Below, one piece after another: positions 1-64,000 of a DNA stretch of 64,000 nucleotides. How positions within the stretch are numbered: the first letter of the stretch is position 1; the number at the start of each line of letters is the position of its first letter. Location of the stretch: the sequence record NC_031107.2, one strand, 5' to 3'. The translations under genes were made by a program, and so were the position numbers. The notes below the pieces were generated by a model. It saw nothing but the letters and a program-made list of their open reading frames with translations, was not told the origin of the DNA and did not search any database.

Positions 1-504
1 ATGACCACAATCGCCTACGACGGGAAAACCCTCGCGGGTGATTCCCAAACGACCCAAGGCGATATCCGCCTGTCGATGCACGCTGTGAAAATCTTTACAC
101 CGCAACCAGGTGAGTCCTGGGTGGTGAACGGGGAGCGTGCAGCATCGTTCGGGGTAGCCGGATGCCTGCAAGGGAACAACGCACTGCGTGAAGCCTTGTC
201 CAGTTGCATGAAGGGTTACCAGGGCTTAACCGGCAGCACACGATTCCCGAAAGGGATTGTGATTAGCTACCTGGTCGTTACCGAGGGTGGTAACGTTTAC
301 GCCGGTGGTCAATACGAGAACGACGAGATGCCATGGCTGACCAAAGTCACAGCACCCATTGCGGTGGGTAGTGGTTCTGAGTTCGCCATCGGTGCGATGG
401 CCGCAGGTGCATCCGCTGCTGACGCAGTGAGTATTGCGGCACGGTTCGATGTGAACACTGGCGGTGAGATTCGGGAGATTAGTCATGTCTCAAAAACAAA
501 ATAA
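1..504 (+). CDS. HslV/proteasome-beta-like Ntn hydrolase (phage type)
   Basis: N-terminus MTTIAYDG..LAGDSQ (Thr nucleophile after Met removal) and IAVGSGSEFAIGAM match the HslV/Ntn pattern. The ORF starts at base 1, so the upstream context is unseen. Confidence 0.7.
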   Translation: MTTIAYDGKTLAGDSQTTQGDIRLSMHAVKIFTPQPGESWVVNGERAASFGVAGCLQGNNALREALSSCMKGYQGLTGSTRFPKGIVISYLVVTEGGNVYAGGQYENDEMPWLTKVTAPIAVGSGSEFAIGAMAAGASAADAVSIAARFDVNTGGEIREISHVSKTK

Positions 505-612
505 ACCTCAGGAAGAACCAAAACAGCTAGGGCTGCGGGATACGGTGTTGACGCTGTTTGGCCAACGCAAGAAATCGCCACCTATCCGCATGGCACCTGA
601 GTGAAGAATTCT

Positions 613-688
613 GGGGGAGTAGTTCAACTGGTAGAGCGTCGGTCTCCAAAACCGAATGTTGCAGGTTCGAGTCCTGTCTCCCCTGCCA
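613..688 (+). tRNA. trnW: tRNA-Trp (CCA)
   Basis: 76-nt cloverleaf: acceptor GGGGGAG/CTCCCCT, anticodon arm TCGGT-CTCCAAA-ACCGA, T loop TTCGAGT, encoded CCA. Confidence 0.95.
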
Positions 689-751
689 AATTTAGCCAGC
701 AAGAATGTGAGAAACCACGAGAGGACAATTGACCATTCGCTGGAGATTCTC

Positions 752-976
752 ATGAACTTGTATTTGCTAGAACGTGAAGACGATGTCGGTTACGACGAGT
801 TTGATTCCATAGTCGTTGCTGCTCCTACGGAGCAAGCTGCGCGCGCAACGAAGCCCAACCATGGGCGCTGGACTGATGTGTTTCGCAACGAAGACGGAGT
901 AATCCTGAGATGCAAACACATTGGCACAACGCACTTACCGGAAGGGGTCGTCCACGAATCGTTCAACGCAGGCTGA
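752..976 (+). CDS. small phage hypothetical protein (74 aa)
   Basis: ATG at 752 after GGAGA. The upstream part of the track ORF (656) overlaps tRNA-Trp and is rejected. Confidence 0.65.
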   Translation: MNLYLLEREDDVGYDEFDSIVVAAPTEQAARATKPNHGRWTDVFRNEDGVILRCKHIGTTHLPEGVVHESFNAG

Positions 977-1006
977 ATACCGGTGGGCTTCGGCCCACCA
1001 CACCTT

Positions 1007-1082
1007 GGGGCAATGGCTCGAGTGGTTAGGCGACGAATTGCAAATTCGGATCAGGTCGGTTCAAGTCCGGCTTGCCCCTCCA
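1007..1082 (+). tRNA. trnC: tRNA-Cys (GCA)
   Basis: Acceptor GGGGCAA/TTGCCCC, anticodon loop TTGCAAA, T loop TTCAAGT, encoded CCA. Confidence 0.9.
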
Positions 1083-1215
1083 ACACACTTGGCTCGGTGT
1101 GTTACTTTTGAAATAGAAAACCCGTAGAGCCTTTCGGGGGTGTTGCCAGATGGAGTGCTTGTTACTCTACGGTCTTTCACTCCTGAGCCCTGGCTCACCC
1201 ACCTAAAGGAAAATA

Positions 1216-1644
1216 GTGATGTTTGGATTCTTAAAGAAACGTTCTTCTCGTGCGATGTCTGAAATCAAAAAGTTCGACAAACGCGACCTGGCCGAAGCTG
1301 TGGTAAATGCTGCGTATCTGATTGCGTATGCTGACGGCGAGCTGGAGTCTTCCGAGAAAGCGAAAATCGAACAAGTGCTGCGCGCGAACCCGGTTCTCTC
1401 TAACTTCCAGAGTGAACTTAATGCTATCGCGTCCACGATCATTGCACAGCTGGAAGCCGACATCGACATCGGTCGTCGTGCTGCCCTTCGTCAGATTGCT
1501 GACGTGAAAGGCGACCAGCGTGAGTCCGAAGACGTGCTGGACGTGGCTGTTGCTATCGCCCGCGCGGATGGCGAAATCGAACCTGCCGAAGAAGCGATGC
1601 TGAAACAGATCGCCGAAGCGATGGGTCTGCGTTACGACGCCTAA
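1216..1644 (+). CDS. terB: TerB-family (tellurite-resistance/co-chaperone-like) protein
   Basis: Duplicated TerB-type motifs AYLIAYADGELESSEK and VAVAIARADGEIEPAEEAMLKQIAEAMGL; AAAGGA RBS. Confidence 0.8.
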   Translation: MMFGFLKKRSSRAMSEIKKFDKRDLAEAVVNAAYLIAYADGELESSEKAKIEQVLRANPVLSNFQSELNAIASTIIAQLEADIDIGRRAALRQIADVKGDQRESEDVLDVAVAIARADGEIEPAEEAMLKQIAEAMGLRYDA

Positions 1645-1647
1645 GCC

Positions 1648-1830
1648 ATGAAGCTGAAAACCAAGTTATACATCGCGGCCGCGTTGCTGCTGATGCTGCT
1701 TGGCAACTTCATAGGCCGTGCGTTTACGCTCATTGCCTACGTCGCTGTAATCAGCTTAGTAGCCTACCTGGCATGGCCAGTGATCAAAACCTTTGCCGCT
1801 AAGTCAAAAGCGAAGGCGAAGAAGGTCTGA
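1648..1830 (+). CDS. small two-TM membrane protein
   Basis: 60 aa with two hydrophobic segments and basic termini, located 3 nt after the terB stop. Confidence 0.65.
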   Translation: MKLKTKLYIAAALLLMLLGNFIGRAFTLIAYVAVISLVAYLAWPVIKTFAAKSKAKAKKV

Positions 1831-1892
1831 TTGATGGTGCGGGGTCGTTCCCCCGCACCTCCTCTAATTCTCATCTAAAAATAGGTATAATC

Positions 1893-2729
1893 ATGAGAAA
1901 GCTTCTAATCGGTTTAGTAGCAGCCATTAGCTTTAGCGCGTTTGCAGGACAGGACGTGACCATTACCACCGGTCAACAGGGTTTAACGTACAACGCCACG
2001 TACGGCGTTAATCTTGCCAGTGCTCTGAACGAGTTCGGCAACAAGTCCACAGTGGTACCGTCAAAAGGTTCCCTGGACAACCTGGATAAAGTGGCTGCCG
2101 GTACGGCGCAGCTCGGCTTTACACAGGCAGACGCATTCCAGTTCTGGCGCGCACAGCACCCGAACGAAGCTCAGAACGTAGACATCGTTGGCCAGTTGGG
2201 TGACGAGTGTGTCTTCGTGGCTGTGAAGAAAGACGGTAAGGTCGGTGATGAAGCTGACCTCAAAGACGGCATTAAGATTGCTGTCGGTGAACCGGACTCT
2301 GGCTCATACGCCAGTTGGCAATACCTGCAAGGTTTGGTGAAGCAGTATTCGAAAACCGAAACCTATGCGAAAGGCGGCATCCGTTCTCTGTCCAAAGTGG
2401 CCACGGGTGAATACGACGCGTTCATGTGGGTAAGTGCGCCGGGCAAACCTAATAAGTTTCTGGAAGCGGTTAACCAGGAGAGTTCAGGTCTGAAACTCAT
2501 CGACATGAACAACTGGAACGTCAACGACAAACTGCCTAACGGGCAAGCGGTCTACGAGAAGAAGTCCGCGAAAGTTGACAACAGCGCGTGGTTCGGTGGT
2601 GACGTTAAAGTCCCTTGCACCAAAACACTGGTAGTCGCTAATACCGATGCCGGTGACGATCTGCTGGAAGCCGTTTCATCCATCCTCCTGAAAAATGCAC
2701 CACGCATCATGGGGACGGCCAAACAATAG
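1893..2729 (+). CDS. secreted periplasmic-binding-protein fold, TAXI-TRAP receptor-like
   Basis: Signal peptide MRKLLIGLVAAISFSAFA; motifs ITTGQQGLTY, SKGSLDNL..V..G.AQLGFTQAD and IAVGEPDSGS resemble TAXI solute receptors. Confidence 0.7.
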   Translation: MRKLLIGLVAAISFSAFAGQDVTITTGQQGLTYNATYGVNLASALNEFGNKSTVVPSKGSLDNLDKVAAGTAQLGFTQADAFQFWRAQHPNEAQNVDIVGQLGDECVFVAVKKDGKVGDEADLKDGIKIAVGEPDSGSYASWQYLQGLVKQYSKTETYAKGGIRSLSKVATGEYDAFMWVSAPGKPNKFLEAVNQESSGLKLIDMNNWNVNDKLPNGQAVYEKKSAKVDNSAWFGGDVKVPCTKTLVVANTDAGDDLLEAVSSILLKNAPRIMGTAKQ

Positions 2730-3230
2730 CTGTGTGTTAATTGCACTGACGGGGCTGATATCCCTGTTGGAACGGTTTCATCTTTTGGGGTTGGATGAAG
2801 TGAAGAAACGTGGCACGCCAATAAGTCCACGTTAACCGGATTGCACAAAGAACTATCTGCGGGTAGGCAATCCTGCCGTTATGAACTTATCAGGTGACTA
2901 AACATGGAAGAGTTGTTCAGAGCGTTTCTGTACCGTATGGGTACCTGGTTGAAAGACCTCAAGCTCTGGAAGCTCGATACTTATTGGTTATCAGGATGTG
3001 GGACTGAACGCCATAAACCTGTTTTAGGACGAGAGTCCTCAACCCAGGCGACGTCTATTGTAGACGAAGGTCAAGCACCGGCCCATTAAGCCGACTCGCT
3101 GACATAGGCAACCTTCACCCCACAATCTGAATGTAACTGATGGGATTGAGTTCCCAGTGTGAATGAGCAGCAGTGTGCTGCAGTTGGCGCGGTACCTCAT
3201 ACGGCCGGTACGTCACGAAAAGAAAGTAAG
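2730..3230 (+). ncRNA. candidate large structured ncRNA (class unknown)
   Basis: About 500 nt with no convincing CDS and more than 10 consecutive hairpins, including GAAA and GAGA tetraloops; leads directly into the tRNA array. Confidence 0.4.
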
Positions 3231-3233
3231 TAG

Positions 3234-3301
3234 GGTTGGTGCTTGGAGGCGCTAAGACCGGAGTCCTGCTCTGGCTCAGAAGAAGAAGTCCATCAACCCC
3301 A
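3234..3301 (+). ncRNA. candidate tRNA-like RNA lacking a T arm, CCA-ended
   Basis: GTTGGTG/CATCAAC stem + C + CCA, with two internal hairpins. Confidence 0.4.
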
Positions 3302-3307
3302 CTTAAT

Positions 3308-3383
3308 GCGAGTATAGCTCAGCTGGTAGAGCATCTGGTTCCCAACCAGAGGGTCGTGAGTTCGAATCTCATTACTCGCTCCA
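3308..3383 (+). tRNA. trnG: tRNA-Gly (CCC)
   Basis: Acceptor GCGAGTA/TACTCGC, anticodon arm TCTGG-TTCCCAA-CCAGA, encoded CCA. Confidence 0.95.
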
Positions 3384-3491
3384 ATAAATCAATGACTTAT
3401 AGTGATTTCCCCATTTCGCTACAAGACTGCACCAATATATGTAAAACACCCAAGACGTGTGCGAATTCGAAGTTGAGTTCTCAGACGTATT

Positions 3492-3577
3492 GGCGCGGTA
3501 CTCAAGCGGTCAACGAGAGCAGACTGTAAATCTGTTGCCTTCGGGCTTCGTAGGTTCAAATCCTTCCCTCGCCACCA
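3492..3577 (+). tRNA. trnY: tRNA-Tyr (GTA)
   Basis: Class II tRNA with long variable arm, loop CTGTAAA, T loop TTCAAAT, CCA; one acceptor mismatch. Confidence 0.93.
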
Positions 3578-3583
3578 ATATTT

Positions 3584-3659
3584 GTTCCTGTCGTCTAGTG
3601 GTCCAGGACACCTGGTTTTCAACCAGGCAACCGGAGTTCAATTCTCCGCAGGAACGCCA
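3584..3659 (+). tRNA. trnE: tRNA-Glu (TTC)
   Basis: Acceptor GTTCCTG/CAGGAAC, anticodon arm CCTGG-TTTTCAA-CCAGG, CCA. Confidence 0.93.
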
Positions 3660-3664
3660 AACAA

Positions 3665-3810
3665 TGACACTGACTCACGCCGCCTTTGAGCAGCAGAAGA
3701 AGTCTGGCAGCCAATAAAAGCATCCACCGTCTACTGGGCCTGAGGGTCTCGGATAGAGGGTCGCTAAGCGCAGCCGTATAACTCCGTGGGATTCGGAGAA
3801 GTGTCACCCA
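3665..3810 (+). ncRNA. candidate 146-nt RNA with tRNA-like acceptor and T-like arm
   Basis: TGACACT/AGTGTCA + C + CCA; hairpin CTCCG-TGGGATT-CGGAG at the T-arm position; interior fold unclear. Confidence 0.4.
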
Positions 3811-3814
3811 TTAT

Positions 3815-3891
3815 AGAGCCGTAGTCGAGTTGGTTAAGACGCCTCCCTGTCACGGAGGAGATCGTGGGTTCGAGCCCCATCGGTTCTGCCA
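3815..3891 (+). tRNA. trnD: tRNA-Asp (GTC)
   Basis: Acceptor AGAGCCG/CGGTTCT, anticodon arm CCTCC-CTGTCAC-GGAGG, CCA. Confidence 0.95.
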
Positions 3892-3897
3892 AACATC

Positions 3898-4018
3898 AGT
3901 CACTTAATCTCAATCGGATAGAGACAGAACATTACTTCAACAACACTAGGGTGTCCATGGCACGTTGGCGTTGTGTAATGCGATGAGGTTACAGGTTCGA
4001 GTCCTGTAGTGGCTACCA
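3898..4018 (+). ncRNA. tRNA-shaped RNA with ~45-nt extended anticodon arm (121 nt)
   Basis: Acceptor AGTCACT/AGTGGCT + A + CCA, D arm TCTC/GAGA and canonical T arm ACAGG-TTCGAGT-CCTGT; no 7-nt anticodon loop. Confidence 0.65.
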
Positions 4019-4026
4019 TTTTAAAT

Positions 4027-4103
4027 TGTCTCGTAGCTCAGTTGGTTAGAGCGCTCGCCTGATAAGCGGGAGGTCGGTAGTTCAAGTCTACTCGAGACAA
4101 CCA
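4027..4103 (+). tRNA. trnI: tRNA-Ile (GAT)
   Basis: Acceptor TGTCTCG/CGAGACA, loop CTGATAA, CCA. Confidence 0.95.
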
Positions 4104-4110
4104 GCATTAT

Positions 4111-4191
4111 GGGAACATTGTCACCATCAGTGATGACAGGAGTGATGGATTCGTCCCCACTCGACTGGGTGGAAGCCTGGGTGTTCCCCCA
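4111..4191 (+). ncRNA. non-canonical cloverleaf with G-1:C73 and CCA
   Basis: G + GGAACAT/GTGTTCC + C + CCA; three internal arms, the middle one capped by a TTCG tetraloop instead of an anticodon loop. Confidence 0.5.
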
Positions 4192-4197
4192 TTTAGT

Positions 4198-4275
4198 GGT
4201 GTATGTAGTTCAGCTGGTTAGAATACTGGCTTGTGACGTCAGTGGTCGAGAGTTCGAGTCTCTCCATACACCCCA
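4198..4275 (+). tRNA. trnH: tRNA-His (GTG)
   Basis: G-1, acceptor GTGTATG/CATACAC, C73, loop TTGTGAC, CCA. Confidence 0.95.
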
Positions 4276-4280
4276 GTTCC

Positions 4281-4370
4281 GGAGAATTGTCCGAGTGGCT
4301 GAAAGAGCTCCCCTGCTAAGGGAGTGGTGGCGCAAGCTGCCCGAAGGTTCGAATCCTTCATTCTCCGCCA
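4281..4370 (+). tRNA. trnS: tRNA-Ser (GCT)
   Basis: 90-nt class II tRNA, loop CTGCTAA, long variable arm, G73, CCA. Confidence 0.95.
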
Positions 4371-4377
4371 AATCTAT

Positions 4378-4498
4378 AGTCGCCTAGCTCAAGATTAGAG
4401 CACACCTTACGACCAATACTGACCAACACGCACCGCGGTGCAATAATGGCGGTGGCGTAGTGGTGCGGTTACCGGTTCAAGTCCGGTGGTGACTTCCC
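4378..4498 (+). ncRNA. second tRNA-shaped RNA with extended anticodon arm (121 nt)
   Basis: Acceptor AGTCGCC/GGTGACT, D arm GCTC-AAGATTA-GAGC, T arm ACCGG-TTCAAGT-CCGGT; ends T-CCC; ~45-nt paired insertion in the anticodon arm. Confidence 0.65.
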
Positions 4499-4504
4499 TA
4501 CAAT

Positions 4505-4583
4505 GAACCCGTTAGCTTGAGGAAAAAGCACCCGACCCATAATCGGATTTTTCACTGGTTCGAATCCAGTACGGTGTTCGCGA
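4505..4583 (+). tRNA. degenerate tRNA with CAT anticodon (Met/Ile2-like, possible pseudo-tRNA)
   Basis: T arm ACTGG-TTCGAAT-CCAGT and anticodon arm CCGA-CCCATAA-TCGG, but C33, a bulged acceptor and a 3-prime end GCGA instead of NCCA. Confidence 0.5.
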
Positions 4584-4588
4584 TTTAT

Positions 4589-4664
4589 GACTCTGTAGTT
4601 CAGTTGGTAGAACGGATGACTGTTAATTATCTCGTCGCAGGTTCGAGTCCTGCCGGAGTCGCCA
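4589..4664 (+). tRNA. trnN: tRNA-Asn (GTT)
   Basis: Acceptor GACTCTG/CGGAGTC, anticodon arm GATGA-CTGTTAA-TTATC, CCA. Confidence 0.95.
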
Positions 4665-4669
4665 CTTTT

Positions 4670-4940
4670 GTGTTACCCTTGTCCCGGAGACATTCCTAAG
4701 ACAAATCCATCCATGGTCGGGGGTAGCACGAAAAACCATTCGCTGTTCCGTATCCTTTACGTTAGTCTCCAGACGCGTTTCGGGGTACGGGATGGTGAAC
4801 CACTTTCTGGTTGCATCATCATTTCCGTGAACCCTGCCTGGTGCGTTGGTGCGGATGTAACCGGAATCAATTAGCCCATGCCGATGCGCTAAATGTCTTC
4901 CGAACGCGACCCGCGTTCTGCCCAGGAAGACGCTCCTGTT
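4670..4940 (+). ncRNA. run of long GU-rich stem-loops, candidate small RNAs
   Basis: 11-, 17- and 13-bp closing stems at 4670-4729, 4739-4799 and 4805-4866, followed by CCA, CCA and TCA; two further hairpins to 4940. Confidence 0.45.
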
Positions 4941-4967
4941 GTAATTTCAATGCCAGTACCAGGGAAG

Positions 4968-5009
4968 CACCCACTCTTCGGAGTGGGTGTATTCTTTTTT
5001 TATTTTTTT
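4968..5009 (+). terminator. intrinsic terminator ending the tRNA operon
   Basis: CACCCACTC-TTCG-GAGTGGGTG followed by a long T tract. Confidence 0.85.
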
Positions 5010-5106
5010 GCATTCGAAAATATCACAGATATATTTTACCTATACGAGATGAGAAAACCTTATCTCCAAGCGACCCATTCGACTATAGCCTTAAAGGAGT
5101 TATACC

Positions 5107-6078
5107 ATGCCACGTAATTACCGCCCTACTGCTGCTTCTGCTATTGATGGTTTAGTAGCCGCCCACTACAGCCGTGAAGAAGCCACCCGGATTCGTCCGT
5201 TCCTGCCTTTGCACTTTGATAACTACGTAGCGTTGCCGAGTGCGAACTACGAGTTCTGGAATGCGTACCGTGCGGTAGCCGATGCCCTGACGTACGACCG
5301 TCACAAGTTCCGTTTCTATTTCTGGCGTGACCAGGAAATGAATCACATCCCAACCAGCCCGTATGTGAAGATGCACTACGAGTCACCAACCTTTAGTGCC
5401 GAGTTTACCGTAATAGAGTTTATCCGCCACTTTGGCCAGGCTCTGTATACGGAACATGGCGGTGAAGGTCTCGGTCGTCGTTTGACCTACGTCAACGGTG
5501 GGTTGCGTGTCAAGACCCGTGTCTTGCGTGACTTGTTCGATGCCGTGGGTGCACAAGACGATGCCCAGCAATTAACCGGCCGTCGGATAATGACGCAGAG
5601 GGTAGAAGTACCGCCTCCGGCGGATACCTTTAACGTGAAAGAAGTTCTGTCAGCCTGGCGGGCAGGTGAACGCATTCATCGGACGTTACACGGAAGTCGT
5701 TTCGACCGTAAAGCCCACTGGGTGAATCCGATGCAAGACGGTTATGACATTGCCCGTTATCTCGACTTGCAAGCTATGCGCCGGGACAAAGAAATCATTA
5801 GCCGTCACGAGTTCAACCGTCTGCGCTCTGACGTGTTAACGGTACTGACGTCGCCGGATATCTTCCCAGCGTACACGATGTATCACCGTTCCTTGATTCT
5901 CAATAACCACGTCTTCGGTGAGAGCATTGACCCAACTGGGTACATGCGCTTGAACTTACCGCAAGTCGACCAGGTCTTTCCAATCGGTTACACCACACCG
6001 AAAAATACTATCAGTGTAACCATGCCAAACGACGTCTTCGATATGTTTACTCCCGAAGACTGGCACACCGTATTGTAG
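5107..6078 (+). CDS. hypothetical protein (323 aa)
   Basis: Long ORF with AAGGAG RBS; no recognisable motif. Confidence 0.8.
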   Translation: MPRNYRPTAASAIDGLVAAHYSREEATRIRPFLPLHFDNYVALPSANYEFWNAYRAVADALTYDRHKFRFYFWRDQEMNHIPTSPYVKMHYESPTFSAEFTVIEFIRHFGQALYTEHGGEGLGRRLTYVNGGLRVKTRVLRDLFDAVGAQDDAQQLTGRRIMTQRVEVPPPADTFNVKEVLSAWRAGERIHRTLHGSRFDRKAHWVNPMQDGYDIARYLDLQAMRRDKEIISRHEFNRLRSDVLTVLTSPDIFPAYTMYHRSLILNNHVFGESIDPTGYMRLNLPQVDQVFPIGYTTPKNTISVTMPNDVFDMFTPEDWHTVL

Positions 6079-6093
6079 GTGAAGTCGATGCTT

Positions 6094-6123
6094 TGGGGTC
6101 CTTTGTGGCCCCATTTTTTTTTT
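6094..6123 (+). terminator. intrinsic terminator
   Basis: TGGGGTC/GGCCCCA hairpin + T tract. Confidence 0.7.
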
Positions 6124-6165
6124 GCATTTTTACGGCTCTGCTAATAGTTATAGGAGGTAGTCGCC

Positions 6166-6573
6166 GTGAAACATACAAGCTTAAACCACATCGAGTTTTA
6201 CTCCGCCCTGAGTGACGGGCAAATCCCAACCACCTGCTTACCCGGTTGTGAATGGGAGCAACACCTTTTCCTGGATTTGATTCCCCTGTTGACAATGCAC
6301 CCAGATTACATTCACTGGTTCCAGTCTCTGTCAGCAATTAAAGCTGTAGGGTTTCGTCGTGGCCCGGATATCCCCGTTGTTGATACCGGGATTAACATCA
6401 CGCGTACCGAATGCACTTCACCCACCGAACGGTTTATCAACTCGTTTATGAAAGAGATGGCGCTGGCACTCAAAAGCAAAAGCCATCCCTATGAGGAGAT
6501 TTTCGCGGTGTTACTGGACGGGTTTTATACATTCCAACTCAAACACTATAAAACATTGTCCACCCTACATTGA
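6166..6573 (+). CDS. hypothetical protein
   Basis: GTG start after AGGAGG. Confidence 0.7.
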   Translation: MKHTSLNHIEFYSALSDGQIPTTCLPGCEWEQHLFLDLIPLLTMHPDYIHWFQSLSAIKAVGFRRGPDIPVVDTGINITRTECTSPTERFINSFMKEMALALKSKSHPYEEIFAVLLDGFYTFQLKHYKTLSTLH

Positions 6574-6641
6574 CCTTTTTTACGGCACCTACCAATCCTT
6601 TTGGGAGTCTGTGCTGTAATAGATTCCAAAGGAGACGTATC

Positions 6642-7031
6642 ATGAAGAAGAAACTGCGTCCGATGGACGTGATTATGGCTCACCCGGATTCTCTTCAGAA
6701 TATCAAGCCACGCACTGAACTCGATGCCGCACTCATCGAGATGACGTTGTGGGGTTTCACATTTCATCCGGATGAACACCACAACACGCGACATTTGGAT
6801 GTGGCCGCTGACGCGGAAATTGACTGGTCTGTACCAGACGGTTTTGACGATGTCGAAGCCTATGTTGCAAGCGCCACTCAACCTGCCCGATTCCCGGTTG
6901 CGGGTGAGGCTGAAAACATTATCTCTTTGCGCCGCTTACTTAACGCGCAGTCCGAGGTGGTTCGTGAAGGTGATGCGTGGGCTGCCGGTACCGCGTGCCA
7001 TTTGAAGAACATGTTAACCCAGGGCAGTTAA
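6642..7031 (+). CDS. hypothetical protein
   Basis: Start refined to ATG 6642 after AAAGGAGA. Confidence 0.7.
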   Translation: MKKKLRPMDVIMAHPDSLQNIKPRTELDAALIEMTLWGFTFHPDEHHNTRHLDVAADAEIDWSVPDGFDDVEAYVASATQPARFPVAGEAENIISLRRLLNAQSEVVREGDAWAAGTACHLKNMLTQGS

Positions 7032-7080
7032 AAAAGAAGTACCCCTACTCGAAAGAGTAGGGGGATGTTTCTTTTTTTCT
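7030..7080. terminator. bidirectional terminator between convergent genes
   Basis: A tract + CCCCTACTC-GAAA-GAGTAGGGG + T tract. Confidence 0.8.
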
Positions 7081-7892
7081 TACGCTTTGTAGCGTCCGCC
7101 ATTCAGATAGTTGTAACGGTTGCCCAGGTCGTCGTTGTGTACCAGTGCACGCTGCATACGCGGGAGATTATCATCAAACATCTCACCGGCATCTGAGTAC
7201 CCTTCGATGATATTACGGAAGGCACCAAACTCCATCCCGTTTTCAATCTTCCCGGCGTCCATATCGAACATCATCTTGTTATAGATTTGTTCTTTGGTAG
7301 CATAGACGGCCAGATCGGCAACCACCGGCCAGAAAGGCGCTTTGATTTCGTTCAGGTCATCGGACAGCATGAACTTCGCCATGATTTTGGTGGCGTACAC
7401 AAACATACCAGGATCTTTGATACGGATGACATTCGGCCCCAACACTTTACATTCTGGGGAACCGATACGCGGCATTGCAGACTGGCTATCCACCACCTGT
7501 TGAGTCGAGGCCATTATCCCGGACGTTGCACCGTCAAGATATGAACCTGCGGGCGGTAGCGTGTACGCCTGCCCGGCGACCGGAGTGACCGCGAGATGTG
7601 CATCAATAAGCGGACGACCACCGGTTTTGATGTCGTCGATGTAATAGACACGACTGTAGTAGTCTTGCGTATCGTTTTCAAAGGCGACCCCCTGTAAGTC
7701 AATCTCGGTGTATTGACCCATGCGGGAGACCTCAGGGATCAGATACTCTTTAAAGACCTTTTCCATAATCTCATTATCCAGAGACGAGGCGATGCCAAGC
7801 AGGCGCATGTTCTCCGGCACAAACGCAGCCCGTAAAATGGGCTCCGGTATTTTCCGACGTACACGCCGGAGGCAATAATCGATAACACTCAT
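7080..7892 (-). CDS. conserved phiKZ-like phage protein (likely virion-associated)
   Basis: 270-aa ORF from MSVIDYCL; isolated minus-strand gene upstream of the DNA polymerase region, as recalled for phiKZ-like phages. Confidence 0.7.
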   Translation of the reverse strand: MSVIDYCLRRVRRKIPEPILRAAFVPENMRLLGIASSLDNEIMEKVFKEYLIPEVSRMGQYTEIDLQGVAFENDTQDYYSRVYYIDDIKTGGRPLIDAHLAVTPVAGQAYTLPPAGSYLDGATSGIMASTQQVVDSQSAMPRIGSPECKVLGPNVIRIKDPGMFVYATKIMAKFMLSDDLNEIKAPFWPVVADLAVYATKEQIYNKMMFDMDAGKIENGMEFGAFRNIIEGYSDAGEMFDDNLPRMQRALVHNDDLGNRYNYLNGGRYKA

Positions 7893-8013
7893 TCTAGAGC
7901 TCCTGTGAAGCACGTACGACGATTCATAGCATCGGGTAATGCAGTGTATACTGCCAATAAAAAATACGCGTAGCGCCCTTCCTGTGCGCACCATACTCGA
8001 AGATATTTTGCAT

Positions 8014-8030
8014 AGATATTATCTTCGTGA
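8014..8030 (+). promoter_or_regulatory. putative phage early promoter
   Basis: AGATATTATCTTCGTGA; the motif recurs upstream of chimallin and nvRNAP genes and resembles the phiKZ early TATATTAC element. Confidence 0.6.
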
Positions 8031-8052
8031 AGTTCCCCTTAAGGAGTATTAA

Positions 8053-8376
8053 ATGACGCGCGTGTTTTTCAATTTTCGATTAGACGTGAGTCACATTCTT
8101 GATACCAGTCCGGAACTAACCTTGCTCTGTATGCAAGAGTTAATCTTTCCTGGACTTCATGACTTACCGTCTGAGCAATTAAGCATTGCCGAAAGATATT
8201 TCGGCTCGGAAGCGTGGTACACGATCTCGGCACTCGGTCCATACCATCGTAATCCTTTCCTTTATAATAACGGAGTTGTGCAAACGTGGTCAGAATTCAC
8301 CTCGAGCCAAATGCGGTTCATAATTGCTTCTGGAGCGCAGTGGAATCATCCTCATATGCTACCACTTTGCGGATGA
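8053..8376 (+). CDS. hypothetical protein
   Basis: AAGGAG RBS; first gene after the promoter motif. Confidence 0.7.
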   Translation: MTRVFFNFRLDVSHILDTSPELTLLCMQELIFPGLHDLPSEQLSIAERYFGSEAWYTISALGPYHRNPFLYNNGVVQTWSEFTSSQMRFIIASGAQWNHPHMLPLCG

Positions 8377-8939
8377 CACCCCAAGAGAAGCAGACTGTTA
8401 CTGTACAGCTACTTCACACAGCACTGGAAGATATCTTCTACTCCATTCCTGAACAACCAAACTGTCGTTTACCGGATCATCTGGAACCGTTTGTGGATGC
8501 GTTTGATTTGTCAATGGCATTAGTCGCTGACCAACTCATCGCCCCACCGAAACGGATTCAGCGCCGGACAATGATGGTTTCCCATGACGGGTTGGGTTCG
8601 TCACCAATGGGATATAATCGTCAGGAAGTCGCGGTGTTAAAACCAACGCGTTATCTGTTGGGGATAGCGTTTGAACCTTGCTACGATGTGTTTCTCGATG
8701 AAGTCGAGAACGTTATCAAAGCTGCGTTCATTGCCGCGAAGCAGCCGTTCAATCGTTACGCGACGGTAGAGGTTGAACCTCATCTTACCCCGCGTGGTCA
8801 AGTGGCCTCACTGGAGCTCAAAATTGGAGAGGACATCAGATTCATCCACTACCGCAAGTCCTTCCCAAACAAAAGATATCGTCCACATGACGCTCATCGA
8901 CCATATCGCGAGCAAGGCGTATCTGAGGATTTTGAATGA
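8373..8939 (+). CDS. hypothetical protein
   Basis: ATGA overlap with the previous stop; start refined to 8373. Confidence 0.7.
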   Translation: MTPQEKQTVTVQLLHTALEDIFYSIPEQPNCRLPDHLEPFVDAFDLSMALVADQLIAPPKRIQRRTMMVSHDGLGSSPMGYNRQEVAVLKPTRYLLGIAFEPCYDVFLDEVENVIKAAFIAAKQPFNRYATVEVEPHLTPRGQVASLELKIGEDIRFIHYRKSFPNKRYRPHDAHRPYREQGVSEDFE

Positions 8940-9255
8940 TGATGTGCTGGTTCGTCGGGAAGGTTACGACGTGCAGCAAATCAAACACATTATCCTGGAC
9001 TTGATTGAGTATTTCGTGGGCAATGTAACAGAACACGGTGCATGGGACAGTCGTGTCGTGGCGGCTATCGTAAATTGTTACCGGCGTTCTACCGCTGCCG
9101 AAGTAAGCATGATGGCAGTACATGTCCGTCAGGCCATGAGTGAGGAAATGGGCATTCCTCTCAAAGGCTGGCGATATCACTACCGGATAGTGGGTAGGTT
9201 TATCCGCTTTATCCCTCGGAAGATGACTGACATTTATGATGACTATCTACCTTGA
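8887..9255 (+). CDS. hypothetical protein
   Basis: Start refined to 8887; overlaps both neighbours. Confidence 0.6.
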   Translation: MTLIDHIASKAYLRILNDDVLVRREGYDVQQIKHIILDLIEYFVGNVTEHGAWDSRVVAAIVNCYRRSTAAEVSMMAVHVRQAMSEEMGIPLKGWRYHYRIVGRFIRFIPRKMTDIYDDYLP

Positions 9256-9631
9256 CTTTCCGCACACCTATACGGAAATCATGTCGATTGTCAAGAAGTT
9301 TGCGTACAAGGGTTATCTGGATGTATCGGATACAGTTGATTACTATCTCGAGCAACTTATCCGGTTGGAGGTTATGCGACGTCGTCATGACATTGCGTAC
9401 CCCATACTCCGTGATATCTTTGGCGATATGGTAAGACGGCACCCGATACTTGACCCTAACGAAGAATACTTCAACAGTCGAGCAATCGAAACTTATTTAC
9501 AGCATTCCACTCGTTTATGGGAATTAGTGGAACAGGAGTTGACCATGCTCCCCAGTTCTGATTTTCTGCTCTGGCATGTGGAGTTCGGAATCTGGAAAAT
9601 GTATACAGCAGGAGTGACCCATGTTGGATAG
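9236..9631 (+). CDS. hypothetical protein
   Basis: Coupled ORF in a tight cluster. Confidence 0.65.
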   Translation: MMTIYLDFPHTYTEIMSIVKKFAYKGYLDVSDTVDYYLEQLIRLEVMRRRHDIAYPILRDIFGDMVRRHPILDPNEEYFNSRAIETYLQHSTRLWELVEQELTMLPSSDFLLWHVEFGIWKMYTAGVTHVG

Positions 9632-10130
9632 CGAATATTTCTTTATCCCGGACTACCAGCTTATCTGCGGTCCGCTCTCGGAGTTCGATCCCAATGCCGT
9701 TCTTCGAGAGGTGAATGATGACCTGAACAGCATCATCAATTTGGCGATGTCGTTTGTGGAAAAGGGTACCATTGGGGACAACGTGGGATTCAGTATGCCG
9801 AAGACGTTTGACTACGTGGCGCGTGAACTGAACTCCCACGGCTACGTCATCGAAGGTGACGCAGTGATTGAGTACGCTGTCGCTATTCAGGAAGTCGGCA
9901 AAGCGTTTATGACCGCCGTGTCTAACCACCCGTATTGGTTTACTCGATACGGAACCTGGGTAGGTGCGCGATACGGTGCGAAAAGTCGCACCGGGGGTGT
10001 TGAGTTTCTGCTGCGTTATTCCATGCAGAAGTTTCCACAATACGAACAACCAGGGATGGCTGAGCGTGTGACGCCAACATTACTGGCAGTAATCGAAATG
10101 CTGTTTGGTAATCTTGGAGGGAAGCTATGA
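9621..10130 (+). CDS. hypothetical protein
   Basis: AGGAG RBS; overlaps the previous stop. Confidence 0.7.
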   Translation: MLDSEYFFIPDYQLICGPLSEFDPNAVLREVNDDLNSIINLAMSFVEKGTIGDNVGFSMPKTFDYVARELNSHGYVIEGDAVIEYAVAIQEVGKAFMTAVSNHPYWFTRYGTWVGARYGAKSRTGGVEFLLRYSMQKFPQYEQPGMAERVTPTLLAVIEMLFGNLGGKL

Positions 10131-10717
10131 GACTCATTTACGACGTGCCCAACGAAGTCAACCGTTATGGCTCGTTAAAGTTCTTTGAGAATGTGCGCGA
10201 TAACGTCCTCGGTTGTATCGAGGCCGGAAATCTGGAAATTGCTGAACACAACATTCGGCAGTTCTATCAGGACTATGCCTGGGCGTACATCATTGCTACC
10301 AAGTACCGCAACCCAGACATGCTTGACAGTTTGCTGATGCACATGACCTGTAACCCGATTGGGAACTGGAATCCGCAATGCGACTCATCCGGCATGGAAA
10401 TTCAATTAGGTGCGAATCCCGGTGATAAGCTGTTGCCACAACACATGCTTATTATCGATGATGCGTTCTCAGAAACCGAAGACGAGAGCAGCACGTTTCT
10501 CTGTGCCGAAGACAGCGATGAGCTAAATCATTTCGCTGCATTGGTGGCAGCGAAGGAGCAACTAACAAAAGAGCTATCTACCCGAACCGGGTTAGCTGCT
10601 CTGATTGAATCGATGTTACCAGGCGAAATCGTCAGTTACATCGGGGAATCATTTGAAGGTATGGTGGTGATCTGCAATGAAACTTTACTTGGACGTGGCG
10701 GAAATCTACAACTTTGA
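10127..10717 (+). CDS. hypothetical protein
   Basis: ATGA overlap; GGAGG RBS. Confidence 0.7.
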   Translation: MRLIYDVPNEVNRYGSLKFFENVRDNVLGCIEAGNLEIAEHNIRQFYQDYAWAYIIATKYRNPDMLDSLLMHMTCNPIGNWNPQCDSSGMEIQLGANPGDKLLPQHMLIIDDAFSETEDESSTFLCAEDSDELNHFAALVAAKEQLTKELSTRTGLAALIESMLPGEIVSYIGESFEGMVVICNETLLGRGGNLQL

Positions 10718-11108
10718 TGAGCTGATTGAACGGGCACACCTCGCGAACGAGAACGAGGTGGAGCCCGCTATCGCTTATTTATTTCTGGCGAAGTACGCCG
10801 AAGAAACCGTGCGTTCTATTGCAAAGCGTGCCGGTGAGGGTGAAGGGTTCTTAACCTTTATTGCACCTGAGCCTCATCTTATTGTGACGCAGTTATCCCA
10901 AATGTGGGGTCGCGAGAAGGTGGTACCGTTGCTGATGTCGCACATGTCGTGGAAGATTAGCGAAGACGTTCAGTTTACCCGTATCCTCAATACTGTGGAG
11001 CGGATGTGGACAGAAACCGGTCTTCCGCGAGAAGAAGCGGCTAAACGCACCCAGGTCTCTCTCCTTATGAAAGAGATAGGTAGTGCAACCATTTGCGTAG
11101 AATGTTAA
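10677..11108 (+). CDS. hypothetical protein
   Basis: Overlapping coupled ORF. Confidence 0.65.
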   Translation: MKLYLDVAEIYNFDELIERAHLANENEVEPAIAYLFLAKYAEETVRSIAKRAGEGEGFLTFIAPEPHLIVTQLSQMWGREKVVPLLMSHMSWKISEDVQFTRILNTVERMWTETGLPREEAAKRTQVSLLMKEIGSATICVEC

Positions 11109-11117
11109 GGGGCGAAG

Positions 11118-11714
11118 ATGTTATATAGGGTGAGAGCGAACCACCTTATTTGCGTCGACTTAGGTGTGCTGGGTTATGTAAACGATGGCGAATGGTTCTT
11201 GCAGCGGGTAATTCAATACATCCGCAGCATCCCCCGACTCCATATCAGTTTACCGGTGGAAGAATTGAATGAAGCGGAGCTCCACCGGAATACCGGTTGG
11301 GCGCTGTTGTCTTCCACACGGGAACTGCGTTTCCCTGGCACCCGTTCAGATTTCCATCAGCTGAGCGAATACCTGAGGACGTTGAATGTTGAGTACCGTC
11401 GCTGGAAGTTTGACGAGATGATGGAAAGCGGGTCACCGAGTGTCGTGTTCGATGACCTGAAACCGTTGTTGGCTGTCTACGAACAGTGTAAGACTCAGGG
11501 TGAATCTGCGTGGGATGTCCTGCGCGAATATGCCAATGGTTTGATGCTGCAGGCCATCTGTGATGCAGTCAAGGAACATTTCGCCGAACCGATGGATATG
11601 TTTATGACCGTACACAAAGACCAAGTCAAGAGCTTCGACCTGTACATTCACTTTCCGGTGGAAGGGATGTCGGCACTTGATTTGAAGTTGATGGTAGATG
11701 TCCCGGAGGAGTGA
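11118..11714 (+). CDS. hypothetical protein
   Basis: AAGGGG RBS; 198 aa. Confidence 0.7.
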   Translation: MLYRVRANHLICVDLGVLGYVNDGEWFLQRVIQYIRSIPRLHISLPVEELNEAELHRNTGWALLSSTRELRFPGTRSDFHQLSEYLRTLNVEYRRWKFDEMMESGSPSVVFDDLKPLLAVYEQCKTQGESAWDVLREYANGLMLQAICDAVKEHFAEPMDMFMTVHKDQVKSFDLYIHFPVEGMSALDLKLMVDVPEE

Positions 11715-12124
11715 TGTACGACGTTAAGAGTATCGAACCGGGGAGCGTGATAAACATCGTTTATGACACCCCGCTAAAAGGCAATGAATCCCGCGTATTG
11801 GTGCTGGCCTCCAACGTGGGCTTCGACCTGGCGAAAACGTATATGGATGTGCGAGCCGAACAGAAGAACATCTATTCTTCTCTCGTCGCACAACCGGATG
11901 ACGATCCGACCAAATACACCTACCTGCTGTTTAAAGGTGCGGATGGCAAACCAACGGTTGCGGCAGATGCGTGGATTCGTAATGTCGCTATCGTGCAGAC
12001 CATCCAGGTACAGTTCAAAGTGACCCTGGATAACAAACAGGAAATCGATGACCTGAAACTGGCACTGGCAGCGCGCGGGTTCAATGATGTGAAGTTTGAA
12101 ATCATTGAAAACGTGGCAGGTTAA
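11714..12124 (+). CDS. conserved small protein upstream of DNA polymerase (phiKZ gp49-like by synteny)
   Basis: GGAGGA RBS; beta-rich 136 aa; position matches the recalled phiKZ order. Confidence 0.65.
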   Translation: MYDVKSIEPGSVINIVYDTPLKGNESRVLVLASNVGFDLAKTYMDVRAEQKNIYSSLVAQPDDDPTKYTYLLFKGADGKPTVAADAWIRNVAIVQTIQVQFKVTLDNKQEIDDLKLALAARGFNDVKFEIIENVAG

Positions 12125-12130
12125 GATTGA

Positions 12131-12167
12131 CCCACTCTTCGGAGTGGGCTTTCTTTTTTTCTTTTTT
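12131..12167 (+). terminator. intrinsic terminator
   Basis: CCCACTC-TTCG-GAGTGGG + T tract; core identical to 4970-4987. Confidence 0.85.
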
Positions 12168-12215
12168 CACGTATCTGACCAGTCTTATAGCTGAGAATAC
12201 ACCAAGGGGCCAGAC

Positions 12216-14501
12216 GTGGAATACAACTCACCATTTCGTCTATCGCAAGACGAATACCATCGAGATATCGACATTATCGATGCGTACTACGAACAGTTGG
12301 CCTTATACATCCACACCGTAACTGCCGGTAAATACTCGATTGAGTTTTGCCGTGAGCAAGTTGAAGATATGTTCAAGCCGGGCGGCGAACTGCTGCATGA
12401 ATTTCCGGTTTGTAAGATGTGGGTGCGCAACCAAAAGACCGGCGACCGCGAAGAGAAATACACCACGGTTGACCGCCTGTTCCGTACAGTAATTGACAAG
12501 CAAATTATTTCGGCCCCGTCATTGACCTTCTACGTGCCTGAGCATGTTAAGCGTTCTAAGCTTGCGGAGTTTACCGCAGAGAACGTGCGTAAACGTGCCG
12601 TGGTAAAGAAAGAAATGTACGTGGCCGCCGCAGCGGGTAACGAAGTCTTAAAGATTAACAAAAAGAACGAACAGAACGCCGTTAAGACTTTGAACAACGG
12701 GATGTCGGGCGCGTTCTCGTCACCGTACACCGTTATCTTTAACCAGTCTTCGCACTCGGTACTGACATCTACCTGTCGTACAGCGACCTCGTTTGGTAAT
12801 GCCGGTAACGAACGTTTGTTGGGTGGTCGTCGTCACTACGACACTCCGTCGCGTGTTCTGGATCACTTCCTGTCTATCGGTACCCTTACCGACTGGATTG
12901 GATTCAAAGAGTGCATGGACAAATACAACCTGCACTATCCAACCGTCGACGAAGTCATGGAAGTGGTGGAGCATTCTGCGAAAGATTACTTCATCAACCC
13001 AGAAGGCATGGCGTTCATTCGTCAGTACGCCACTAACACAACTGCACTGACGCGTGCAGCGTTCGTGTACATGGGCGACTTCTATCACCTGGCCAAGTAC
13101 AACGATCAATTCATGCGTGGGTTTATCGGTGCGTTGATTGCCGAGGAGATGGAAGACGAAATCACGGATTGGGACGCCGCTGAGAAATCGATTGATGGGG
13201 ACATGGAGATTATTATCTCTCAGTTCCGCACTGATATCGTGCCGCTCGGTAAGTCGTTCTCTGATGTGAAGTTAAAAGATGAAGACACGAACAAAGCTGA
13301 GCCGTGGGACAAGCAGGACAAATACAAAGAGCTGATTCGCTCTGCGGTGTACCTGCAGAAAACCATTGGGCAGTATGCGTGTTTGATTAAGAATATCCTG
13401 ACCACCAAAAACCTGCCGATTAACATCGCCAGGATGCCTGATGTGGTACGTAGCGTGGGTGTAGTATCTGATACCGACTCCACGATGATGACCGCACAGT
13501 GGTGGGCAAAGTGGTACACCGGTAAGCACTATGGGGTTGAAGCAACCCGTGTTTCTGATGCGATGATTTACCTGACGACGCAACACCTGCGCCATTTAAT
13601 GGCCAGTATGTCAGCGAACATCGGTGTGGCAAAAGAGCGTCTGTTCCTGTACGCAATGAAGAACGAGTACAAGTTCGACTCCTTTGCACTGACCACCAAA
13701 GCTAAGCACTACTTCTCCATTATTACCGGACAGGAAGGCCAGCTGAAGAAAGACCCAGAGCTCGAAGTGAAGGGTGTGTCTCTGCGTACGTCTAACATTC
13801 CGCCGGTTATCATGAAAGAGTTCAAACGCACTATTAAAGAACTCTGTAAGATTGTAGCGCGTGGCGATAAAATTGAAATCATCCCACTGCTGGAAAAAGT
13901 CGCCGGTATTGAACACACCGTGGCCGACTCCATCCGTAGTGGTAATGCGGGTTATCTGAAAACCACCAACATCAAGGAACGTACCGCCTACAACGAGAAC
14001 GACGAGAAGAACTATCACTACCACCGCTTCTACAACGAAGTCTTTGGGCCGAAGTTTGGCTTTATCGGCGAACCACCGTATGATGCGGTAAAACTGCCGG
14101 TGAGTCTGCAGACCAAGACAGCGGTAAAAGAGTGGCTGGAGTCGATTAAAGATCCGATGATTAAAGCTTCGGCTACCCAGTGGTTTGAAGCGAACAACTT
14201 CCGTACTTACCGTACACTGATTCTGCCAGAGCACCTGGTAGAGAACTACGGCATTCCACAGGAGCTGATCGATGTCGCGGATATCCGTCGTACTGCATTT
14301 GCAACAGTAGAACCTTACTACCACATCCTGGAATGTCTGGGTGTGTTCATGATGGATAAGAACCGTACCCGTCTGCTGTCGGATTACTACGGCGAATCGT
14401 TGGATGCGGAGTTGGCTGAGGAACTGGCAGCTATCACCTATGTTAAGAATGATGAGCGTGAGGATGAAGACGAAGATGAGGACGAGGGTGGTGAAGAATA
14501 A
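12216..14501 (+). CDS. family B DNA polymerase, catalytic (motif B/C) subunit of a split enzyme (phiKZ gp50-like)
   Basis: KTLNNGMSG (motif B), VSDTDS (motif C), AMKNE, KHY and LEVKGV; lacks exonuclease motifs and motif A; acidic C-tail. Confidence 0.85.
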   Translation: MEYNSPFRLSQDEYHRDIDIIDAYYEQLALYIHTVTAGKYSIEFCREQVEDMFKPGGELLHEFPVCKMWVRNQKTGDREEKYTTVDRLFRTVIDKQIISAPSLTFYVPEHVKRSKLAEFTAENVRKRAVVKKEMYVAAAAGNEVLKINKKNEQNAVKTLNNGMSGAFSSPYTVIFNQSSHSVLTSTCRTATSFGNAGNERLLGGRRHYDTPSRVLDHFLSIGTLTDWIGFKECMDKYNLHYPTVDEVMEVVEHSAKDYFINPEGMAFIRQYATNTTALTRAAFVYMGDFYHLAKYNDQFMRGFIGALIAEEMEDEITDWDAAEKSIDGDMEIIISQFRTDIVPLGKSFSDVKLKDEDTNKAEPWDKQDKYKELIRSAVYLQKTIGQYACLIKNILTTKNLPINIARMPDVVRSVGVVSDTDSTMMTAQWWAKWYTGKHYGVEATRVSDAMIYLTTQHLRHLMASMSANIGVAKERLFLYAMKNEYKFDSFALTTKAKHYFSIITGQEGQLKKDPELEVKGVSLRTSNIPPVIMKEFKRTIKELCKIVARGDKIEIIPLLEKVAGIEHTVADSIRSGNAGYLKTTNIKERTAYNENDEKNYHYHRFYNEVFGPKFGFIGEPPYDAVKLPVSLQTKTAVKEWLESIKDPMIKASATQWFEANNFRTYRTLILPEHLVENYGIPQELIDVADIRRTAFATVEPYYHILECLGVFMMDKNRTRLLSDYYGESLDAELAEELAAITYVKNDEREDEDEDEDEGGEE

Positions 14502-14689
14502 TGTACCGTAATCCGGCTATCGCATCTGCAATGATAAACGAAATCCGTAAAGACCTGGAAGACCGGAACTGTACGGAAATCACTTTACATCGTGGCGGTG
14601 AGTTCATTCACATCACCGCTATCGATCCCAAGAAGAAACGCCAGATAAGCGTTTACGGCCAGCCGTACTTGGCACAGGAGAATAAATGA
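14501..14689 (+). CDS. small hypothetical protein
   Basis: TAATG overlap with the polymerase stop. Confidence 0.6.
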   Translation: MYRNPAIASAMINEIRKDLEDRNCTEITLHRGGEFIHITAIDPKKKRQISVYGQPYLAQENK

Positions 14690-15147
14690 AAGAGGATGAG
14701 AAGCCGTCCGCGAATATTCCGGACTACCGGATTCCCCTCGGTATGGTGATTGAACAGCGAGGTGGTAAAGGAACAGCTGTTACTGTTACCTACCATCCAA
14801 GCTCGCCGGTGGGGCGTCAGCTATTAAAAGAAATGGACTACCGTTACGTCGCCCTGCTCGATAGGGATGAGGGCGATGTGCCGGAATACGATGACTGCTA
14901 CTTCACCAAAGAGCAGGCTATCGTCGAAATGCTAAACGCCCTCCCCTGGACACGGAATCAGTTCCGCCTGCATGACGGGTATGTGGGTGTGGAAGTGCAT
15001 GGCCCGAACACTATCATCGACATGGACTTTATTGTCATGGATAAGCAGGGGCGGACACGGCTACACCGTTTCACCGATGAGAACATCGCGAGTATTTGTA
15101 AAGATCTCGGCGTGCAGTTCTATCAGGCGAAAAAAAGAAAGGGATAA
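14686..15147 (+). CDS. hypothetical protein
   Basis: AGGAG RBS; ATGA overlap. Confidence 0.7.
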   Translation: MKEDEKPSANIPDYRIPLGMVIEQRGGKGTAVTVTYHPSSPVGRQLLKEMDYRYVALLDRDEGDVPEYDDCYFTKEQAIVEMLNALPWTRNQFRLHDGYVGVEVHGPNTIIDMDFIVMDKQGRTRLHRFTDENIASICKDLGVQFYQAKKRKG

Positions 15148-15223
15148 CCCTACACCGAAGTGTAGAGTTATTTACCTATTATATGGGAGATTCGAAAGAA
15201 TCTTTGCTGGGAGAGGGTAAGTG

Positions 15224-16285
15224 TCAATTTTCGAGGGCTGCGTACAACGGCTTAATCAGGTTCAGTTGCAGATACGTTTGCAGTGACCGGGTTTGACGTT
15301 GGAGCACCTTAGAATCCTCAAAGCGGGCGATGTCGATGTTCAGGTTCGATTTGAACTTGTCCATGCTCGGGTTGTTGTATTGCAACGCGAACAACGCCCA
15401 GTACCAGTTAATGATGTTCTGGTGCCAGCTGGCCTGTGTTGTTGCACCGGAGTAATGGTGCTGCACACGGTCAACTGCTGTAGAAGGATTTGCAGGGTCT
15501 TCGAAGAATTGGGGTACGTGGGCTAATACCGCACCGGGGTGTGGTGTTCCCGCGAGAAGACTTTTGCGAATGTTCCGTGCGTGCCGTACCGCGAGGTCGT
15601 GTAACGGCGGAACATTGATAACGCGCATCGGCAGGTCATCTTCCATCTCTTGGTCAAACGCGACTGCCCGATGGACATTCAGAAATGCGATGTCCATATA
15701 GCTCGGTAACATGCGGGTAATCACATGACGCTGAGCATAAACCACGCTGGTCATCTGTTCTGTTGACTTCCGGTAATGTTGTTCTGCAAGAACATATTGC
15801 CAGAGTAAGGCGACCAGGTTAATTTCAATGATTGCCACACCCCGAGGACGGTTATCACCAAACTGCCAGTTCAGATTGGTATACTCGTGGTAGAGGTAAA
15901 CGGCGGGGGTGTAATCACGAAATGGCAGATCCGGATCTACCGGGCGAGCGACGAGTGAGATCAACTCATCTTGTCCCTCAATAAAGGCACCGTTGTACAC
16001 TTGCCCAAAGTTGCCGGGCGAGATTAAACGTAGCGCATTACCAATATCGGAAAGCTTGCGACGGCAGGCCCATTCGATATCGAGGTAGTCCGGGTCGGCT
16101 GCATAGCCGATACTGGATAGGATTTTCAAGATGAGGTGACCGGATTCCACACGCGTCTGCACCGATTCGAGATAGTTACGAATGCGCTGCTGATTATTTT
16201 TTACGGCAGCAACCAATTGTATAGCGGAGGGGTCCGCGACGTGACCCTTTATGGCCACTTGGTTTAACTCGGCTTGACTGAACAT
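15224..16285 (-). CDS. conserved phiKZ-like protein (gp52-like by synteny, probable virion protein)
   Basis: Start refined to MFSQAELN after AAAGGAG on the minus strand; divergent from chimallin. Confidence 0.7.
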   Translation of the reverse strand: MFSQAELNQVAIKGHVADPSAIQLVAAVKNNQQRIRNYLESVQTRVESGHLILKILSSIGYAADPDYLDIEWACRRKLSDIGNALRLISPGNFGQVYNGAFIEGQDELISLVARPVDPDLPFRDYTPAVYLYHEYTNLNWQFGDNRPRGVAIIEINLVALLWQYVLAEQHYRKSTEQMTSVVYAQRHVITRMLPSYMDIAFLNVHRAVAFDQEMEDDLPMRVINVPPLHDLAVRHARNIRKSLLAGTPHPGAVLAHVPQFFEDPANPSTAVDRVQHHYSGATTQASWHQNIINWYWALFALQYNNPSMDKFKSNLNIDIARFEDSKVLQRQTRSLQTYLQLNLIKPLYAALEN

Positions 16286-16340
16286 GACGGGCTCCTTTGG
16301 TTCCACATAGGAACTGGTCACAGTCAAAAAAATTACAGAT

Positions 16341-16357
16341 TGATATTATCATAGTGA
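16341..16357 (+). promoter_or_regulatory. putative early promoter 1 of chimallin
   Basis: TGATATTATCATAGTGA matches the recurring motif. Confidence 0.55.
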
Positions 16358-16432
16358 GAGTTCCGGACATTTGCGTGGTATATGTGATTCGCAATAAGCG
16401 ACGGCTTACTTGTATCCCATAAATTCTCAGGC

Positions 16433-16449
16433 AGATATTATTACTGTGA
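16433..16449 (+). promoter_or_regulatory. putative early promoter 2 of chimallin
   Basis: AGATATTATTACTGTGA. Confidence 0.55.
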
Positions 16450-16492
16450 ACTTCACTACGATTGATATAAAACCACTTAAGGAATATTTACC

Positions 16493-18349
16493 ATGGTAAA
16501 AGTAGTAGACAACAACCAGAACGCATCTCAGAACAACACCGCTTCTCAGGAAACTGTGAACACGGCACCTCTGGGTGGTTCTCAGCAGACTTCTTCTGCA
16601 GCCACTGCTGTTAGCTCTCTGGGCAACGTCGGTACCTTCGACCGTGCCTTTGGCTGGCAGAGCACTAACTCTTACGCTTCCGCCTATATCGCACAGCTCG
16701 AAGAACTGGCGAAAGAAAACCCTTACCTGCGCGGCTTCAAATGGGGCATCGTAGAAGGCGTCGGTGCCGAGATGGGTTCCGCAGCGTATATCGCTGGCGA
16801 CTACAACGGCCACTGGCTCTACGGTATCCTGTTCTTCGAACGCGGTCAGTCTCTGCGTCTGAAAGAATCTGTGAACGGTGCAGAATCCTACTACACCATC
16901 ACTGAGCTGCTGGATACTGAGTTCCTGAAAACTGTATCCAAAACTATCCAGGGTACGCACCAGCTGCCGAACGCGCACTTCATGTCCGTCAACTCCGTAC
17001 CGGATCTCGGTAAGCAGCTGACCAAAGAGTGGGCACAGCAGCTGACCGGCCAACTGGCGCTGGGCATCTTCGGTCGTATCCAGGGCTTCCTGGGCCAGAT
17101 GCAGCTGAGCAAATCTGATCGCTTCACCGCGCAGGTCTTCCAGCTGGACGACGGCTCTGTGCTGGACGGTAACGGCCATGCGCAGCGTGCTGACTTCGGT
17201 GTGACGCTGGAACACGTTCCGGCTACCAGCGATAACGCTACCCCGACCCTGATGGACAACAGCCAGGCTCAGGTCTATCCGCGTGTTCACGGTGTTGGCT
17301 ATGTCAACATGCGTTTCACCGGTCAGAAACCTGCGGTCAACGGCGTGGTCGATCTGAAACAGCTACAGGCGGAAATCGTCGTGTCGCTGATGGACTCTCA
17401 GGCAGAAGGTTCTCGCGTTCCGATGGAACGTCAGGTACTGGAGCTGGCAGCCTTCGCAGAAATCGCCTCTATCGGCGGCTGGCGCGAACTGTTCATGAAG
17501 GGTCTGAACAAATCTGACCGTAAATGGTCTCGTGTTGTTGAGTACCTGAACTGGGGTACCGACGCACGTCCGGACATCTCCAAAATCGACAATAGTCGCG
17601 AAGCTATTGAAGGTTGCCTGGATATGTTCGCACCGCGTGAAGCAGCGCTGGTTGTCAGCCATCGTGCCGGTAACGGTATCGGCGGCCTGAGCACCATCCT
17701 GTCTGAAATTGCCAACGGTTCCGACATCGCACTGAAACAGCTCCTCACCATTCTGAATGGCATGACCCCGAAAGCCAAAAAGAACAACGACGAGCTGGTC
17801 GGCAACACTGGCGTGAAGAACTTCACTCAGCGCTTTGCTACTGCACTGGGCAAAGACACCATCACCTGCTCTGACATCGTGAAAGCGGCCGTACCGAACG
17901 TATCTGGTGTTTACACCGGCAACGCTCAGAAACGCAGCTTCCAGGATATGGACCTGGTGTCGGTACTGACGAAGTTCGGCGACAACCAAACTGATGTGTA
18001 CACCTACCTGCACGCTCAGTCCTACTCCCACCGTGAACTGAACGCCCGTGCTCAGCGTATCTACATGCTGAAACTGGCAGCGGTTCTGTTCGGTGCTAAA
18101 GATGCGCGCACTACCGGCGAATCTCTGGATATGGCTCTGAACCCGATCTTCGGTAAATGCGTGCTGGACTTCGTACGTGAGAACTGCAACTGGCAGCTGA
18201 CTGGCGTATCTGCGCACAACAGCATCGCTAACTCCCTGTTCTTCAACAACGGTGGTGAGAACTTCACCCTGTCTGGAACTGGTAGCAGCGCGCAGGGTTC
18301 TGACTACTCTCTGGGTGTGTCAATCGGTAGCCTCGACCTGGGCCTGTAA
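16493..18349 (+). CDS. chmA: chimallin, major phage-nucleus shell protein
   Basis: 618 aa with a flexible N-terminus and extended C-terminus and strongly biased codons; lies immediately upstream of nvRNAP beta-prime N, as phiKZ gp54/gp55. Confidence 0.8.
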   Translation: MVKVVDNNQNASQNNTASQETVNTAPLGGSQQTSSAATAVSSLGNVGTFDRAFGWQSTNSYASAYIAQLEELAKENPYLRGFKWGIVEGVGAEMGSAAYIAGDYNGHWLYGILFFERGQSLRLKESVNGAESYYTITELLDTEFLKTVSKTIQGTHQLPNAHFMSVNSVPDLGKQLTKEWAQQLTGQLALGIFGRIQGFLGQMQLSKSDRFTAQVFQLDDGSVLDGNGHAQRADFGVTLEHVPATSDNATPTLMDNSQAQVYPRVHGVGYVNMRFTGQKPAVNGVVDLKQLQAEIVVSLMDSQAEGSRVPMERQVLELAAFAEIASIGGWRELFMKGLNKSDRKWSRVVEYLNWGTDARPDISKIDNSREAIEGCLDMFAPREAALVVSHRAGNGIGGLSTILSEIANGSDIALKQLLTILNGMTPKAKKNNDELVGNTGVKNFTQRFATALGKDTITCSDIVKAAVPNVSGVYTGNAQKRSFQDMDLVSVLTKFGDNQTDVYTYLHAQSYSHRELNARAQRIYMLKLAAVLFGAKDARTTGESLDMALNPIFGKCVLDFVRENCNWQLTGVSAHNSIANSLFFNNGGENFTLSGTGSSAQGSDYSLGVSIGSLDLGL

Positions 18350-18381
18350 GGCTGGGTTAGGCAGGTTGTAGTAAGTTAGGT

Positions 18382-18422
18382 AGGGACAGGGGCTAACGCT
18401 CCTGTCCCTTCTCTCTTTTTTT
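18382..18422 (+). terminator. intrinsic terminator after chimallin
   Basis: AGGGACAGGGGC-TAAC-GCTCCTGTCCCT + T-rich tail. Confidence 0.85.
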
Positions 18423-18436
18423 GTTGAGGTTGCAGC

Positions 18437-20038
18437 GTGGAAAAGGCACCGAAGTATTACGGCGTATCAGGCCGATTGATTAACCATGACGGGTATTTGC
18501 GTGACCTCTATATCGAGGCTGCTGCAAAAGGCATTAAACCGCCAACCGTTATTAACGACGTTGCCGAGAACGGAGATGCAATTGAAACAGCCGAGCTTAT
18601 CGATCAGATAATTCAGAACCGCATTGTTGATGAGGAACTGAATTCGGCACCCATCTGTAGCCTGACCTGCGAGAAACCGATTGCACACCGCCCCAACCTG
18701 GGACGTAAGTGTCCAACCTGTGGCTACGTAGTGACGGAGCATCGCATTGAGTCTGAAGTCTGGATTCGTGCACCAGAAGAGATGGGCAATTTCATTAACC
18801 CGCGTTTCTGGAGTTTGTTTAACGCCTTCTTTGGCAGCAAGTTTAAGAAGTTCGACCGCAACAAGGTCACGGTAGAACGTGGGTCGGATTTGATGATGTG
18901 GATGATCGATCCCTATTATCGTCCGGACGAACCTGACGGGAAACGTGCCCATGTGGTGAAACGCATCTTAGAAGAACATCGCTTCGAGCGTGGATTACGG
19001 AACTTCGTCGACCACCACAAAACAATCTTCGCCATCTTAACCAGCAGTGAAGCATGGCGTGAAATCTATCCACCAACCCGTCACAATGCACGCGACAGTG
19101 AATTGCAGCGGATGCAGTGGAAGACAATGTTTGAAACACAAGCGCACGCAATGTTCCCAACGCATTTGCCACTTATCTCTCCGAAGCTGATTGTGACGGA
19201 GGAAGGGCGACGTGGGGTCATGATAGATCCGGTATTTACCGGCGCTATTGATGCGGTGAAAAATATTGCGCTGTTGTATACTCGCAGTAAGTCGCTGGAA
19301 CCTCGCTTCTTGGTGAGTAAAGCGATTAAGGCAAACCGTCAGTTGGCGTACTTCTACATCGATTATCGTCGTGAGTCGATGGAAGGCAAACCTGGTCACT
19401 ACCGTGCGAAGATAGGTTCAACCTATATTCCATTCGGTGGCCGTGCAACGATTTCTCCGATCTCGGAACCACACGATGCCTGGAAACTCAAAGCACCGTG
19501 GCGTTGGTCGGTGGGTCTGATGGCCGTCGATATCGAGAACAAGTTGCTACGCCGGGGGTACAGTCCTCGCCAGTGCGAACGCATCGTCGCGAAAGCGTGT
19601 ATGCAGTATATCCCACTGGTCCACGAAATCTTCAAAGAGCTGATAGCCGAATCGCCTGGCGGCTTGGGGATTATGGTTGAGCCACTGCGTAACCCAACGT
19701 TGGTACAGTTGTCCGTACAGACGTTGTACATCGATGAGATTGTCACCGATGTGAACCAGTGTTCTCTGCGTATCTCTGACCGTGTTATTAAGATGGCGAA
19801 CGGTGACTTCGATGGCGACCAATTCCAGGTACGTCGTCCGGTTGACCAGCGTGAAATGGAGCTGGCCCTGGCATACCGTCCAGACAATGGCTTTATGTCC
19901 AGTACCGATGTGGATCGTGTCGAACACGGCATGATTTTACATAACGAGCTTATCAGTATGCAGAACCAGTTCCTCATGGAAGCAGATGAGGATGATGTAA
20001 TGGGGCTGCCGTTAGAAGAGATTCTTGCACAGGAGTAA
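18437..20038 (+). CDS. rpoC: non-virion RNA polymerase beta-prime N-terminal subunit (phiKZ gp55-like)
   Basis: Zn finger CSLTC...CPTC, RAKIGSTYIPFGGRATISP, LRNPTL and catalytic NGDFDGD. Confidence 0.88.
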   Translation: MEKAPKYYGVSGRLINHDGYLRDLYIEAAAKGIKPPTVINDVAENGDAIETAELIDQIIQNRIVDEELNSAPICSLTCEKPIAHRPNLGRKCPTCGYVVTEHRIESEVWIRAPEEMGNFINPRFWSLFNAFFGSKFKKFDRNKVTVERGSDLMMWMIDPYYRPDEPDGKRAHVVKRILEEHRFERGLRNFVDHHKTIFAILTSSEAWREIYPPTRHNARDSELQRMQWKTMFETQAHAMFPTHLPLISPKLIVTEEGRRGVMIDPVFTGAIDAVKNIALLYTRSKSLEPRFLVSKAIKANRQLAYFYIDYRRESMEGKPGHYRAKIGSTYIPFGGRATISPISEPHDAWKLKAPWRWSVGLMAVDIENKLLRRGYSPRQCERIVAKACMQYIPLVHEIFKELIAESPGGLGIMVEPLRNPTLVQLSVQTLYIDEIVTDVNQCSLRISDRVIKMANGDFDGDQFQVRRPVDQREMELALAYRPDNGFMSSTDVDRVEHGMILHNELISMQNQFLMEADEDDVMGLPLEEILAQE

Positions 20039-20041
20039 TGA

Positions 20042-20632
20042 ATGGCAGGCATGTGGTTGCAAGGCAGTACCGTCTGGGGCAGACAGTCGGAAGGTTCTGG
20101 GATGTTCGATACATTCAAAGAGCAATTTACGCTCGACGGAATCGCCTCCGATATGCTCGACAGCGTCAAGAAACATACCAGTGAGCTTATCTCGCTGGAG
20201 CGTTGGCGTGAGACGTTTAGTGCCGCACGTAAGTTACGTTATAATGACGTGACCGACGTGGTGCGACAGCTCGATGAGCTGGGTGATTTCCAGTTCGCCA
20301 ACGAGGCATTGCAGCCTTTCCTCGTAGCCATGCCAGAGTATCGTAAGCTGTATAACGAGAAGATGGCCACTGGTTATGAGAACGGATATTCACAAATCGA
20401 TGCGTTCCGCGGTAATGCGTATATGCACACCGACGACAACTATCGTGAAGTGACATCCGGGATGAGTACGCAGTACGACGACGAGAAGATTTGGATTTGG
20501 GCGTCCAATGAAAATCGTGCAAACCGTCTTACGAGTATTCAGAAGGTGGAAATGCAAATCAACTGGACACGTATGCGGGACTTCGACTGGGAAGATGGTG
20601 ATCCCTGTTCGGAACTCGGCGCAACGTGCTAA
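20042..20632 (+). CDS. conserved hypothetical protein
   Basis: AGGAG RBS; followed by a terminator at 20639-20664. Confidence 0.75.
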   Translation: MAGMWLQGSTVWGRQSEGSGMFDTFKEQFTLDGIASDMLDSVKKHTSELISLERWRETFSAARKLRYNDVTDVVRQLDELGDFQFANEALQPFLVAMPEYRKLYNEKMATGYENGYSQIDAFRGNAYMHTDDNYREVTSGMSTQYDDEKIWIWASNENRANRLTSIQKVEMQINWTRMRDFDWEDGDPCSELGATC

Positions 20633-20681
20633 GAAAGGAAGGGGCTTCGGCCTCTTCTTTTTTTCTAAAGAGGAAGAGAAG

Positions 20682-21068
20682 ATGCCGATAGCTGTTGGTA
20701 CCGTTTCAACCCGTGGGTGGGCGCGCACAGCAAAGGAACAGATCCGAGAACTGATGAATCATTACACTGAGGCCGGTTTTAGCCAGTCGCAGATTTATCA
20801 GGGCAACGTGAAATCCTTAGCAAAAGCGCAACAAATCTTTTCACAAGATCCCGAGGGGTTGGCCAACCGAATTAAATCCGACCTGGAGAACCTGTACGGG
20901 AATGTGTTCCCGGAAGGTGTCGAGGTAGAAACGACCTGGGAGTATCTCCAGGATTCGGATGTGCGTTATCGCATTACCATCTCGTTGCGTGTCATGAAGA
21001 ACGGAGAGTGGATTGATGCGATTCGCTATGTGGAAACAGAAAGTAGTACAGTAGAGGACGAATCATGA
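20682..21068 (+). CDS. conserved protein, possibly T4 gp25-like baseplate wedge
   Basis: Start refined to MPIAVG after GAGGA; the C-half pattern loosely resembles gp25. Confidence 0.55.
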   Translation: MPIAVGTVSTRGWARTAKEQIRELMNHYTEAGFSQSQIYQGNVKSLAKAQQIFSQDPEGLANRIKSDLENLYGNVFPEGVEVETTWEYLQDSDVRYRITISLRVMKNGEWIDAIRYVETESSTVEDES

Positions 21069-21778
21069 GCCATAAGCCGGGTGAGTTTAACGGGGTACCC
21101 ATCGACCGTTTAGATGGGAAGATGAAGTTTGAATACGAGAAGCTGGTTGATTACGAGCAGGAGTTACTGGGCGGTCAGAATGTGTGCAGTACGTTTACCG
21201 AAGCCATGTTCCGTCGCCAAGGCTTGCCGCTGCTGACCGGGATGCTGGATGGGTCGTTTAATGATGCGGCCTGGGAAAGCTACGTCGGTAATGCGTTCGT
21301 GCCCCTGCAAATCGTATCAGACATGGATCACTCCAAACTGCTGTTTACGATCCCGCCACTGATGAATACCGGGCGTTCTCTCCAGCACGTTGAAGGGCAG
21401 GTCAGCTTAACCGAAGAGACGGAGAACATCCGTTTACAGGCTGATATTCTCTCCGAAGTCGGTGAGCAGCAAATGCACCAGATGATTGACCAAACCCTGG
21501 AAGGGATTGAGCAGTTGTCGTATCTGGAAAATGCGATTGCCGCCAAGTACAAAATCGATCTCATTAACTGGGTCTTCCGCCGTTATCAGGTCGGGGGGCA
21601 GTTAGAATACCCGGAAGGTTTACTGGACGTGGTCGCGTATGCTGAGAAGCGTGGCGTTGCCGGAGCACAGGCAACCACACAAACCTCAGTTGTGCCAAAC
21701 CAGCAAGGTAAAGCACAAGCGCAGCCACAGCCACAAGTTAAAGCGGGCGGTATCGGCGATGGTGATGACGATTACTAA
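21065..21778 (+). CDS. conserved hypothetical (probable virion) protein
   Basis: ATGA overlap; Q/A-rich C-tail ending DGDDDY. Confidence 0.7.
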   Translation: MSHKPGEFNGVPIDRLDGKMKFEYEKLVDYEQELLGGQNVCSTFTEAMFRRQGLPLLTGMLDGSFNDAAWESYVGNAFVPLQIVSDMDHSKLLFTIPPLMNTGRSLQHVEGQVSLTEETENIRLQADILSEVGEQQMHQMIDQTLEGIEQLSYLENAIAAKYKIDLINWVFRRYQVGGQLEYPEGLLDVVAYAEKRGVAGAQATTQTSVVPNQQGKAQAQPQPQVKAGGIGDGDDDY

Positions 21779-22910
21779 CCCTCCACACAAACCTGTGGGG
21801 GTGAAGCGAATCTTCAGTACCGGGGATGTGCACCTGCTGCATAAGCGGGTGCCAACCTGGCACATTGTCATGGTGTTTAAAGAGGCACTGTTGGCATGTG
21901 GAAATACGATTGATGCCCTTTATATAGCCGGGGATTTATTTGATGATTCCCGACAGTTGCGCCAAGAGGACTCCCATGAAGCAGTGGGCTTTCTGACCTG
22001 GTTGCTCAACTGGGCAAAAGAGACAAACACGGCTGTCCGTGTTGTGGAAGGTACGCCGTCACACGATCACAATCAATCGAAGATCGTCGAGTCACTCAAT
22101 GCAACCATTGGTGCCGATTGTCTGTATCTCGAGAAGATTGGTGTCTTTTACGATAGCGCGCTGGAAACGTATGTCGGTTGGGTGCAGGATGAGTACAAGG
22201 CCAACGGCGCACCTGAAATCAATGCCAAATCCACCGAGGCGGAAATGGCAGAGTTGATGGCAACACGCGGTCTGGAGAAAGTAGGTTTCTTCTTCATGCA
22301 CGGTTGTTTCCAGTTCCAACTCCCGATAGAGTCGCCCCGTTCGTTTAACGAAGAGTTTTGGGAATCGAGAGTCGAACATTTGATAATCATTCACCACGAC
22401 CATAGACGTAAACAGAAGGGAAAGATTCGTGTCACCGGCAGCCCTGAGCGGTTGTCACAAGGTGAAGAAGAAGACAAGGGTTTTGCCATTGTCGATTTCA
22501 CCCCTGAGATTGCACGAGATTATTTCTTGGTCAATCCGCGCGCTTGCCCTCAGCGTAAAGTGCGGGCACAGGAAGACTACGAAGCGCAATACGCCGAATG
22601 TCTCTCTGCGTTAGAGTATATCGATTCCCATCCGTCCGCTTGTATCGGTCGGTTCGAAGTCGAGTATTACCCCGGCTCTCCACTGGCCGAGCATGTGAAT
22701 CAGTGGAAAAAAGAATATTCGTTCCACGTATCTGGGGAACGGGTACGAACCTCCGAAGAGGAGGAGTTGTTGGTACAAGGCTTCTCTATCGATGCACCTG
22801 TCGATGAGATTATTACGCAAGACAACGTCGAGCGTATCATGTTGGAAGAGTTGGCACCGTTTAAATACGATGCTGCTATTGTCACCAGCATTATCAGGAG
22901 CGTTGCATGA
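21765..22910 (+). CDS. sbcD: SbcD/Mre11-like metallophosphoesterase nuclease
   Basis: GDVH, AGDLFD, EGTPSHD, FMHG and IHHDH motifs; start refined to 21765. Confidence 0.8.
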   Translation: MTITNPPHKPVGVKRIFSTGDVHLLHKRVPTWHIVMVFKEALLACGNTIDALYIAGDLFDDSRQLRQEDSHEAVGFLTWLLNWAKETNTAVRVVEGTPSHDHNQSKIVESLNATIGADCLYLEKIGVFYDSALETYVGWVQDEYKANGAPEINAKSTEAEMAELMATRGLEKVGFFFMHGCFQFQLPIESPRSFNEEFWESRVEHLIIIHHDHRRKQKGKIRVTGSPERLSQGEEEDKGFAIVDFTPEIARDYFLVNPRACPQRKVRAQEDYEAQYAECLSALEYIDSHPSACIGRFEVEYYPGSPLAEHVNQWKKEYSFHVSGERVRTSEEEELLVQGFSIDAPVDEIITQDNVERIMLEELAPFKYDAAIVTSIIRSVA

Positions 22911-23743
22911 CCCCGATTAGCGTAGACCGCAAATTTGGGTTTTATCAGATGTCCATCGCCACTTCACTGGCGTTTGAAGGGCTACTTCATAGCGGCGAAT
23001 ATGCCGACTGGAAAGGCGAACTGCCCATCCATGACTATCAGGAAATTTTCCTGAATCTCCGGACCTTGTTCCGTAACGCATTTTACGCGTTTGAAGAGAA
23101 CCGTGAACGATTAACAGCTGACGTCTTACTGACATCGATTGAAGAAGATATTACAAATATCATGGCTACCGCGCAAGCGGTAGCCCCTTCGGTGTTATGT
23201 GTGCCGTACATGTGCACGTATAAAAGCGTGAACAAAGTGTTCCCGGAAGCTTCATTCCGTTCTATTGCCAGCGGTGAAAACAAGATGACGCCGACCATGC
23301 TCCACTATAATGCACTGGAGCATGACACGCTGAAACTGTTCGATGAGAAGTGGCCCGAAGCTTACCGTAAGTTTGATGTCTTTCCAGACGGTAAGCAAGA
23401 CACACTGATGTTAACCCATCTGCCAGCAGACCTGTTGGCGCGTACTGATTTTCCAAAGTTAGGCTTGTTAGAGTCCCATACCGGAAAGGTGAAGACCCAA
23501 CTGGAATGGTACACCAAGCTGAACAACAAACCCGAGCAGATACCGTTCAACAAAGCGTTTTTAACTATCTTTGGTGATGCGTATATGTTCGCTCCGTTAG
23601 ACCGTAAAGTCCGGGGTGTGTTACTGAAAACAGCGGAGAAATACCACTGGCGTCAGGATACCACCATGGACAGGATTCACAGTTGCTTGCGCTTAATGAA
23701 TGAACCGCATGTGATGGAATTCTTACGTCGCTGCTCCCGCTAA
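22907..23743 (+). CDS. conserved protein, possible FEN/T4 RNase H-like 5-prime nuclease
   Basis: IFLNLRTLFRNAF, LMLTHLPADLL and TIFGD patterns loosely resemble the FEN fold. Confidence 0.5.
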   Translation: MTPISVDRKFGFYQMSIATSLAFEGLLHSGEYADWKGELPIHDYQEIFLNLRTLFRNAFYAFEENRERLTADVLLTSIEEDITNIMATAQAVAPSVLCVPYMCTYKSVNKVFPEASFRSIASGENKMTPTMLHYNALEHDTLKLFDEKWPEAYRKFDVFPDGKQDTLMLTHLPADLLARTDFPKLGLLESHTGKVKTQLEWYTKLNNKPEQIPFNKAFLTIFGDAYMFAPLDRKVRGVLLKTAEKYHWRQDTTMDRIHSCLRLMNEPHVMEFLRRCSR

Positions 23744-23767
23744 AAATTTACGCATTAGGGTTATCCT

Positions 23768-24475
23768 GTGGGAACCCAAACATGCTTTTCCGAAGGAATT
23801 AATTTAATGGTCAATCAAAACATCTTCAAAGAAAAATGGCTTTATCCGCAGACTGAACCGGATCAGCAGAACCGTACCCGTAAGTTGGGTATCGAGCCGA
23901 ATGATTTTAACGGTGACGTCGAAGGGATGAAGTTCAACTATTCCTTCGCGAAAGGCGAAGGTCTGTATTTCTCAGCACCTTTGTCTGTGTGTCGTGACAT
24001 CGTCGACAGCCTTCAGTCTACGCTGATGAAATCAGAAAAGTCGGTCATCAAGTTCACGAACGAAAACGGTAACAAACCGCCGGTAAGTCTTCACGTTGGT
24101 CGTGATGAGAACCTGGTACCGTTCATGGCTATCTCTGGTGAAATCCAGGGCGCAGGCGCGCGCCAGAAGAAGTTCTACTTCTCTTACCCGAAAGGCTTCC
24201 GTGTATTCCGTAACGGTGAGCAGGTAAGCGATCTGGAACTGGCGGAACGCGCAGCGCGCGCTTTCATCAAGAACTTCGAACTGTTCGTTACAGATCTCGA
24301 AGAGAAGTACAAACCGCGTGAGTTCAACAACACCGGCGGTGGAAACTTCGGTCGTGGCGGCTACAATGGTGGTGGCGGTAATGGTGGTGGCAACCGTGGT
24401 AACGGTGGCGGCTATCAGCAACAGCAACAATCTCAGCCTCCGTCAACAACTGACAGCTACGACGATTTCGTATAA
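23768..24475 (+). CDS. chmC: ChmC-like nucleus-associated nucleic-acid-binding protein
   Basis: Two genes upstream of the PicA-like gene, as recalled for ChmC; beta-rich core plus G/N/R/Y/Q-rich tail and acidic end. The start may be ATG 23807. Confidence 0.6.
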   Translation: MGTQTCFSEGINLMVNQNIFKEKWLYPQTEPDQQNRTRKLGIEPNDFNGDVEGMKFNYSFAKGEGLYFSAPLSVCRDIVDSLQSTLMKSEKSVIKFTNENGNKPPVSLHVGRDENLVPFMAISGEIQGAGARQKKFYFSYPKGFRVFRNGEQVSDLELAERAARAFIKNFELFVTDLEEKYKPREFNNTGGGNFGRGGYNGGGGNGGGNRGNGGGYQQQQQSQPPSTTDSYDDFV

Positions 24476-24559
24476 AAAATAAAGCGCAGAGCCCGAGGGA
24501 TATCCCTCGGGCTATAAAGCAGCTATGTGTATCAGAGTGCAGTGAAAGAGAACTGAGAT

Positions 24560-24576
24560 AGATATTATCTTGGTGC
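24560..24576 (+). promoter_or_regulatory. putative early promoter
   Basis: AGATATTATCTTGGTGC. Confidence 0.55.
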
Positions 24577-24604
24577 AATCGACTATTCGCGGAGCTTTAC
24601 CATA

Positions 24605-26251
24605 ATGAAAATTGAGAAAATTCGTGACCGCCTGGTCGTCCGATTGGGCGATAGTGAGGTAGGATTCAACGGCTTTCGTGGCAGCCGTAAAGACCAGAAT
24701 GTTCCGGAGATTTACGACGCCAAGGGAGCGGTGATTCCCCGCGACCGGATTATGTTCATGGAAATTGAGCGGTATTGGTCAACCTTAACCGCCGATGAAA
24801 AAGCTGACCTGTTCAGTGCCTACGCTGAGCTGGAACTGCTGGCCAATGAACCGCCGGAAGTGGTACGCAAACATGCGCCTCGACTGGTGAACAAGATTTC
24901 TCGTTATCATAGTGCTGAACGCTTTAAGCAACTGTATCCACTCAGCTCGGTCTGGATTCCGGAAAACATGTCAATGACGTACGACGACATGTCAACCAAT
25001 TATCCCGAAGCCATGACGTATATCGTCTCGGACTATTACGAGTTGATTATTCTGGTGATGTTAATTAAACCGTTCATTCCGGTGTTCCTGACGCTTGGGG
25101 CTTTCCCAACCAGTAAAGGGGCGGCGGTGGAGATGAAACGTAAGAACGTCTATAACCTGACGTATTGCATGGATCTCCTGAACGATACCGATATCATGAA
25201 ACTGCCAGCGATTCCGAAATTGCGTGGCTTCCTGGATTGCGTGCTGGAAAAAGTGCAGCGTGACCAATCTAACAAAGGCATGATGTCGACCAGTCTGTCG
25301 GTACTGGCTACCGTCAGCGGCTATGGCACAGACATGACAGACGAGTATGTGATGGCGTTCGCTGTCATTCGTCTGTTGTCCATGCGCTTAATCGGGGCTG
25401 AACTGCCGAAAGGTACCATGGTTGAGAACAACATGGTGGCGGGTTTGTTCTTTAACGTGAAGCAGGAAATTGAAACGGGGTTCGCTTCTAAGATCTCGAA
25501 TCAGAACGTGCTGTTAAAGCAACATCCTGAAAACGTGGTGTTCAACGGTGAGCGTGGTAAGATAAACTCGACTGATTTGATTCAGGCGCGTACTACTGCC
25601 CCCATCAAAGAGTACGTGCGTACCGAGGTGTTCTTTAAAGATTACCGCCGGGCGCTCAAGAGCATCGACATTGCGGTGCCACCGGCTGATGTGAAGATAC
25701 TGATTGATTCCATTCAGTTGAACCACACCTCGCCGTTTTACGAACTGCACGAGTGGCTGATAGCAGCTGCCCTGCATCGGTTTGCCGATAGACGCACCTA
25801 TAAAGACATTGACGCCGAAGCGTTCATGTGCGGTATGGGGTTAGCGCAAGCGGTGTACCTGAACTACGGGATGCCTGAAATCGCACAGCTGCTTAGTTGT
25901 GAAATGATTCAGTCTGACCTCAGTACCGGGTATCCGATTGAACCTATCGACAATGAAATCAAAATAAAGACGGATAGATATTATCCTCAAGCATACCGTG
26001 GACAACGCAACACGAGCGAGACTTCCACGTTACGCGATTCCCTTAATCTTCTTCTGCGTGAACACGTTGGTCCGTTCTTCTTCCATCTCAGGGCAACACC
26101 AGAAGCGGCAATGCTGCTGAAGTGTGAAATGGATATCGAAGCATACGCACCGCACAAACGTATTCAGAACATGCTTGCAGAGTTCCTGTTAATTCAGGCT
26201 CGCAAGAAAGTAGAAGAAGTTGACTGGTTTAATGACAAAGCATCGGCTTGA
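24605..26251 (+). CDS. nvRNAP promoter-specificity (sigma-like) subunit, phiKZ gp68-like
   Basis: 548 aa, helical; position between the ChmC-like and PicA-like genes matches recalled synteny. Confidence 0.7.
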   Translation: MKIEKIRDRLVVRLGDSEVGFNGFRGSRKDQNVPEIYDAKGAVIPRDRIMFMEIERYWSTLTADEKADLFSAYAELELLANEPPEVVRKHAPRLVNKISRYHSAERFKQLYPLSSVWIPENMSMTYDDMSTNYPEAMTYIVSDYYELIILVMLIKPFIPVFLTLGAFPTSKGAAVEMKRKNVYNLTYCMDLLNDTDIMKLPAIPKLRGFLDCVLEKVQRDQSNKGMMSTSLSVLATVSGYGTDMTDEYVMAFAVIRLLSMRLIGAELPKGTMVENNMVAGLFFNVKQEIETGFASKISNQNVLLKQHPENVVFNGERGKINSTDLIQARTTAPIKEYVRTEVFFKDYRRALKSIDIAVPPADVKILIDSIQLNHTSPFYELHEWLIAAALHRFADRRTYKDIDAEAFMCGMGLAQAVYLNYGMPEIAQLLSCEMIQSDLSTGYPIEPIDNEIKIKTDRYYPQAYRGQRNTSETSTLRDSLNLLLREHVGPFFFHLRATPEAAMLLKCEMDIEAYAPHKRIQNMLAEFLLIQARKKVEEVDWFNDKASA

Positions 26252-26269
26252 CCTAAAGGAGTATTATAA

Positions 26270-28030
26270 ATGGCAATGAAATTACTGAAACTCGCAATGT
26301 ACCCGGTTTACGAAGTACCGGAGCAGATTCGTCGTCGTGTTGGCTTTAATGCCAGCACCGGTGCCCTGGATGACCTGGCTACTGCGGTAGCCATGGGTGG
26401 TACCAAAGCCACTGGCACCCTGCAATATCAGCAGGCGTTGTCACAAATCGTGGGCTTCGATGACGGCAAAGATGGATTCGAGCGTCCGTTCGTGAACGTC
26501 AGTGATGACGATGCGAACCCGATTCAGTTCCAGTTCGGGTCGAACGATACGGGCGTCTATAACTTCGTGGCAATCATTGTGGCGCAGCCGATTGCAGGCT
26601 CGAAGTCACAAGAGACCCAGTACGTGGTATCCGGCTATACTTCACAGGCAGAGAAATCCCTGTTCGGTAAACTGCCTGATGACATGGTGCTGTACATTAA
26701 CGACATCTACGGTCTGCAATGTACGTACGACGGTGATGGACTGGGTGGTCGTCGTATCAACCCGGACTCTTATCGTCTGGTCGATAACTACGTGCTGTCG
26801 AAGTCGCTGTCGCATGTGGGCTATAGCGAAAACAGTGTAGACATCATTTCTGTGGCGAAATCTGCAGACATGGTGAAACGTATTGAGCTGGCATCGAATG
26901 AAGATTTCGTGCCGGATGCCAATACGATGCTGTCGCCGAATGCGCAACATGCCCCACAACTGCTGACCGGTCAGTTAACCCGTCCGGAAGCGTTCGTCTC
27001 TGCCATCTCCAATGCGTACCTGTCAACCGCAGGTATCGATACAGAGCTGGGTCAGGTTGATAGCTTCTTCGCCGGTAACACCAGTATCGGGATTGACTCA
27101 GAGCTGACTAACCTTGGCGTGGTTCGTAACTTTAACAACTACGAGCTGATCAAAGCCATGCGTGCGGCGCTGACCAACGCTACCTCTGATATCAGCGGTG
27201 GTTGGAAAGCAACCAGTAAAGCCACCTTCCGTCTGGCCGATTTGCGTGCGTGCATCTCGAACCCGATGGACATGGATGTGTGGATTGGTGAATCGATCCG
27301 ACTGGCTGAGCAGCGTGGTCTGGGCCAAATCGAGCAGACCGATAACTGGATTGGACGTAATGACATGTCCACCCAGGGTTCACTCGTGGCGTACGACCTG
27401 GCAATGATGCTGGGTGCAACCATGACCCGTAACCTACTCGGCGAAGTGTCGTTCATGTTTGATAACCGTAATGCGGATATCCTGCAAGAACCGATTCTGA
27501 AAGTGTTCCCGCACAACGTGGGTTCACTGACCGATGGCCCACTGCCGGATGTCATGGCGCGTCGCTTCTTGAATGACCTGCGTGCAGTGATGATTCAGGT
27601 TACCAAGCACAACCGCATCCGTTGTAAGATGGTGGTGACCTGTCTGGTGGGTACGGTGTCCCGTATCGAAATCACCATCGACGGCGACCTGACCGAATGG
27701 TATACCTTCGCGTCGTTTATGCAGTTCCGTCTGCACAACGGCAACACAACCGATCTCACCTATGCAGGACGTCTGGCGAAAAATACCGCTGGCCTCCTTA
27801 AGCATGTGGAAGAAGGTTTCAACGAGTTCGAACGCAACAGCGGCATTACCCGCCTGAAATCCAATATCCCGACCGCAGCTTCTGGTCTCGGCACCGACCT
27901 TGGTGGCTTGAACCCGAATGCGGTACTGGGCGACACCCTTGGTGGGTTGAGTTCAGATAGCGGACTGGGTAGCCTGGGCGGCGGACTCGGTGGTGGGTTA
28001 GGCGGTGGTAACAATCGCGGCGGTCTCTAA
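26270..28030 (+). CDS. picA: PicA/Imp1-like nuclear import factor (phiKZ gp69-like) with LGG-rich tail
   Basis: Synteny directly after the gp68-like gene; 586 aa; AAAGGAG RBS. Confidence 0.65.
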   Translation: MAMKLLKLAMYPVYEVPEQIRRRVGFNASTGALDDLATAVAMGGTKATGTLQYQQALSQIVGFDDGKDGFERPFVNVSDDDANPIQFQFGSNDTGVYNFVAIIVAQPIAGSKSQETQYVVSGYTSQAEKSLFGKLPDDMVLYINDIYGLQCTYDGDGLGGRRINPDSYRLVDNYVLSKSLSHVGYSENSVDIISVAKSADMVKRIELASNEDFVPDANTMLSPNAQHAPQLLTGQLTRPEAFVSAISNAYLSTAGIDTELGQVDSFFAGNTSIGIDSELTNLGVVRNFNNYELIKAMRAALTNATSDISGGWKATSKATFRLADLRACISNPMDMDVWIGESIRLAEQRGLGQIEQTDNWIGRNDMSTQGSLVAYDLAMMLGATMTRNLLGEVSFMFDNRNADILQEPILKVFPHNVGSLTDGPLPDVMARRFLNDLRAVMIQVTKHNRIRCKMVVTCLVGTVSRIEITIDGDLTEWYTFASFMQFRLHNGNTTDLTYAGRLAKNTAGLLKHVEEGFNEFERNSGITRLKSNIPTAASGLGTDLGGLNPNAVLGDTLGGLSSDSGLGSLGGGLGGGLGGGNNRGGL

Positions 28031-28048
28031 TTTAAGGATTATGTTCCC

Positions 28049-29413
28049 ATGAAGATTATTGAATTTTATACCTCGTTCCTGAAATCGCAGGGTTACGGGT
28101 TCGATGGTGATTTGTTAACTGTTGACGGTGACCAGCCTGCTGAGTTCACCTACAACAAAGTGAAGCGCCGCCTGGCGCTTCCTACCCCTGCCATGATTAA
28201 GCAGGGTCTGGAGGATGCAGAGGGTCGTGAGTGTCACGCCTTCCATCCGCTGTGTGAATCGATTCTGTCGGGTGAATCCGGCACTATCCGTTTCCTGAAG
28301 AACAGCATCCGCACCAATCTGTTCCTGCGCAACTTCGAACTGATTGACGCGATTCTGGAAACTGCGGCCGCCGGTAAATCTGTGCGTCTGGCAGGGTACA
28401 AGAAGTTCATGAGCGACATCATCTGCGAAGGCATGAAAGAGCCGACCTTTGATGACCGTCTGGTGAAATCGTGGGAAACGGTGAAGGCGTACGTGTACAA
28501 CTTGTTGGAGAAAGACAAGAAGTATAAAGTGACGAACATCTTCATCAGCCCATCGATGGAAATTGACGGCGCGAAGTTCCACCGTGTGGCGAACTATAAG
28601 CACATGTTCGAAGAAGAGTCGCTGGACGGTACCGCAACCTATTTCGGTGCGAAGCTGCAGCGTAAGCAGGACAAGGTGATTATCCATCGCCTGCTGTCTA
28701 CACTCTTCGGCTGGTATCCAAGTGTGGTGGGGTCTAACGATTCCCGTCCGTACTTCGGTTGCCTGGCGCGTGGTTGGGCGCAGTATGTGGTCAACTACAA
28801 TCTGGTGGTAAAAGGACTGCGTGACCATACGCATCTGAAAACCCTGGACGATGAGTGGATTTCACAGCTCGACAACATGGAAGTGTACGACAACGTGATT
28901 CAGACGCTGCCGTATAACACCGGGCCGCGTTCTGATACGCCTGAAAAGGATACCAGTGCGCACGACTTCCGGTTAGATCGCCAACCTGCGGGACAACAGA
29001 TCCCGATGAAGAAAGCGTCGGATACGGCAAAAGCGCCAGAACTGGATGATGATGATCCGGTGGCCTTCTTCCGTAAACGTGCAGCAGTGACTAACGACCA
29101 GAACCCGCTGAAGAACCTCTCCCCTGCATTGCAACGCATGTACGAAGAGAAAGGTAACATTAACCTTGACAAGCCAGAAGTGGCGAAAGTGTCACTGGTT
29201 GATGCCTTTGGCGGTAAGAAGGAAGAGAAGTCACTGAGTCTGCTGGGTAATTCCGGTGGATTAGGGGGTGGTGGTCTGGGAAGTCTGGACGGTGGTTTAG
29301 GAGGAGGCTTAGGCGGCGGTATGGGTGGTGGTCTTGGCGGCAGCAGCGGTGGCTTAGGTTCACTGCTGGGCGGTAGCGGCGGATCATTCAGCTCAGCGTT
29401 CAGCCGGGCATAA
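28049..29413 (+). CDS. conserved core protein (phiKZ gp70-like) with LGG-rich tail
   Basis: Synteny; FHPLCESILSGESGTIRFLK motif; Gly/Leu/Ser C-tail. Confidence 0.65.
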   Translation: MKIIEFYTSFLKSQGYGFDGDLLTVDGDQPAEFTYNKVKRRLALPTPAMIKQGLEDAEGRECHAFHPLCESILSGESGTIRFLKNSIRTNLFLRNFELIDAILETAAAGKSVRLAGYKKFMSDIICEGMKEPTFDDRLVKSWETVKAYVYNLLEKDKKYKVTNIFISPSMEIDGAKFHRVANYKHMFEEESLDGTATYFGAKLQRKQDKVIIHRLLSTLFGWYPSVVGSNDSRPYFGCLARGWAQYVVNYNLVVKGLRDHTHLKTLDDEWISQLDNMEVYDNVIQTLPYNTGPRSDTPEKDTSAHDFRLDRQPAGQQIPMKKASDTAKAPELDDDDPVAFFRKRAAVTNDQNPLKNLSPALQRMYEEKGNINLDKPEVAKVSLVDAFGGKKEEKSLSLLGNSGGLGGGGLGSLDGGLGGGLGGGMGGGLGGSSGGLGSLLGGSGGSFSSAFSRA

Positions 29414-29450
29414 AAGAAGGAAGAAGGGACTGGGCGTCCCTTCTTTTTTT
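29411..29450. terminator. bidirectional terminator
   Basis: AAGAAGGGAC-TGGGC-GTCCCTTCTT flanked by A and T tracts between convergent genes. Confidence 0.75.
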
Positions 29451-29775
29451 AATCTTCGATAATGGTCGAGAGAATGTCATTGACGACACCGGCATCTGGA
29501 ACCAACAGTTCCGTGACCGCGGGTGTGAAGTTCATCGGGTCTTCCAACCCGTTGAGCAACATCATGGGGTATACGATTGAAGCGTCGTAATCCTTGAGAC
29601 GACAATAGGCATAGAAGTTGTGAATCTCCGGCCAGCTGTATCTCGGGTCAACAATCTCGGTTTTGGTCTTGGGGTGCTTACGCAGAAAGTCAGTGTAATC
29701 GTGTAACACTTTCCACGTTCTGGAATTGGGTGAAGGTATCACCTCGGATAGGGTAGCAAAGCTATCGAGCATCAC
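29449..29775 (-). CDS. small protein, possibly T4 gp53/LysM-like baseplate component
   Basis: AGGAGA RBS on the minus strand; YPMMLLNGLEDPMNF...LLVPD resembles the gp53-type ILxxNxxxxP...LxIP pattern. Confidence 0.6.
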   Translation of the reverse strand: MMLDSFATLSEVIPSPNSRTWKVLHDYTDFLRKHPKTKTEIVDPRYSWPEIHNFYAYCRLKDYDASIVYPMMLLNGLEDPMNFTPAVTELLVPDAGVVNDILSTIIED

Positions 29776-29798
29776 GCTTCTCCTAAAATAAAATAGAT

Positions 29799-29815
29799 AG
29801 ATATTATCCTACTGA
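29799..29815 (+). promoter_or_regulatory. putative early promoter
   Basis: AGATATTATCCTACTGA upstream of nvRNAP beta. Confidence 0.55.
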
Positions 29816-29840
29816 GGTAACCATAAGGAGCATTTAGCGA

Positions 29841-32081
29841 ATGAAGACACCAGTCGAACTCATGAGTAGTGTGGCTGACCGTGAACCCGGTATCCCAATG
29901 GTATCCGGTGCGCGTGCATCAATGGTCGGTGGACATATGAAGTCGAATGTCCCGATTGACCATCCACAACCGTCACCCCACTTTACGGGTGCGGATGTAA
30001 ACTACCATGACTTTGTCTTTAACGACATTGTTGAGGACAGTGGGACCACCTGCAGTTACATGACCAAAGATGGGCGTCAACGTCGTGCAACGTTTGCACG
30101 ATACGGTCGGCAGGGCGACTCTAAGGCATTGGAGTACGCTATCTTCTTTAAACGGGCTGAGCAAACGATACAGAAGAAAACGATGATTGACGTGTTGGAG
30201 GTAAACTTCTACACCAACCACGACAACATCTTCTCCTCAGAGAAACGCGAAACGAATAAGTTACGCTCACTCTTGAACGGGGAAACGGAACAGTTAGAAA
30301 AGGATGAAATCCTGACGACGTTCAACGCACTGAAAGACGGTGAGTTTGTCGACGGCGTCAGTTTGTCTACAGTCACGATGTCACACCCTGATATCATTGA
30401 AGATGCGTATACCATCTCCAAGACTGCGGCAGCGGCCATGCACGCGTTCGGTTTAAAGACCATCGAGTTCACCTTGCGTGACGATGAGTTCCTGCTGGAT
30501 GCGTATGGCTTTAACGATCTCAACGGGGTGCGGGTACCGCGCTATCTGCCAAACGTCGGCGAAGCAATTCGTGATGACGGTCTGGTGATTGCGGCCCGCC
30601 GGTTCGACAAGCTGTATGCGGCGATTGATACCACGCTGGGTGAGACGCAACACATCTCGCCACACATGGATCGTTGCGAATATGTCGATGCCGATCCCGA
30701 GCATTACAAAGCGTCGCTGGAAAACGACTACGAGAAGATGGAGAAGACCGGTTCTCGCGTGGTAGACATTCAGGTCTGGCGTGATGAAACCAGTTGTAGC
30801 CACGGTGTCAACAATATCAATTGTACCGAAGAGAACAAACGTGAACTGGATAAGTACGCGCTGGCGCTGAAAGAGTATTATCGTGCCATCGTTCGCTTCT
30901 ACTTCGCGATGTCCAAGGACAAGAGTATTGTCTGGTCACCGAAAGCCTGTGTGTTGCTGGACAAAGCATTTGCTTCGGAAACGTACGAAGTGTATGCCGA
31001 GTTCCGTGACGAAATCAAACAGGTTATCGACGAATCTATCCGTCGTGGTGAGTACGGTAAAGATGGCGTGTCACAGCAGATTATCTCCAAGCTGACTTCT
31101 CCAGTGCAGCGTGGTCTGCGTGACCCTATCAATACCTACACCATCAAAATCGTCGTAAGCTATCCGATCCCGGTTACGGTGTCGTCGAAAATCACTGACC
31201 GCTCCGGTACCAAAGGTATCGTTGGTCGTGTGTTGGATGATGAGGATATGCCGATTAATGAATTCGGTGAACGTGTCCATGTTATCCGCTCGATGAACGC
31301 CGTGGTACGTCGCTCGACCTATGCTGCATTGTTCCACATGTATTGGTCAGCGGCTTCTGAACAGTTGAAGATGCGTATGCAACCGATGCTGGATCAGAAT
31401 GATGTCGAAGGGGCCTGGAACGTGATGATGGATTATCTGGTGCGCTATAACCCGGACTGGGTAAACGCACTGAATGCCACGCACGACACGGTCGAACTGA
31501 AGCGTAAACTCTTTGCGGAGATTTACGACTTCACCATTCGCATCTGGCTGCCACATGAGCTGGATGACCTGCCGGTGGATATCTGCGAACGCTTAGGCGA
31601 GTTTAAGCCGAAGAAATCGAAACTCTTGATTACCAATTACGACGGTGAGAAAGAGTGGACGAAGAACGAGTTCTACGTGGGGTTAGTGGAAACGCTGCGC
31701 CTGGATAAAACCGGTCGTGAGTTCTCCAGTATCTCTTCCATGTACCTGAACTTCATGGGAACCATCGATGCCTCTAACCAAGGTCGTGGGTCGTTCCCAA
31801 TTAACCTCAAAGCTTTGAAGTGGGGTGGCCCGTCTGAGCACCGTCTGCTGGAAGGCTTTGGCCCAGGTAACTACGATGAAGCGCATAACCGCGCGAACGA
31901 TCCGGCAGTACATCGCCAGATTGTTACCGGGCTGTTTAATTCTCCAACGCCAACGAACCCTGGCTATCTGGTTGACCGTAAGAAGTTCCCGATGGGTGAT
32001 TCACAGGTCGACCGTATGATTCGTAACATCCATCGCGCCGAAGGGTTTGAGCTAATCCGTCCAGTACGGGAGGAGAAATAA
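29841..32081 (+). CDS. rpoB: non-virion RNA polymerase beta C-terminal subunit (phiKZ gp71-73-like)
   Basis: RASMVGGHMKSNVP (beta region H) and SKITDRSGTKG (equivalent to GDKxxGRHGNKG); uninterrupted. Confidence 0.85.
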   Translation: MKTPVELMSSVADREPGIPMVSGARASMVGGHMKSNVPIDHPQPSPHFTGADVNYHDFVFNDIVEDSGTTCSYMTKDGRQRRATFARYGRQGDSKALEYAIFFKRAEQTIQKKTMIDVLEVNFYTNHDNIFSSEKRETNKLRSLLNGETEQLEKDEILTTFNALKDGEFVDGVSLSTVTMSHPDIIEDAYTISKTAAAAMHAFGLKTIEFTLRDDEFLLDAYGFNDLNGVRVPRYLPNVGEAIRDDGLVIAARRFDKLYAAIDTTLGETQHISPHMDRCEYVDADPEHYKASLENDYEKMEKTGSRVVDIQVWRDETSCSHGVNNINCTEENKRELDKYALALKEYYRAIVRFYFAMSKDKSIVWSPKACVLLDKAFASETYEVYAEFRDEIKQVIDESIRRGEYGKDGVSQQIISKLTSPVQRGLRDPINTYTIKIVVSYPIPVTVSSKITDRSGTKGIVGRVLDDEDMPINEFGERVHVIRSMNAVVRRSTYAALFHMYWSAASEQLKMRMQPMLDQNDVEGAWNVMMDYLVRYNPDWVNALNATHDTVELKRKLFAEIYDFTIRIWLPHELDDLPVDICERLGEFKPKKSKLLITNYDGEKEWTKNEFYVGLVETLRLDKTGREFSSISSMYLNFMGTIDASNQGRGSFPINLKALKWGGPSEHRLLEGFGPGNYDEAHNRANDPAVHRQIVTGLFNSPTPTNPGYLVDRKKFPMGDSQVDRMIRNIHRAEGFELIRPVREEK

Positions 32082-34186
32082 TGCAAGGTCGTTCCGTCCA
32101 TGTTCATCAATTACGTGCCCTGAACTCGGATCAGGTCTGGAAGCTCCGTGGTCGTTATTACGTGGAGTTTGACGACGGTAAGAAACTGGAAATGTCATCT
32201 CGGCACATCAAGCTGAGTTGGCCTTACTGGGGTATCTCGCGGTTCTATCCGCAGGTACCAACCCCGTCAACCCTGGCCTACCGTCCGGGTGAGGTGGCAA
32301 CCGATGACCGACACATTGACTTCATGTCTGAGGCCAGTGTGTTGGCACGCAAAGCCGGTATCGATCTCGCCGACACGCGTTACATCCTGAGCCAACATGT
32401 GTACGCTGATGCGTTCAACATGACGGTGAAGAACCTGCTCGCCTATTGTACCACCATCGACTATGACACGATGATGGAAATCTACAACCACGACAACTTC
32501 AAGATTATCCGGGAATGGTCGAAAGTCTATCCGACCGGGTATGATGAAGAAGGCGTGGACATGGTGGAAGAAGCGTATAAGCTGATTGAGAAAATCTTCC
32601 AGGACCCAGCACTGAAATACAATCCGGTGGTGATGTCGGTACTTGACAAAACCATTAAGATGAACCAGGTGCTCCAGGCATTCGTGCGTGGTAAAACGTC
32701 CGAGATTGACTCACGCGTTTATTCCAACCAGGTGTGGGAAGGTTTCTTCACCGGGATGCACTCGGTAATCAGCCGCCTCAAAGAGTCCGGTGCAACTTCA
32801 CGTTCGCATCTGTATAACACAGATAAAATTGCCGAAGCAGAATACGCGTCACGTAAACTGCAGCTGGCGGCAAACGTGCTGATGTACTTCTCCTACGAAG
32901 ACTGTGGTACGCACCATGTGCACCACCACACCTTCCAGGATGTGAAACTCGATGAGAAAGCATTCAAGTCGATGAAGGGGATGCGTTACCGCTTTGATGG
33001 CGAAACGGGTCCGTGGCGTCGGTTTGAAGAAGACGAGTTTGACAAAGTTGTCGGCAAGCCCATAGTGTTCCGCAGTGCCATGACGTGTAAACGCATGGCC
33101 GACCAGGGCATCTGTGCGGTCTGTATGGGGGACTTGATTTACAATCTGTCCGAAGGCACATCACCGGGTCACCTGGCCTCTACCTCCATTTCGGAGAAGG
33201 GTACCCAGGGGATTCTGTCCACCAAACACCTGGACTTCTTGCGTTACCTGCTCAACCTCGTGTTGACGCCGCGCATGAAGGACTATATGGTCGAGTACAA
33301 GCACAATGCGGTCAAAGGCTTGTGCCTGCGTCCGAAGCCACAGTTTGGCGTGTGGGATGAATATGAGCTGGTTGTTTCCGACAAGGTGTATTCCGAGTTG
33401 AGCCAGATTGCGTATCATGAACACCTGGATGATATTGATGAAACGGCACTGCCTGAAATCACCGATCTCACGTTCTATCGTCGGGATGCGGATGGTCAGG
33501 TGTTGTCCGAAGAATCGGTGGATGTGCGCATGGGGGTTTGTGGGAACTTCTCTAAAGCCTTCTTGCATTTCTTCTTGAAGCATCGTGCTGACTTGCGCTT
33601 CCCAACCAAGAAAACGGTACACATTCCGTTGAAAGGCTGGTCGCAAAAGTTACCGGTGCTCATCTACACCAACCGTTCTGAATCGATGGCTGAGTTCGTG
33701 GCCGGACTGGAGACCAAACTCCGTTCTGTAGCGGCGGATAAGAACGATGAAGTCGTGGAGATTATCAACGCCAACACGACGATGAAGATGAACAAGAAGC
33801 AGGGCAGAGTGAAACCAATTACTCTGGTAGAAATGGGTGGTGCGACGGAGAAACAGTGTACTTATGCACTGTTCGACACGTTCAAATACATCCAACGTAA
33901 GCTGAACGGTATTCCGATGACGCATATTGCGATTATGCTCGCCATATCGCGTGTGGAATCTCCAACGAATTCGTTCCCGGCAGTCGGCTTCGATAGCGAA
34001 GATGCGACGACCGTCTCCGGTAAACGTTTTGTGGACCACAATACGCTCATTGCGATTCGTTCCGCTGGCCCGATGTTGTTGTTCGAAGGTCAGCAAAACA
34101 ACCTCGATAATGTCGGGTTCTATACAGACCATCAAGTTCCAGCCTCGCTGTATGACGGTGGGTTGGGTGCCGTGGTGGTGCATTAA
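32081..34186 (+). CDS. rpoC: non-virion RNA polymerase beta-prime C-terminal subunit (phiKZ gp74-like)
   Basis: Bridge helix AEAEYASRKL, EDCGT, Zn site C..C..C and trigger loop EKGTQGILSTKH. Confidence 0.85.
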   Translation: MQGRSVHVHQLRALNSDQVWKLRGRYYVEFDDGKKLEMSSRHIKLSWPYWGISRFYPQVPTPSTLAYRPGEVATDDRHIDFMSEASVLARKAGIDLADTRYILSQHVYADAFNMTVKNLLAYCTTIDYDTMMEIYNHDNFKIIREWSKVYPTGYDEEGVDMVEEAYKLIEKIFQDPALKYNPVVMSVLDKTIKMNQVLQAFVRGKTSEIDSRVYSNQVWEGFFTGMHSVISRLKESGATSRSHLYNTDKIAEAEYASRKLQLAANVLMYFSYEDCGTHHVHHHTFQDVKLDEKAFKSMKGMRYRFDGETGPWRRFEEDEFDKVVGKPIVFRSAMTCKRMADQGICAVCMGDLIYNLSEGTSPGHLASTSISEKGTQGILSTKHLDFLRYLLNLVLTPRMKDYMVEYKHNAVKGLCLRPKPQFGVWDEYELVVSDKVYSELSQIAYHEHLDDIDETALPEITDLTFYRRDADGQVLSEESVDVRMGVCGNFSKAFLHFFLKHRADLRFPTKKTVHIPLKGWSQKLPVLIYTNRSESMAEFVAGLETKLRSVAADKNDEVVEIINANTTMKMNKKQGRVKPITLVEMGGATEKQCTYALFDTFKYIQRKLNGIPMTHIAIMLAISRVESPTNSFPAVGFDSEDATTVSGKRFVDHNTLIAIRSAGPMLLFEGQQNNLDNVGFYTDHQVPASLYDGGLGAVVVH

Positions 34187-34188
34187 GT

Positions 34189-34215
34189 AGAGGGGCCATG
34201 TGCCCCTCTTTTTTT
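34189..34215 (+). terminator. intrinsic terminator
   Basis: AGAGGGGC/GCCCCTCT + T tract. Confidence 0.75.
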
Positions 34216-34228
34216 GTAGAGGGGTAGC

Positions 34229-35935
34229 ATGGTCGAGATTCACATGACTTACACGAGTATGGGGGTAAGGGTAGAAATCCCCAACCGACAGATGGAGTCG
34301 GCCATACTCGGGTGGGCCGAAGAGAATATGCACGCCCCCAAAATGGGCAAGCAACAAGGTCGTATCACCACCGAACGGGGGGATGCGTTCTATGTTCACA
34401 TTCCTTCGCTGCGCACGTTCATTTTCCACAAGATGTTCGCCGAGCGGATTCAGGCGTTAATCCAGCGCGCATCTCTGGAATACAATATTCGTTATAACCT
34501 TTATCACCATCGGGTGGAGCGGAAAGCACCTTATCGCTGCAGTTTTGAAAACTACGGCTTTGAGATGCTGGAGACCGATCCCGAGTCACGCTTCTACTAT
34601 CAGAACGAGGTTGTGGATGCGGCGTGCGATGAGTCACGTCAGCAAACCATCTTTGCTATTCAGACCGGTCGCGGGAAAACCAAAACCTGTATGAAAGTAA
34701 TGGTAAAGAAAGGGGTGCGTACCTTGCTGATTCACCGACCCACGTATGTGTCTAAGTGGCTGTTTGACACCACAGAAGACCCTACAGGGCTGCGTGAAGA
34801 TAAGGAAGGGGTATGGGTGGTGACGGGCGTACAAGCCGTCTATGAAGTGCTGGAGATGGGAGAAACCGGGGAACTCGACCGTCGTGGGATTAAAATTATC
34901 ATTATCCCCACGGTAACCCTGCAACGCTTCCTGAAAGAGTACATCAACACCGCGGCGACTAACCCGGTTAACCTGGACACGTTCTACGACACCCTGGGTG
35001 TGGGTCTGTTGGCCATGGATGAAGTGCACGAGCATTTTCATCTGGTTTATCAGGCAGGCATTATGCTAAACCCGCCACCGAGTGTTGAGATGTCCGCGAC
35101 CCTGACGCCGGGTGCCAGCAAAGCGTTTATTGCCGAGCGGTATCTGGAACGTTTCCCGCCTGACCTGCGTATCTCGATCCCGGTGATTCCGGTGGTGCAC
35201 GTACGTGCTTTATATTACACCATCGAAGACCGCAAGTTCGCATTCTGGGCGTCAAAGATGACCCCGTACAACCACAAGCTGTTCGAAGGGAAACTCATCA
35301 AAGAGAATCTCCACATCAGCTATGCGGAAATGTACTGGGACATGATTGAGAAAACTTACCTGAAAGAATACCAGGTCGGGCAGAAAATCCTGTGCATCTT
35401 TGCAACGGTGGCCATGTGTGAGTTCTTCACGGAGTTTGTGAAGGACAAGCTGGCGCAGTCGGAAATGTTCCATGCGTTGATGGTGGCGAAGTTTAATGCG
35501 GGCGATTCGTATGACGACTTCATCTTAGCGGATATCTCTGTCTCCACACCGGGGAAAGCAGGTACCGCGGTTGATAAGCCAGGGTTGGTACACATGTACA
35601 TTTCGACCCCGGTTGAAGACCAACAGCTCAATGAGCAAATGGCCGGTCGTCCACGTAAAATCATGCACAAGGATTGGGGTGAAATCGATCCGAAGGTGTG
35701 GTTGTTCCATTCGCACAATGTGCCGAAGCATTGCAACTATCTGAACTCGCGCCAGAAGTCACTCAGTGATGTGGTGTTGTCATTTAAGATTGCATCGTCT
35801 CCGTACGTCGTAAGGAAATCCAATGCTCACTCCGCCGCTTCCGCCCGCGCCAATGCCACCCTATGCCGGGCTGACCTTAGCAAGTTTACTCGAAACCGTT
35901 TTAAAAGCGTATCCCGGCGTCGAAGACGTCGCTAA
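34229..35935 (+). CDS. SF2 (DEAD/DEVH) helicase, phiKZ gp75-like
   Basis: QTGRGKT, DEVH, SAT and QMAGR motifs. Confidence 0.9.
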   Translation: MVEIHMTYTSMGVRVEIPNRQMESAILGWAEENMHAPKMGKQQGRITTERGDAFYVHIPSLRTFIFHKMFAERIQALIQRASLEYNIRYNLYHHRVERKAPYRCSFENYGFEMLETDPESRFYYQNEVVDAACDESRQQTIFAIQTGRGKTKTCMKVMVKKGVRTLLIHRPTYVSKWLFDTTEDPTGLREDKEGVWVVTGVQAVYEVLEMGETGELDRRGIKIIIIPTVTLQRFLKEYINTAATNPVNLDTFYDTLGVGLLAMDEVHEHFHLVYQAGIMLNPPPSVEMSATLTPGASKAFIAERYLERFPPDLRISIPVIPVVHVRALYYTIEDRKFAFWASKMTPYNHKLFEGKLIKENLHISYAEMYWDMIEKTYLKEYQVGQKILCIFATVAMCEFFTEFVKDKLAQSEMFHALMVAKFNAGDSYDDFILADISVSTPGKAGTAVDKPGLVHMYISTPVEDQQLNEQMAGRPRKIMHKDWGEIDPKVWLFHSHNVPKHCNYLNSRQKSLSDVVLSFKIASSPYVVRKSNAHSAASARANATLCRADLSKFTRNRFKSVSRRRRRR

Positions 35936-36206
35936 AGCGCTGTGCACCGACCCGACACTGCAACCGGCGTTCCATTACTACATGGTCACCGAACACTTTG
36001 CCGGGTTAAAGATACTCCAGCGGGGCCTCACTTATTACATCACGCGTAACTCCAGTATCCGTACGACAGCGTCGTACGAGCTGTACAGTTATGTGTTGTG
36101 GAATGAGAACCCCGCCGGGAGTGTCGACCAGAACCCGAAAATGGCCTACCAGCTGTTTTCGGAAAAGTGGCACGATTGGGTTACTGTCCCGCATGATGCC
36201 AGTTAA
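35823..36206 (+). CDS. hypothetical protein overlapping the helicase 3-prime end
   Basis: AAGGA RBS before ATG 35823; fills the gap to the next gene; 113-nt out-of-frame overlap. Confidence 0.55.
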   Translation: MLTPPLPPAPMPPYAGLTLASLLETVLKAYPGVEDVAKALCTDPTLQPAFHYYMVTEHFAGLKILQRGLTYYITRNSSIRTTASYELYSYVLWNENPAGSVDQNPKMAYQLFSEKWHDWVTVPHDAS

Positions 36207-36263
36207 AAACAAAACGGGTGTATATTGTGTATACACCCAACCCTCCCAATAAGGAATATTTCG

Positions 36264-36854
36264 ATGAGTCGTGCCAAAAAATCCTCCGGTTTCAACCCTC
36301 GCCAGAACGCGCGTGACTACATCCGCAAGACGATGCAGGGTATCCTGTCTGTCAGTCTGCTGTTTGAAGACGAAACCAAAATTCTCTCCGCGAAGATTGA
36401 CCAGGAAGCCGAAGTCTCCGGGACTATCGGTTACGAACCTCTGCGTCTGTTTACGCTGGAAAAGCTGGATGAAGCCAAAGCCGGTTTCATCGGGCTGATG
36501 AAAGAAGGCAAAGAAAAGCTGGACGCCCTGAACGTCGCAGCTGATGCCAAAGCCATGGAGCTGTTGAACCTGGTAAATGAAAACCGCTGGGATGCCATTA
36601 AACACACCTACCCGGTGTTGGAAATGGAGCTGGCGTCCTATGCCACCGATGCAACTATCATCGGTCAGCAGATTCAGGGTGCGGCCATTGAGATTCTGTC
36701 TCTGTACAATGGTCGTGTCAACTTTGTTAAGCAGGCTTTGAAAAACGATGTTGACTGGGAAGTCGCGCTGAAGATGCTGGCAGAAGCCGAAGCAGATCAG
36801 GCGAAACCGGTTGACGAAGCTGCTGAGACTGTCGAGGAAGCTGCACATGTCTGA
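36264..36854 (+). CDS. helical hypothetical protein
   Basis: Start refined to MSRAKK after TAAGGA. Confidence 0.75.
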   Translation: MSRAKKSSGFNPRQNARDYIRKTMQGILSVSLLFEDETKILSAKIDQEAEVSGTIGYEPLRLFTLEKLDEAKAGFIGLMKEGKEKLDALNVAADAKAMELLNLVNENRWDAIKHTYPVLEMELASYATDATIIGQQIQGAAIEILSLYNGRVNFVKQALKNDVDWEVALKMLAEAEADQAKPVDEAAETVEEAAHV

Positions 36855-38964
36855 ACCGCTAGATCAGCGCCCGTCTAACGCGCGCCGTCCGAACCCTAGC
36901 CAGCCTGAGGTGTCGCAAGACACCCAGGAGCTGGTGCTGCCACCCGTCGAACGCATCCAACAAATGGATAGCGAAGACGCGGTGTTCCTGATTAAGAAAT
37001 CAAACCCTGGTTTTTCTTTTGCCCGCGCAGAGCAAGTGTACCAAGAACACTACGCTCTGCATCTGCAAGTAGAAGAACCGGTGTTGCAGCGTCCGGTCTT
37101 CCAGCAGGAAGAACCCCCGGCACCGCCTTCCTCTGCGCAGCCAGCGAGGCACGAGGAGGTCAACCCGATTCATGCTCTTAAAGAAAAAGAGCTTCCGCCC
37201 GCACTTGCCACACAGCCAGGTGGGTCGAACACCACAATCTTCGTGGAACCGAAACCCGAAGCCGCACCTGAACCTGTACCGCGTTCACCGGAACCCACGA
37301 TAGTTCATCAGCATGTGCACCAGTCTGCGCCTGAGCAGAAAGAAACGCAGCCGGTAGATGCCAAACCGTTTACCCCTCATGCGCCGGAAAAGCAGGAAGT
37401 GCGTCCTGACCATGAGAAGAACGCCGCCCCTCAGGTGAAGACCACCGAGAGCGAGCGTGAGGTGAATTTCGGTAATCAACCGTATCAGCCGGAAATGGCC
37501 GAGCTGCCGCAGGACGATCGTGATGCAATCCTAACCGGTCTGCGTCGTCTGGTTGGCCCGATGCAAGACCCGAACCTGATTGGTAAGGACTTGCAACGTT
37601 TCTTCTCCAGTGTTAAGCGTTCACCGGATGACGGGCGTTTGCTGTTTGAAAGCGAAGAACAGCAACAGCGTTATAGTCTGATTTATGCTGCGCTGAACAT
37701 GACGCCACCGACGCTCCACAACACAGCCCAAGCTTTCGATATGGCGCTGTCGCGTGACGACACCCCATGGGAACAACGTGTTCGTCTGCCGGGCTTTGAA
37801 AAGCCCGCGGGTCTTATCTCACCGCGCGACAATATGCACAGCGGCCCGATTGCGGCTCTGCGTCGCCGCCGTAAGACCGGTATCCCGAACTCGGTGTGGT
37901 TACCGGCCACCGGTATCTACGTGGGCTTCCGTGCACCGAACGAGCGTGAGTTCTGCGATTTCGATATGCAGCTGACGCTGGAAACGGCCACCATCGGGAT
38001 GCAGACGTACGGTCTGATGCTGTCTTCTTCTTCGGGTGTCTATATCCGCCACATGGTAGAGTTCGCTCTGGGCTTTGTGACCGAGTGTACGCTCGACTGT
38101 GAAGGCAACGACATGAAGACCGTGCTGCTGGATAAGATTGATATCGCTGACTACTGGTTAGTGATTCTCGGTCCGATTCAGGCGAAGTTCCCAGCAGGTC
38201 TGCCGTGGACGCTGGTCTGTGGTCACGACGGTTGTGGGCATCAGCAAGATGTGAAGCTGAACATTGCACGCTGTATCCGCATGGGTACCAGCCTGTACAC
38301 TGACCTGCAACGTAACCTGTGGGCACATCAGCGTGGTGTCGATGACTACACCATCACACAGGCACAACAAGCCGAGTTCGTGAACCAGCACCTCAAAGAC
38401 CCGTCTGCGGTGTTTGAACGTGACGGTGTTACCGTAACCTTCGGTCGCTGCACCCTGGGTGACTTCTTTGACCACACCGAAACCTGGATGTCTGACATCA
38501 ATGCCTCTACCACGGCTGCGCTGTCGTCTAACGGGACGGAACGTGAGAAAGAGAACCACATGCGCCTTACCGCAGAAACGCGTCGTCTGACCCGTTATGC
38601 GCACCTGGTGGAATCCATCACCGTGGTGGAAGAACGCACTGTGGACGGGGAAACCGTACAGACCACGGAAACCGAACGCGACTACGCGAAGATTGTCAAG
38701 ATGCTCGAAGAGTTATCACCTGACCGTCTGTACGTAGCTGAGTTCGAAGCGGCTATCGCCAACTACAACGAGCGTTCTCGTTTGGCTGTGTTCGGGTACA
38801 TGGGACAGAAATGTTCCCAGTGTGGTGGTGACCATGGCGGGGAGAAAGAAGGCCCGTACCGTGGTATCGTTACCATTTCACCGGACAGGGTTTTTTTCGA
38901 GCTCTCTCGAGTGGTGTCCGAGATTCAGAAGTATCTGCTCAGACAATACGGCGTTACTGGCTAG
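36847..38964 (+). CDS. conserved protein (phiKZ gp77-like), Pro/Gln-rich N-terminus plus T4 gp26-like hub-assembly domain
   Basis: Start refined to MSEPLDQ; CGHDGC and CSQC Zn-like pairs. Confidence 0.6.
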   Translation: MSEPLDQRPSNARRPNPSQPEVSQDTQELVLPPVERIQQMDSEDAVFLIKKSNPGFSFARAEQVYQEHYALHLQVEEPVLQRPVFQQEEPPAPPSSAQPARHEEVNPIHALKEKELPPALATQPGGSNTTIFVEPKPEAAPEPVPRSPEPTIVHQHVHQSAPEQKETQPVDAKPFTPHAPEKQEVRPDHEKNAAPQVKTTESEREVNFGNQPYQPEMAELPQDDRDAILTGLRRLVGPMQDPNLIGKDLQRFFSSVKRSPDDGRLLFESEEQQQRYSLIYAALNMTPPTLHNTAQAFDMALSRDDTPWEQRVRLPGFEKPAGLISPRDNMHSGPIAALRRRRKTGIPNSVWLPATGIYVGFRAPNEREFCDFDMQLTLETATIGMQTYGLMLSSSSGVYIRHMVEFALGFVTECTLDCEGNDMKTVLLDKIDIADYWLVILGPIQAKFPAGLPWTLVCGHDGCGHQQDVKLNIARCIRMGTSLYTDLQRNLWAHQRGVDDYTITQAQQAEFVNQHLKDPSAVFERDGVTVTFGRCTLGDFFDHTETWMSDINASTTAALSSNGTEREKENHMRLTAETRRLTRYAHLVESITVVEERTVDGETVQTTETERDYAKIVKMLEELSPDRLYVAEFEAAIANYNERSRLAVFGYMGQKCSQCGGDHGGEKEGPYRGIVTISPDRVFFELSRVVSEIQKYLLRQYGVTG

Positions 38965-38975
38965 ACCACGAAGAA

Positions 38976-39386
38976 GTGCCGTCCGACCAGATAATCACGA
39001 CTCTCAAGCTAGACACCACCTCACTGTTCAAACAACGCAGTACCCGCCCCATCACGTATCAAGAAGCCCACAACGAACTGTTGGAAGCCTACGATGCGAC
39101 GCTGGGGCTGGATACCGGTGAAAGCCATATCGGGATGTCGGAATTTGAAAACCCGGTAATGGGCAGTCTGTATGAAATCTGGTATGCCACGTACTTACGT
39201 GAGCAAATTGGAGAACACTTCCGTCTCTCGTTCGATGAGTTTCTCAACCGTCCGCGCTGGCAGATTATGATCATGCTGGAAGCGGTACGTCGTCGCATGG
39301 CTATCTTGAATAAAGATATTCAGCAGCAACTCGATGAGAACAAAGAGATGCGTGGTTTGGAAAAAGAAATGCAGGGTCGTACCTAA
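38976..39386 (+). CDS. small protein, possibly T4 gp51/tail-chaperone-like
   Basis: SFDEFLNRPRWQIMIML pattern; follows the gp26-like gene; terminator at 39385-39418. Confidence 0.5.
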   Translation: MPSDQIITTLKLDTTSLFKQRSTRPITYQEAHNELLEAYDATLGLDTGESHIGMSEFENPVMGSLYEIWYATYLREQIGEHFRLSFDEFLNRPRWQIMIMLEAVRRRMAILNKDIQQQLDENKEMRGLEKEMQGRT

Positions 39387-39455
39387 GGGGCTTCGGCCCC
39401 TTTTTCTTTTCTTTTTTTGCCTTGGTATGAATCCTCCAAAGTCCTGGAACCCACC

Positions 39456-40319
39456 ATGATTGACATTTATACCGACTACGCGGCCGTCCTGACGGTCAAC
39501 CGACACGAAGACCGGGCAGCGCCGATGCTAGACTTAGTTACCCTCGGTATTGATTACGGTTATGATGTGGCCTTAAGCGACGTGTATTTCGAACCGTCTG
39601 CTGACCCGGCCGATGAAACCATCCGGTTAGAAGGCATCATTGTAAAATGTGCTGTCGCCTTAGGCAACCGTTTGGGCGTGGCCTTGAATCCCCAAATCGT
39701 GTATCAAAAACCGAAAGAGACCGTGCGTATACTGCACGGATTGTTAGAAACCTTCGAAGACTTCGATGACAGCGACAGTCTCTACGGAATTGTGATGTCC
39801 GGTGAAACCCCGGAGTTCATTCTCGAGAACATGTGTCGTCTGGTGTACGGAGACAACAACCTACACTTCGAAGACCTGATTGTTCGCGTTGGCCCACGGG
39901 TAATGACCGTGATGCGTAACTACCTGGCGGCTTCTGCGCTGGACGAACAAAAAGGCGATAACGATTACCTGCGCATCGGCCGTATCGCGGCTTACCTGCG
40001 CGTATTCCCGCAGAACCCGTCAGCGTTTGTGTTCTTGAACCTGCCTCAGGAACCTGACCTGCAAGTGGTGCAACAATCCTTTACGTTTGACGAAGAAGAA
40101 TACCCGGAAGATGAACTGCTGCTGATGTACAGCGTGGGTCTGTCGGTGATTCCTGCGGATACGTACGAGGATGCCTATGCGGCACTCGCGGGGAACTTAG
40201 AGAAGCTCAATACCGATGGCTACCCTGCGCTACCAATTCTGGAACAGGGGATGGCTGCCCTGAAAACCATCTACGGTCATGACAACGTGACTGAGGAAGA
40301 GAATTATGAACAGGATTGA
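39456..40319 (+). CDS. conserved hypothetical protein (phiKZ gp79-like by synteny)
   Basis: Start refined to MIDIYTD; directly upstream of the vRNAP fragment. Confidence 0.7.
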   Translation: MIDIYTDYAAVLTVNRHEDRAAPMLDLVTLGIDYGYDVALSDVYFEPSADPADETIRLEGIIVKCAVALGNRLGVALNPQIVYQKPKETVRILHGLLETFEDFDDSDSLYGIVMSGETPEFILENMCRLVYGDNNLHFEDLIVRVGPRVMTVMRNYLAASALDEQKGDNDYLRIGRIAAYLRVFPQNPSAFVFLNLPQEPDLQVVQQSFTFDEEEYPEDELLLMYSVGLSVIPADTYEDAYAALAGNLEKLNTDGYPALPILEQGMAALKTIYGHDNVTEEENYEQD

Positions 40320-41613
40320 GTACCTGGTCGCTGCCTGTCAAGCAGAAGCTTGGCGTCGACTGGTGTGGCGTATCGCGGTATTCAACGTGGCTATCTTTAA
40401 TGAGGATGGCGAAGCGCCTGAGCAGTGGGACTTGACCTACATTGATGGCCTGCCACACTTCTGGGATATCCCGGTAGAAGGTGAGGATGCGAAGTGGGTA
40501 CCGATTGAAGGGTGTAAAAAGGATGATGAGTTGTTCATCCCGGAAGAAACCTTTGAGTTGCGTCCAGATATGTATCCAGGCTTAGACGGTCCGATTGAAA
40601 CCACCGTCGGGCGGTATGTCTTTAACTGGATTGTTATCTATTACGCGTTTGGTACTCGCCTGCCGTATATGGCCATCTCCAAGAACCCGTTGGAATACCA
40701 GAAAGAGATGTACCGTCGTTGTCTTGACCACGAAGACGATGAACCTGAGAACGACGGAGCCATTCGTCCAAGCATGATAGGGCGCTTTGTAGGCGGTCTA
40801 CACGAGCTCGCACCGATGACCCGTGGGATTGCCGCCACAGGTACGTTACGATCGCTTACAACGCATCCTGATGCGTATAAGGTACGTGATGCGCTGCTTA
40901 TCAAGCACAAAGACGAACTGGATAACCCGGCGGTCATTGTGCAGATTGAAAAAGCGCTGGACGAGCTGGACAAAGAGTGGTTATCCGGTGACCAATCGAT
41001 TGAGTTCTATAACTCACCGAAGTCCCGTATGCGTCGTCGTAAACTGATGCTGATGTACGGTATTCAGACGGCGTTTAAAGAGGGGAACGACTTCACCCTG
41101 ATACCGACCAGTTTGATGGAGGTGGATGAAGGCGGGATGAAGAACCTGGTGGAGAAATTCAACGATACCCGTGAAGGGTCATTCTCCCGTGGTGCGGAAA
41201 CTGCCAAAGGGGGTGAACAGGTACGTATCATCCAGATGATCTTCCAGAACCACCGCATTGTCGCCGGTGACTGCGGTACCAAGTTAACCCACCCAGTGGT
41301 GATTAACATGGGTAACGTGTCGCGCTATGTAGGGATGAACGCCGTGATTAACGGTAAACTCACCCCACTTACCGAAGCGTATCTGAAAGAACAAATGGGT
41401 AAAGTGGTGCGTTTACGTCGCCCCATCTTATGTCAACTGGGCCACGTAGACTGCTGTTCTGCGTGCTCGTCTGCCCACAAAGCAGAAGAACCTCGCGCTA
41501 TCGCCGCGGACATCTCCTCCGCGTTCTCGAACGTTATGACCAACGCGATGGGTGCAATGCACGGCCGTGAAACTGTCGTGCAAGAGTTTACACCGTTAAT
41601 CCACATCACTTAA
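40306..41613 (+). CDS. rpoC: virion RNA polymerase beta-prime middle subunit (phiKZ gp80-like)
   Basis: REGSFSRGAETAKGGE bridge-helix region, GDCGT, RRPILC and CCSAC Zn site. Confidence 0.85.
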   Translation: MNRIEYLVAACQAEAWRRLVWRIAVFNVAIFNEDGEAPEQWDLTYIDGLPHFWDIPVEGEDAKWVPIEGCKKDDELFIPEETFELRPDMYPGLDGPIETTVGRYVFNWIVIYYAFGTRLPYMAISKNPLEYQKEMYRRCLDHEDDEPENDGAIRPSMIGRFVGGLHELAPMTRGIAATGTLRSLTTHPDAYKVRDALLIKHKDELDNPAVIVQIEKALDELDKEWLSGDQSIEFYNSPKSRMRRRKLMLMYGIQTAFKEGNDFTLIPTSLMEVDEGGMKNLVEKFNDTREGSFSRGAETAKGGEQVRIIQMIFQNHRIVAGDCGTKLTHPVVINMGNVSRYVGMNAVINGKLTPLTEAYLKEQMGKVVRLRRPILCQLGHVDCCSACSSAHKAEEPRAIAADISSAFSNVMTNAMGAMHGRETVVQEFTPLIHIT

Positions 41614-41624
41614 GGATTATTACC

Positions 41625-42128
41625 ATGGCATCAACCGATATCAATACGCAGGACGAACGTCCTACGGCTACCCAGCGTGCGGCTGTCTCTTACGGCCAGG
41701 ATGACCAGCATCAGGTTAAGCTGATTACCACGCAGCTGGACGAAGCAGGCGCGGCCGTTGGCCCAAACAAAGCCAAAGGTACCCAGGCAGAGAAAGACGC
41801 GTATAACAAGCTGCACAGCTCGTTCCGTGCGCTGTTTAATCTGCGTGGTCAGGCATTCCTCGATGCGTTCTACGCATTCGTGGCAGCAGCCCAGAAGCAT
41901 AAACGCGGTATCTTCTATCAACCGCTGGTTACCCGTTATGCGGAAGTGAACTTCCCGGACAGTAGCGAGCGCGAAGTGTTCGTGGTGTTCATCAACATGC
42001 TGGTACGTTTCGCCGGGGCCTCCGACAAGCGTCGTTGGCTTGAGCTGAACAAAGTCAGTCGTGTCACTGACCGCGTAACCGACCAGGAGCTGGCCTCACT
42101 GCTGGCTCATGCGTTCGGGGCGGCTTAA
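41625..42128 (+). CDS. conserved hypothetical protein
   Basis: TAAGGA RBS; biased codons. Confidence 0.75.
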   Translation: MASTDINTQDERPTATQRAAVSYGQDDQHQVKLITTQLDEAGAAVGPNKAKGTQAEKDAYNKLHSSFRALFNLRGQAFLDAFYAFVAAAQKHKRGIFYQPLVTRYAEVNFPDSSEREVFVVFINMLVRFAGASDKRRWLELNKVSRVTDRVTDQELASLLAHAFGAA

Positions 42129-42174
42129 ATAAAAGTACCCACTCCTTTGCGGGAGTGGGTATACTTCTTTTTTT
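42127..42174. terminator. bidirectional terminator
   Basis: GTACCCACTCC/GGAGTGGGTA hairpin with A and T flanks. Confidence 0.75.
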
Positions 42175-42175
42175 G

Positions 42176-43966
42176 TCAAAAACCGTTGATGTATTCGATT
42201 GGGTCAGTAACTGTTTCACCTTGACGTACCAGGAAGGCGGTGAGTACCTGGTCTTTATCCGGCAAGCGGAAGAAGTCCGTGGCAATCTCCATCGCATTCA
42301 CTCGCCCTGCGGTTAAGTTCACACCGGTACGACGACGTATCTCTTCAGAGACACCGGTGATACTCAACAGCTCAATCAGGGTGGTTTCACGCGACTGGTT
42401 CATCATGTTGGTGGCTGACGGATAAGCCTGTGTTAAGTCTGCATCCGCCGTTTGACCACGGAAGGCCGAATGGAACACTGGAATCTCTTTCAAGATATTG
42501 TTCAATCCGTTCTCGGAGTTCATGCACGCTGTTAACGTAACAATCCATCCGTCCGTCCCGATAACTTCCTCATCGAAGTCGTTACGCATCGCCTGACCCG
42601 TGCACCCAATGACCAGACTCGGGTTCTGTTCATACAGGTAATAGGTAAAGGCCACACAGATTCGTTTCGGCAGTGACGGGAAGATATCGTACATCGAATA
42701 ACCGGCGAGAATCGAGATTGCCGAAGACAAGTCATTGGTCTTTTTGTCCAACAACAAAATCATCAGGTTATCGAAGATGTTGTACACGCTGTATTCCAGC
42801 GGATACTCTTTCTGCGCCCGTAAGTGCCACTCCAGTTTCTCTTCATACGGCAGTCCTGGGATATCGAGTTTGTTTAAGCCAAGCTCACTGTCCAGAATGG
42901 CGTTCAACTTGTATGATGGGCGCTGCCCTTCGTGCACACGCAGCGAACGGAACAGACACATTGCATCCACAAAGTAGAACGACGCCACACAGTACAGAAT
43001 GTGCCACTGCTGAGACGGGGCTTTAGTCAATGACTTGGACTCCGTCTTCTTCGAGGCTTCATCTTTCTTAAACCACACCTTACGATACTGCTTCGGCACC
43101 GACGGGTGACAGAACACATCTGCCGGGTCGATATTGTCACGCGCCAGTGCTTCTAACATACGTGAGATATCGAACTCGTGGTTCCAGGCAACCATCAGGT
43201 CGGGTAGCTTGGGATGAATCTCTTCGAACATCATCTGGATACAGTGGCCAGACGTTACCCCTTCGTGCGCATAGATGGTAAAGCCTGCTAATACGTCACG
43301 GGCCTTAACTTCCTCCTCACCGGTCTTCTTGTTCTTTTCACGGAACTCGATTTTGCACAGCAGTTCAGCTGCACGTTTACGCAGACGTTCTTCAAAGTTC
43401 TCCCGACCACAGCGTGCCAGGTAATCTTTGGTAGCGTAGAAGTGAATCTCATCGTCCAGCACAAAGCTCATCAGCCAGGGGTCACGCGAACCGTCTTCTT
43501 CGCGTGTTTCCACGTCGTAGATACACAGGCGGTTAGGTGTGACACTGTTTGGGTACTTCTTTAAATACTTCTGTTTAATCCAGCTCGTAATGGGAAGGTC
43601 TGCCCAATATACGTACGGACTGGTACATACCTGGCGCAGGCGTTTCTTCGGGTCAGGGAAACGCACCCCTAAACCGGCCTGAATGGTCATCGCCATTTTG
43701 ACATCGGTGGTCATAAACTCTTGCGTCTTAGACCGTTCTTCGTATTCTTTTTTCTCTTGATGGTTACGGTGATTAGGCTGCGTTATGTAGATGGGACGCT
43801 TTAAGTTCTCACGTCCGAAGACCCGTGGAATCAGCCTGCCATCTTTAGTATGGATGACCTCTTTTACGAGGACAAAGTCGTTTTGCTTATCATCGTCTGT
43901 CGCATAAGCGACATGCTTGCACTCTTTAGCGATTACGTCCTCGGGTGCAAAATAGTTGTTGATCAT
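42176..43966 (-). CDS. family B DNA polymerase exonuclease/motif A subunit (phiKZ gp82-like)
   Basis: ExoI IYDVET, ExoII AWNHEFD, ExoIII YNIFD and motif A DADLTQAYPS; start refined to MINNYF. Confidence 0.85.
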   Translation of the reverse strand: MINNYFAPEDVIAKECKHVAYATDDDKQNDFVLVKEVIHTKDGRLIPRVFGRENLKRPIYITQPNHRNHQEKKEYEERSKTQEFMTTDVKMAMTIQAGLGVRFPDPKKRLRQVCTSPYVYWADLPITSWIKQKYLKKYPNSVTPNRLCIYDVETREEDGSRDPWLMSFVLDDEIHFYATKDYLARCGRENFEERLRKRAAELLCKIEFREKNKKTGEEEVKARDVLAGFTIYAHEGVTSGHCIQMMFEEIHPKLPDLMVAWNHEFDISRMLEALARDNIDPADVFCHPSVPKQYRKVWFKKDEASKKTESKSLTKAPSQQWHILYCVASFYFVDAMCLFRSLRVHEGQRPSYKLNAILDSELGLNKLDIPGLPYEEKLEWHLRAQKEYPLEYSVYNIFDNLMILLLDKKTNDLSSAISILAGYSMYDIFPSLPKRICVAFTYYLYEQNPSLVIGCTGQAMRNDFDEEVIGTDGWIVTLTACMNSENGLNNILKEIPVFHSAFRGQTADADLTQAYPSATNMMNQSRETTLIELLSITGVSEEIRRRTGVNLTAGRVNAMEIATDFFRLPDKDQVLTAFLVRQGETVTDPIEYINGF

Positions 43967-44038
43967 GGCTTCACTCTCAAATCTGGTGGCTGCTATATTG
44001 ATTTGTGGGTAGCGTAATTTTCTATTAAGGAACGTCAA

Positions 44039-45388
44039 ATGGGACACTGGCAAAGACACATTCGAACAGTGGCTGACGCGAAATTCGTCGCTGCTGAATC
44101 TATCCGTTTCCAGGATAAAAAGAAACTCGCCGAGTTGGCGGATATAGTTGGTAAATTCCGCGCGGCGGGGGACTTCTCTCCGGCGGGATATGATAGTTCT
44201 GGTGTGGCTGCCTGGGTTCTGAAAACCAATGGTCTGACTATCCTGTTTCGTAACGGCGCTGAACTGGGCGTCGTGGACGCGGTCTTCGCCGGGGTAGAAC
44301 CGCCGAAGCTCGATGCGAACAGCCCGATTGTCAGCAGCCTGCATCGTATTTACTACCAGGGCAACAAAGACCTGGACGTCTACAGCAAGTTCATCAAAGA
44401 GAATGAGCTGAATGGCGAGTTCGACGATGCCAACGCCAAAATCTCCGGTGACATCAGTAAAGTGCCGTCCCCACTTTACGTGACGCCGAAAATGCTGACG
44501 TCTTTAGAACTGTCGGACTTAGAAGTGGCGTCGGTGATTCTCCATGAGGTGGGTCACGTCTACTACTATTTCCGTACCCTGATGCGCACCCTGATTACGA
44601 ACCTGTTAGCCGATGCGGCTGCAAACCGTATGATGGAAACCGAAGACCCGGTTGTGCGTCTGAAGATTGTCAAGGATGTTGAACGCATTCTGGACACCAA
44701 AGTGAACGAACCGGAAACCATTTGCAAAGAGTTCAAGAAAGAGAACATCTACATGCACCTGGTGACCCAGACGTTACTCGACCGTCCGTTTGTCACCGGT
44801 GGGCAAGGGTTTGCGAACCGTACCTGGGAACGTGCAGCCGATGACTTCGCTGCTCGCTTCGGTGCGGCACCGTATTTGGCATCTGCGCTGTACAAGATGG
44901 AAACCGACCGCTTCTATCTGTTCCGTAACCGCTCGTACATGAACTACGGCGTGCACCTGACACTCGAGATGCTGGAAGTGGCGTATCTCATCGTGTCGTT
45001 TGCCTCACCGATTGGGATGCTGTTTGGTTCTATCACCCTGTTGTTCGGTCTGGTGATTAACGACCCGGAAAACACCATCTACGATCCGCCGCAGGAACGT
45101 TTTGAATCGATGCGTCGTAACCTGGTGGAAGAACTTACTGTTCTGAAAGACAAAAACACCAAAGCGGCGAACGAACAGCGTAAGCGTATCCTCGACGGGA
45201 TTGCTGCGGTGGACAATCTGCTTAAAACGGTGAAGGACAAAGACAACATCTATTCCTTCCTGATGAGCACGTTGACCCCGGCTGGACGTCGTGAGCGTAA
45301 AGCGGTCGATTACCAACGTTCACTGGAACGTTACCTCTCCAACGATTTGCGTGTGGCCTCAGCGAAACTCAGCAACCTGGCCAGCTAA
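44039..45388 (+). CDS. head/ejection protein with HExxH motif and hydrophobic hairpin (phiKZ gp84-like)
   Basis: AAE/S cleavage-like site near the N-terminus, ILHEVGH, ERAADDFAARFG and a TM-like segment near aa 315-340. Confidence 0.7.
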   Translation: MGHWQRHIRTVADAKFVAAESIRFQDKKKLAELADIVGKFRAAGDFSPAGYDSSGVAAWVLKTNGLTILFRNGAELGVVDAVFAGVEPPKLDANSPIVSSLHRIYYQGNKDLDVYSKFIKENELNGEFDDANAKISGDISKVPSPLYVTPKMLTSLELSDLEVASVILHEVGHVYYYFRTLMRTLITNLLADAAANRMMETEDPVVRLKIVKDVERILDTKVNEPETICKEFKKENIYMHLVTQTLLDRPFVTGGQGFANRTWERAADDFAARFGAAPYLASALYKMETDRFYLFRNRSYMNYGVHLTLEMLEVAYLIVSFASPIGMLFGSITLLFGLVINDPENTIYDPPQERFESMRRNLVEELTVLKDKNTKAANEQRKRILDGIAAVDNLLKTVKDKDNIYSFLMSTLTPAGRRERKAVDYQRSLERYLSNDLRVASAKLSNLAS

Positions 45389-45405
45389 ACTAAAAGGGTA
45401 TTGTC

Positions 45406-45849
45406 ATGACTCACAAAGTCTCCTTGAACTCGTTAGTTCTCGATTTTAAACGCACCAACGAAGGCAAAGGCGTGCAGGCACAGCGTGCACTGACGGGCCT
45501 GGTAGCGTTCTCTCTGGCATATGCTGCTGACCTGCCGAACAACGGCCCGATGGGTGCGTCGGAGGTGGTTAACATCAAACTGCGCCCCATCATGCGCGAT
45601 ATCGTTTCCGATGTGAACGAGCTGTACTGCGTTGACCTCGGCACTATCGAAGACCTGACCGTGGGCCTGTTCTGTAACCGCTATGCCCAGGTCTGGGGTG
45701 GGCGTTTCGCGCTGGAGACCTTCTCCATCAAACAAATCTTTGCAGATGCGATCGGCGAAGACGTGTGGGAAACTGTGGGCCTGTGGATTGAACGCTTCAC
45801 CGAAGCGGTTAACTTCTACATCGCCGAAACGCGAGGTCAGATTTCATGA
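45406..45849 (+). CDS. small virion head protein (gp85-like by synteny)
   Basis: In the head-protein operon. Confidence 0.65.
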   Translation: MTHKVSLNSLVLDFKRTNEGKGVQAQRALTGLVAFSLAYAADLPNNGPMGASEVVNIKLRPIMRDIVSDVNELYCVDLGTIEDLTVGLFCNRYAQVWGGRFALETFSIKQIFADAIGEDVWETVGLWIERFTEAVNFYIAETRGQIS

Positions 45850-47546
45850 GTATGGAAATGACGGGAAACAACATCGACCCCCAATGGCAACTCGGGGAAA
45901 TCGGTGACGTCGTACGCTCCCGTCTTGAGGAGCGTGTATCTTCAGTAAGCCAGCTCACTCTCTACATGCAGCGCAACGAAGCCGATCTGATTTACGGTTC
46001 ACGCCTGCTGATGCAAATCGAAGCCATCTTGCACGAAGTCCGTCGTTCGGGCCTGTCTCGTGACTTGGCAGTCGCGGTGGAGTCAACCCGTCCGGGGACA
46101 ATCTCTCCGGTTACGCGTTCTATCCTGACGTCGAACTTTACGAAGACCGGCCAGAAGGAAACCGTGGTTGCACTGGAGTCCTGGGCTAACGCCGGTAAGA
46201 TTGGCCTGATTATCCTGGCGCTGTCATCCCTGATTAAAATCCTGGGCTGGATTATGGAGAAGGGATCAGGCTTTGCCGGTGATGCAGGTGCGGATGGTGG
46301 TGAGTACAAAGAGAAAGTCGACGGGAAAGTGGAAAGCTTCCAGGTTGACGGCACCACGGTACTTGACCAGCTGAACATCACGGTTATCAAAGACGCATAC
46401 ATGGAAGCCGCCAAAGGGCTGAAAGGTCGTGCGTTGGAGAACCTGAACCTGTCAGTGACGCTGGCGGATGAAGTGCTGTCGAACATGAAAGCAGAAGAGT
46501 ACCTCAATGCGTTGGCTAACGCGCAGAAAGGCTCTCCGTTCACTAAACTGTTCAAAGGCTACACTGACCGTCGCCAGAGCCAGCAGAGCGTGATTCACGA
46601 CCTTCTGGATACCCTGCTGCAGCTGAACGTGACATCCGGTGTGTATCCGCATCAGGCCGCAGAGAAAGCGTTTCAGGGATTACCGCCTACTGTGCGTAAA
46701 GCCGGGGTGAAACTGCCCAACGACCTGAACTACAAACAGGCCAGCAATGTGATTGGTGAACTCACCGGTTACTTCGCCAACCTGCAAAAGGTGTTCCACG
46801 CGCTTTCTGATCCGTCAATCCAACAGGCGTATGAGAAAGGGGCGAAGGGTCAGGGGCTGGACGATATCGGCACGCTGTTTGGGCAGGCACTGCAAACCCT
46901 GAACGGTACCATCTCCAGTTCTATTTCCGATGGTGCTGGCCGTGGTTTCAATTCTGCTTCCTTCCCGGTGGTGGCTATTAAGCCCGACCAGGAGCGTGAC
47001 TTGGTTGGCTACAACATCTACGACAATCTCGGCAGTCAGCGTAAGGTTGCCGTCGCGACCGCGTCTGCGTACCTGAATGCGTCTTGTCTCGAAGAGATGC
47101 GTCAGAAGCTGAACCTGTCAGTGGGTGATGAGCGTGAGCTGTTGGCGGTGGTGGTTTCCCTCGGGAAGACCGGCTTTACCACCAACACGTACGACACCAA
47201 CCTCAACAAGTACAGCACGCTGAACAAAGCGGTTGAGCAGACCATCAAGGAAGTGGAAGCTTGGCAGAAGCAACTGAAGAACAGTGATGGTGGTTTCATC
47301 AAATACATCTCTGACCTCGTGACGACCGAACTGAAACGTAATCCGAATGGCCTGCGCACCAATGGGCGTGAGCTGTCGATGACGTACATGGACGGCGACG
47401 GGGATTTCTTCGACGCGCTGAAAGCTAACCTGACATTGGTCAAGCGTCTGTGCGAAGGGGTTGCGTCACTGCAGATTGTGCTGCAACGCTCGAAGCTGAA
47501 TCCGCTGGTGAAGGGCAATCGCCAAACCGCCGATTCCGACGATTAA
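45846..47546 (+). CDS. internal head protein (gp86-like)
   Basis: AVE/S and ALE/S sites followed by the hydrophobic segment IGLIILALSSLIKILGWI. Confidence 0.65.
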   Translation: MSMEMTGNNIDPQWQLGEIGDVVRSRLEERVSSVSQLTLYMQRNEADLIYGSRLLMQIEAILHEVRRSGLSRDLAVAVESTRPGTISPVTRSILTSNFTKTGQKETVVALESWANAGKIGLIILALSSLIKILGWIMEKGSGFAGDAGADGGEYKEKVDGKVESFQVDGTTVLDQLNITVIKDAYMEAAKGLKGRALENLNLSVTLADEVLSNMKAEEYLNALANAQKGSPFTKLFKGYTDRRQSQQSVIHDLLDTLLQLNVTSGVYPHQAAEKAFQGLPPTVRKAGVKLPNDLNYKQASNVIGELTGYFANLQKVFHALSDPSIQQAYEKGAKGQGLDDIGTLFGQALQTLNGTISSSISDGAGRGFNSASFPVVAIKPDQERDLVGYNIYDNLGSQRKVAVATASAYLNASCLEEMRQKLNLSVGDERELLAVVVSLGKTGFTTNTYDTNLNKYSTLNKAVEQTIKEVEAWQKQLKNSDGGFIKYISDLVTTELKRNPNGLRTNGRELSMTYMDGDGDFFDALKANLTLVKRLCEGVASLQIVLQRSKLNPLVKGNRQTADSDD

Positions 47547-47590
47547 AATAAAGGCTACCTACTCCCTGGGGAGTAGGTAGTTCTTTTTTA
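47545..47590. terminator. bidirectional terminator
   Basis: CTACCTACTCC/GGAGTAGGTAG between convergent operons. Confidence 0.75.
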
Positions 47591-50545
47591 TTCTTTTGTC
47601 GTGTCGTGACGGTTGTAGGAGATGACGATGTCGTCTTTCAGACCGATATCCCCATTTGCTTCTACATCCAGTTTCTTACCGATGGTGGCGCGTGAGGCTT
47701 CTGACACCACGGTAAACAGACGCATGTCTTTGTCTGGCCCCATGTTGTCTAACTCCACCCCAATTACCGAACCCTCCAGAGCCGTTTTCAACAGGTTCCC
47801 GATTTCCGTTGCAGAGATGGTTAAGCTCGCTGCTAAGTAATCGTTAATCACTTGCGACGTCTTCTTACGAATCTGTGCCAGCAAGTCGGTGTTGTTACGG
47901 TTGGCCGCAGTCAGGTAATACTTGACTGTGAATTGGTTCTCTGCCGGAATCGGTGTGACCACCCCATCCTCAGTACGGCAATCGATGTACCCCATCGTGG
48001 TGATAGGCACAAAGAAGCCGTCTGTGCGTTCCAGCAGAATCGGTTTCAACGCCGGAAGGGTGCCGGTCACATAGTTCACCAAATCATCCACCACAGAGGC
48101 CAGATACTCTTTGGCGGCCTGGGTGGTAGCAAACTTGTAACGGGCATCAAAGACTGCCATCTCGCTGCGAAACTTAATGCTGCGCGGTTTGGCAATCACC
48201 GGGTTCCCGCTTTCATCGCGCACCAGACTGTTTTTCTCGTGCTCGATTTCTTGCTGGCCCGTCTCTTCGTTGATAACCGGGTCACCTTTCCGATGCTTAT
48301 ACACGACCTGGAGTGGTGGCGTGGCAGCAGGGTCATAGGTGTACTTCGGTACCCCTTCTTCGTCACGGTCGATAACATCCACTTTCCAGGTCGCCAGTAC
48401 GTCTTCCTGGTAATACTCGTAGTTGATGGTATCGGTCACAGCACGCGCTTTACGCCAGTAGTAGGTCAGCGCTTTCCCCAGTTCGATTTTGAAAATCTCA
48501 TGGGTAATCCCAATCGCATCCCGCGTCGGTGGGGTAATCAGTGTGTCCATCTCGTAGCGCTCATAATTGCCCGGATAGTACCCGGAGCAACCGTAGAACA
48601 CATTGAACTCGGTTAACAGCCCTACCGGCGTATCCACCGGGTTCTCGCTGGTCATGCGGGTGTTGGTCAGTACCAGTTCGTCGTTACGGTCAACGTCGAG
48701 GTTACTTTCCAGCAGGAATTCCCACACACGCTCACTTCCTTGCTTGCCTACCAGTGTCCCGTTGATATACGCCAGGGTTCCATCACTGTTACGTGGCGTG
48801 AAGGAAATCTGGGCAAACACCTGGTCATCCCCGAGCGCCTGATACGGTGGCTCGGATTTGGTCACGGTACGCAGCACATAACCAGCATCGGTTTTGCTGA
48901 TGGTGTAGTCCGCCGTTACCACGCTAAGTTCGGTGGTGACGTTGGTGGTAATGAAACGCTTGGAACTGAGCTGTGGTTTATCCAGCTGATAGATACGCAC
49001 GTCAATGGCTTTGTTGTTGATGTCCACCACGTAATAGAACGGGGTGAACAGATAACGTGAAGCGTTCCCGGCATTCACCAGGTCTTCTTTACGCATCGTT
49101 TTCGCCAACTCCGTCATCTGCGCATCAATCGACAGACTGGTATCGGTAAAACGGTACAGCGTATCCGGACTGATGGTCAGACGGTTACCGTTCACCTTCA
49201 CAGTTGACAGTGCCACCAGTTCATCCCAGGAGAAGTACAGTGGCGCAGTAATCGTCCCAATCGGTGTACTGACCTTGGAGATGGTTGAGTCCAGCATCGG
49301 TGCGGTCAGGAAGTAAGTACGGCCGGTTACGTAGTCATTCGGCTTGGAGAGCGTGAGGCCGTAATCCGACACCGTGGCTTCCAGTTGCTTTTCCGTCACC
49401 GGTAGACGACGGGCACCCACTGCGTTGTTAACCACACGATTACGCAGGTCATCGAACGACAGTTGTCCACGACCGCCAGTGGCCATGCGTCCGGCCGAAG
49501 CAGCCAGCATCTTAATCGAGAACGACTTAATCGGGTTGACGTAACTCGCATCGTACTCGCTGTTCAAGTCGCGCAGCGCGAATTTGTACTCGTCAGCCGG
49601 ATAGGCCGAGACGTCGATACTGATTGGCCCCAGGGTGGTGTAGACGTCCATACGGATTTCACCGCTGACCAAATTCTTCGCCATGTAAATAGACGGGATG
49701 GTACAGCGGATATTCGACGCCCCGACTTGAATCAGCGCGGTCGGGGTATTCGGGTCATACACGTCACGGCTGTGCGTATGACTGATTTCTTCCCAGACGT
49801 TGCTGTTGAGCTTTTTCACCCACACCCGCACGTAGAAGAACTTGTTGGTGTACGCACGGGTCATGACGAAGGTGTTCTGCCCTTCCACCGTATCCGACTC
49901 CGCTTTCACCGCATACTGCATGACCGGTAAATGGATAGCCAGCAGTTGCGAGGTTGTGGTGTTGGTGCTGGTTAACTCCCAGTCCAGGGCATTGGTGGAG
50001 ACCGGAGAAATCGGTGACTGGGTATCGGTAATCCACAGTACCTGGAACGCCGGAGACTCGTTAGTACCGTACGGCAGCACACGAATCTCAATCGGGTACT
50101 GAATCGCAAAGGTGTAACCAGACACCGTGAATTCGGTATCGCGCGGAATTACCACCTTACGAATGCCTGCCACGTTCAAAGGCCAGGCTTTCGACAGAAT
50201 AGAGTCCACGTCCAACAGCAACAACAGCTCGGTGGTACCCGGCACGGCAAACACGTCTACGTAATCGACATCCGACATGTGACGGAACAGATCGTCGTAC
50301 GTCTGTGCCATACTGGCAAAGGTTTTCGGTACGGTTTCACGCGAACCCATGATGGTGGTGTGACCCATCATCGTACCCATCTCAGCCAGATACACCACCG
50401 GGTCAGTAGGGTCGCGCAGCAGGATTTCCCCGTCGGCATCTTCGACGTCCTGCAAATGGTTTAGCTGGATGGACTGCATGGCTGCGGGGTTGTGGGCCAG
50501 CAGCAGCATGTTCTCGGCCATCGTTTTATAAGTGCTTGAGCTCAT
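47588..50545 (-). CDS. large virion structural protein, baseplate-like (gp87-like)
   Basis: 985 aa, beta-rich; GGRGQLSFDDLRNRV resembles the baseplate-J/gp6 GGxxxESxxxLRxR motif. Confidence 0.65.
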   Translation of the reverse strand: MSSSTYKTMAENMLLLAHNPAAMQSIQLNHLQDVEDADGEILLRDPTDPVVYLAEMGTMMGHTTIMGSRETVPKTFASMAQTYDDLFRHMSDVDYVDVFAVPGTTELLLLLDVDSILSKAWPLNVAGIRKVVIPRDTEFTVSGYTFAIQYPIEIRVLPYGTNESPAFQVLWITDTQSPISPVSTNALDWELTSTNTTTSQLLAIHLPVMQYAVKAESDTVEGQNTFVMTRAYTNKFFYVRVWVKKLNSNVWEEISHTHSRDVYDPNTPTALIQVGASNIRCTIPSIYMAKNLVSGEIRMDVYTTLGPISIDVSAYPADEYKFALRDLNSEYDASYVNPIKSFSIKMLAASAGRMATGGRGQLSFDDLRNRVVNNAVGARRLPVTEKQLEATVSDYGLTLSKPNDYVTGRTYFLTAPMLDSTISKVSTPIGTITAPLYFSWDELVALSTVKVNGNRLTISPDTLYRFTDTSLSIDAQMTELAKTMRKEDLVNAGNASRYLFTPFYYVVDINNKAIDVRIYQLDKPQLSSKRFITTNVTTELSVVTADYTISKTDAGYVLRTVTKSEPPYQALGDDQVFAQISFTPRNSDGTLAYINGTLVGKQGSERVWEFLLESNLDVDRNDELVLTNTRMTSENPVDTPVGLLTEFNVFYGCSGYYPGNYERYEMDTLITPPTRDAIGITHEIFKIELGKALTYYWRKARAVTDTINYEYYQEDVLATWKVDVIDRDEEGVPKYTYDPAATPPLQVVYKHRKGDPVINEETGQQEIEHEKNSLVRDESGNPVIAKPRSIKFRSEMAVFDARYKFATTQAAKEYLASVVDDLVNYVTGTLPALKPILLERTDGFFVPITTMGYIDCRTEDGVVTPIPAENQFTVKYYLTAANRNNTDLLAQIRKKTSQVINDYLAASLTISATEIGNLLKTALEGSVIGVELDNMGPDKDMRLFTVVSEASRATIGKKLDVEANGDIGLKDDIVISYNRHDTTKE

Positions 50546-51843
50546 TAGGAGGTACTCGACGTTACGAGGGCGTTGCCGGAGTTATCCAACAAACCTGCCT
50601 TCTTGAGAATGTGCTGGTAGTCGCTTTGGTAAACGTACCAGGTGAGTTTGCGGCGCAAGGAGTCGATGTGTGGATAGCCGTAGTAGTTGAACAGTGGCAG
50701 GAGCTGTGGCGCAATCGGCACTAACTGGTCAGCCCCAATCGGCACGTAGTTACCACTCGCCACACTGCCCGGTTCCGGCAACATATCCGGGTTAAACATC
50801 GCCACCGTGGAGTTAAACATTTCCATGTACAGCGGGTCATCGAAACGGGCACCGATAAATTGCCAGTTTACGTTGATGGTGGTATCGTCCTGCATCTGTG
50901 GTTTGGAGTTGTCAACGTTTGCCATTTGACCGGCATTGTCATTCATGGGCCAACCCACACACGCTGTCCAGAAACGGGTGATGTTCCCCAGGGCATCGTA
51001 GCGCAACCCGTAAGCACGGGATTGGTAGTCGATACGGCGCTGAATCGAGTTACGCATCTTCGGCTTGAACTTGCCCATCTTAATCCCGGACATGTACTCC
51101 AGCCAAATCCCCATCATGCGCATCACCGGGTTCCCGAATGGGTTGTTCAGTGACATCGACATGCTGTATTGGTTGTTAACTTCGTGGGTAGAATCCACCA
51201 TCCCCCACTGCTCACGCATAATCCCTTCGTTCGACATCCAGTTATCGACACTCTGGTCAGGCATCCCCGAAAGACTCAGTAATTGTGTGCTGAGCAATGG
51301 TATGAATGCCTGCAGATTATCAAACATGATTTCTGAGAGGAAAGGGGTACCCAGACGGTTGACGCGTCGACCGTTTACGATTGGCGGGTCAGGAAAGCCT
51401 AACTCGAAATCTGGGTCTAACGCCGCCAGAATGGAATAGTCAAGTGAGGACCGAGGCTGGGACGCCATGTTAGACATCTTGCGCGAGTTTGCAATATTGT
51501 CGAAACAGAGGTTGAAGTCCGGTCGGGTAACAAACGTCACGCCACCGTATTCGCGGTTCACCGGCGTCGGGTTAGACGCCATCATATGGTTAAACCCCAT
51601 ATAGGGGTTGGTCATACGCTGCGCAGCTAGACCCAAACCTACTGTAAGACGGATTCGATCGTTCCACCCGGACAGCTCGCTGTTCTTGTCGTACGCGGTG
51701 GTGGGGTTATTGTTGTTTAGACGCCCGTTAAAATACCCTGCGACAGAGGGGACTGCATCCTGGTTATTGGGGTTCAGTTCGGCATCGGTCAAATCGGTAT
51801 TCGGGTCATACCCCGGATTGTTCTTATCAGTCTCGTTACTCAT
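50545..51843 (-). CDS. virion structural protein, tail-tube/baseplate-like (gp88-like)
   Basis: 432 aa; TAATG overlap with the next gene; synteny. Confidence 0.6.
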   Translation of the reverse strand: MSNETDKNNPGYDPNTDLTDAELNPNNQDAVPSVAGYFNGRLNNNNPTTAYDKNSELSGWNDRIRLTVGLGLAAQRMTNPYMGFNHMMASNPTPVNREYGGVTFVTRPDFNLCFDNIANSRKMSNMASQPRSSLDYSILAALDPDFELGFPDPPIVNGRRVNRLGTPFLSEIMFDNLQAFIPLLSTQLLSLSGMPDQSVDNWMSNEGIMREQWGMVDSTHEVNNQYSMSMSLNNPFGNPVMRMMGIWLEYMSGIKMGKFKPKMRNSIQRRIDYQSRAYGLRYDALGNITRFWTACVGWPMNDNAGQMANVDNSKPQMQDDTTINVNWQFIGARFDDPLYMEMFNSTVAMFNPDMLPEPGSVASGNYVPIGADQLVPIAPQLLPLFNYYGYPHIDSLRRKLTWYVYQSDYQHILKKAGLLDNSGNALVTSSTS

Positions 51844-51869
51844 CTTTAACTCCGGAGTTTAGCTAAAAA

Positions 51870-53123
51870 ATGTCAGATAAAACAATTGAGACCTCAGTGG
51901 TCAATATTCTCTCGAGATTCCCTGACTTGCTGCGCCAGCGCGCAGAGTCAACGGAAGAGTTCAACGCGATCCTCAACAATGAGCACATCACGCTGGTTGA
52001 GCAAAGCCTACTGGGTCTGGATTATCTTCCGGGTATTCTCGAAAAACTCCAAATCATGCTGGCTGCTAATCAGTTGACCGCAATCTCGTTACTGGTCGGT
52101 GTGCCAGAGGTAGATATCCTCGGTACGCTGGACAAAGTTAGCACCCAGCGTAATGTGCTGGATAATGCTGCCCGTAGCGGTGCCCGCCTGGCTAAGTTTG
52201 CCGCCGGTGAGTCTTCCCGCTTTGGCTTGCCGTCATACGATAAAACCGCCATCGCGGTGGGCGAGTCTCGTCGCGGTGGACGCCGTAGCGATTTCATGCA
52301 GGGCAACAACTCGAAGTACGACGATTACTCAAGCGTTGGTGACACGATGAACAACATCGACGCCAGCCACCACGATAATCGCCAGGATAACCGCACCACC
52401 AACCATACCGTGAATAACATTGATAATTCCGGTAAGAACGGTAAGGTTGCGGCGACACTGCCGTCGAACACCCTGAAACAACTGCATGAGCAGGAAGGGC
52501 TGTCAAACGGTAAGCTGTTCTCTGTGACCTTCGAGCGTGACGGTAATAAAGTAGAGCTGCCAATGCAGTTACGCCTGGCGGTGAAATCCCTGCCGACCGA
52601 ACAAATCGAAACCATCATCGCGTTCAGCGATCAGACCAAAACGTTCTGGGAGCGTGTGCTGCGCGCCAAGGTCGGGTCTCTGTCGTATGCGAAAGATATC
52701 GCGCTGTGTAACGACCTTATCGACGAATACCGTAAAAACCGTTTCCGTGATAAGTCCGGCTATTACCGCAAGATGATGGAGAAGAAAAACGGCAACTGGC
52801 TGTCTGGCCTGCTGAGCCTGTCTCCGTCCATCAACAACGCCTCGTCGGTGATGGTGGTTTCTCAGGAGACCATCGACGGTCTGTCTGCACAGCTGGGCGG
52901 CGACTTCGACGACTTCAACGTCCGTCAGCGTGTATTCCAGGATACCCTGACTGTGTACTACGTCGTGGTTGATACCGTCTGGAACCGTGTCACCATTTAT
53001 ACTCGTGGTCAGGCTTCTCCGCGTGAGATGGACAAGTCCGACTTTAGTAAAGCGAAGGCCGGTAGCGGCGATGTGAACAAAATCATCGAAGCCTATCGTT
53101 CAGGCGCACAACCGGTTCTTTAA
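51870..53123 (+). CDS. head protein (gp89-like)
   Basis: AGE/S and VGE/S sites, N/D/H-rich linker; synteny. Confidence 0.65.
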   Translation: MSDKTIETSVVNILSRFPDLLRQRAESTEEFNAILNNEHITLVEQSLLGLDYLPGILEKLQIMLAANQLTAISLLVGVPEVDILGTLDKVSTQRNVLDNAARSGARLAKFAAGESSRFGLPSYDKTAIAVGESRRGGRRSDFMQGNNSKYDDYSSVGDTMNNIDASHHDNRQDNRTTNHTVNNIDNSGKNGKVAATLPSNTLKQLHEQEGLSNGKLFSVTFERDGNKVELPMQLRLAVKSLPTEQIETIIAFSDQTKTFWERVLRAKVGSLSYAKDIALCNDLIDEYRKNRFRDKSGYYRKMMEKKNGNWLSGLLSLSPSINNASSVMVVSQETIDGLSAQLGGDFDDFNVRQRVFQDTLTVYYVVVDTVWNRVTIYTRGQASPREMDKSDFSKAKAGSGDVNKIIEAYRSGAQPVL

Positions 53124-53133
53124 GGGGTAAAAG

Positions 53134-54069
53134 ATGTCGATTCCTAATGCGTTGGCCATGTTGCTGCCAACTTTTGAATCCACGAATTTGAAAAACCAAC
53201 TGTCATCCAACTGCGATGCCATTGGTGATGCGTTACTGCCTCAGTTCCAAAGCTTGCAGGAACTCGTGGGGACAGTCCAGGGCAAACAGTTTAAATCTAA
53301 ACCGGTTGCTGAGTTATCCGAGAATCTCGTGAAGTATCTCCACTCGTCCGGTCTGGACGTGAAGGGGCTGCGTAACGCCAGTATGCTCGAATACGTGATT
53401 GCCTCCATGGAAAACGTTCTGCAATTGCGCCCGTTCCTGGAGCAGTGCATCTCCCGTGATATCGGTAAAACGTTGGTGACGTCCTCGTTGACGTTCAACA
53501 AACAGACCGTGCTGCAGATACTCGATCTTATCGACTTCTTCACCGGTTACAGCAGCGTCTTGGTGAACTACATCACCGCGGAAGAACTCGCCTCCGTAGA
53601 AGGGTCGAACATTGCAGTGAAGGGAATCGGTCCGAAAGACCTTCAGTACCTGCAAACTCGTACGGTCTCCTTCGGTATTGCGGTACGTGTTCTCGCCACC
53701 CCGATTGCGAAGCTGAAAGCAGACTACGCAGAAATCCCGGAAGCGGTCTTTGACGAAGACACCTATAACGACCTGGTCCGTCAGTTCGGTTCGAGCACGA
53801 CTGACCCGTTAGGGATGTCCTCGGTTCCATTCCCGCTCTCGCTGGTTTACCGTGTGCGTCTCAACATCGCCGAATGGCAGATGGATCGTTACGACGAATG
53901 TGTAGAGGCCGCGAAAGCGACCGAGCTGCGCATCCTGTTGTATAAAAAGCAGCAAGCGGATGGTAAGGGTGATGCGCACATTGAGAAGCTCATCGAAGCG
54001 CACGAGAAGCGCTTGATGGAACTCAAATACAAACGTGAGCGTCTGGAGAAAAAGTACGGGCTGAATTAA
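53134..54069 (+). CDS. head protein (gp90-like)
   Basis: 311 aa with a C-terminal coiled coil; synteny. Confidence 0.65.
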   Translation: MSIPNALAMLLPTFESTNLKNQLSSNCDAIGDALLPQFQSLQELVGTVQGKQFKSKPVAELSENLVKYLHSSGLDVKGLRNASMLEYVIASMENVLQLRPFLEQCISRDIGKTLVTSSLTFNKQTVLQILDLIDFFTGYSSVLVNYITAEELASVEGSNIAVKGIGPKDLQYLQTRTVSFGIAVRVLATPIAKLKADYAEIPEAVFDEDTYNDLVRQFGSSTTDPLGMSSVPFPLSLVYRVRLNIAEWQMDRYDECVEAAKATELRILLYKKQQADGKGDAHIEKLIEAHEKRLMELKYKRERLEKKYGLN

Positions 54070-54090
54070 TCCCGTCGTCAGGAGTGCCTC

Positions 54091-54651
54091 ATGTCTGAAG
54101 AAATGAACCCCCACTTTAATCTGGCTGAGAAGAAAATTAAAAACTTCATGGCCATCATGACCCAAAACCCCGTCGATACACACGACGATAAATTGATTCA
54201 TGAAACCCTGGAAGCGTGTGCGGTGGTATTACCGTATTTTCGTATGCTGGGCGCACCGTCCGTGCAGGATGTATTATATGACGAATATCCGCAAGTCGGT
54301 TTTACGTTTAATACGTTCTATAACGAGACGGTCGCGTTCTTGCTGGATGGTAAACGCCGTTCGACTTCTGTCGGTCAGTGGTCGGTGTTGATGACGTCGT
54401 ACATGAATGACGTACACAACACCAAGTCTGTAGAACATACCGGTGGACTGGGTAGCCGTTTGATTTCGGCTGCGTTCGGTCGCGCGGGTAAAGTTCGCAA
54501 CATGGGTAATGCACACCAAACGTGGAAAGCGGATGGTCGTCTATTATCTTATGCAGACCACGAACTGCTGGCACGGTGGATGACACGTCCTAACGGGTTG
54601 TCTGATATGATTTCATCGTTAGCAGTGTTTTTAAAAATCGCACGTCCCTAA
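54091..54651 (+). CDS. probable virion protein
   Basis: AGGAG RBS; in the head operon. Confidence 0.65.
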   Translation: MSEEMNPHFNLAEKKIKNFMAIMTQNPVDTHDDKLIHETLEACAVVLPYFRMLGAPSVQDVLYDEYPQVGFTFNTFYNETVAFLLDGKRRSTSVGQWSVLMTSYMNDVHNTKSVEHTGGLGSRLISAAFGRAGKVRNMGNAHQTWKADGRLLSYADHELLARWMTRPNGLSDMISSLAVFLKIARP

Positions 54652-54706
54652 GGGGGCCCCTTTCTAGGGGCGTGTAATTGGGTTATAACCTAAGGAAACA
54701 AACGAA

Positions 54707-55987
54707 ATGTCAAACTTTGCAAAACGCAGAATCGCTCGCGAGTCCGTTGAGACCGAAGGCGATGTAATCGACGGTATCAGCAACGTTGAGCCAGCAGAAG
54801 AGAACATCGACGTCCAGCTGGCCGAAGTGGCCTCTATGGATGGTCAGCTCGAGCAGCTGGAAGGTGACGGTGAAACGCTGGCTGCGGACACCGAACGTAC
54901 TGAAGCAGCGATTGACTCTGCTGACGACGACATCGAAAACGGCGAAGAAATGCCGGAAGAAGCGATTGCCCACCACGAAGTGGCGCAAGAGTCTATCCGT
55001 AAGCGTTGGGGTATCGATCGCACCAAACTGGCGCGCGAATCTTTCCGCCGTGGCCGTGGCATGACCAAAGCCGCGCAGGAAGGCTGGAAAGAAACCCTGA
55101 AAGATCTGTACAAGCGCTTCATCGAATTCTGTAAAGAAGTGATTGGCAAGATCAAAGATCTGAAACTGAAATACATCAACGTCGGTAAGTCTGCGCAGAA
55201 ACGCGCCAAGGCGTACCAGGAAGCGATCCGTAAGCTGGGCAAAATTAAATCCGGTAAAGAGAACATCTCTGGCGGCTTTATCAGCAAACTGTCCATCGAA
55301 GGTAAATTCGACGTTGCTAACTCTATTGCCATCGCGAAAGACGTGACCGGCGGTAAAGTGAAAGGCGCGATCACTGCCCTGGCTAAACAGGCAGATGAAA
55401 CTGCGGTTGCTGTGAGCAAAGGCGACAAAGATGCGTTCTCTGCTCTGCGTGGCAACGAAGCTGTTACCCTGTTCGGTACCACTGCAACCAAACTGCGCAA
55501 CCTGCCGCAGTTCGAAGACAGTGAATCTCAGAAACTGCTGGCACTGCCGGGCAACGCCTACATCCAGTCTGGTTCTAAGAAACTGCCGGGTGACCACAGC
55601 TTCACTGCAATCGCGTTCATGTCTACTGGCGACAGCAGCGATGAGAAAGAAGTGTCTGTACCTAACGCTTCTTCTCTGTCTTCTGCTGCGTCTGCACTGG
55701 ATGCTATCGGTAAGAACTTCGAAGGCGTGCTGAAAGACTTCCGCGTCTACGACAGCGAAATCGAGAAGCTGCAGCAGGCAGCTGAGAAAGCGGCTTCTGC
55801 GCTGGATAAATCCAACGACGAAACCGAGTGGGAAGGTCTGCGCTCTGCACGTTCTGCAGCTGACCAGGCTGTTAAGAACTACCAGACCCTGAACCGCGCC
55901 GTGAACTACGTTGGTAACACTGTTATCAGCGGCCTGAATGGCTACATCGGTGCTGGTATCGGCGCGTACGAAAAGTCTAAAGCTTAA
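54707..55987 (+). CDS. abundant internal head/ejection protein (phiKZ gp93 family, paralog 1)
   Basis: Acidic propeptide with ARE/S, AQE/S and AQE/G sites; amphipathic WKETLKDLYKRFIEF; strongly biased codons. Confidence 0.75.
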   Translation: MSNFAKRRIARESVETEGDVIDGISNVEPAEENIDVQLAEVASMDGQLEQLEGDGETLAADTERTEAAIDSADDDIENGEEMPEEAIAHHEVAQESIRKRWGIDRTKLARESFRRGRGMTKAAQEGWKETLKDLYKRFIEFCKEVIGKIKDLKLKYINVGKSAQKRAKAYQEAIRKLGKIKSGKENISGGFISKLSIEGKFDVANSIAIAKDVTGGKVKGAITALAKQADETAVAVSKGDKDAFSALRGNEAVTLFGTTATKLRNLPQFEDSESQKLLALPGNAYIQSGSKKLPGDHSFTAIAFMSTGDSSDEKEVSVPNASSLSSAASALDAIGKNFEGVLKDFRVYDSEIEKLQQAAEKAASALDKSNDETEWEGLRSARSAADQAVKNYQTLNRAVNYVGNTVISGLNGYIGAGIGAYEKSKA

Positions 55988-56052
55988 TCGTATAGCCGAA
56001 CCTCGGTTTCCAAATCATTAATGGCGGTACAGGTGTGCCGCCTAGAGGATCA

Positions 56053-57318
56053 AAGAAGATGGCAAATTTTGCGCAAAAGAAAACCGCTCGCGAATCGATT
56101 GAAGGTGCAGGCACCATCGTTCCGGACGGTATCGAACTGCCAGCTGAGTCCGTAGAAGGTACTCTGGCTGATATCGAGCACGACACCAAACCTATCGACC
56201 AGATGGACGCGGAAGCGGACGTACTGAGCGAAGATGGCGACGAAACCGACGCACAGCTGGACGCAGTTGATTCTGCACAGGCTGCTGCCGATGGCGAAGG
56301 CGAAGGTGACGACGCTGATATGGAAGCGGAAGAAGACATGCCTGACGATGCAGCCGAAGCGCTGGACGTTGCGCAGGAATCTATCCGTAAGCGCTGGGGA
56401 TTCGATCATCGCACTAGCGTTGCTCGCGAAAGCTACGGTTCTCGTAACCGCCGTCAGGTTGCTCGTGAGTCCCTGTGGGACGACATCAAAGCCTTCCTGA
56501 AGCGTATCTGGGAATGGCTGAAAGAGCAGGGCCGTAAAGTTAAAGATCGCTGGCTGAAATTCAGCAACCAGGGTAAATCTATCCAGGCGCGTGCTAAGAA
56601 GTACGACGGTGCGATCCGCAACCTCGGCAAGCAGAAGAAAGACACCGTATCCGGTGGCTTCATCAAGCAGCTGACCAAAGGCGGCAAATTCGTCGGTAAC
56701 GACGTTGCTGCACTGAAAGCGGTTTCCAGCGAAATCGGTGCTATCTACGCTGCGCAGGAAGTGACCGTGTCTAAACTGACTGGTCTGGTTGCAGGCGTGG
56801 AAGGCGGTAAGCTGAAAGCTGGCTTCGCCGAAGCGGTTAACGGCAGCATCCTGAAAAAGAACGGCACGGTTGACCTGCTGGGCAACCAGGTAGGTAAAGC
56901 AGAAATCACCGGCGAAGGCGACGAAGTCAATGCGTCCTTCACTGTGGTCGAAGCTGAAGGTAGCGTGGAAAGCTCGGTCTCTACTCCGAACGCATCTACC
57001 CTGTCCTCTCTGGTCGCCTTCTTCAACCAACTGGGTAAAGCTGTGGAAGAAAACGTGAAAGCGTACCACAAAAATAACCAGGCCGTTGAGAAGTACGAAC
57101 GTGCTATCGAAGCTCTGCTCAAGCGTATTGACAACGTGAAAATCGATGACAATCCTGAGCTGACCAGCAATGTCCGTGTTGCCCGCCGTGCTATCACTGT
57201 CGGTAACCAGATCATCTCCTACACTGAACGCTGCATCGCGACTGGTCAGAAAAACCTGATCAGCGGCGTAAACGGCTACATCAGTGCTGGTATTGCTGCG
57301 CACGAAAAGTCTAAGTAA
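56053..57318 (+). CDS. abundant internal head/ejection protein (gp93 family, paralog 2)
   Basis: Clear paralog of 54707 (AQESIRKRWG, C-terminal ISG.NGYI.AGI.A.EKSK); start refined to MANFAQKK. Confidence 0.75.
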   Translation, partial: KKMANFAQKKTARESIEGAGTIVPDGIELPAESVEGTLADIEHDTKPIDQMDAEADVLSEDGDETDAQLDAVDSAQAAADGEGEGDDADMEAEEDMPDDAAEALDVAQESIRKRWGFDHRTSVARESYGSRNRRQVARESLWDDIKAFLKRIWEWLKEQGRKVKDRWLKFSNQGKSIQARAKKYDGAIRNLGKQKKDTVSGGFIKQLTKGGKFVGNDVAALKAVSSEIGAIYAAQEVTVSKLTGLVAGVEGGKLKAGFAEAVNGSILKKNGTVDLLGNQVGKAEITGEGDEVNASFTVVEAEGSVESSVSTPNASTLSSLVAFFNQLGKAVEENVKAYHKNNQAVEKYERAIEALLKRIDNVKIDDNPELTSNVRVARRAITVGNQIISYTERCIATGQKNLISGVNGYISAGIAAHEKSK

Positions 57319-57330
57319 TTAGGCTGGCGT

Positions 57331-57369
57331 AATCCCCCACTTCGGTGGGGGATTCCCCTTTCTTTTTTT
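57331..57369 (+). terminator. intrinsic terminator
   Basis: AATCCCCCAC-TTCG-GTGGGGGATT + T tract. Confidence 0.85.
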
Positions 57370-57395
57370 GTCCCGGATTATAAATGTTTTCAGAT

Positions 57396-57412
57396 ATATA
57401 TTACCTCAGTGA
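57396..57412 (+). promoter_or_regulatory. putative early promoter
   Basis: ATATATTACCTCAGTGA contains the TATATTAC core. Confidence 0.55.
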
Positions 57413-57459
57413 GATTCTATCCTGAATCTTTTATCTTACTTCCAATTGAGGATTATATC

Positions 57460-58116
57460 ATGAACAATATCTTAACGTTTGCCGGTATTACCCCTGTTGC
57501 CCTTGAGAATGGACGTCTGCAGTTTGCCAAAGGCGAAGCCCGTATGACCATCACGAAGCTGGAACTCCACGCTATCAATCTGTGGCTGGCCAGTATGGAT
57601 GCGCACAATCTGCCGACCCTGCTGAAAGTCGGGAGCAACCTGTTTACGGTGGCTAACACCGAAGTTATTCCGAGCCAGGAATATGCTGCGTTGCTGAAAG
57701 CCATGAAGGCTGGTCAGCTCGGTACCGATACCTTGCTGCAATGCGGTAGCCATTTCACCCACGAAGAGGTGGGTATGATTGGTAATGCTGATAACCCGCT
57801 GTATCTGCGTCAGGCGGAAGGCACCTGCGAAGCGGTGTTTGGTTATGCGGTAACTATCCCAAGCTGTGCAGAAAGAGCGCTGGCGGTGCACATGGTAAAC
57901 GATGCAGTGAAAGCTACCGCTGCGAAAATGGGTAGCAGCGCCATCCCGGCTGTGTGCCGTAACCTCAGCAGCCTGGGTGAAGAAGCACATCTCCAAACGC
58001 TGTTAGAGAGCTACCAGCAAATGTCGGTGACCGTACATGCCTCCACACTGCTCGACGACCTGCTCGACGTGGTTGACAGTATGATGCTGCCGGTCACTCT
58101 GAAAGAAGCCGCATAA
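57460..58116 (+). CDS. hypothetical protein
   Basis: Start refined to MNNIL after GAGGA; terminator at 58106-58127. Confidence 0.75.
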   Translation: MNNILTFAGITPVALENGRLQFAKGEARMTITKLELHAINLWLASMDAHNLPTLLKVGSNLFTVANTEVIPSQEYAALLKAMKAGQLGTDTLLQCGSHFTHEEVGMIGNADNPLYLRQAEGTCEAVFGYAVTIPSCAERALAVHMVNDAVKATAAKMGSSAIPAVCRNLSSLGEEAHLQTLLESYQQMSVTVHASTLLDDLLDVVDSMMLPVTLKEAA

Positions 58117-58179
58117 GCGGCTTTTTTACACTTCGACGTAACATTATGTTTTCGACCATTACCAGTAAGGAGTATTACC

Positions 58180-58740
58180 ATGAACTTTGTTAACCTGCTT
58201 AACGTAAAAGACATCCGCTCACAGTCCACCCCGTTAAACTCGGAGGTGTCGATATTGGTGATGATTGACGGTGAAGAAATCACTGTCCCTCGTCCTGTGA
58301 TGTTGGGCCTGGCGAACTTTGTCCACGTCGCCTACGGTGCTGCTTCGGCGAAGTCACTGCTTGACTACGACAGCTACCGCTTTGAAATTCTCGAACGGGT
58401 CGAGTATGACCAGTTCATCACCCTGCAACCGTTCTACAAATACTTAACGGATGCAGGCTTATCCCGGATGTCTAAAGTGTATATCCGGGACTATTCACAA
58501 ATTGAACACTTCTACCGCCGCAAACAAGAACGTGTGCCGGTAGAAATCGACGGCTTCCAGACTCGCCTTATCATGAAACCGCATAACTTCGAACTGATGG
58601 AGTGTGGGCTGGATATCGAACAGCGCCAGTTACGTCCTGACCTGATGCGTGGCTACAACCACAGTCTGACCGAGGTACGCGGTCTGGCCACGCGCCCAGG
58701 TGATGAGAATTGGTGGAGTAAACAACACGCTGCGCACTAA
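58180..58740 (+). CDS. hypothetical protein
   Basis: TAAGGAG RBS. Confidence 0.75.
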   Translation: MNFVNLLNVKDIRSQSTPLNSEVSILVMIDGEEITVPRPVMLGLANFVHVAYGAASAKSLLDYDSYRFEILERVEYDQFITLQPFYKYLTDAGLSRMSKVYIRDYSQIEHFYRRKQERVPVEIDGFQTRLIMKPHNFELMECGLDIEQRQLRPDLMRGYNHSLTEVRGLATRPGDENWWSKQHAAH

Positions 58741-58749
58741 GGGGGTGGC

Positions 58750-59100
58750 ATGGAATTCCAATACAAAGGTAGCCTCACTCCACGTAGTGTCAACATGGAG
58801 TTTAAAGAAGATGATGTCGTGCATCGCTACAGCATTCTGTTGGAAGATGTACGGGTGGCATTGGAGAAACTCACTGACCCGGAATGGCTTGGTGAGTTAA
58901 CCCTGCGTTTGGCGACCCCTGTGACCTGCACAGGGGATTTCTCCGGCGCAACCATGCAACACATCGTGTTAGAGGCACAAGGCCGTGTGGTGCGTTTTAC
59001 GTACTTTACAGACAAGATGCAACGTCGGACCTTCAGCCGTAATCAACTGATACGTTGTTTGCGCGGGTTAATCAAAGAACTGAATAAGGAAACGAGATGA
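58750..59100 (+). CDS. hypothetical protein
   Basis: GGGGG RBS; coupled to DHFR. Confidence 0.65.
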   Translation: MEFQYKGSLTPRSVNMEFKEDDVVHRYSILLEDVRVALEKLTDPEWLGELTLRLATPVTCTGDFSGATMQHIVLEAQGRVVRFTYFTDKMQRRTFSRNQLIRCLRGLIKELNKETR

Positions 59101-59699
59101 AAATCTCTTTAATCGCGGCAGTGGACCGCAACAATGTCATCGGCAAATCCATCTCATTGAGTTTGCCGTGGCGCTTACCTGCTGACCTCAGGAACTTTAA
59201 AGAAGTGACCATGGGGAAAACCTGTATCGTAGGCCGTAAGACCTGGGAGAGTTTCGACTCTACACCGTTGCCGGGGCGTAAGTTTATTATCGTTACCCGT
59301 CACCCGGACGACCTACAGGTCAAGCTGCGTCGTCCTGAGCAACCGCTTGACACCGCGGTAGCAGCAACCAGTCTGGGTGCAGCCCTGGAGATGTGTGAAG
59401 AAGAAGGACTGAACGAAGTGTTCGTTATCGGGGGTGCTGAGATTTACCATCAGTGTCTGCCAATGGCGCACACTGTCTATCTGTCCCGTCTTGACTTGGT
59501 TGTCGAGGGCGGTGATGTCTTCTTCCCAGAAATCAACCGGGACGAATTCCGCCTCGATGTCAGCCTGACGCACTTACCCGACGGTGAACTGCACACCCAC
59601 CGTTGGACGTATCAAATCTGGAACCGTATTGAGCAACCCAGTAAAGTTACTCGTTACCCTGGCCATATTGTTACAAACCTTTCTTTGGAATTCCGCTAA
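59097..59699 (+). CDS. folA: dihydrofolate reductase
   Basis: LIAAVDRNNVIG, LPWRLPADLRNFKEVTMGK, VGRKTWES, LPGR, VIGGAEIY and GDVFFP. Confidence 0.95.
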   Translation: MKISLIAAVDRNNVIGKSISLSLPWRLPADLRNFKEVTMGKTCIVGRKTWESFDSTPLPGRKFIIVTRHPDDLQVKLRRPEQPLDTAVAATSLGAALEMCEEEGLNEVFVIGGAEIYHQCLPMAHTVYLSRLDLVVEGGDVFFPEINRDEFRLDVSLTHLPDGELHTHRWTYQIWNRIEQPSKVTRYPGHIVTNLSLEFR

Positions 59700-60037
59700 T
59701 GAACCCGAACAACTCTTATCCTGTTAAACGTATCACCCTGACCGAAGAAGGTGCTAAGACTGCCCGTGCAATAACCAGCTGCCCGATGAAGCTGACGGAT
59801 GCTTTGATTGGCCAGGAAGGTATCTTCCTCATCTTTGGTGAACGTGACCGTGTCTTCCACCGCATCGATGAGCCGGAAGAGTTTCTACAACTGGCCGCAA
59901 CGTTAGGTGACCAGGAACAAGCGTCTGACGTGGCTATCAATGTCACACCGCGCGACCTGTTCATTGTTCGTGACAAACACCGTCATAGCGGCCTGCGCGC
60001 TGTCCGTTGGAAACGTGAGTGGTTGGCCCGCACGTAA
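59699..60037 (+). CDS. hypothetical protein
   Basis: TAATG overlap with DHFR. Confidence 0.65.
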   Translation: MNPNNSYPVKRITLTEEGAKTARAITSCPMKLTDALIGQEGIFLIFGERDRVFHRIDEPEEFLQLAATLGDQEQASDVAINVTPRDLFIVRDKHRHSGLRAVRWKREWLART

Positions 60038-60074
60038 TTAACTAAATCGACCATGACCCTTAAGGAAAACGAAA

Positions 60075-61139
60075 ATGAAAACACCACAAGCTGAAGCTGC
60101 CTGGATGAAATTTGGCGAAGAAATCGAACAAGCGGTCGGCTCCATGCCACGACCAAAGACCCCAGAGGAGTTAAGGATTGAACATTTTGCCCAGTTCAAA
60201 ATAGAGACGCATCGTAAGCAGTTAGGTGCGTACGGGCTAGTGCATTCTTTCAACCGCCTGCTGCGTCTGGCTGTTTCGATTGAGACGCGTCGGAAAATGG
60301 TTATGCCTGACCTTGAAGAGGTGTTGCGTAAACACCCACGCCTTTTCAAAGAAACGGCCACGGTAACAGAGTTCTTCGAATCGTGCTTGCCAAAGCTGCG
60401 CCTTAAACCGGAAGAGGTAATGATATTCAACCAGGCAAATGGGTGTTGGGTTTCGTATCTTGATGTTATTGAGCGTAATGACGTTTGTCAACTAACGTTG
60501 GGCGATTTGAAAGTCCTGAAACGCGATGTCGGTTATCGTGTTGACTTAAAAGCCAACATCGCTGCGCTTGAGAATGAAATATTCGAAGTTGAAAAATTGC
60601 GGGTAAAGATTACCGTAAAAGGAAACTTCGGTAAGCGTTCTTACAAAGCAATGTGGCCGACACCAGCGGGATCAGCCAGTTTGGCGACGAGCTGGATACA
60701 GAAACGTTTAGCGTCCATGCAGGTCTATCCTGAAGAAGTGCAGTTCACACTACCAGACGGCCGTAAAGCTGATGGTATTCATCTGGTGTCAACCAAATCT
60801 AAGTTACGTCTTACTGATTTGCGTTTCAAAGATGAAGACTTATTACCCGTGGGTACCAAACCTATGACGGTGGGTGCGTTCGAGAATAAAATTCTCCAAC
60901 AGGAAGGTGTGATGATCATTTTGCGGCTTCCCGCAGACCAGAGCATACCCTACTTTTTCATCAGACGCGCTCCTGATGATTTACCGGTACAGGAATATGT
61001 TCGTAAGATTCTGAGTCGGTATGAATTGAAGCCTGAGGATGTGGTGTTTATCCATGGTGTCTCGATGCGGCCGTTTAACCCGGACGAGTTTTACACCATG
61101 AAACAGCTGCGCCAATCCTATCAGGGTAAGGTGCAGTAA
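60075..61139 (+). CDS. hypothetical protein with three ~100-aa internal repeats
   Basis: TAAGGA RBS; repeated [LV][KY]PE[ED]V motif; terminator at 61144-61172. Confidence 0.75.
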   Translation: MKTPQAEAAWMKFGEEIEQAVGSMPRPKTPEELRIEHFAQFKIETHRKQLGAYGLVHSFNRLLRLAVSIETRRKMVMPDLEEVLRKHPRLFKETATVTEFFESCLPKLRLKPEEVMIFNQANGCWVSYLDVIERNDVCQLTLGDLKVLKRDVGYRVDLKANIAALENEIFEVEKLRVKITVKGNFGKRSYKAMWPTPAGSASLATSWIQKRLASMQVYPEEVQFTLPDGRKADGIHLVSTKSKLRLTDLRFKDEDLLPVGTKPMTVGAFENKILQQEGVMIILRLPADQSIPYFFIRRAPDDLPVQEYVRKILSRYELKPEDVVFIHGVSMRPFNPDEFYTMKQLRQSYQGKVQ

Positions 61140-61213
61140 AGATAGGGGGCTTCGGCTCCCTGTTTTTTTTTTGCATTTTCAGCCAGTGATATGACTACAA
61201 CGAGGGAAAACCC

Positions 61214-62725
61214 ATGCAACAGTATTTCGAACTCCCATCGTTGGACGCAACCATTCGCAAACCGATTGTTGACGGTGTCGTACAACGCGTGTTAAATGAA
61301 TCCGGTATTGACCAGGCTTCTGTTATCTTTGAAGACGAAGCCAATGATACAGCGTACCAGCCCGGCTCGACCCTTGGGGATGAGGTGCCTGTGGACTATG
61401 CGTCACCGGAACGTGTGTACGTCGAAGTCGAAGAAGAACGTGATGAATACGCTCGCATCAACCGTCAGGTCGGGATGCAAGCCGAACCGTACTTCTTTGA
61501 GAACGTCGATGATCAGGTACGCGCGTGGCCCGTCCGCACGATGTACAACATGACCATTACCCTGCGTCGCCACAGTGCGTCACGCGATGAGTTGCTGCGC
61601 TGGACAAACCGTCTCGACTCACTCATTGACATGGGGCGTTTCTCTATCATGACCGAAGCAGAGGCGTTCTATTATATCCCACGCCCTGCACTGCACCTGA
61701 TTAATGCCTGCTATGTGGCAGCAGAAACCCGTGTGCCGAAGTTTGATGATTTCAAAGCGTACCTGAAAGCCCACTTTACCCCGGATGTGTTTGTCACGGG
61801 TAACGTGGCAGGTGGCCAGGAATCGTTGTCGGTGCGTTATGCGCCTACCCGGTTAGAAACCGTGTACGATGTGCAGGTACCGGCCTGGGACAAAGATGAG
61901 AACCGCTGGGAAGCTTCCTTTGTGATTCGCTTCTCGTATCAGCGTCCCGAAGAGATTGTGGTGTCGTATCCGTACATCATCAATCAAACACCCCTGCCGG
62001 AAGAATACTGGCCAGAGATTGACCCACCGTGGTTATCGAACGAAGAAGATGTTCAGCGTCACGCCCAACAGCGTAATCTGGATAGCACCTGGTGGATTAA
62101 TGAAACCCGCCAGCTGATTCGTCTGCCGTATCTGCTCTCGCCGACCGAACAGTTCCACCGTACCCACTCGCCGCTGAAAAGCAAGCTGCTGCATGTGTTT
62201 GGTACAGACGTGGTGTTTGATGCGGACAACATGGTCAACCCGCATGTGGTGAATGTCGATGATTTGCCGTATGTCTGGAACAAAGACCTGCTGCCGTATA
62301 TCGAACACTGTCGGGCAATCGACCCTACCGGACAACGGGGTGTCTTCCGCACGGAGTTGTTCGAAGAAGGTCAGATTATCGAGCCGCGCTTCTACCACTG
62401 GGAGAACGGGACACTGTCTTTACGTGGCCGAGACGTCAAAGTCAACAAAGGGTACTATCTCACTGAATCGGTGATTTACGACTGGCGTAACTTTGACCTG
62501 TGGCCATTGCAGTTGTATCCGAAAGCAGCCAAGGTGCTGATTGAATGGCTGTTCCCGAACTGGGACGTGCCGAGTTGGTGGTGGGACTTGCCGAAGTTTC
62601 CACCGAGTGTGGATGACGACATCAAGAAGCTGACCCCAACCCCGGATAAGCGGATTCTGTTGACCATCTTCAACACCACCATCTTCACCATGCGAGGAAC
62701 AGAGAATGCTGAAAGCGTCGCGTGA
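61214..62725 (+). CDS. conserved virion structural protein (phiKZ gp99-like by synteny)
   Basis: 503 aa; GAGGG RBS; coupled to the next gene. Confidence 0.65.
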   Translation: MQQYFELPSLDATIRKPIVDGVVQRVLNESGIDQASVIFEDEANDTAYQPGSTLGDEVPVDYASPERVYVEVEEERDEYARINRQVGMQAEPYFFENVDDQVRAWPVRTMYNMTITLRRHSASRDELLRWTNRLDSLIDMGRFSIMTEAEAFYYIPRPALHLINACYVAAETRVPKFDDFKAYLKAHFTPDVFVTGNVAGGQESLSVRYAPTRLETVYDVQVPAWDKDENRWEASFVIRFSYQRPEEIVVSYPYIINQTPLPEEYWPEIDPPWLSNEEDVQRHAQQRNLDSTWWINETRQLIRLPYLLSPTEQFHRTHSPLKSKLLHVFGTDVVFDADNMVNPHVVNVDDLPYVWNKDLLPYIEHCRAIDPTGQRGVFRTELFEEGQIIEPRFYHWENGTLSLRGRDVKVNKGYYLTESVIYDWRNFDLWPLQLYPKAAKVLIEWLFPNWDVPSWWWDLPKFPPSVDDDIKKLTPTPDKRILLTIFNTTIFTMRGTENAESVA

Positions 62726-64000
62726 GTCGACCACGTTCGTCCCGGTTGAGCCGGAAACGCCGACTCTGAACACACCGCAAGACGGGGTGAAAGAAGCCAG
62801 TAACGTGGTGACCCAACCGCTGCGTACCACGGTAACGGACTTTGACCGTATCCCGAAACAGTACCTGATGAAGTACGTGGAAGGGTCGGCCTGGAAGGTG
62901 GACTTCTTCAACTTCCTGAAAGGCCGTAACGATGCCAAGAAGTTCTTTGATACGCAGGTCATTACCCCTGACCAGCAGTTAGAGAAAATCATTGGCATGG
63001 AATTGCGGGTGAAGTCTGCCCTTGACCGTAGCCAGGATGACAAGAACAAAACCTTCACCCTGACCGGGTCAGCCACGCTTGCCAATACCGTTGCGCCGAA
63101 CGAAGGCTGTTTCTTTGTAGTGCCGATTGGTGACAACCGTTATGCGCTGTTTAACATCACGCGTGTAACACGTATGTCCAACAACAAGGTCTCGACGTAC
63201 GACATCGAGTATTCCATGTTGTTTGAAGTGTCCCCCGCAGTCGCAGAAACGATTCGTCGTTGTACCGTGCGGGAATACTATTACGTTGCCGAGCGTGCCT
63301 GGACGGGTGGCGATACCTTACTGACACCGAACGAGTATCGCTCTTTCCTGAAACTCGGTGATGCCATTAAGGACATCGAAACCACCTACGTGAAGCGGTT
63401 CTGGGATTCGGAAACGGAAACGTTACTGTTCCCGCGTGACTGGCGTGTGTATGGGTTGAAAGGGGCATCGTACTACGACGTGTTCCTGTGCCTATTTGTT
63501 CGGGCGATTGGGCTGCGTACGGTTGGGAAGGATATTCAAATCTATCCTCACCCGCCGAAGAACGTGGCCGACGTGGAATGTTTGTTTACGGCATTGCTGC
63601 AACAACAAACCGCGTTTCTCGCGTCGTACAACAAACCGAACGGGGCGTACCTCGTTAACACATTCCGGACGATGCAGACCCGTAACTCGATTGCCTGGTC
63701 ACGTATCACCAACACCCGGTATTTCTCCGACGATTTGCGTTCGCCGAAGCAGTATCCGGCAGACTGGGTGAAGTTTACAGAGTTCCCGCCTACTGTGGTG
63801 GATGAATACCGTGGCAATGCGGGTGAATCGTTACCGGCGTTCCTGCCGTTAACCTACACCCCGTACTTGTTGACGGAAACGTTCTACAACGGCTCGTACA
63901 GCTCGTTGTTGGAATATGGCCTGTATCTGTACCTTAACAAGCAACCGGTGCCGTCCACGATTGCCTTGAAGCTTGCTGAGGTGTGCAACACGTTGCCAGA
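62706..64000 (+). CDS. conserved virion structural protein (phiKZ gp101-like), truncated by the window end
   Basis: Frame from MLKASRES, hand-translated through LMKYVEGSAWKVDFF; absent from the ORF track, consistent with no stop inside the window. Confidence 0.7.
   Translation, partial: MLKASRESTTFVPVEPETPTLNTPQDGVKEASNVVTQPLRTTVTDFDRIPKQYLMKYVEGSAWKVDFFNFLKGRNDAKKFFDTQVITPDQQLEKIIGMELRVKSALDRSQDDKNKTFTLTGSATLANTVAPNEGCFFVVPIGDNRYALFNITRVTRMSNNKVSTYDIEYSMLFEVSPAVAETIRRCTVREYYYVAERAWTGGDTLLTPNEYRSFLKLGDAIKDIETTYVKRFWDSETETLLFPRDWRVYGLKGASYYDVFLCLFVRAIGLRTVGKDIQIYPHPPKNVADVECLFTALLQQQTAFLASYNKPNGAYLVNTFRTMQTRNSIAWSRITNTRYFSDDLRSPKQYPADWVKFTEFPPTVVDEYRGNAGESLPAFLPLTYTPYLLTETFYNGSYSSLLEYGLYLYLNKQPVPSTIALKLAEVCNTLP

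Follow-up and report, generated by a model that had tools for sequence, protein, structure and literature searches.

Arrays of tRNA genes in phage genomes are usually taken as lists of decoders, and whatever ARAGORN or tRNAscan misses within them stays blank. What, then, is the nature of an 81-nt slot of this kind (4111-4191, + strand) that lies between tRNA-Ile(GAU) and tRNA-His(GUG), inside such an array and on the strand of its tRNAs? The window considered here, by which I mean the whole 64,000-nt stretch of DNA that was analysed (NC_031107.2), comes from Erwinia phage vB_EamM_Asesino (KX397364.2, identical in sequence and with the same coordinates). The GenBank record of the phage carries no annotation at 4111-4191. 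Asesino is a 246-kb jumbo phage of the genus Erskinevirus and builds a phage nucleus (PMC13282480, PMC12908238). Its tRNA array occupies positions 600-4700 and contains 11 tRNAs, all on the + strand, according to ARAGORN and Rfam. The genes around the array, as classified by Pfam, encode TerB, an NMT1/TAXI-type binding protein, and unknowns, and a Pfam search of these neighbours for a partner protein found nothing related to tRNA.

The explanation I favour, with modest confidence, is that 4111-4191 is the gene for a small non-decoding RNA of the array, shaped like a tRNA, matured as a tRNA, and acting as a mimic. The parts of this reading differ in strength. It is very probable that the slot contains a real RNA gene maintained by selection, and probable that the RNA is matured like a tRNA. 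That it works as a mimic or decoy is proposed tentatively. The RNA in the blank slot, in short, is conserved and covarying, and just two things about it are those of a tRNA, the general outline and the acceptor end.

An earlier note on this DNA, made from the letters alone, had described the slot as a four-way cloverleaf. All of the pairings it listed are present on direct reading, and the minimum free energy (MFE) fold is exactly the listed four-way junction, in agreement with the consensus of the alignment discussed below (Table 1).

Table 1. Coordinates of the predicted arms of the element and of its neighbours in the Asesino tRNA array. Positions are those of the window.
Feature	Position	Strand	Remarks
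tRNA-Ile(GAU)	4027..4103	+	Upstream neighbour, CCA-ended (ARAGORN, Rfam, GenBank record)
Spacer from CCA of tRNA-Ile to element, 7 nt	4104..4110	+	U4110 directly before G4111
Terminal (acceptor-like) helix, 8 bp, 5' strand	4111..4118	+	GGGAACAU (DNA GGGAACAT); G4111 is the 'G-1'-type top base
D-position hairpin, 5 bp, UGUCA/UGACA	4119..4138	+	10-nt loop CCAUCAGUGA (DNA CCATCAGTGA); TGTCA 4119-4123 with TGACA 4134-4138
Middle (anticodon-position) arm, GAGUG/CACUC, internal AU/C, GGA-UUCG-UCC	4140..4162	+	GAGTG 4140-4144 with CACTC 4158-4162; GGA-TTCG-TCC inside at 4147-4156
T-position hairpin, 6 bp, CUGGGU/GCCUGG	4165..4180	+	GGAA (GNRA) tetraloop cap (MFE fold, alignment consensus); CTGGGT 4165-4170 with GCCTGG 4175-4180, including 3 G.U
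Terminal helix, 3' strand	4181..4188	+	GUGUUCCC (DNA GTGTTCCC); C4188 ('C73'-type) pairs with G4111 as the outermost pair
CCA, single-stranded	4189..4191	+	Directly 3' of the helix; separate discriminator base absent
Spacer from element to G-1 of tRNA-His(GUG), 6 nt	4192..4197	+	Direct reading, tRNA calls
tRNA-His(GUG)	4198..4275	+	Downstream neighbour, with encoded G-1:C73 and CCA; used to compare acceptor ends

No linker separates the D-position stem from the terminal helix, and the D-position loop lacks G18G19. The T-position hairpin stacks straight onto the terminal helix, producing a continuous stack of 8+6 = 14 bp. The arm pairing CTGGG with CCTGG, thought at first to be weak, does pair, but with its sixth base pair and tetraloop cap it is stronger than supposed. 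The Asesino copy contains four G.U pairs and its relatives an extra one (G5.U), and these pairs assign the RNA to the + strand, that of the tRNAs. Considered by itself, the sequence from Asesino is unexceptional in its folding (z = -0.75, with 47 of 200 shuffles folding equally well), and so the case for a real feature rests on the relatives.

Despite its shape, the element is not a tRNA. ARAGORN makes no tRNA call at 4111-4191 in its default mode or with -ps80. Rfam 15, applied to the copy in the window and to three homologs, returned nothing at the gathering score or at E<=10, including for RF00005 and RF01852, and a known RNA family or ribozyme is rejected on the same grounds. The idea of an unusual but real tRNA was also rejected: ARAGORN in -ps60 or mitochondrial mode forces a call of 'His(AUG)', based on nucleotides that are not conserved in the relatives. 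The element possesses no D-loop GG, no T-loop UUCRANY, no anticodon loop and no linker before the first arm, hence the elements that form the elbow of a tRNA are missing. When covariance model R1 was run elsewhere, its sole weak matches (10-16 bits) were genuine tRNAs, and the likeness of the element to tRNA is for that reason one of topology only.

The middle arm, where an anticodon would be expected, was described in the earlier note as lacking an anticodon and capped by a UUCG loop, of a kind known to be stable. The first description stands: there is no usable anticodon arm, that is, no 7-nt loop with U33 and a purine at 37 on a 5-bp stem, and no loop displays GUG in either the MFE fold or the consensus. 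The second applies in part. A UUCG cap can indeed be drawn in Asesino, but in Asesino only, where it arises through a 1-nt deletion, and it is not a trait of the family. The closing pair in Asesino is A-U and not the C-G from which the hyperstable motif derives its special stability; the element has no conserved 4-nt loop closed by C-G, as C(UUCG)G tetraloops do. The Asesino loop may be drawn as the 4-nt UUCG or alternatively with 6 nt. The relatives have one extra base, giving a consensus 7-nt loop AUUCGYA closed by G-C, or else a bulge; the middle arm of SPAsTU ends in an open 12-nt loop and that of pEa_SNUABM_29 places an A opposite a C. As judged from the aligned copies, the conserved part of the loop is the sequence GAUUCG. 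The loop of the relatives is formally U33-UCG, with a pyrimidine at '37' and a stem of about 8 bp that contains a bulge, and because of these two features decoding is very unlikely in them as well.

The same module was found by blastn in Seoulvirus, with 80-91% identity to Asesino: in the SPFM series, Proteus phage 7, SPLA1a/5c, SPAsTU, and Erwinia phage pEa_SNUABM_29. Its carriers include SPN3US-like Salmonella/Proteus phages, and metagenome contigs of both Asesino-like and SPN3US-like type bear it too. Altogether the family amounts to five distinct sequences, which represent two or three lineages. Searches by blastn with the Asesino and pEa_SNUABM_29 copies reached only Seoulvirus and Asesino, and pattern scans of IMG/VR, metagenomes and GTDB genomes added only near-identical copies (contigs L003, L032, L045 and L051). 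Three other pattern matches (L008, L030 and L062) were judged to be due to chance, and the 'two-piece' matches in SPFM6 and SPFM10 proved to be scrambled sequence close to the ends of the records, not variants. Covariance model R1 found no module in Machinavirus arrays or in Stratton.

The module is sharply bounded. Pairwise identity is 80-95% within the element versus 50-57%, a background level, in the 80-nt flanks on each side, and the conserved block begins with G1 and ends with the 3' tail. It is absent from the closest relatives of Asesino, Stratton and phiEaH2 (EaH2), where an ordinary tRNA-Met(CAU) occupies the same slot, and it must therefore be dispensable within its own genus. An origin of the element from that tRNA-Met was considered and rejected, as the two have zero alignable similarity.

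Do the relatives preserve the fold as well as the sequence? Standard pairs are found in 98.5% of the cells of the alignment (five sequences), the homologs fold with z-scores from -2.0 to -2.9, and RNAalifold yields the same four-way fold. Two-sided compensatory changes occur at five pairs. Two of these belong to the terminal helix (7:73 and 8:72) and three to the middle arm (30:53, 31:52 and 32:51; numbering by columns of alignment A4). That many compensated pairs were reached in only 1 of 500 column shuffles, and all controls with a slid register scored lower. The earlier note had staked its reading on stems that covary, and the terminal and middle helices do so. In the former, the variants are AU/GC and UG/CG/UA at the two covarying pairs, while G1:C is invariant. 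In the middle arm, the three two-sided pairs belong to the outer 5 bp; the evidence for the inner part is weaker, and GAUUCG is invariant. The D-position arm is invariant in sequence across lineages apart from one A>U change, a mismatch, in SPLA1a, and the T-position arm is invariant save for a U>C at 4170 that retains pairing. These two arms carry no covariation signal because their sequence never varies, and for these two of the four helices the evidence is purely thermodynamic. Both arms, and GAUUCG as well, are nevertheless under strong sequence constraint.

It is thus conservation that lifts the element above chance, in the form of the z-scores of the homologs, the identity of the element relative to its flanks, and the compensatory changes. 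On the evidence of the aligned sequences, 4111-4191 is a conserved module with sharp boundaries that lies on the same strand as the tRNAs, and compensation has kept both its terminal helix and its middle one. A protein-coding explanation was rejected, since the only ORF (4109-4387) runs across both the tRNA-His and the tRNA-Ser gene, and since Asesino and the relatives differ by an indel of 1 nt.

These same observations weigh against the view that the element has no function of its own, being either a neutral spacer or a tRNA gene in decay, left over in a mosaic array. The tRNA arrays of these phages are mosaic, and that of Asesino contains a clear remnant at 3935-4022, which contig L003 lacks although it is identical in other respects; moreover, the closest relatives lack the element and its folding energy in Asesino is unremarkable. 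A relic, however, would not be expected to retain such identity across genera next to flanks at background, nor to have its substitutions clustered in helices and compensated. True relics retain T-arm sequence, and the element has no leftover similarity to any tRNA model. I consider decay or neutrality a most improbable explanation.

The acceptor end invites a more specific interpretation. The proposal of a His-type acceptor is borne out by the sequence: an 8-bp helix topped by G:C and followed by CCA is the geometry of bacterial tRNA-His. The top pair, whose conservation in homologs had been suggested as a check, is G1:C78 in 5 of 5 distinct homologs, and in all copies G1 is preceded by U. 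CCA is encoded in four of the five; in pEa_SNUABM_29 the tail reads UCG, and since the tRNA-Asn of that phage likewise has no encoded CCA, the tail of the element follows each phage's own tRNA habit. The tRNA-His of Asesino ends in the same way as the element, with U, G-1:C73 and CCA. It also resembles the element in strand and in array spacing, and differs from it in having a GUG anticodon, a 7-nt loop on a 5-bp stem, the D-loop GG, a T-loop, and an acceptor/T stack of 13 bp as opposed to the element's 14. Bacterial RNase P keeps G-1 on pre-tRNA-His owing to the G-1:C73 pair and CCA. This pair is the main identity element for HisRS, C73 being unique to tRNA-His in E. coli, and HisRS, among the few synthetases able to act without the anticodon, charges minihelices that bear it. 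A His-type reading of the acceptor end is legitimate as a reading of sequence. That the element is actually histidylated is unlikely.

The claim may be extended to function, such that HisRS charges an RNA that retains G4111 and the histidylated form, proof against anticodon nucleases, is the active one, whether by sequestering HisRS, by donating His, or as a decoy for toxins that act on aminoacyl-tRNA. The terminal helix, with its invariant top pair and direct CCA, is after all the end of the phage's own tRNA-His, and minihelices suffice for charging. Nonetheless, a G:C pair that extends a helix is by itself a weak signature, one homolog has no encoded CCA, and the 14-bp stack of acceptor and T-position arms, with the elbow missing, is unlike tRNA-His. 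A second RNA of the Asesino array (3665-3813, described below) also ends in C-CCA yet has no G-1, and the C-CCA tail may be a general feature of processing. As for the immunity to anticodon-loop nucleases that had been suggested, an uncuttable RNA that does not decode has no obvious benefit unless it serves as a decoy or competitor. Nor is adjacency to tRNA-His kept. The earlier note's placement of the element before tRNA-His is correct for Asesino but not for the relatives: in SPAsTU, tRNA-Gln lies upstream of the element and tRNA-His is not nearby, and in SPN3US-like phages it has no canonical tRNA as a neighbour and sits in a non-coding stretch of about 1.2 kb with few canonical tRNAs. All told, a function through histidylation appears distinctly unlikely.

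In the mimic that I favour, the RNA would be co-transcribed with the tRNAs of the array and exported from the phage nucleus. Host RNase P would cut 5' of G4111, as it does for tRNA-His, and 3' trimming or CCA repair would leave a compact 81-nt RNA with all three side arms closed by short loops. The acceptor end, the invariant D- and T-position arms, and GAUUCG would together provide the mimicry, by which the RNA would occupy, or compete for, a factor that handles tRNA. Candidate factors are HisRS, a tRNA nuclease or toxin directed at the acceptor/CCA or at the body of tRNA, and a processing enzyme. Given what is published on anti-phage attack on tRNA (see below), a role as decoy is plausible. 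Since the T-loop/D-loop elbow is missing, RNase P and other tRNA-binding proteins would recognise the RNA less well than a tRNA.

Data on RNA came from four small transcriptomic runs of one study, which hold an SPN3US-like phage. The data consist of assembled contigs from standard libraries, and such libraries under-represent small structured RNAs. Contigs span the Seoulvirus copy (L032:2128-2209) at a depth about that of its neighbours, which, the data being contigs only and DNA carry-over possible, is compatible with transcription. The libraries do hold RNA, since the depth elsewhere in the L032 locus is 10-50 times greater. In these assembled contigs, neither a discrete species of 81-82 nt nor defined ends at the element were seen. 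Upstream of the element, an RNA of 125 nt bounded by adaptors was found (L032:1750-1874).

The adaptor-bounded RNA has a bearing on another possible role, that of processing punctuation, in which a tRNA-shaped handle recruits RNase P and 3' processing to free neighbouring RNAs and the excised RNA is a by-product. Precedents for such handles are mascRNA for MALAT1 and the tRNAs of mitochondrial transcripts. The setting in SPN3US-like phages, where the 125-nt RNA lies within the non-coding stretch with few tRNAs, is what one might look for in punctuation, and the helix, CCA and U(-1) of the element are features that bacterial RNase P uses. In Asesino, though, the flanking tRNAs already supply cleavage sites, and a handle needs no 10-nt loop invariant across genera, no GAUUCG and no arm capped by GNRA. 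I regard this role as improbable.

How does the element compare with known systems? Like the element, T4 rnaC and rnaD are non-tRNA RNA genes within a phage tRNA cluster. Their products, the species 1 and 2 small stable RNAs, are processed together with the tRNAs of the operon, and neither is known to have an assigned role. The product of rnaC has a tRNA-type T-arm near its 3' end, with the canonical T-loop kept. The T4 RNAs differ in being 119-139 nt long and in not being four-way cloverleaves, neither of which is true of the element. Homology to them was rejected, since covariance model R1 gave the T4 tRNA region a score of less than 9 bits and the folds are different.

The T4 genes are also a precedent for the possibility that the element is a structured RNA outside tRNA biology, either a protein scaffold or a regulator that base-pairs through CCAUCAGUGA or GAUUCG, and that rides the operon for its expression and for the formation of its ends, as the products of rnaC and rnaD may. 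It is in the loops and in whole arms that the element is invariant, not in the acceptor sequence, as might suit such an RNA. But the element has retained a cloverleaf topology, ends in CCA and is packed exactly as a tRNA would be. All this speaks against such an origin, and I find the possibility very improbable.

There are also non-decoding mimics of tRNA, among them the tRNA-like domain of tmRNA, the module of YrlA (a bacterial Y RNA), mascRNA, and the tRNA-like structures (TLSs) at the 3' ends of plant viral RNAs. What they offer to tRNA enzymes, as the element would, is a tRNA-like acceptor or body that takes no part in decoding. Some of these are charged, tmRNA by AlaRS and the viral TLSs by ValRS, HisRS or TyrRS, the tobamovirus type being the one that can be histidylated; mascRNA is cut by RNase P and receives CCA. 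All four keep the T-loop elbow or a pseudoknotted acceptor, in contrast to the element, which has a GNRA tetraloop instead. Non-canonical acceptor branches are known in tRNA-Sec (8/5) and in allo-tRNAs (8/4 and 9/3), some of them in phages (PMC5389517). The element shares with these an 8-bp acceptor helix within a cloverleaf. They differ in that their branch is 12-13 bp long and they decode; their T-loop and anticodon loop are canonical, and their variable arm is long. The branch of the element, by contrast, is 14 bp and capped by GGAA. The element is outside the families of tRNA, of tmRNA-type mimics, and of rnaC/rnaD, since the loops that define them were tested for and are absent. A literature search for a paper on the element, or on anticodon-less tRNA-like RNAs in these phages, did not find one.

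The element is not the only RNA without an anticodon in these arrays. A second is encoded at 3665-3813 of Asesino and is conserved in both Stratton and pEa_SNUABM_29; it combines a 7-bp terminal helix, after which come C and CCA, with a T-like hairpin. A third, at 4379-4498, is annotated as 'tRNA-Ile(aat)' and has canonical acceptor, D and T arms, but where the anticodon arm would be it has a rod of 63 nt. In SPFM4, a tRNA body that scores 40.9 bits (L004:1766-1835) has an anticodon arm of 4 bp with a 3-nt loop, and the same body is present in SPAsTU with a long insert. In an RNA of Stratton (L002:4154-4215) and another of pEa_SNUABM_29 (L006:1594-1657), an arm of 6 bp is closed by GUAA or a 6-nt loop, and the acceptor sequences are different. 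The occurrence in the same arrays of several cloverleaf RNAs that lack an anticodon loop and are structurally conserved suggests a class rather than an accident, and 4111-4191 looks like the most derived member of what is apparently a habit of these phages.

A habit of this sort calls to mind the contest over tRNA between phages and their hosts. Phage tRNAs can counter defences that target tRNA, as T5 tRNAs do against PARIS and retron PtuAB, and as do anticodon-loop variants (PMC11464382, PMC11555353, PMC10264068). Those tRNAs are decoders that replace cleaved host tRNAs. For the element, which does not decode, the only options would be to serve as decoy, as competitor or as inhibitor, and such a mode has yet to be described. 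Anti-phage immunity strikes tRNA bodies, anticodon loops and arms, and CCA tails, and no viral answer to the cleavage of tRNA tails is known (PMC12851939, PMC13056530, PMC12445682, PMC10264068). One may imagine that the nucleus-forming phages of Erskinevirus and Seoulvirus make anticodon-less look-alikes (4111-4191, 3665-3813, 4379-4498 and their relatives) as decoys or inhibitors, which would sequester host factors able to recognise tRNA. The targets would be immune nucleases and toxins directed at tRNA, engaged through the acceptor end, the CCA tail or the body, and, for the His-ended member, HisRS. I offer this wider idea as a conjecture of rather low probability.

If the RNAs are made and stable, they would be viral tRNA mimics of a new class, and in the very group of phages (Asesino, SPN3US) that serves as a model for the phage nucleus. 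If, in addition, they act as a set of decoys, they would represent RNA-based counter-defence of a kind not yet described, at a time when many anti-phage systems have lately been shown to act against tRNAs, at their anticodon loops, their anticodon arms and their CCA tails. The family offers a natural substrate for asking which features besides an acceptor helix are required by RNase P, by the CCA-adding enzyme and by HisRS, and it bears also on how small RNAs exit from the phage nucleus. At a minimum it merits a place in Rfam, and annotation in some 35 phage genomes. At present, no RNA annotation of the module was found in the records of the relatives, and in SPFM1 a CDS labelled 'hypothetical protein' overlaps the match to it.

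In the 121-nt gene annotated in GenBank as tRNA-Ile(aat), the acceptor, D and T arms are canonical, but a 63-nt rod-like hairpin takes the place of the anticodon arm and the 3' tail is not CCA. Despite the annotation, neither ARAGORN nor Rfam, run on the window, called a tRNA there. A near-identical copy is present in Stratton, one of the closest relatives, which lacks the element (the anticodon-less tRNA-shaped RNA before tRNA-His).

Related phages also contain tRNA bodies and cloverleaves without an anticodon loop (see table). The anticodon arm of the SPFM4 body is reduced to CCUC-UUC-GAGG, and its SPAsTU counterpart carries a structured insert of about 40 nt at the same site; in Proteus phage 7 a body of this type is annotated as 'tRNA-Asp'. 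The cloverleaves of Stratton and pEa_SNUABM_29 have a 6-bp arm at the anticodon position, capped by GUAA in the former but by a 6-nt loop in the latter. Their acceptor sequences are unlike, yet paired in each phage.

Features of the tRNA array and its relatives (positions in the window unless a phage is named)
Feature	Position	Strand	Basis
Interspersed protein genes	1219-1644 and 1893-2729	+	Pfam
Non-coding RNA candidate, ~150 nt	3665-3813	+	Conservation, terminal helix, tRNA-like 3' end
Apparent tRNA 3'-half remnant	3935-4022	+	T-arm and ...CUACCA
GenBank 'tRNA-Ile(aat)', 121 nt	4378-4498	+	GenBank annotation
tRNA-Met(CAU)	4506-4579	+	33.7 bits
tRNA body, shortened anticodon arm	SPFM4 1766-1835		RF00005 (Rfam tRNA model), 40.9 bits
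Counterpart of SPFM4 body	SPAsTU 1634-1742		Same body plus insert
Unannotated cloverleaf, canonical T-arm	Stratton 4154-4215		z -3.5
Unannotated cloverleaf, canonical T-arm	pEa_SNUABM_29 1594-1657		z -3.9

The non-coding RNA candidate is unannotated and lies between tRNA-Glu and tRNA-Asp. Its 7-bp terminal helix (UGACACU/AGUGUCA) is followed by C and then CCA, and a T-like hairpin, CUCCG-UGGGAUU-CGGAG, adjoins the 3' strand of that helix. The candidate is conserved in Stratton and also in pEa_SNUABM_29, the tail there being CCU.

Judged from its sequence, the stretch at 3935-4022 looks like the leftover of a tRNA 3' half: a T-arm (ACAGG-UUCGAGU-CCUGU) leads into ...CUACCA, and no 5' acceptor strand matching this half is present. 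The whole insert that contains it, 3893-4026, is missing from an otherwise identical metagenome contig, which leaves 9 nt between tRNA-Asp and tRNA-Ile. The remnant was also the source of a spurious match to YrlA in the Rfam search of the window.

Most tRNAs of the array score 48-72 bits, and the lowest score belongs to tRNA-Met(CAU), whose 3' tail lacks a terminal CCA. Its Seoulvirus homologues in SPFM4 (1838-1909, 30.6 bits) and SPAsTU (1744-1815) are likewise low-scoring and are annotated as tRNA-Ile or Ile2. Stratton gp12 (3595-3674), with the anticodon loop CUGUCAC, is tRNA-His(gtg) according to GenBank but tRNA-Asp(GUC) according to ARAGORN; I consider the GenBank label probably a mis-annotation.

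In several SPFM records (SPFM6 and SPFM10 among them) the element is broken up and rearranged near the record ends, its 3' half preceding its 5' half, which looks like an artefact of assembly or terminal repeats rather than biology. The protein genes interspersed in the array encode a TerB-domain protein and a solute-binding protein of the NMT1/TAXI type; the small ORFs around them found no match in Pfam.

RNA-seq contigs over 1750-1874 of an SPN3US-like metagenome contig (SPFM4 1125-1249), a non-coding stretch upstream of the element, carry sequencing adaptor at both ends and so indicate a discrete RNA of about 125 nt. A very deep RNA-seq signal at 1075-1253 of the same contig matches the small ORF after tRNA-Trp.

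Follow-up and report, generated by a model that had tools for sequence, protein, structure and literature searches.

A tRNA-shaped gene with a long arm in place of its anticodon arm in the tRNA array of Erwinia phage vB_EamM_Asesino

The tRNA array of Erwinia phage vB_EamM_Asesino contains, at positions 4378-4498 of the plus strand, an element of 121 nt that is real and tRNA-shaped but is not demonstrably a tRNA. The window analysed here, a 64,000-nt stretch of DNA, corresponds to bases 1-64000 of the genome of Asesino (KX397364.2, 100% identity), a 246-kb nucleus-forming jumbo phage (PMC13282480). Its array, at bases 600-4700, holds 11 canonical tRNA genes on one strand, as identified by ARAGORN and Rfam. 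The 4378-4498 element lies on the same strand as these tRNAs and is reported by GenBank, by ARAGORN and by a strict scan for tRNA-shaped sequences. Both this element and a second, unannotated long-armed one at 3898-4018 are separated from their neighbours by spacers of 6-8 nt, as is the case for the real tRNAs. In GenBank it appears as ASESINO_17, a 121-nt "tRNA-Ile(aat)", and its ortholog in phage Stratton is labelled alike; the element had therefore been flagged earlier, albeit merely as an odd tRNA.

The 4378-4498 element keeps the parts that are seen by tRNA-processing enzymes, namely a 7-bp acceptor, a T arm, a D stem and a 5-nt variable loop. The 5′ acceptor strand AGUCGCC (4378-4384) forms all seven pairs with 4488-4494, one of them G-U, and U8 and A9 are present between the acceptor and the D arm (GCUC-AAGAUUA-GAGC, 4387-4401), which has a canonical 4-bp stem. 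The variable loop CGGUU (4466-4470; AGGUU in the 3898-4018 element) precedes a canonical T arm, ACCGG-UUCAAGU-CCGGU (4471-4487), with five of five stem pairs and a UUCRANY loop, and the gene is completed by the 3′ acceptor strand GGUGACU, a discriminator U and CCC rather than CCA (4488-4498). The original prediction had called the D arm, T arm and acceptor fully canonical, which is borne out for the acceptor, the T arm and the D stem; the D arm as a whole is not fully canonical, because the G18G19 pair is missing from its 7-nt loop AAGAUUA. The same prediction had pointed to the equal length of the two elements, their common AGUC start and the UCCC 3′ end of this one in place of NCCA, and all of this is seen in the sequence. 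Both the G18G19 pair and the 3′ CCA that the 4378-4498 element is missing are present in the 3898-4018 element.

This degree of tRNA likeness is not expected by chance. A strict scanner, which demanded an acceptor of 7/7, a T stem of 5/5 with a T-loop motif, a D stem of 4/4 and a length of 93-170 nt, returned exactly two elements in the 64-kb window, 3898-4014 and 4378-4494, where 0.1 were expected per shuffled window, and in ~700 kb of other loci it returned almost nothing outside tRNA arrays. The general tRNA model RF00005 gave no match at 4378-4498 or 3898-4018, either at its gathering score or at E<=10, and scored the 11 neighbouring tRNAs at 33.7-71.5 bits. Among the tRNA genes of these phages, those for tRNA-Ile(GAU) come closest to the body of the 4378-4498 element. 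Ten of the canonical tRNAs in the array encode CCA, which is absent only from the 4378-4498 element and from the Met(cat) gene at 4506-4579. The latter, a Met(cat)-like gene with which the array ends on its 3′ side, scores 33.7 bits on the tRNA model and has a mismatched acceptor stem; its counterpart in phage pEa_SNUABM_9 (L003:4233-4330) carries in its variable region a hairpin insertion, GAGAUACCC-GGC-GGGUAUC, that is not found in Asesino.

Where a tRNA has a 17-nt anticodon arm, the 4378-4498 element has an arm of 63 nt (4403-4465, element positions 26-88), the fold of which is ambiguous. The arm starts with CACC/GGUG at the canonical stem position and goes on as an imperfect hairpin; some 55 nt of this hairpin stand for the anticodon loop, and there is therefore no 7-nt anticodon loop. 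Its cap is a perfect apical palindrome, GCACCGCGGUGC (4430-4441), which occurs once in the window. The original prediction had read the arm as CACC/GGTG continued by TTAC/GTAG and capped by GCAC-CGCG-GTGC. In this coaxial layout the U84 bulge separates CACC/GGUG from UUACG/CGUAG, and the A35 bulge comes next, ahead of further pairs and the cap. When the arm is folded on its own, this layout is indeed the minimum free energy (MFE) structure (-22.7 kcal/mol, z -2.0, 9 of 200 shuffles as good), within an ensemble that is poorly defined. In the full-length RNA, however, the coaxial fold is beaten: folding under an enforced tRNA frame gives it -44.8 kcal/mol, whereas the unconstrained MFE is -47.2 kcal/mol, or 2.4 better, and places positions 25-40 in a single strand and a 52-nt hairpin beside the T arm.

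The competing full-length fold would give the RNA a quite different outline, with a 16-nt single strand and a 52-nt hairpin resembling an oversized class II variable arm. It would have no anticodon arm, because the 16 upstream nucleotides are unpaired, and it is not that of a class II tRNA, as it has no anticodon stem-loop. We regard this modelled fold as a distinct possibility, to be held tentatively. It is the MFE in both Asesino (-47.2 kcal/mol) and Stratton (-45.7 kcal/mol), and it brings together the weakly shared motifs CAACAC and UGGCGUWGUG, which pair with each other as they do in the hairpin of the 3898-4018 element. Its margin over the coaxial fold is just 2.4 kcal/mol, however, and in an alignment with the 3898-4018 element, whose coaxial arm has covariation support, neither the 'CA...UG' closing pairs nor the NGGUU variable loop requires a gap. 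Moreover, an AG-to-GA swap in Stratton leaves U30 and U31 both still paired in the coaxial fold. With two folds in competition, the coaxial arm is plausible but not settled. A search of the 64-kb window for antisense targets of the arms revealed nothing above chance; a 13-nt match at 48660-48672 was rejected, being in the same sense as the gene there.

Orthologs of the 4378-4498 element were found in phages EaH2 and Stratton (97.5% identical, 120 nt) and on a near-identical Asesino-like metagenome contig, and nowhere else. The Stratton/EaH2 copies differ from that of Asesino at three places, all within positions 82-86, and none of the three provides covariation. The AG-to-GA change keeps U30 and U31 paired and a one-G deletion takes away the partner of C29; the differences are one-sided or a deletion, and the long arm is left paired or nearly so. 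The 97.5% identity is itself uninformative on selection, since Asesino and Stratton have 99-100% identity in the adjacent His and Tyr genes.

Evidence of selection comes instead from the second element (3898-4018, plus strand, 121 nt), which has the D-loop GG and ends in ACCA. Its 61-nt arm (3925-3985, positions 28-88) has tandem G-A pairs at the base and a conserved apex, GUCCAUGGC. An ortholog in Erwinia phage pEa_SNUABM_9 (Machinavirus) is also 121 nt long and aligns to it by MAFFT at 76-77% identity without a gap. Imposing the shared structure on this pair leaves 97.4% of cells paired, as compared to 24-50% with slid partners, and seven pairs are kept by double changes, of which five fall in the long arm and one each in the acceptor and the T stem. 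RNAalifold independently predicted the same architecture. As judged from these comparisons, the 3898-4018 element is clearly maintained by selection for structure. The original prediction had argued that two copies with the same geometry point to selection; this is upheld for 3898-4018, with its seven compensatory pairs and RNAalifold fold, but not for 4378-4498, for which the orthologs compared are 97.5% identical.

The G-U pairs in the 3898-4018 element place its RNA on the plus strand, and a protein-coding reading of the reverse strand was rejected, as the open reading frame is not conserved. The parts of this type that are conserved although unpaired or non-Watson-Crick are the junction CAGAAC / GYGAUGAGGUU, with its tandem G-A pairs, and the apex. 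A box C/D or kink-turn at CAGA / GYGAUGA was dismissed by eye, there being no 3-nt bulge; the motif is a tandem G-A inside a continuous helix. Similarly, the 4-nt bulge UUCA/UUUA was rejected as a suppressor anticodon, with a stem 10 layers long and no bulge-helix-bulge. The arm of this element cannot be reduced to a canonical anticodon arm. On unrelated IMG/VR contigs of ~96-100 kb, an ordinary tRNA-Ile(UAU) gene (L005:8460-8551, and L007) matches the 3898-4018 element at 28 of 29 bases in the T arm and the 3′ acceptor strand, and its acceptor AGCCACU/AGUGGCU is nearly that of this element; such sequence similarity hints at the lineage from which the 3898-4018 body may have come.

A relationship between the two long-armed elements is less well supported. 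The 'CA...UG' closing pair and the NGGUU variable loop occur in both, and from position 85 onwards the two align without gaps as far as the 3′ end, yet their bodies are 74% identical, and each is 73-75% identical to the ordinary tRNAs of these phages, with tRNA-Ile(gat) best at 75%. The motifs that the original prediction had noticed in both inserts, TGGCGTWGTG and AACAC, do recur, at a similarity marginally above chance (local alignment, p ~0.03). A covariance model built from the 3898-type pair, termed R1, scored the 4378-4498 element at 37 bits, which is no better than ordinary tRNAs and thus gives no evidence for homology of the two arms. Common descent is possible on the sequence similarities listed here.

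Both elements appear to behave as units in evolution. The second element and its spacer AACATC form a 127-nt cassette (3892-4018, plus strand) that is cleanly absent from Stratton/EaH2 and from the near-identical Asesino-like contig (IMG/VR 3300031418_000005, Ga0308168_1000056; L010, 8998-9008), which lacks exactly these 127 nt; the junction in the contig, GCCATTTTTAAATTG, is the same as that in Stratton. Similarly, pEa_SNUABM_9 has a 3898-type element with the same AACAT spacer, whereas in its relative pEa_SNUABM_4 tRNA-Phe leads directly to tRNA-Ile. Such presence or absence of whole units between close relatives indicates that the elements move or drop out as tRNA-like units. The Asesino-like contig also diverges just downstream of the 4378-4498 element.

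The family of long-armed elements is very rare. A blastn search of 50,697 phage records returned the 4378 type in EaH2/Stratton only and the 3898 type in pEa_SNUABM_9 only, and pattern scans of IMG/VR, JGI metagenomes and GTDB genomes added only the near-identical Asesino-like contig. The other pattern-scan matches were ordinary tRNAs or chance, including one in coding sequence; in GTDB there were nine matches against ~23 expected by chance, by our own estimate, and none was confirmed by R1. The tRNA arrays of 14 related jumbo phages, examined with a relaxed scanner, held no long-armed members besides one gene of Salmonella phage SPAsTU, described below. No Rfam family covers the 4378-4498 element at the gathering score or at E<=10, and no description of such long-armed elements was found in a full-text search of the literature. 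The possibility raised at the outset, that a model would find no homologs and the insertions would prove not to be conserved, is therefore not what was observed, yet the homologs are very few.

The other long gaps of the Asesino array also hold conserved, tRNA-shaped, non-canonical RNAs. Between tRNA-Glu and tRNA-Asp, an unannotated structured RNA of ~146 nt (3665-3810, plus strand), belonging to no Rfam family, has a terminal stem, UGACACU/AGUGUCA, in which one pair is compensatory, a C-CCA end, an invariant T-like arm CUCCG-UGGGAUU-CGGAG and an invariant GGCAGCCWAUAA box. It is conserved in at least five lineages; besides Stratton/EaH2, homologs occur in three or more further lineages of jumbo phages (L013/L014, L015/L017 and L016). 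Between tRNA-Ile and tRNA-His, a cloverleaf-like three-way junction of ~82 nt (4111-4192, plus strand) has GGGAACA/UGUUCCC as its closing stem, with CCA after it; its loops do not resemble those of a tRNA, and its third hairpin bears a GGAA tetraloop. This RNA is conserved in SPAsTU (L069:4162-4245) and more loosely in a further locus (L011), with eight pairs that show double changes.

A related freedom is seen in what we call the X family, the 'tRNA-OTHER' genes of Salmonella phage SPN3US and its relatives, which have an intact tRNA body, no encoded CCA and no 7-nt loop. In SPN3US (L080:401-469, 69 nt) the arm is a 4-bp stem with a tetraloop, in SPAsTU (L069:4293-4399, 107 nt) it is 51 nt long with a z of -4.1, and relatives in Erwinia phages have loops of 4-8 nt. 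In all of them the gene lies immediately next to a Met(cat)-like gene, without any spacer between the two. Given that the arm ranges from a tetraloop to 51 nt, the anticodon end is dispensable in this family and free to vary and expand. Apparent long variants of the family in SPFM phages proved to be artefacts of record ends.

From the anatomy of the 4378-4498 element, its sister element and the analogy with known RNAs, we suggest with moderate confidence, as the most likely reading, that it specifies a tRNA-shaped, non-decoding stable RNA that is processed from the array transcript. The element would be transcribed together with the tRNAs, RNase P would free its 5′ end and the usual 3′ trimming would follow, and the RNA would then build up as a stable species of ~117-121 nt that is unable to read codons. 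Any activity might reside in the tRNA body, which could act on a tRNA-body-binding factor as mimic or sponge, or be a processing signal; alternatively, the body might serve as a scaffold that stabilises the hairpin. This proposal is consistent with a tRNA body beyond chance that RF00005 does not recognise, with anticodon readings that disagree with one another, and with an architecture selected in the sister element, for which the reverse-strand frame is discounted and the RNA assigned to the plus strand. It also fits the unit-wise gain and loss, which resembles that of tRNA cassettes, the arm freedom of the X family and the precedent of T4 rnaC. It must accommodate, however, the lack of covariation in the 4378-type copies, the z of -2.0 and competing fold of the arm, a pseudogene-like loss of CCA and G18G19, a resemblance between the two long elements that does not exceed general tRNA similarity, the rarity of the family, the empty antisense search and neighbouring proteins that name no partner.

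A serious rival, which we consider rather doubtful but by no means negligible, is that the 4378-4498 element is a dead tRNA gene, interrupted by an insertion of ~46-48 nt in the anticodon loop and carried as a remnant in a recently shared block of the array. The loss of CCA, where ten canonical tRNAs of the array encode it, and a D loop without G18G19 would both be expected of such a remnant, and so would the Stratton/EaH2 deletion, which falls in the stem at the canonical anticodon-stem position. The ambiguous fold of the arm with its z of -2.0, the uninformative identity to Stratton and the many aberrant tRNA-like genes of these arrays point in the same direction. Against decay stand an acceptor (7/7), a T arm (5/5, its T loop perfect) and a D stem (4/4) that have each remained whole, the same layout in 3898-4018, which is demonstrably under selection, and the three ortholog changes, all of which keep the long arm paired or nearly so. 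Between these two readings, the 4378-type copy, having neither CCA nor G18G19 and an ill-defined arm, may be a relaxed or diverged member of its kind, or may be decaying.

The original prediction had also compared TTACGA at the junction to an Arg(ACG) loop and had entertained a spliced product. Indeed, when run with its intron option on Asesino, ARAGORN returned tRNA-Arg(acg) with a 48-nt insert (4413-4460, plus strand) after position 37, and the 73-mer obtained by splicing in silico was called tRNA-Arg without the intron option. However, this parse is absent in the Stratton ortholog: the 97.5%-identical copy was read as Arg(gcg) in another register, and GenBank has Ile(aat). With aat, acg and gcg in disagreement, there is no stable anticodon reading. 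The 3898-type orthologs were called by ARAGORN at a lowered threshold only, as His(atg) and Arg(gcg).

We consider it unlikely that the 4378-4498 element is an intron-containing tRNA-Arg(ACG) from which an endonuclease and a ligase, of host or phage, would excise 48 nt to leave a 73-nt decoding tRNA that then receives CCA. In the ARAGORN parse of Asesino the insert lies at the canonical 37/38 site, its removal gives a product that is called tRNA-Arg, and, as in the pre-tRNAs of eukaryotes and archaea, the 3′ end of the insert is base-paired to the anticodon. According to a review (PMC7824862), RNA ligases are frequent in jumbo phages and RNA repair systems are less frequent in those that form a nucleus; the two observations weigh on opposite sides of a splicing scheme. 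A group I intron was rejected: the insert is far below group I size, A rather than U precedes the 5′ junction, and Rfam gave no match to RF00028 or to a ribozyme at the gathering score or at E<=10. A bulge-helix-bulge was rejected as well, because the junctions fall at the 1-nt bulges A35 and U84, 5 bp apart, rather than in a 3-4-3 arrangement; in Stratton the U84 bulge is a C-U mismatch, and splicing that copy would leave an anticodon stem of only 3 bp. Furthermore, the sister element at 3898-4018 cannot give a canonical anticodon arm, and the 4378-4498 element itself is without G18G19, without A20 in the most direct numbering of its D loop, and without CCA. A tmRNA was likewise set aside, with none called by ARAGORN and no Rfam match.

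A further version, in which the long-armed elements are pre-tRNAs with a new, protein-dependent short intron that an unknown endonuclease-ligase pathway of phage or host would remove, for example by cleavage within the double-stranded arm and subsequent resealing, seems to us very improbable. If true, it would mean a decoding tRNA whose anticodon is shielded from host anticodon nucleases until maturation. Least credible is the suggestion that the insert acts solely in DNA, as a promoter or protein-binding palindrome with no RNA function: the perfect 12-bp palindrome at 4430-4441 and a sigma-70-like site with an extended -10 (4419-4447, plus strand; CTGACC, 17 nt, TGcAATAAT, 9/12 matches) would suit it, but promoter-like sites at that score are equally common in shuffled sequence (four in the window against 2.5 expected), no second copy of the palindrome occurs in the 64 kb, and chimalliviruses transcribe chiefly with their own polymerases.

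The GenBank annotation of Asesino consists mostly of 'hypothetical protein' entries, and the ten proteins that neighbour the element had no relevant Pfam match and are uninformative on a partner. Upstream of the array, a phage gene at 1893-2729 (plus strand) carries the annotation of a TRAP transporter solute receptor of the TAXI family. Relatives of it with 70-72% identity occur on dozens of 35-60-kb contigs without tRNA arrays; these contigs may be host or prophage DNA, in which case the gene would seem to be host-derived.

Phage tRNA genes are now viewed as weapons against bacterial defences that cleave tRNAs (PMC10264068, PMC11464382, PMC11555353). Phage genes with a tRNA body but no anticodon would fit neither a codon-supply model nor a model of nuclease-resistant tRNAs, and would point instead to a role of tRNA shape itself in mimicry, sponging, processing signals or RNA scaffolding. 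It is worth noting that labels such as "tRNA-Ile(aat)", "tRNA-Arg" and "tRNA-OTHER" are unreliable here and inflate tRNA counts in studies of codon usage. With four non-canonical tRNA-shaped units among 11 real tRNAs, the Asesino array offers a compact system in which their role could be tested.

Several known systems bear comparison with the 4378-4498 element. Archaeal and eukaryal pre-tRNA introns resemble the ARAGORN insert in following position 37 and in a pairing of anticodon with insert that lengthens the anticodon stem; unlike them, the element has no bulge-helix-bulge of 3 nt, 4 bp and 3 nt, its parse is not conserved in the ortholog, and no splicing endonuclease is known from Asesino or its host. 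The group I introns of bacterial and phage tRNAs are likewise insertions in the anticodon loop of a tRNA-like gene, here in a bacterial virus, but they measure at least 200 nt as compared to 48 nt in this case, where there is no Intron_gpI match and no U before the 5′ junction. The 'tRNA-OTHER' of SPN3US is also a tRNA-like gene in the array of a related nucleus-forming jumbo phage, with an intact body and no CCA; it belongs to another sequence family, occupies another array position, adjoining the Met-like gene, and has a mismatched first acceptor pair.

YrlA and other bacterial Y RNA-like RNAs, together with engineered tRNA scaffolds, join a tRNA-like module to a long helix, the tRNA body serving to stabilise and process the attached hairpin. 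YrlA RNA, by comparison, ends on its long stem rather than on an acceptor stem. A match to the YrlA family (RF02553) at 3987-4052 reached 26.4 bits against a gathering score of 69 and runs across the boundary between two adjacent genes; it was therefore rejected as an artefact of tRNA adjacency.

The closest likeness is to the species 1 and species 2 RNAs of phage T4 (rnaC and rnaD), stable RNAs of 119-139 nt that are encoded on the same strand inside the phage tRNA cluster. In its cluster position, its strand, its tRNA-like T arm and its terminal stem, known here from sequence, the 4378-4498 element agrees with them. R1 scored rnaC at 13.2 bits (E 0.024) on its T-arm part only, and apart from this T arm neither rnaC nor rnaD is homologous to the Asesino elements in sequence or model. 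The layout of rnaC is its own, with a canonical T arm and terminal stem and two long internal hairpins for the rest of the cloverleaf, with no clear D arm, whereas the Asesino elements have a full tRNA body and a single long arm. By analogy of form and setting, T4 rnaC is nevertheless the nearest documented precedent for a tRNA-shaped, non-decoding RNA of the kind suggested here.
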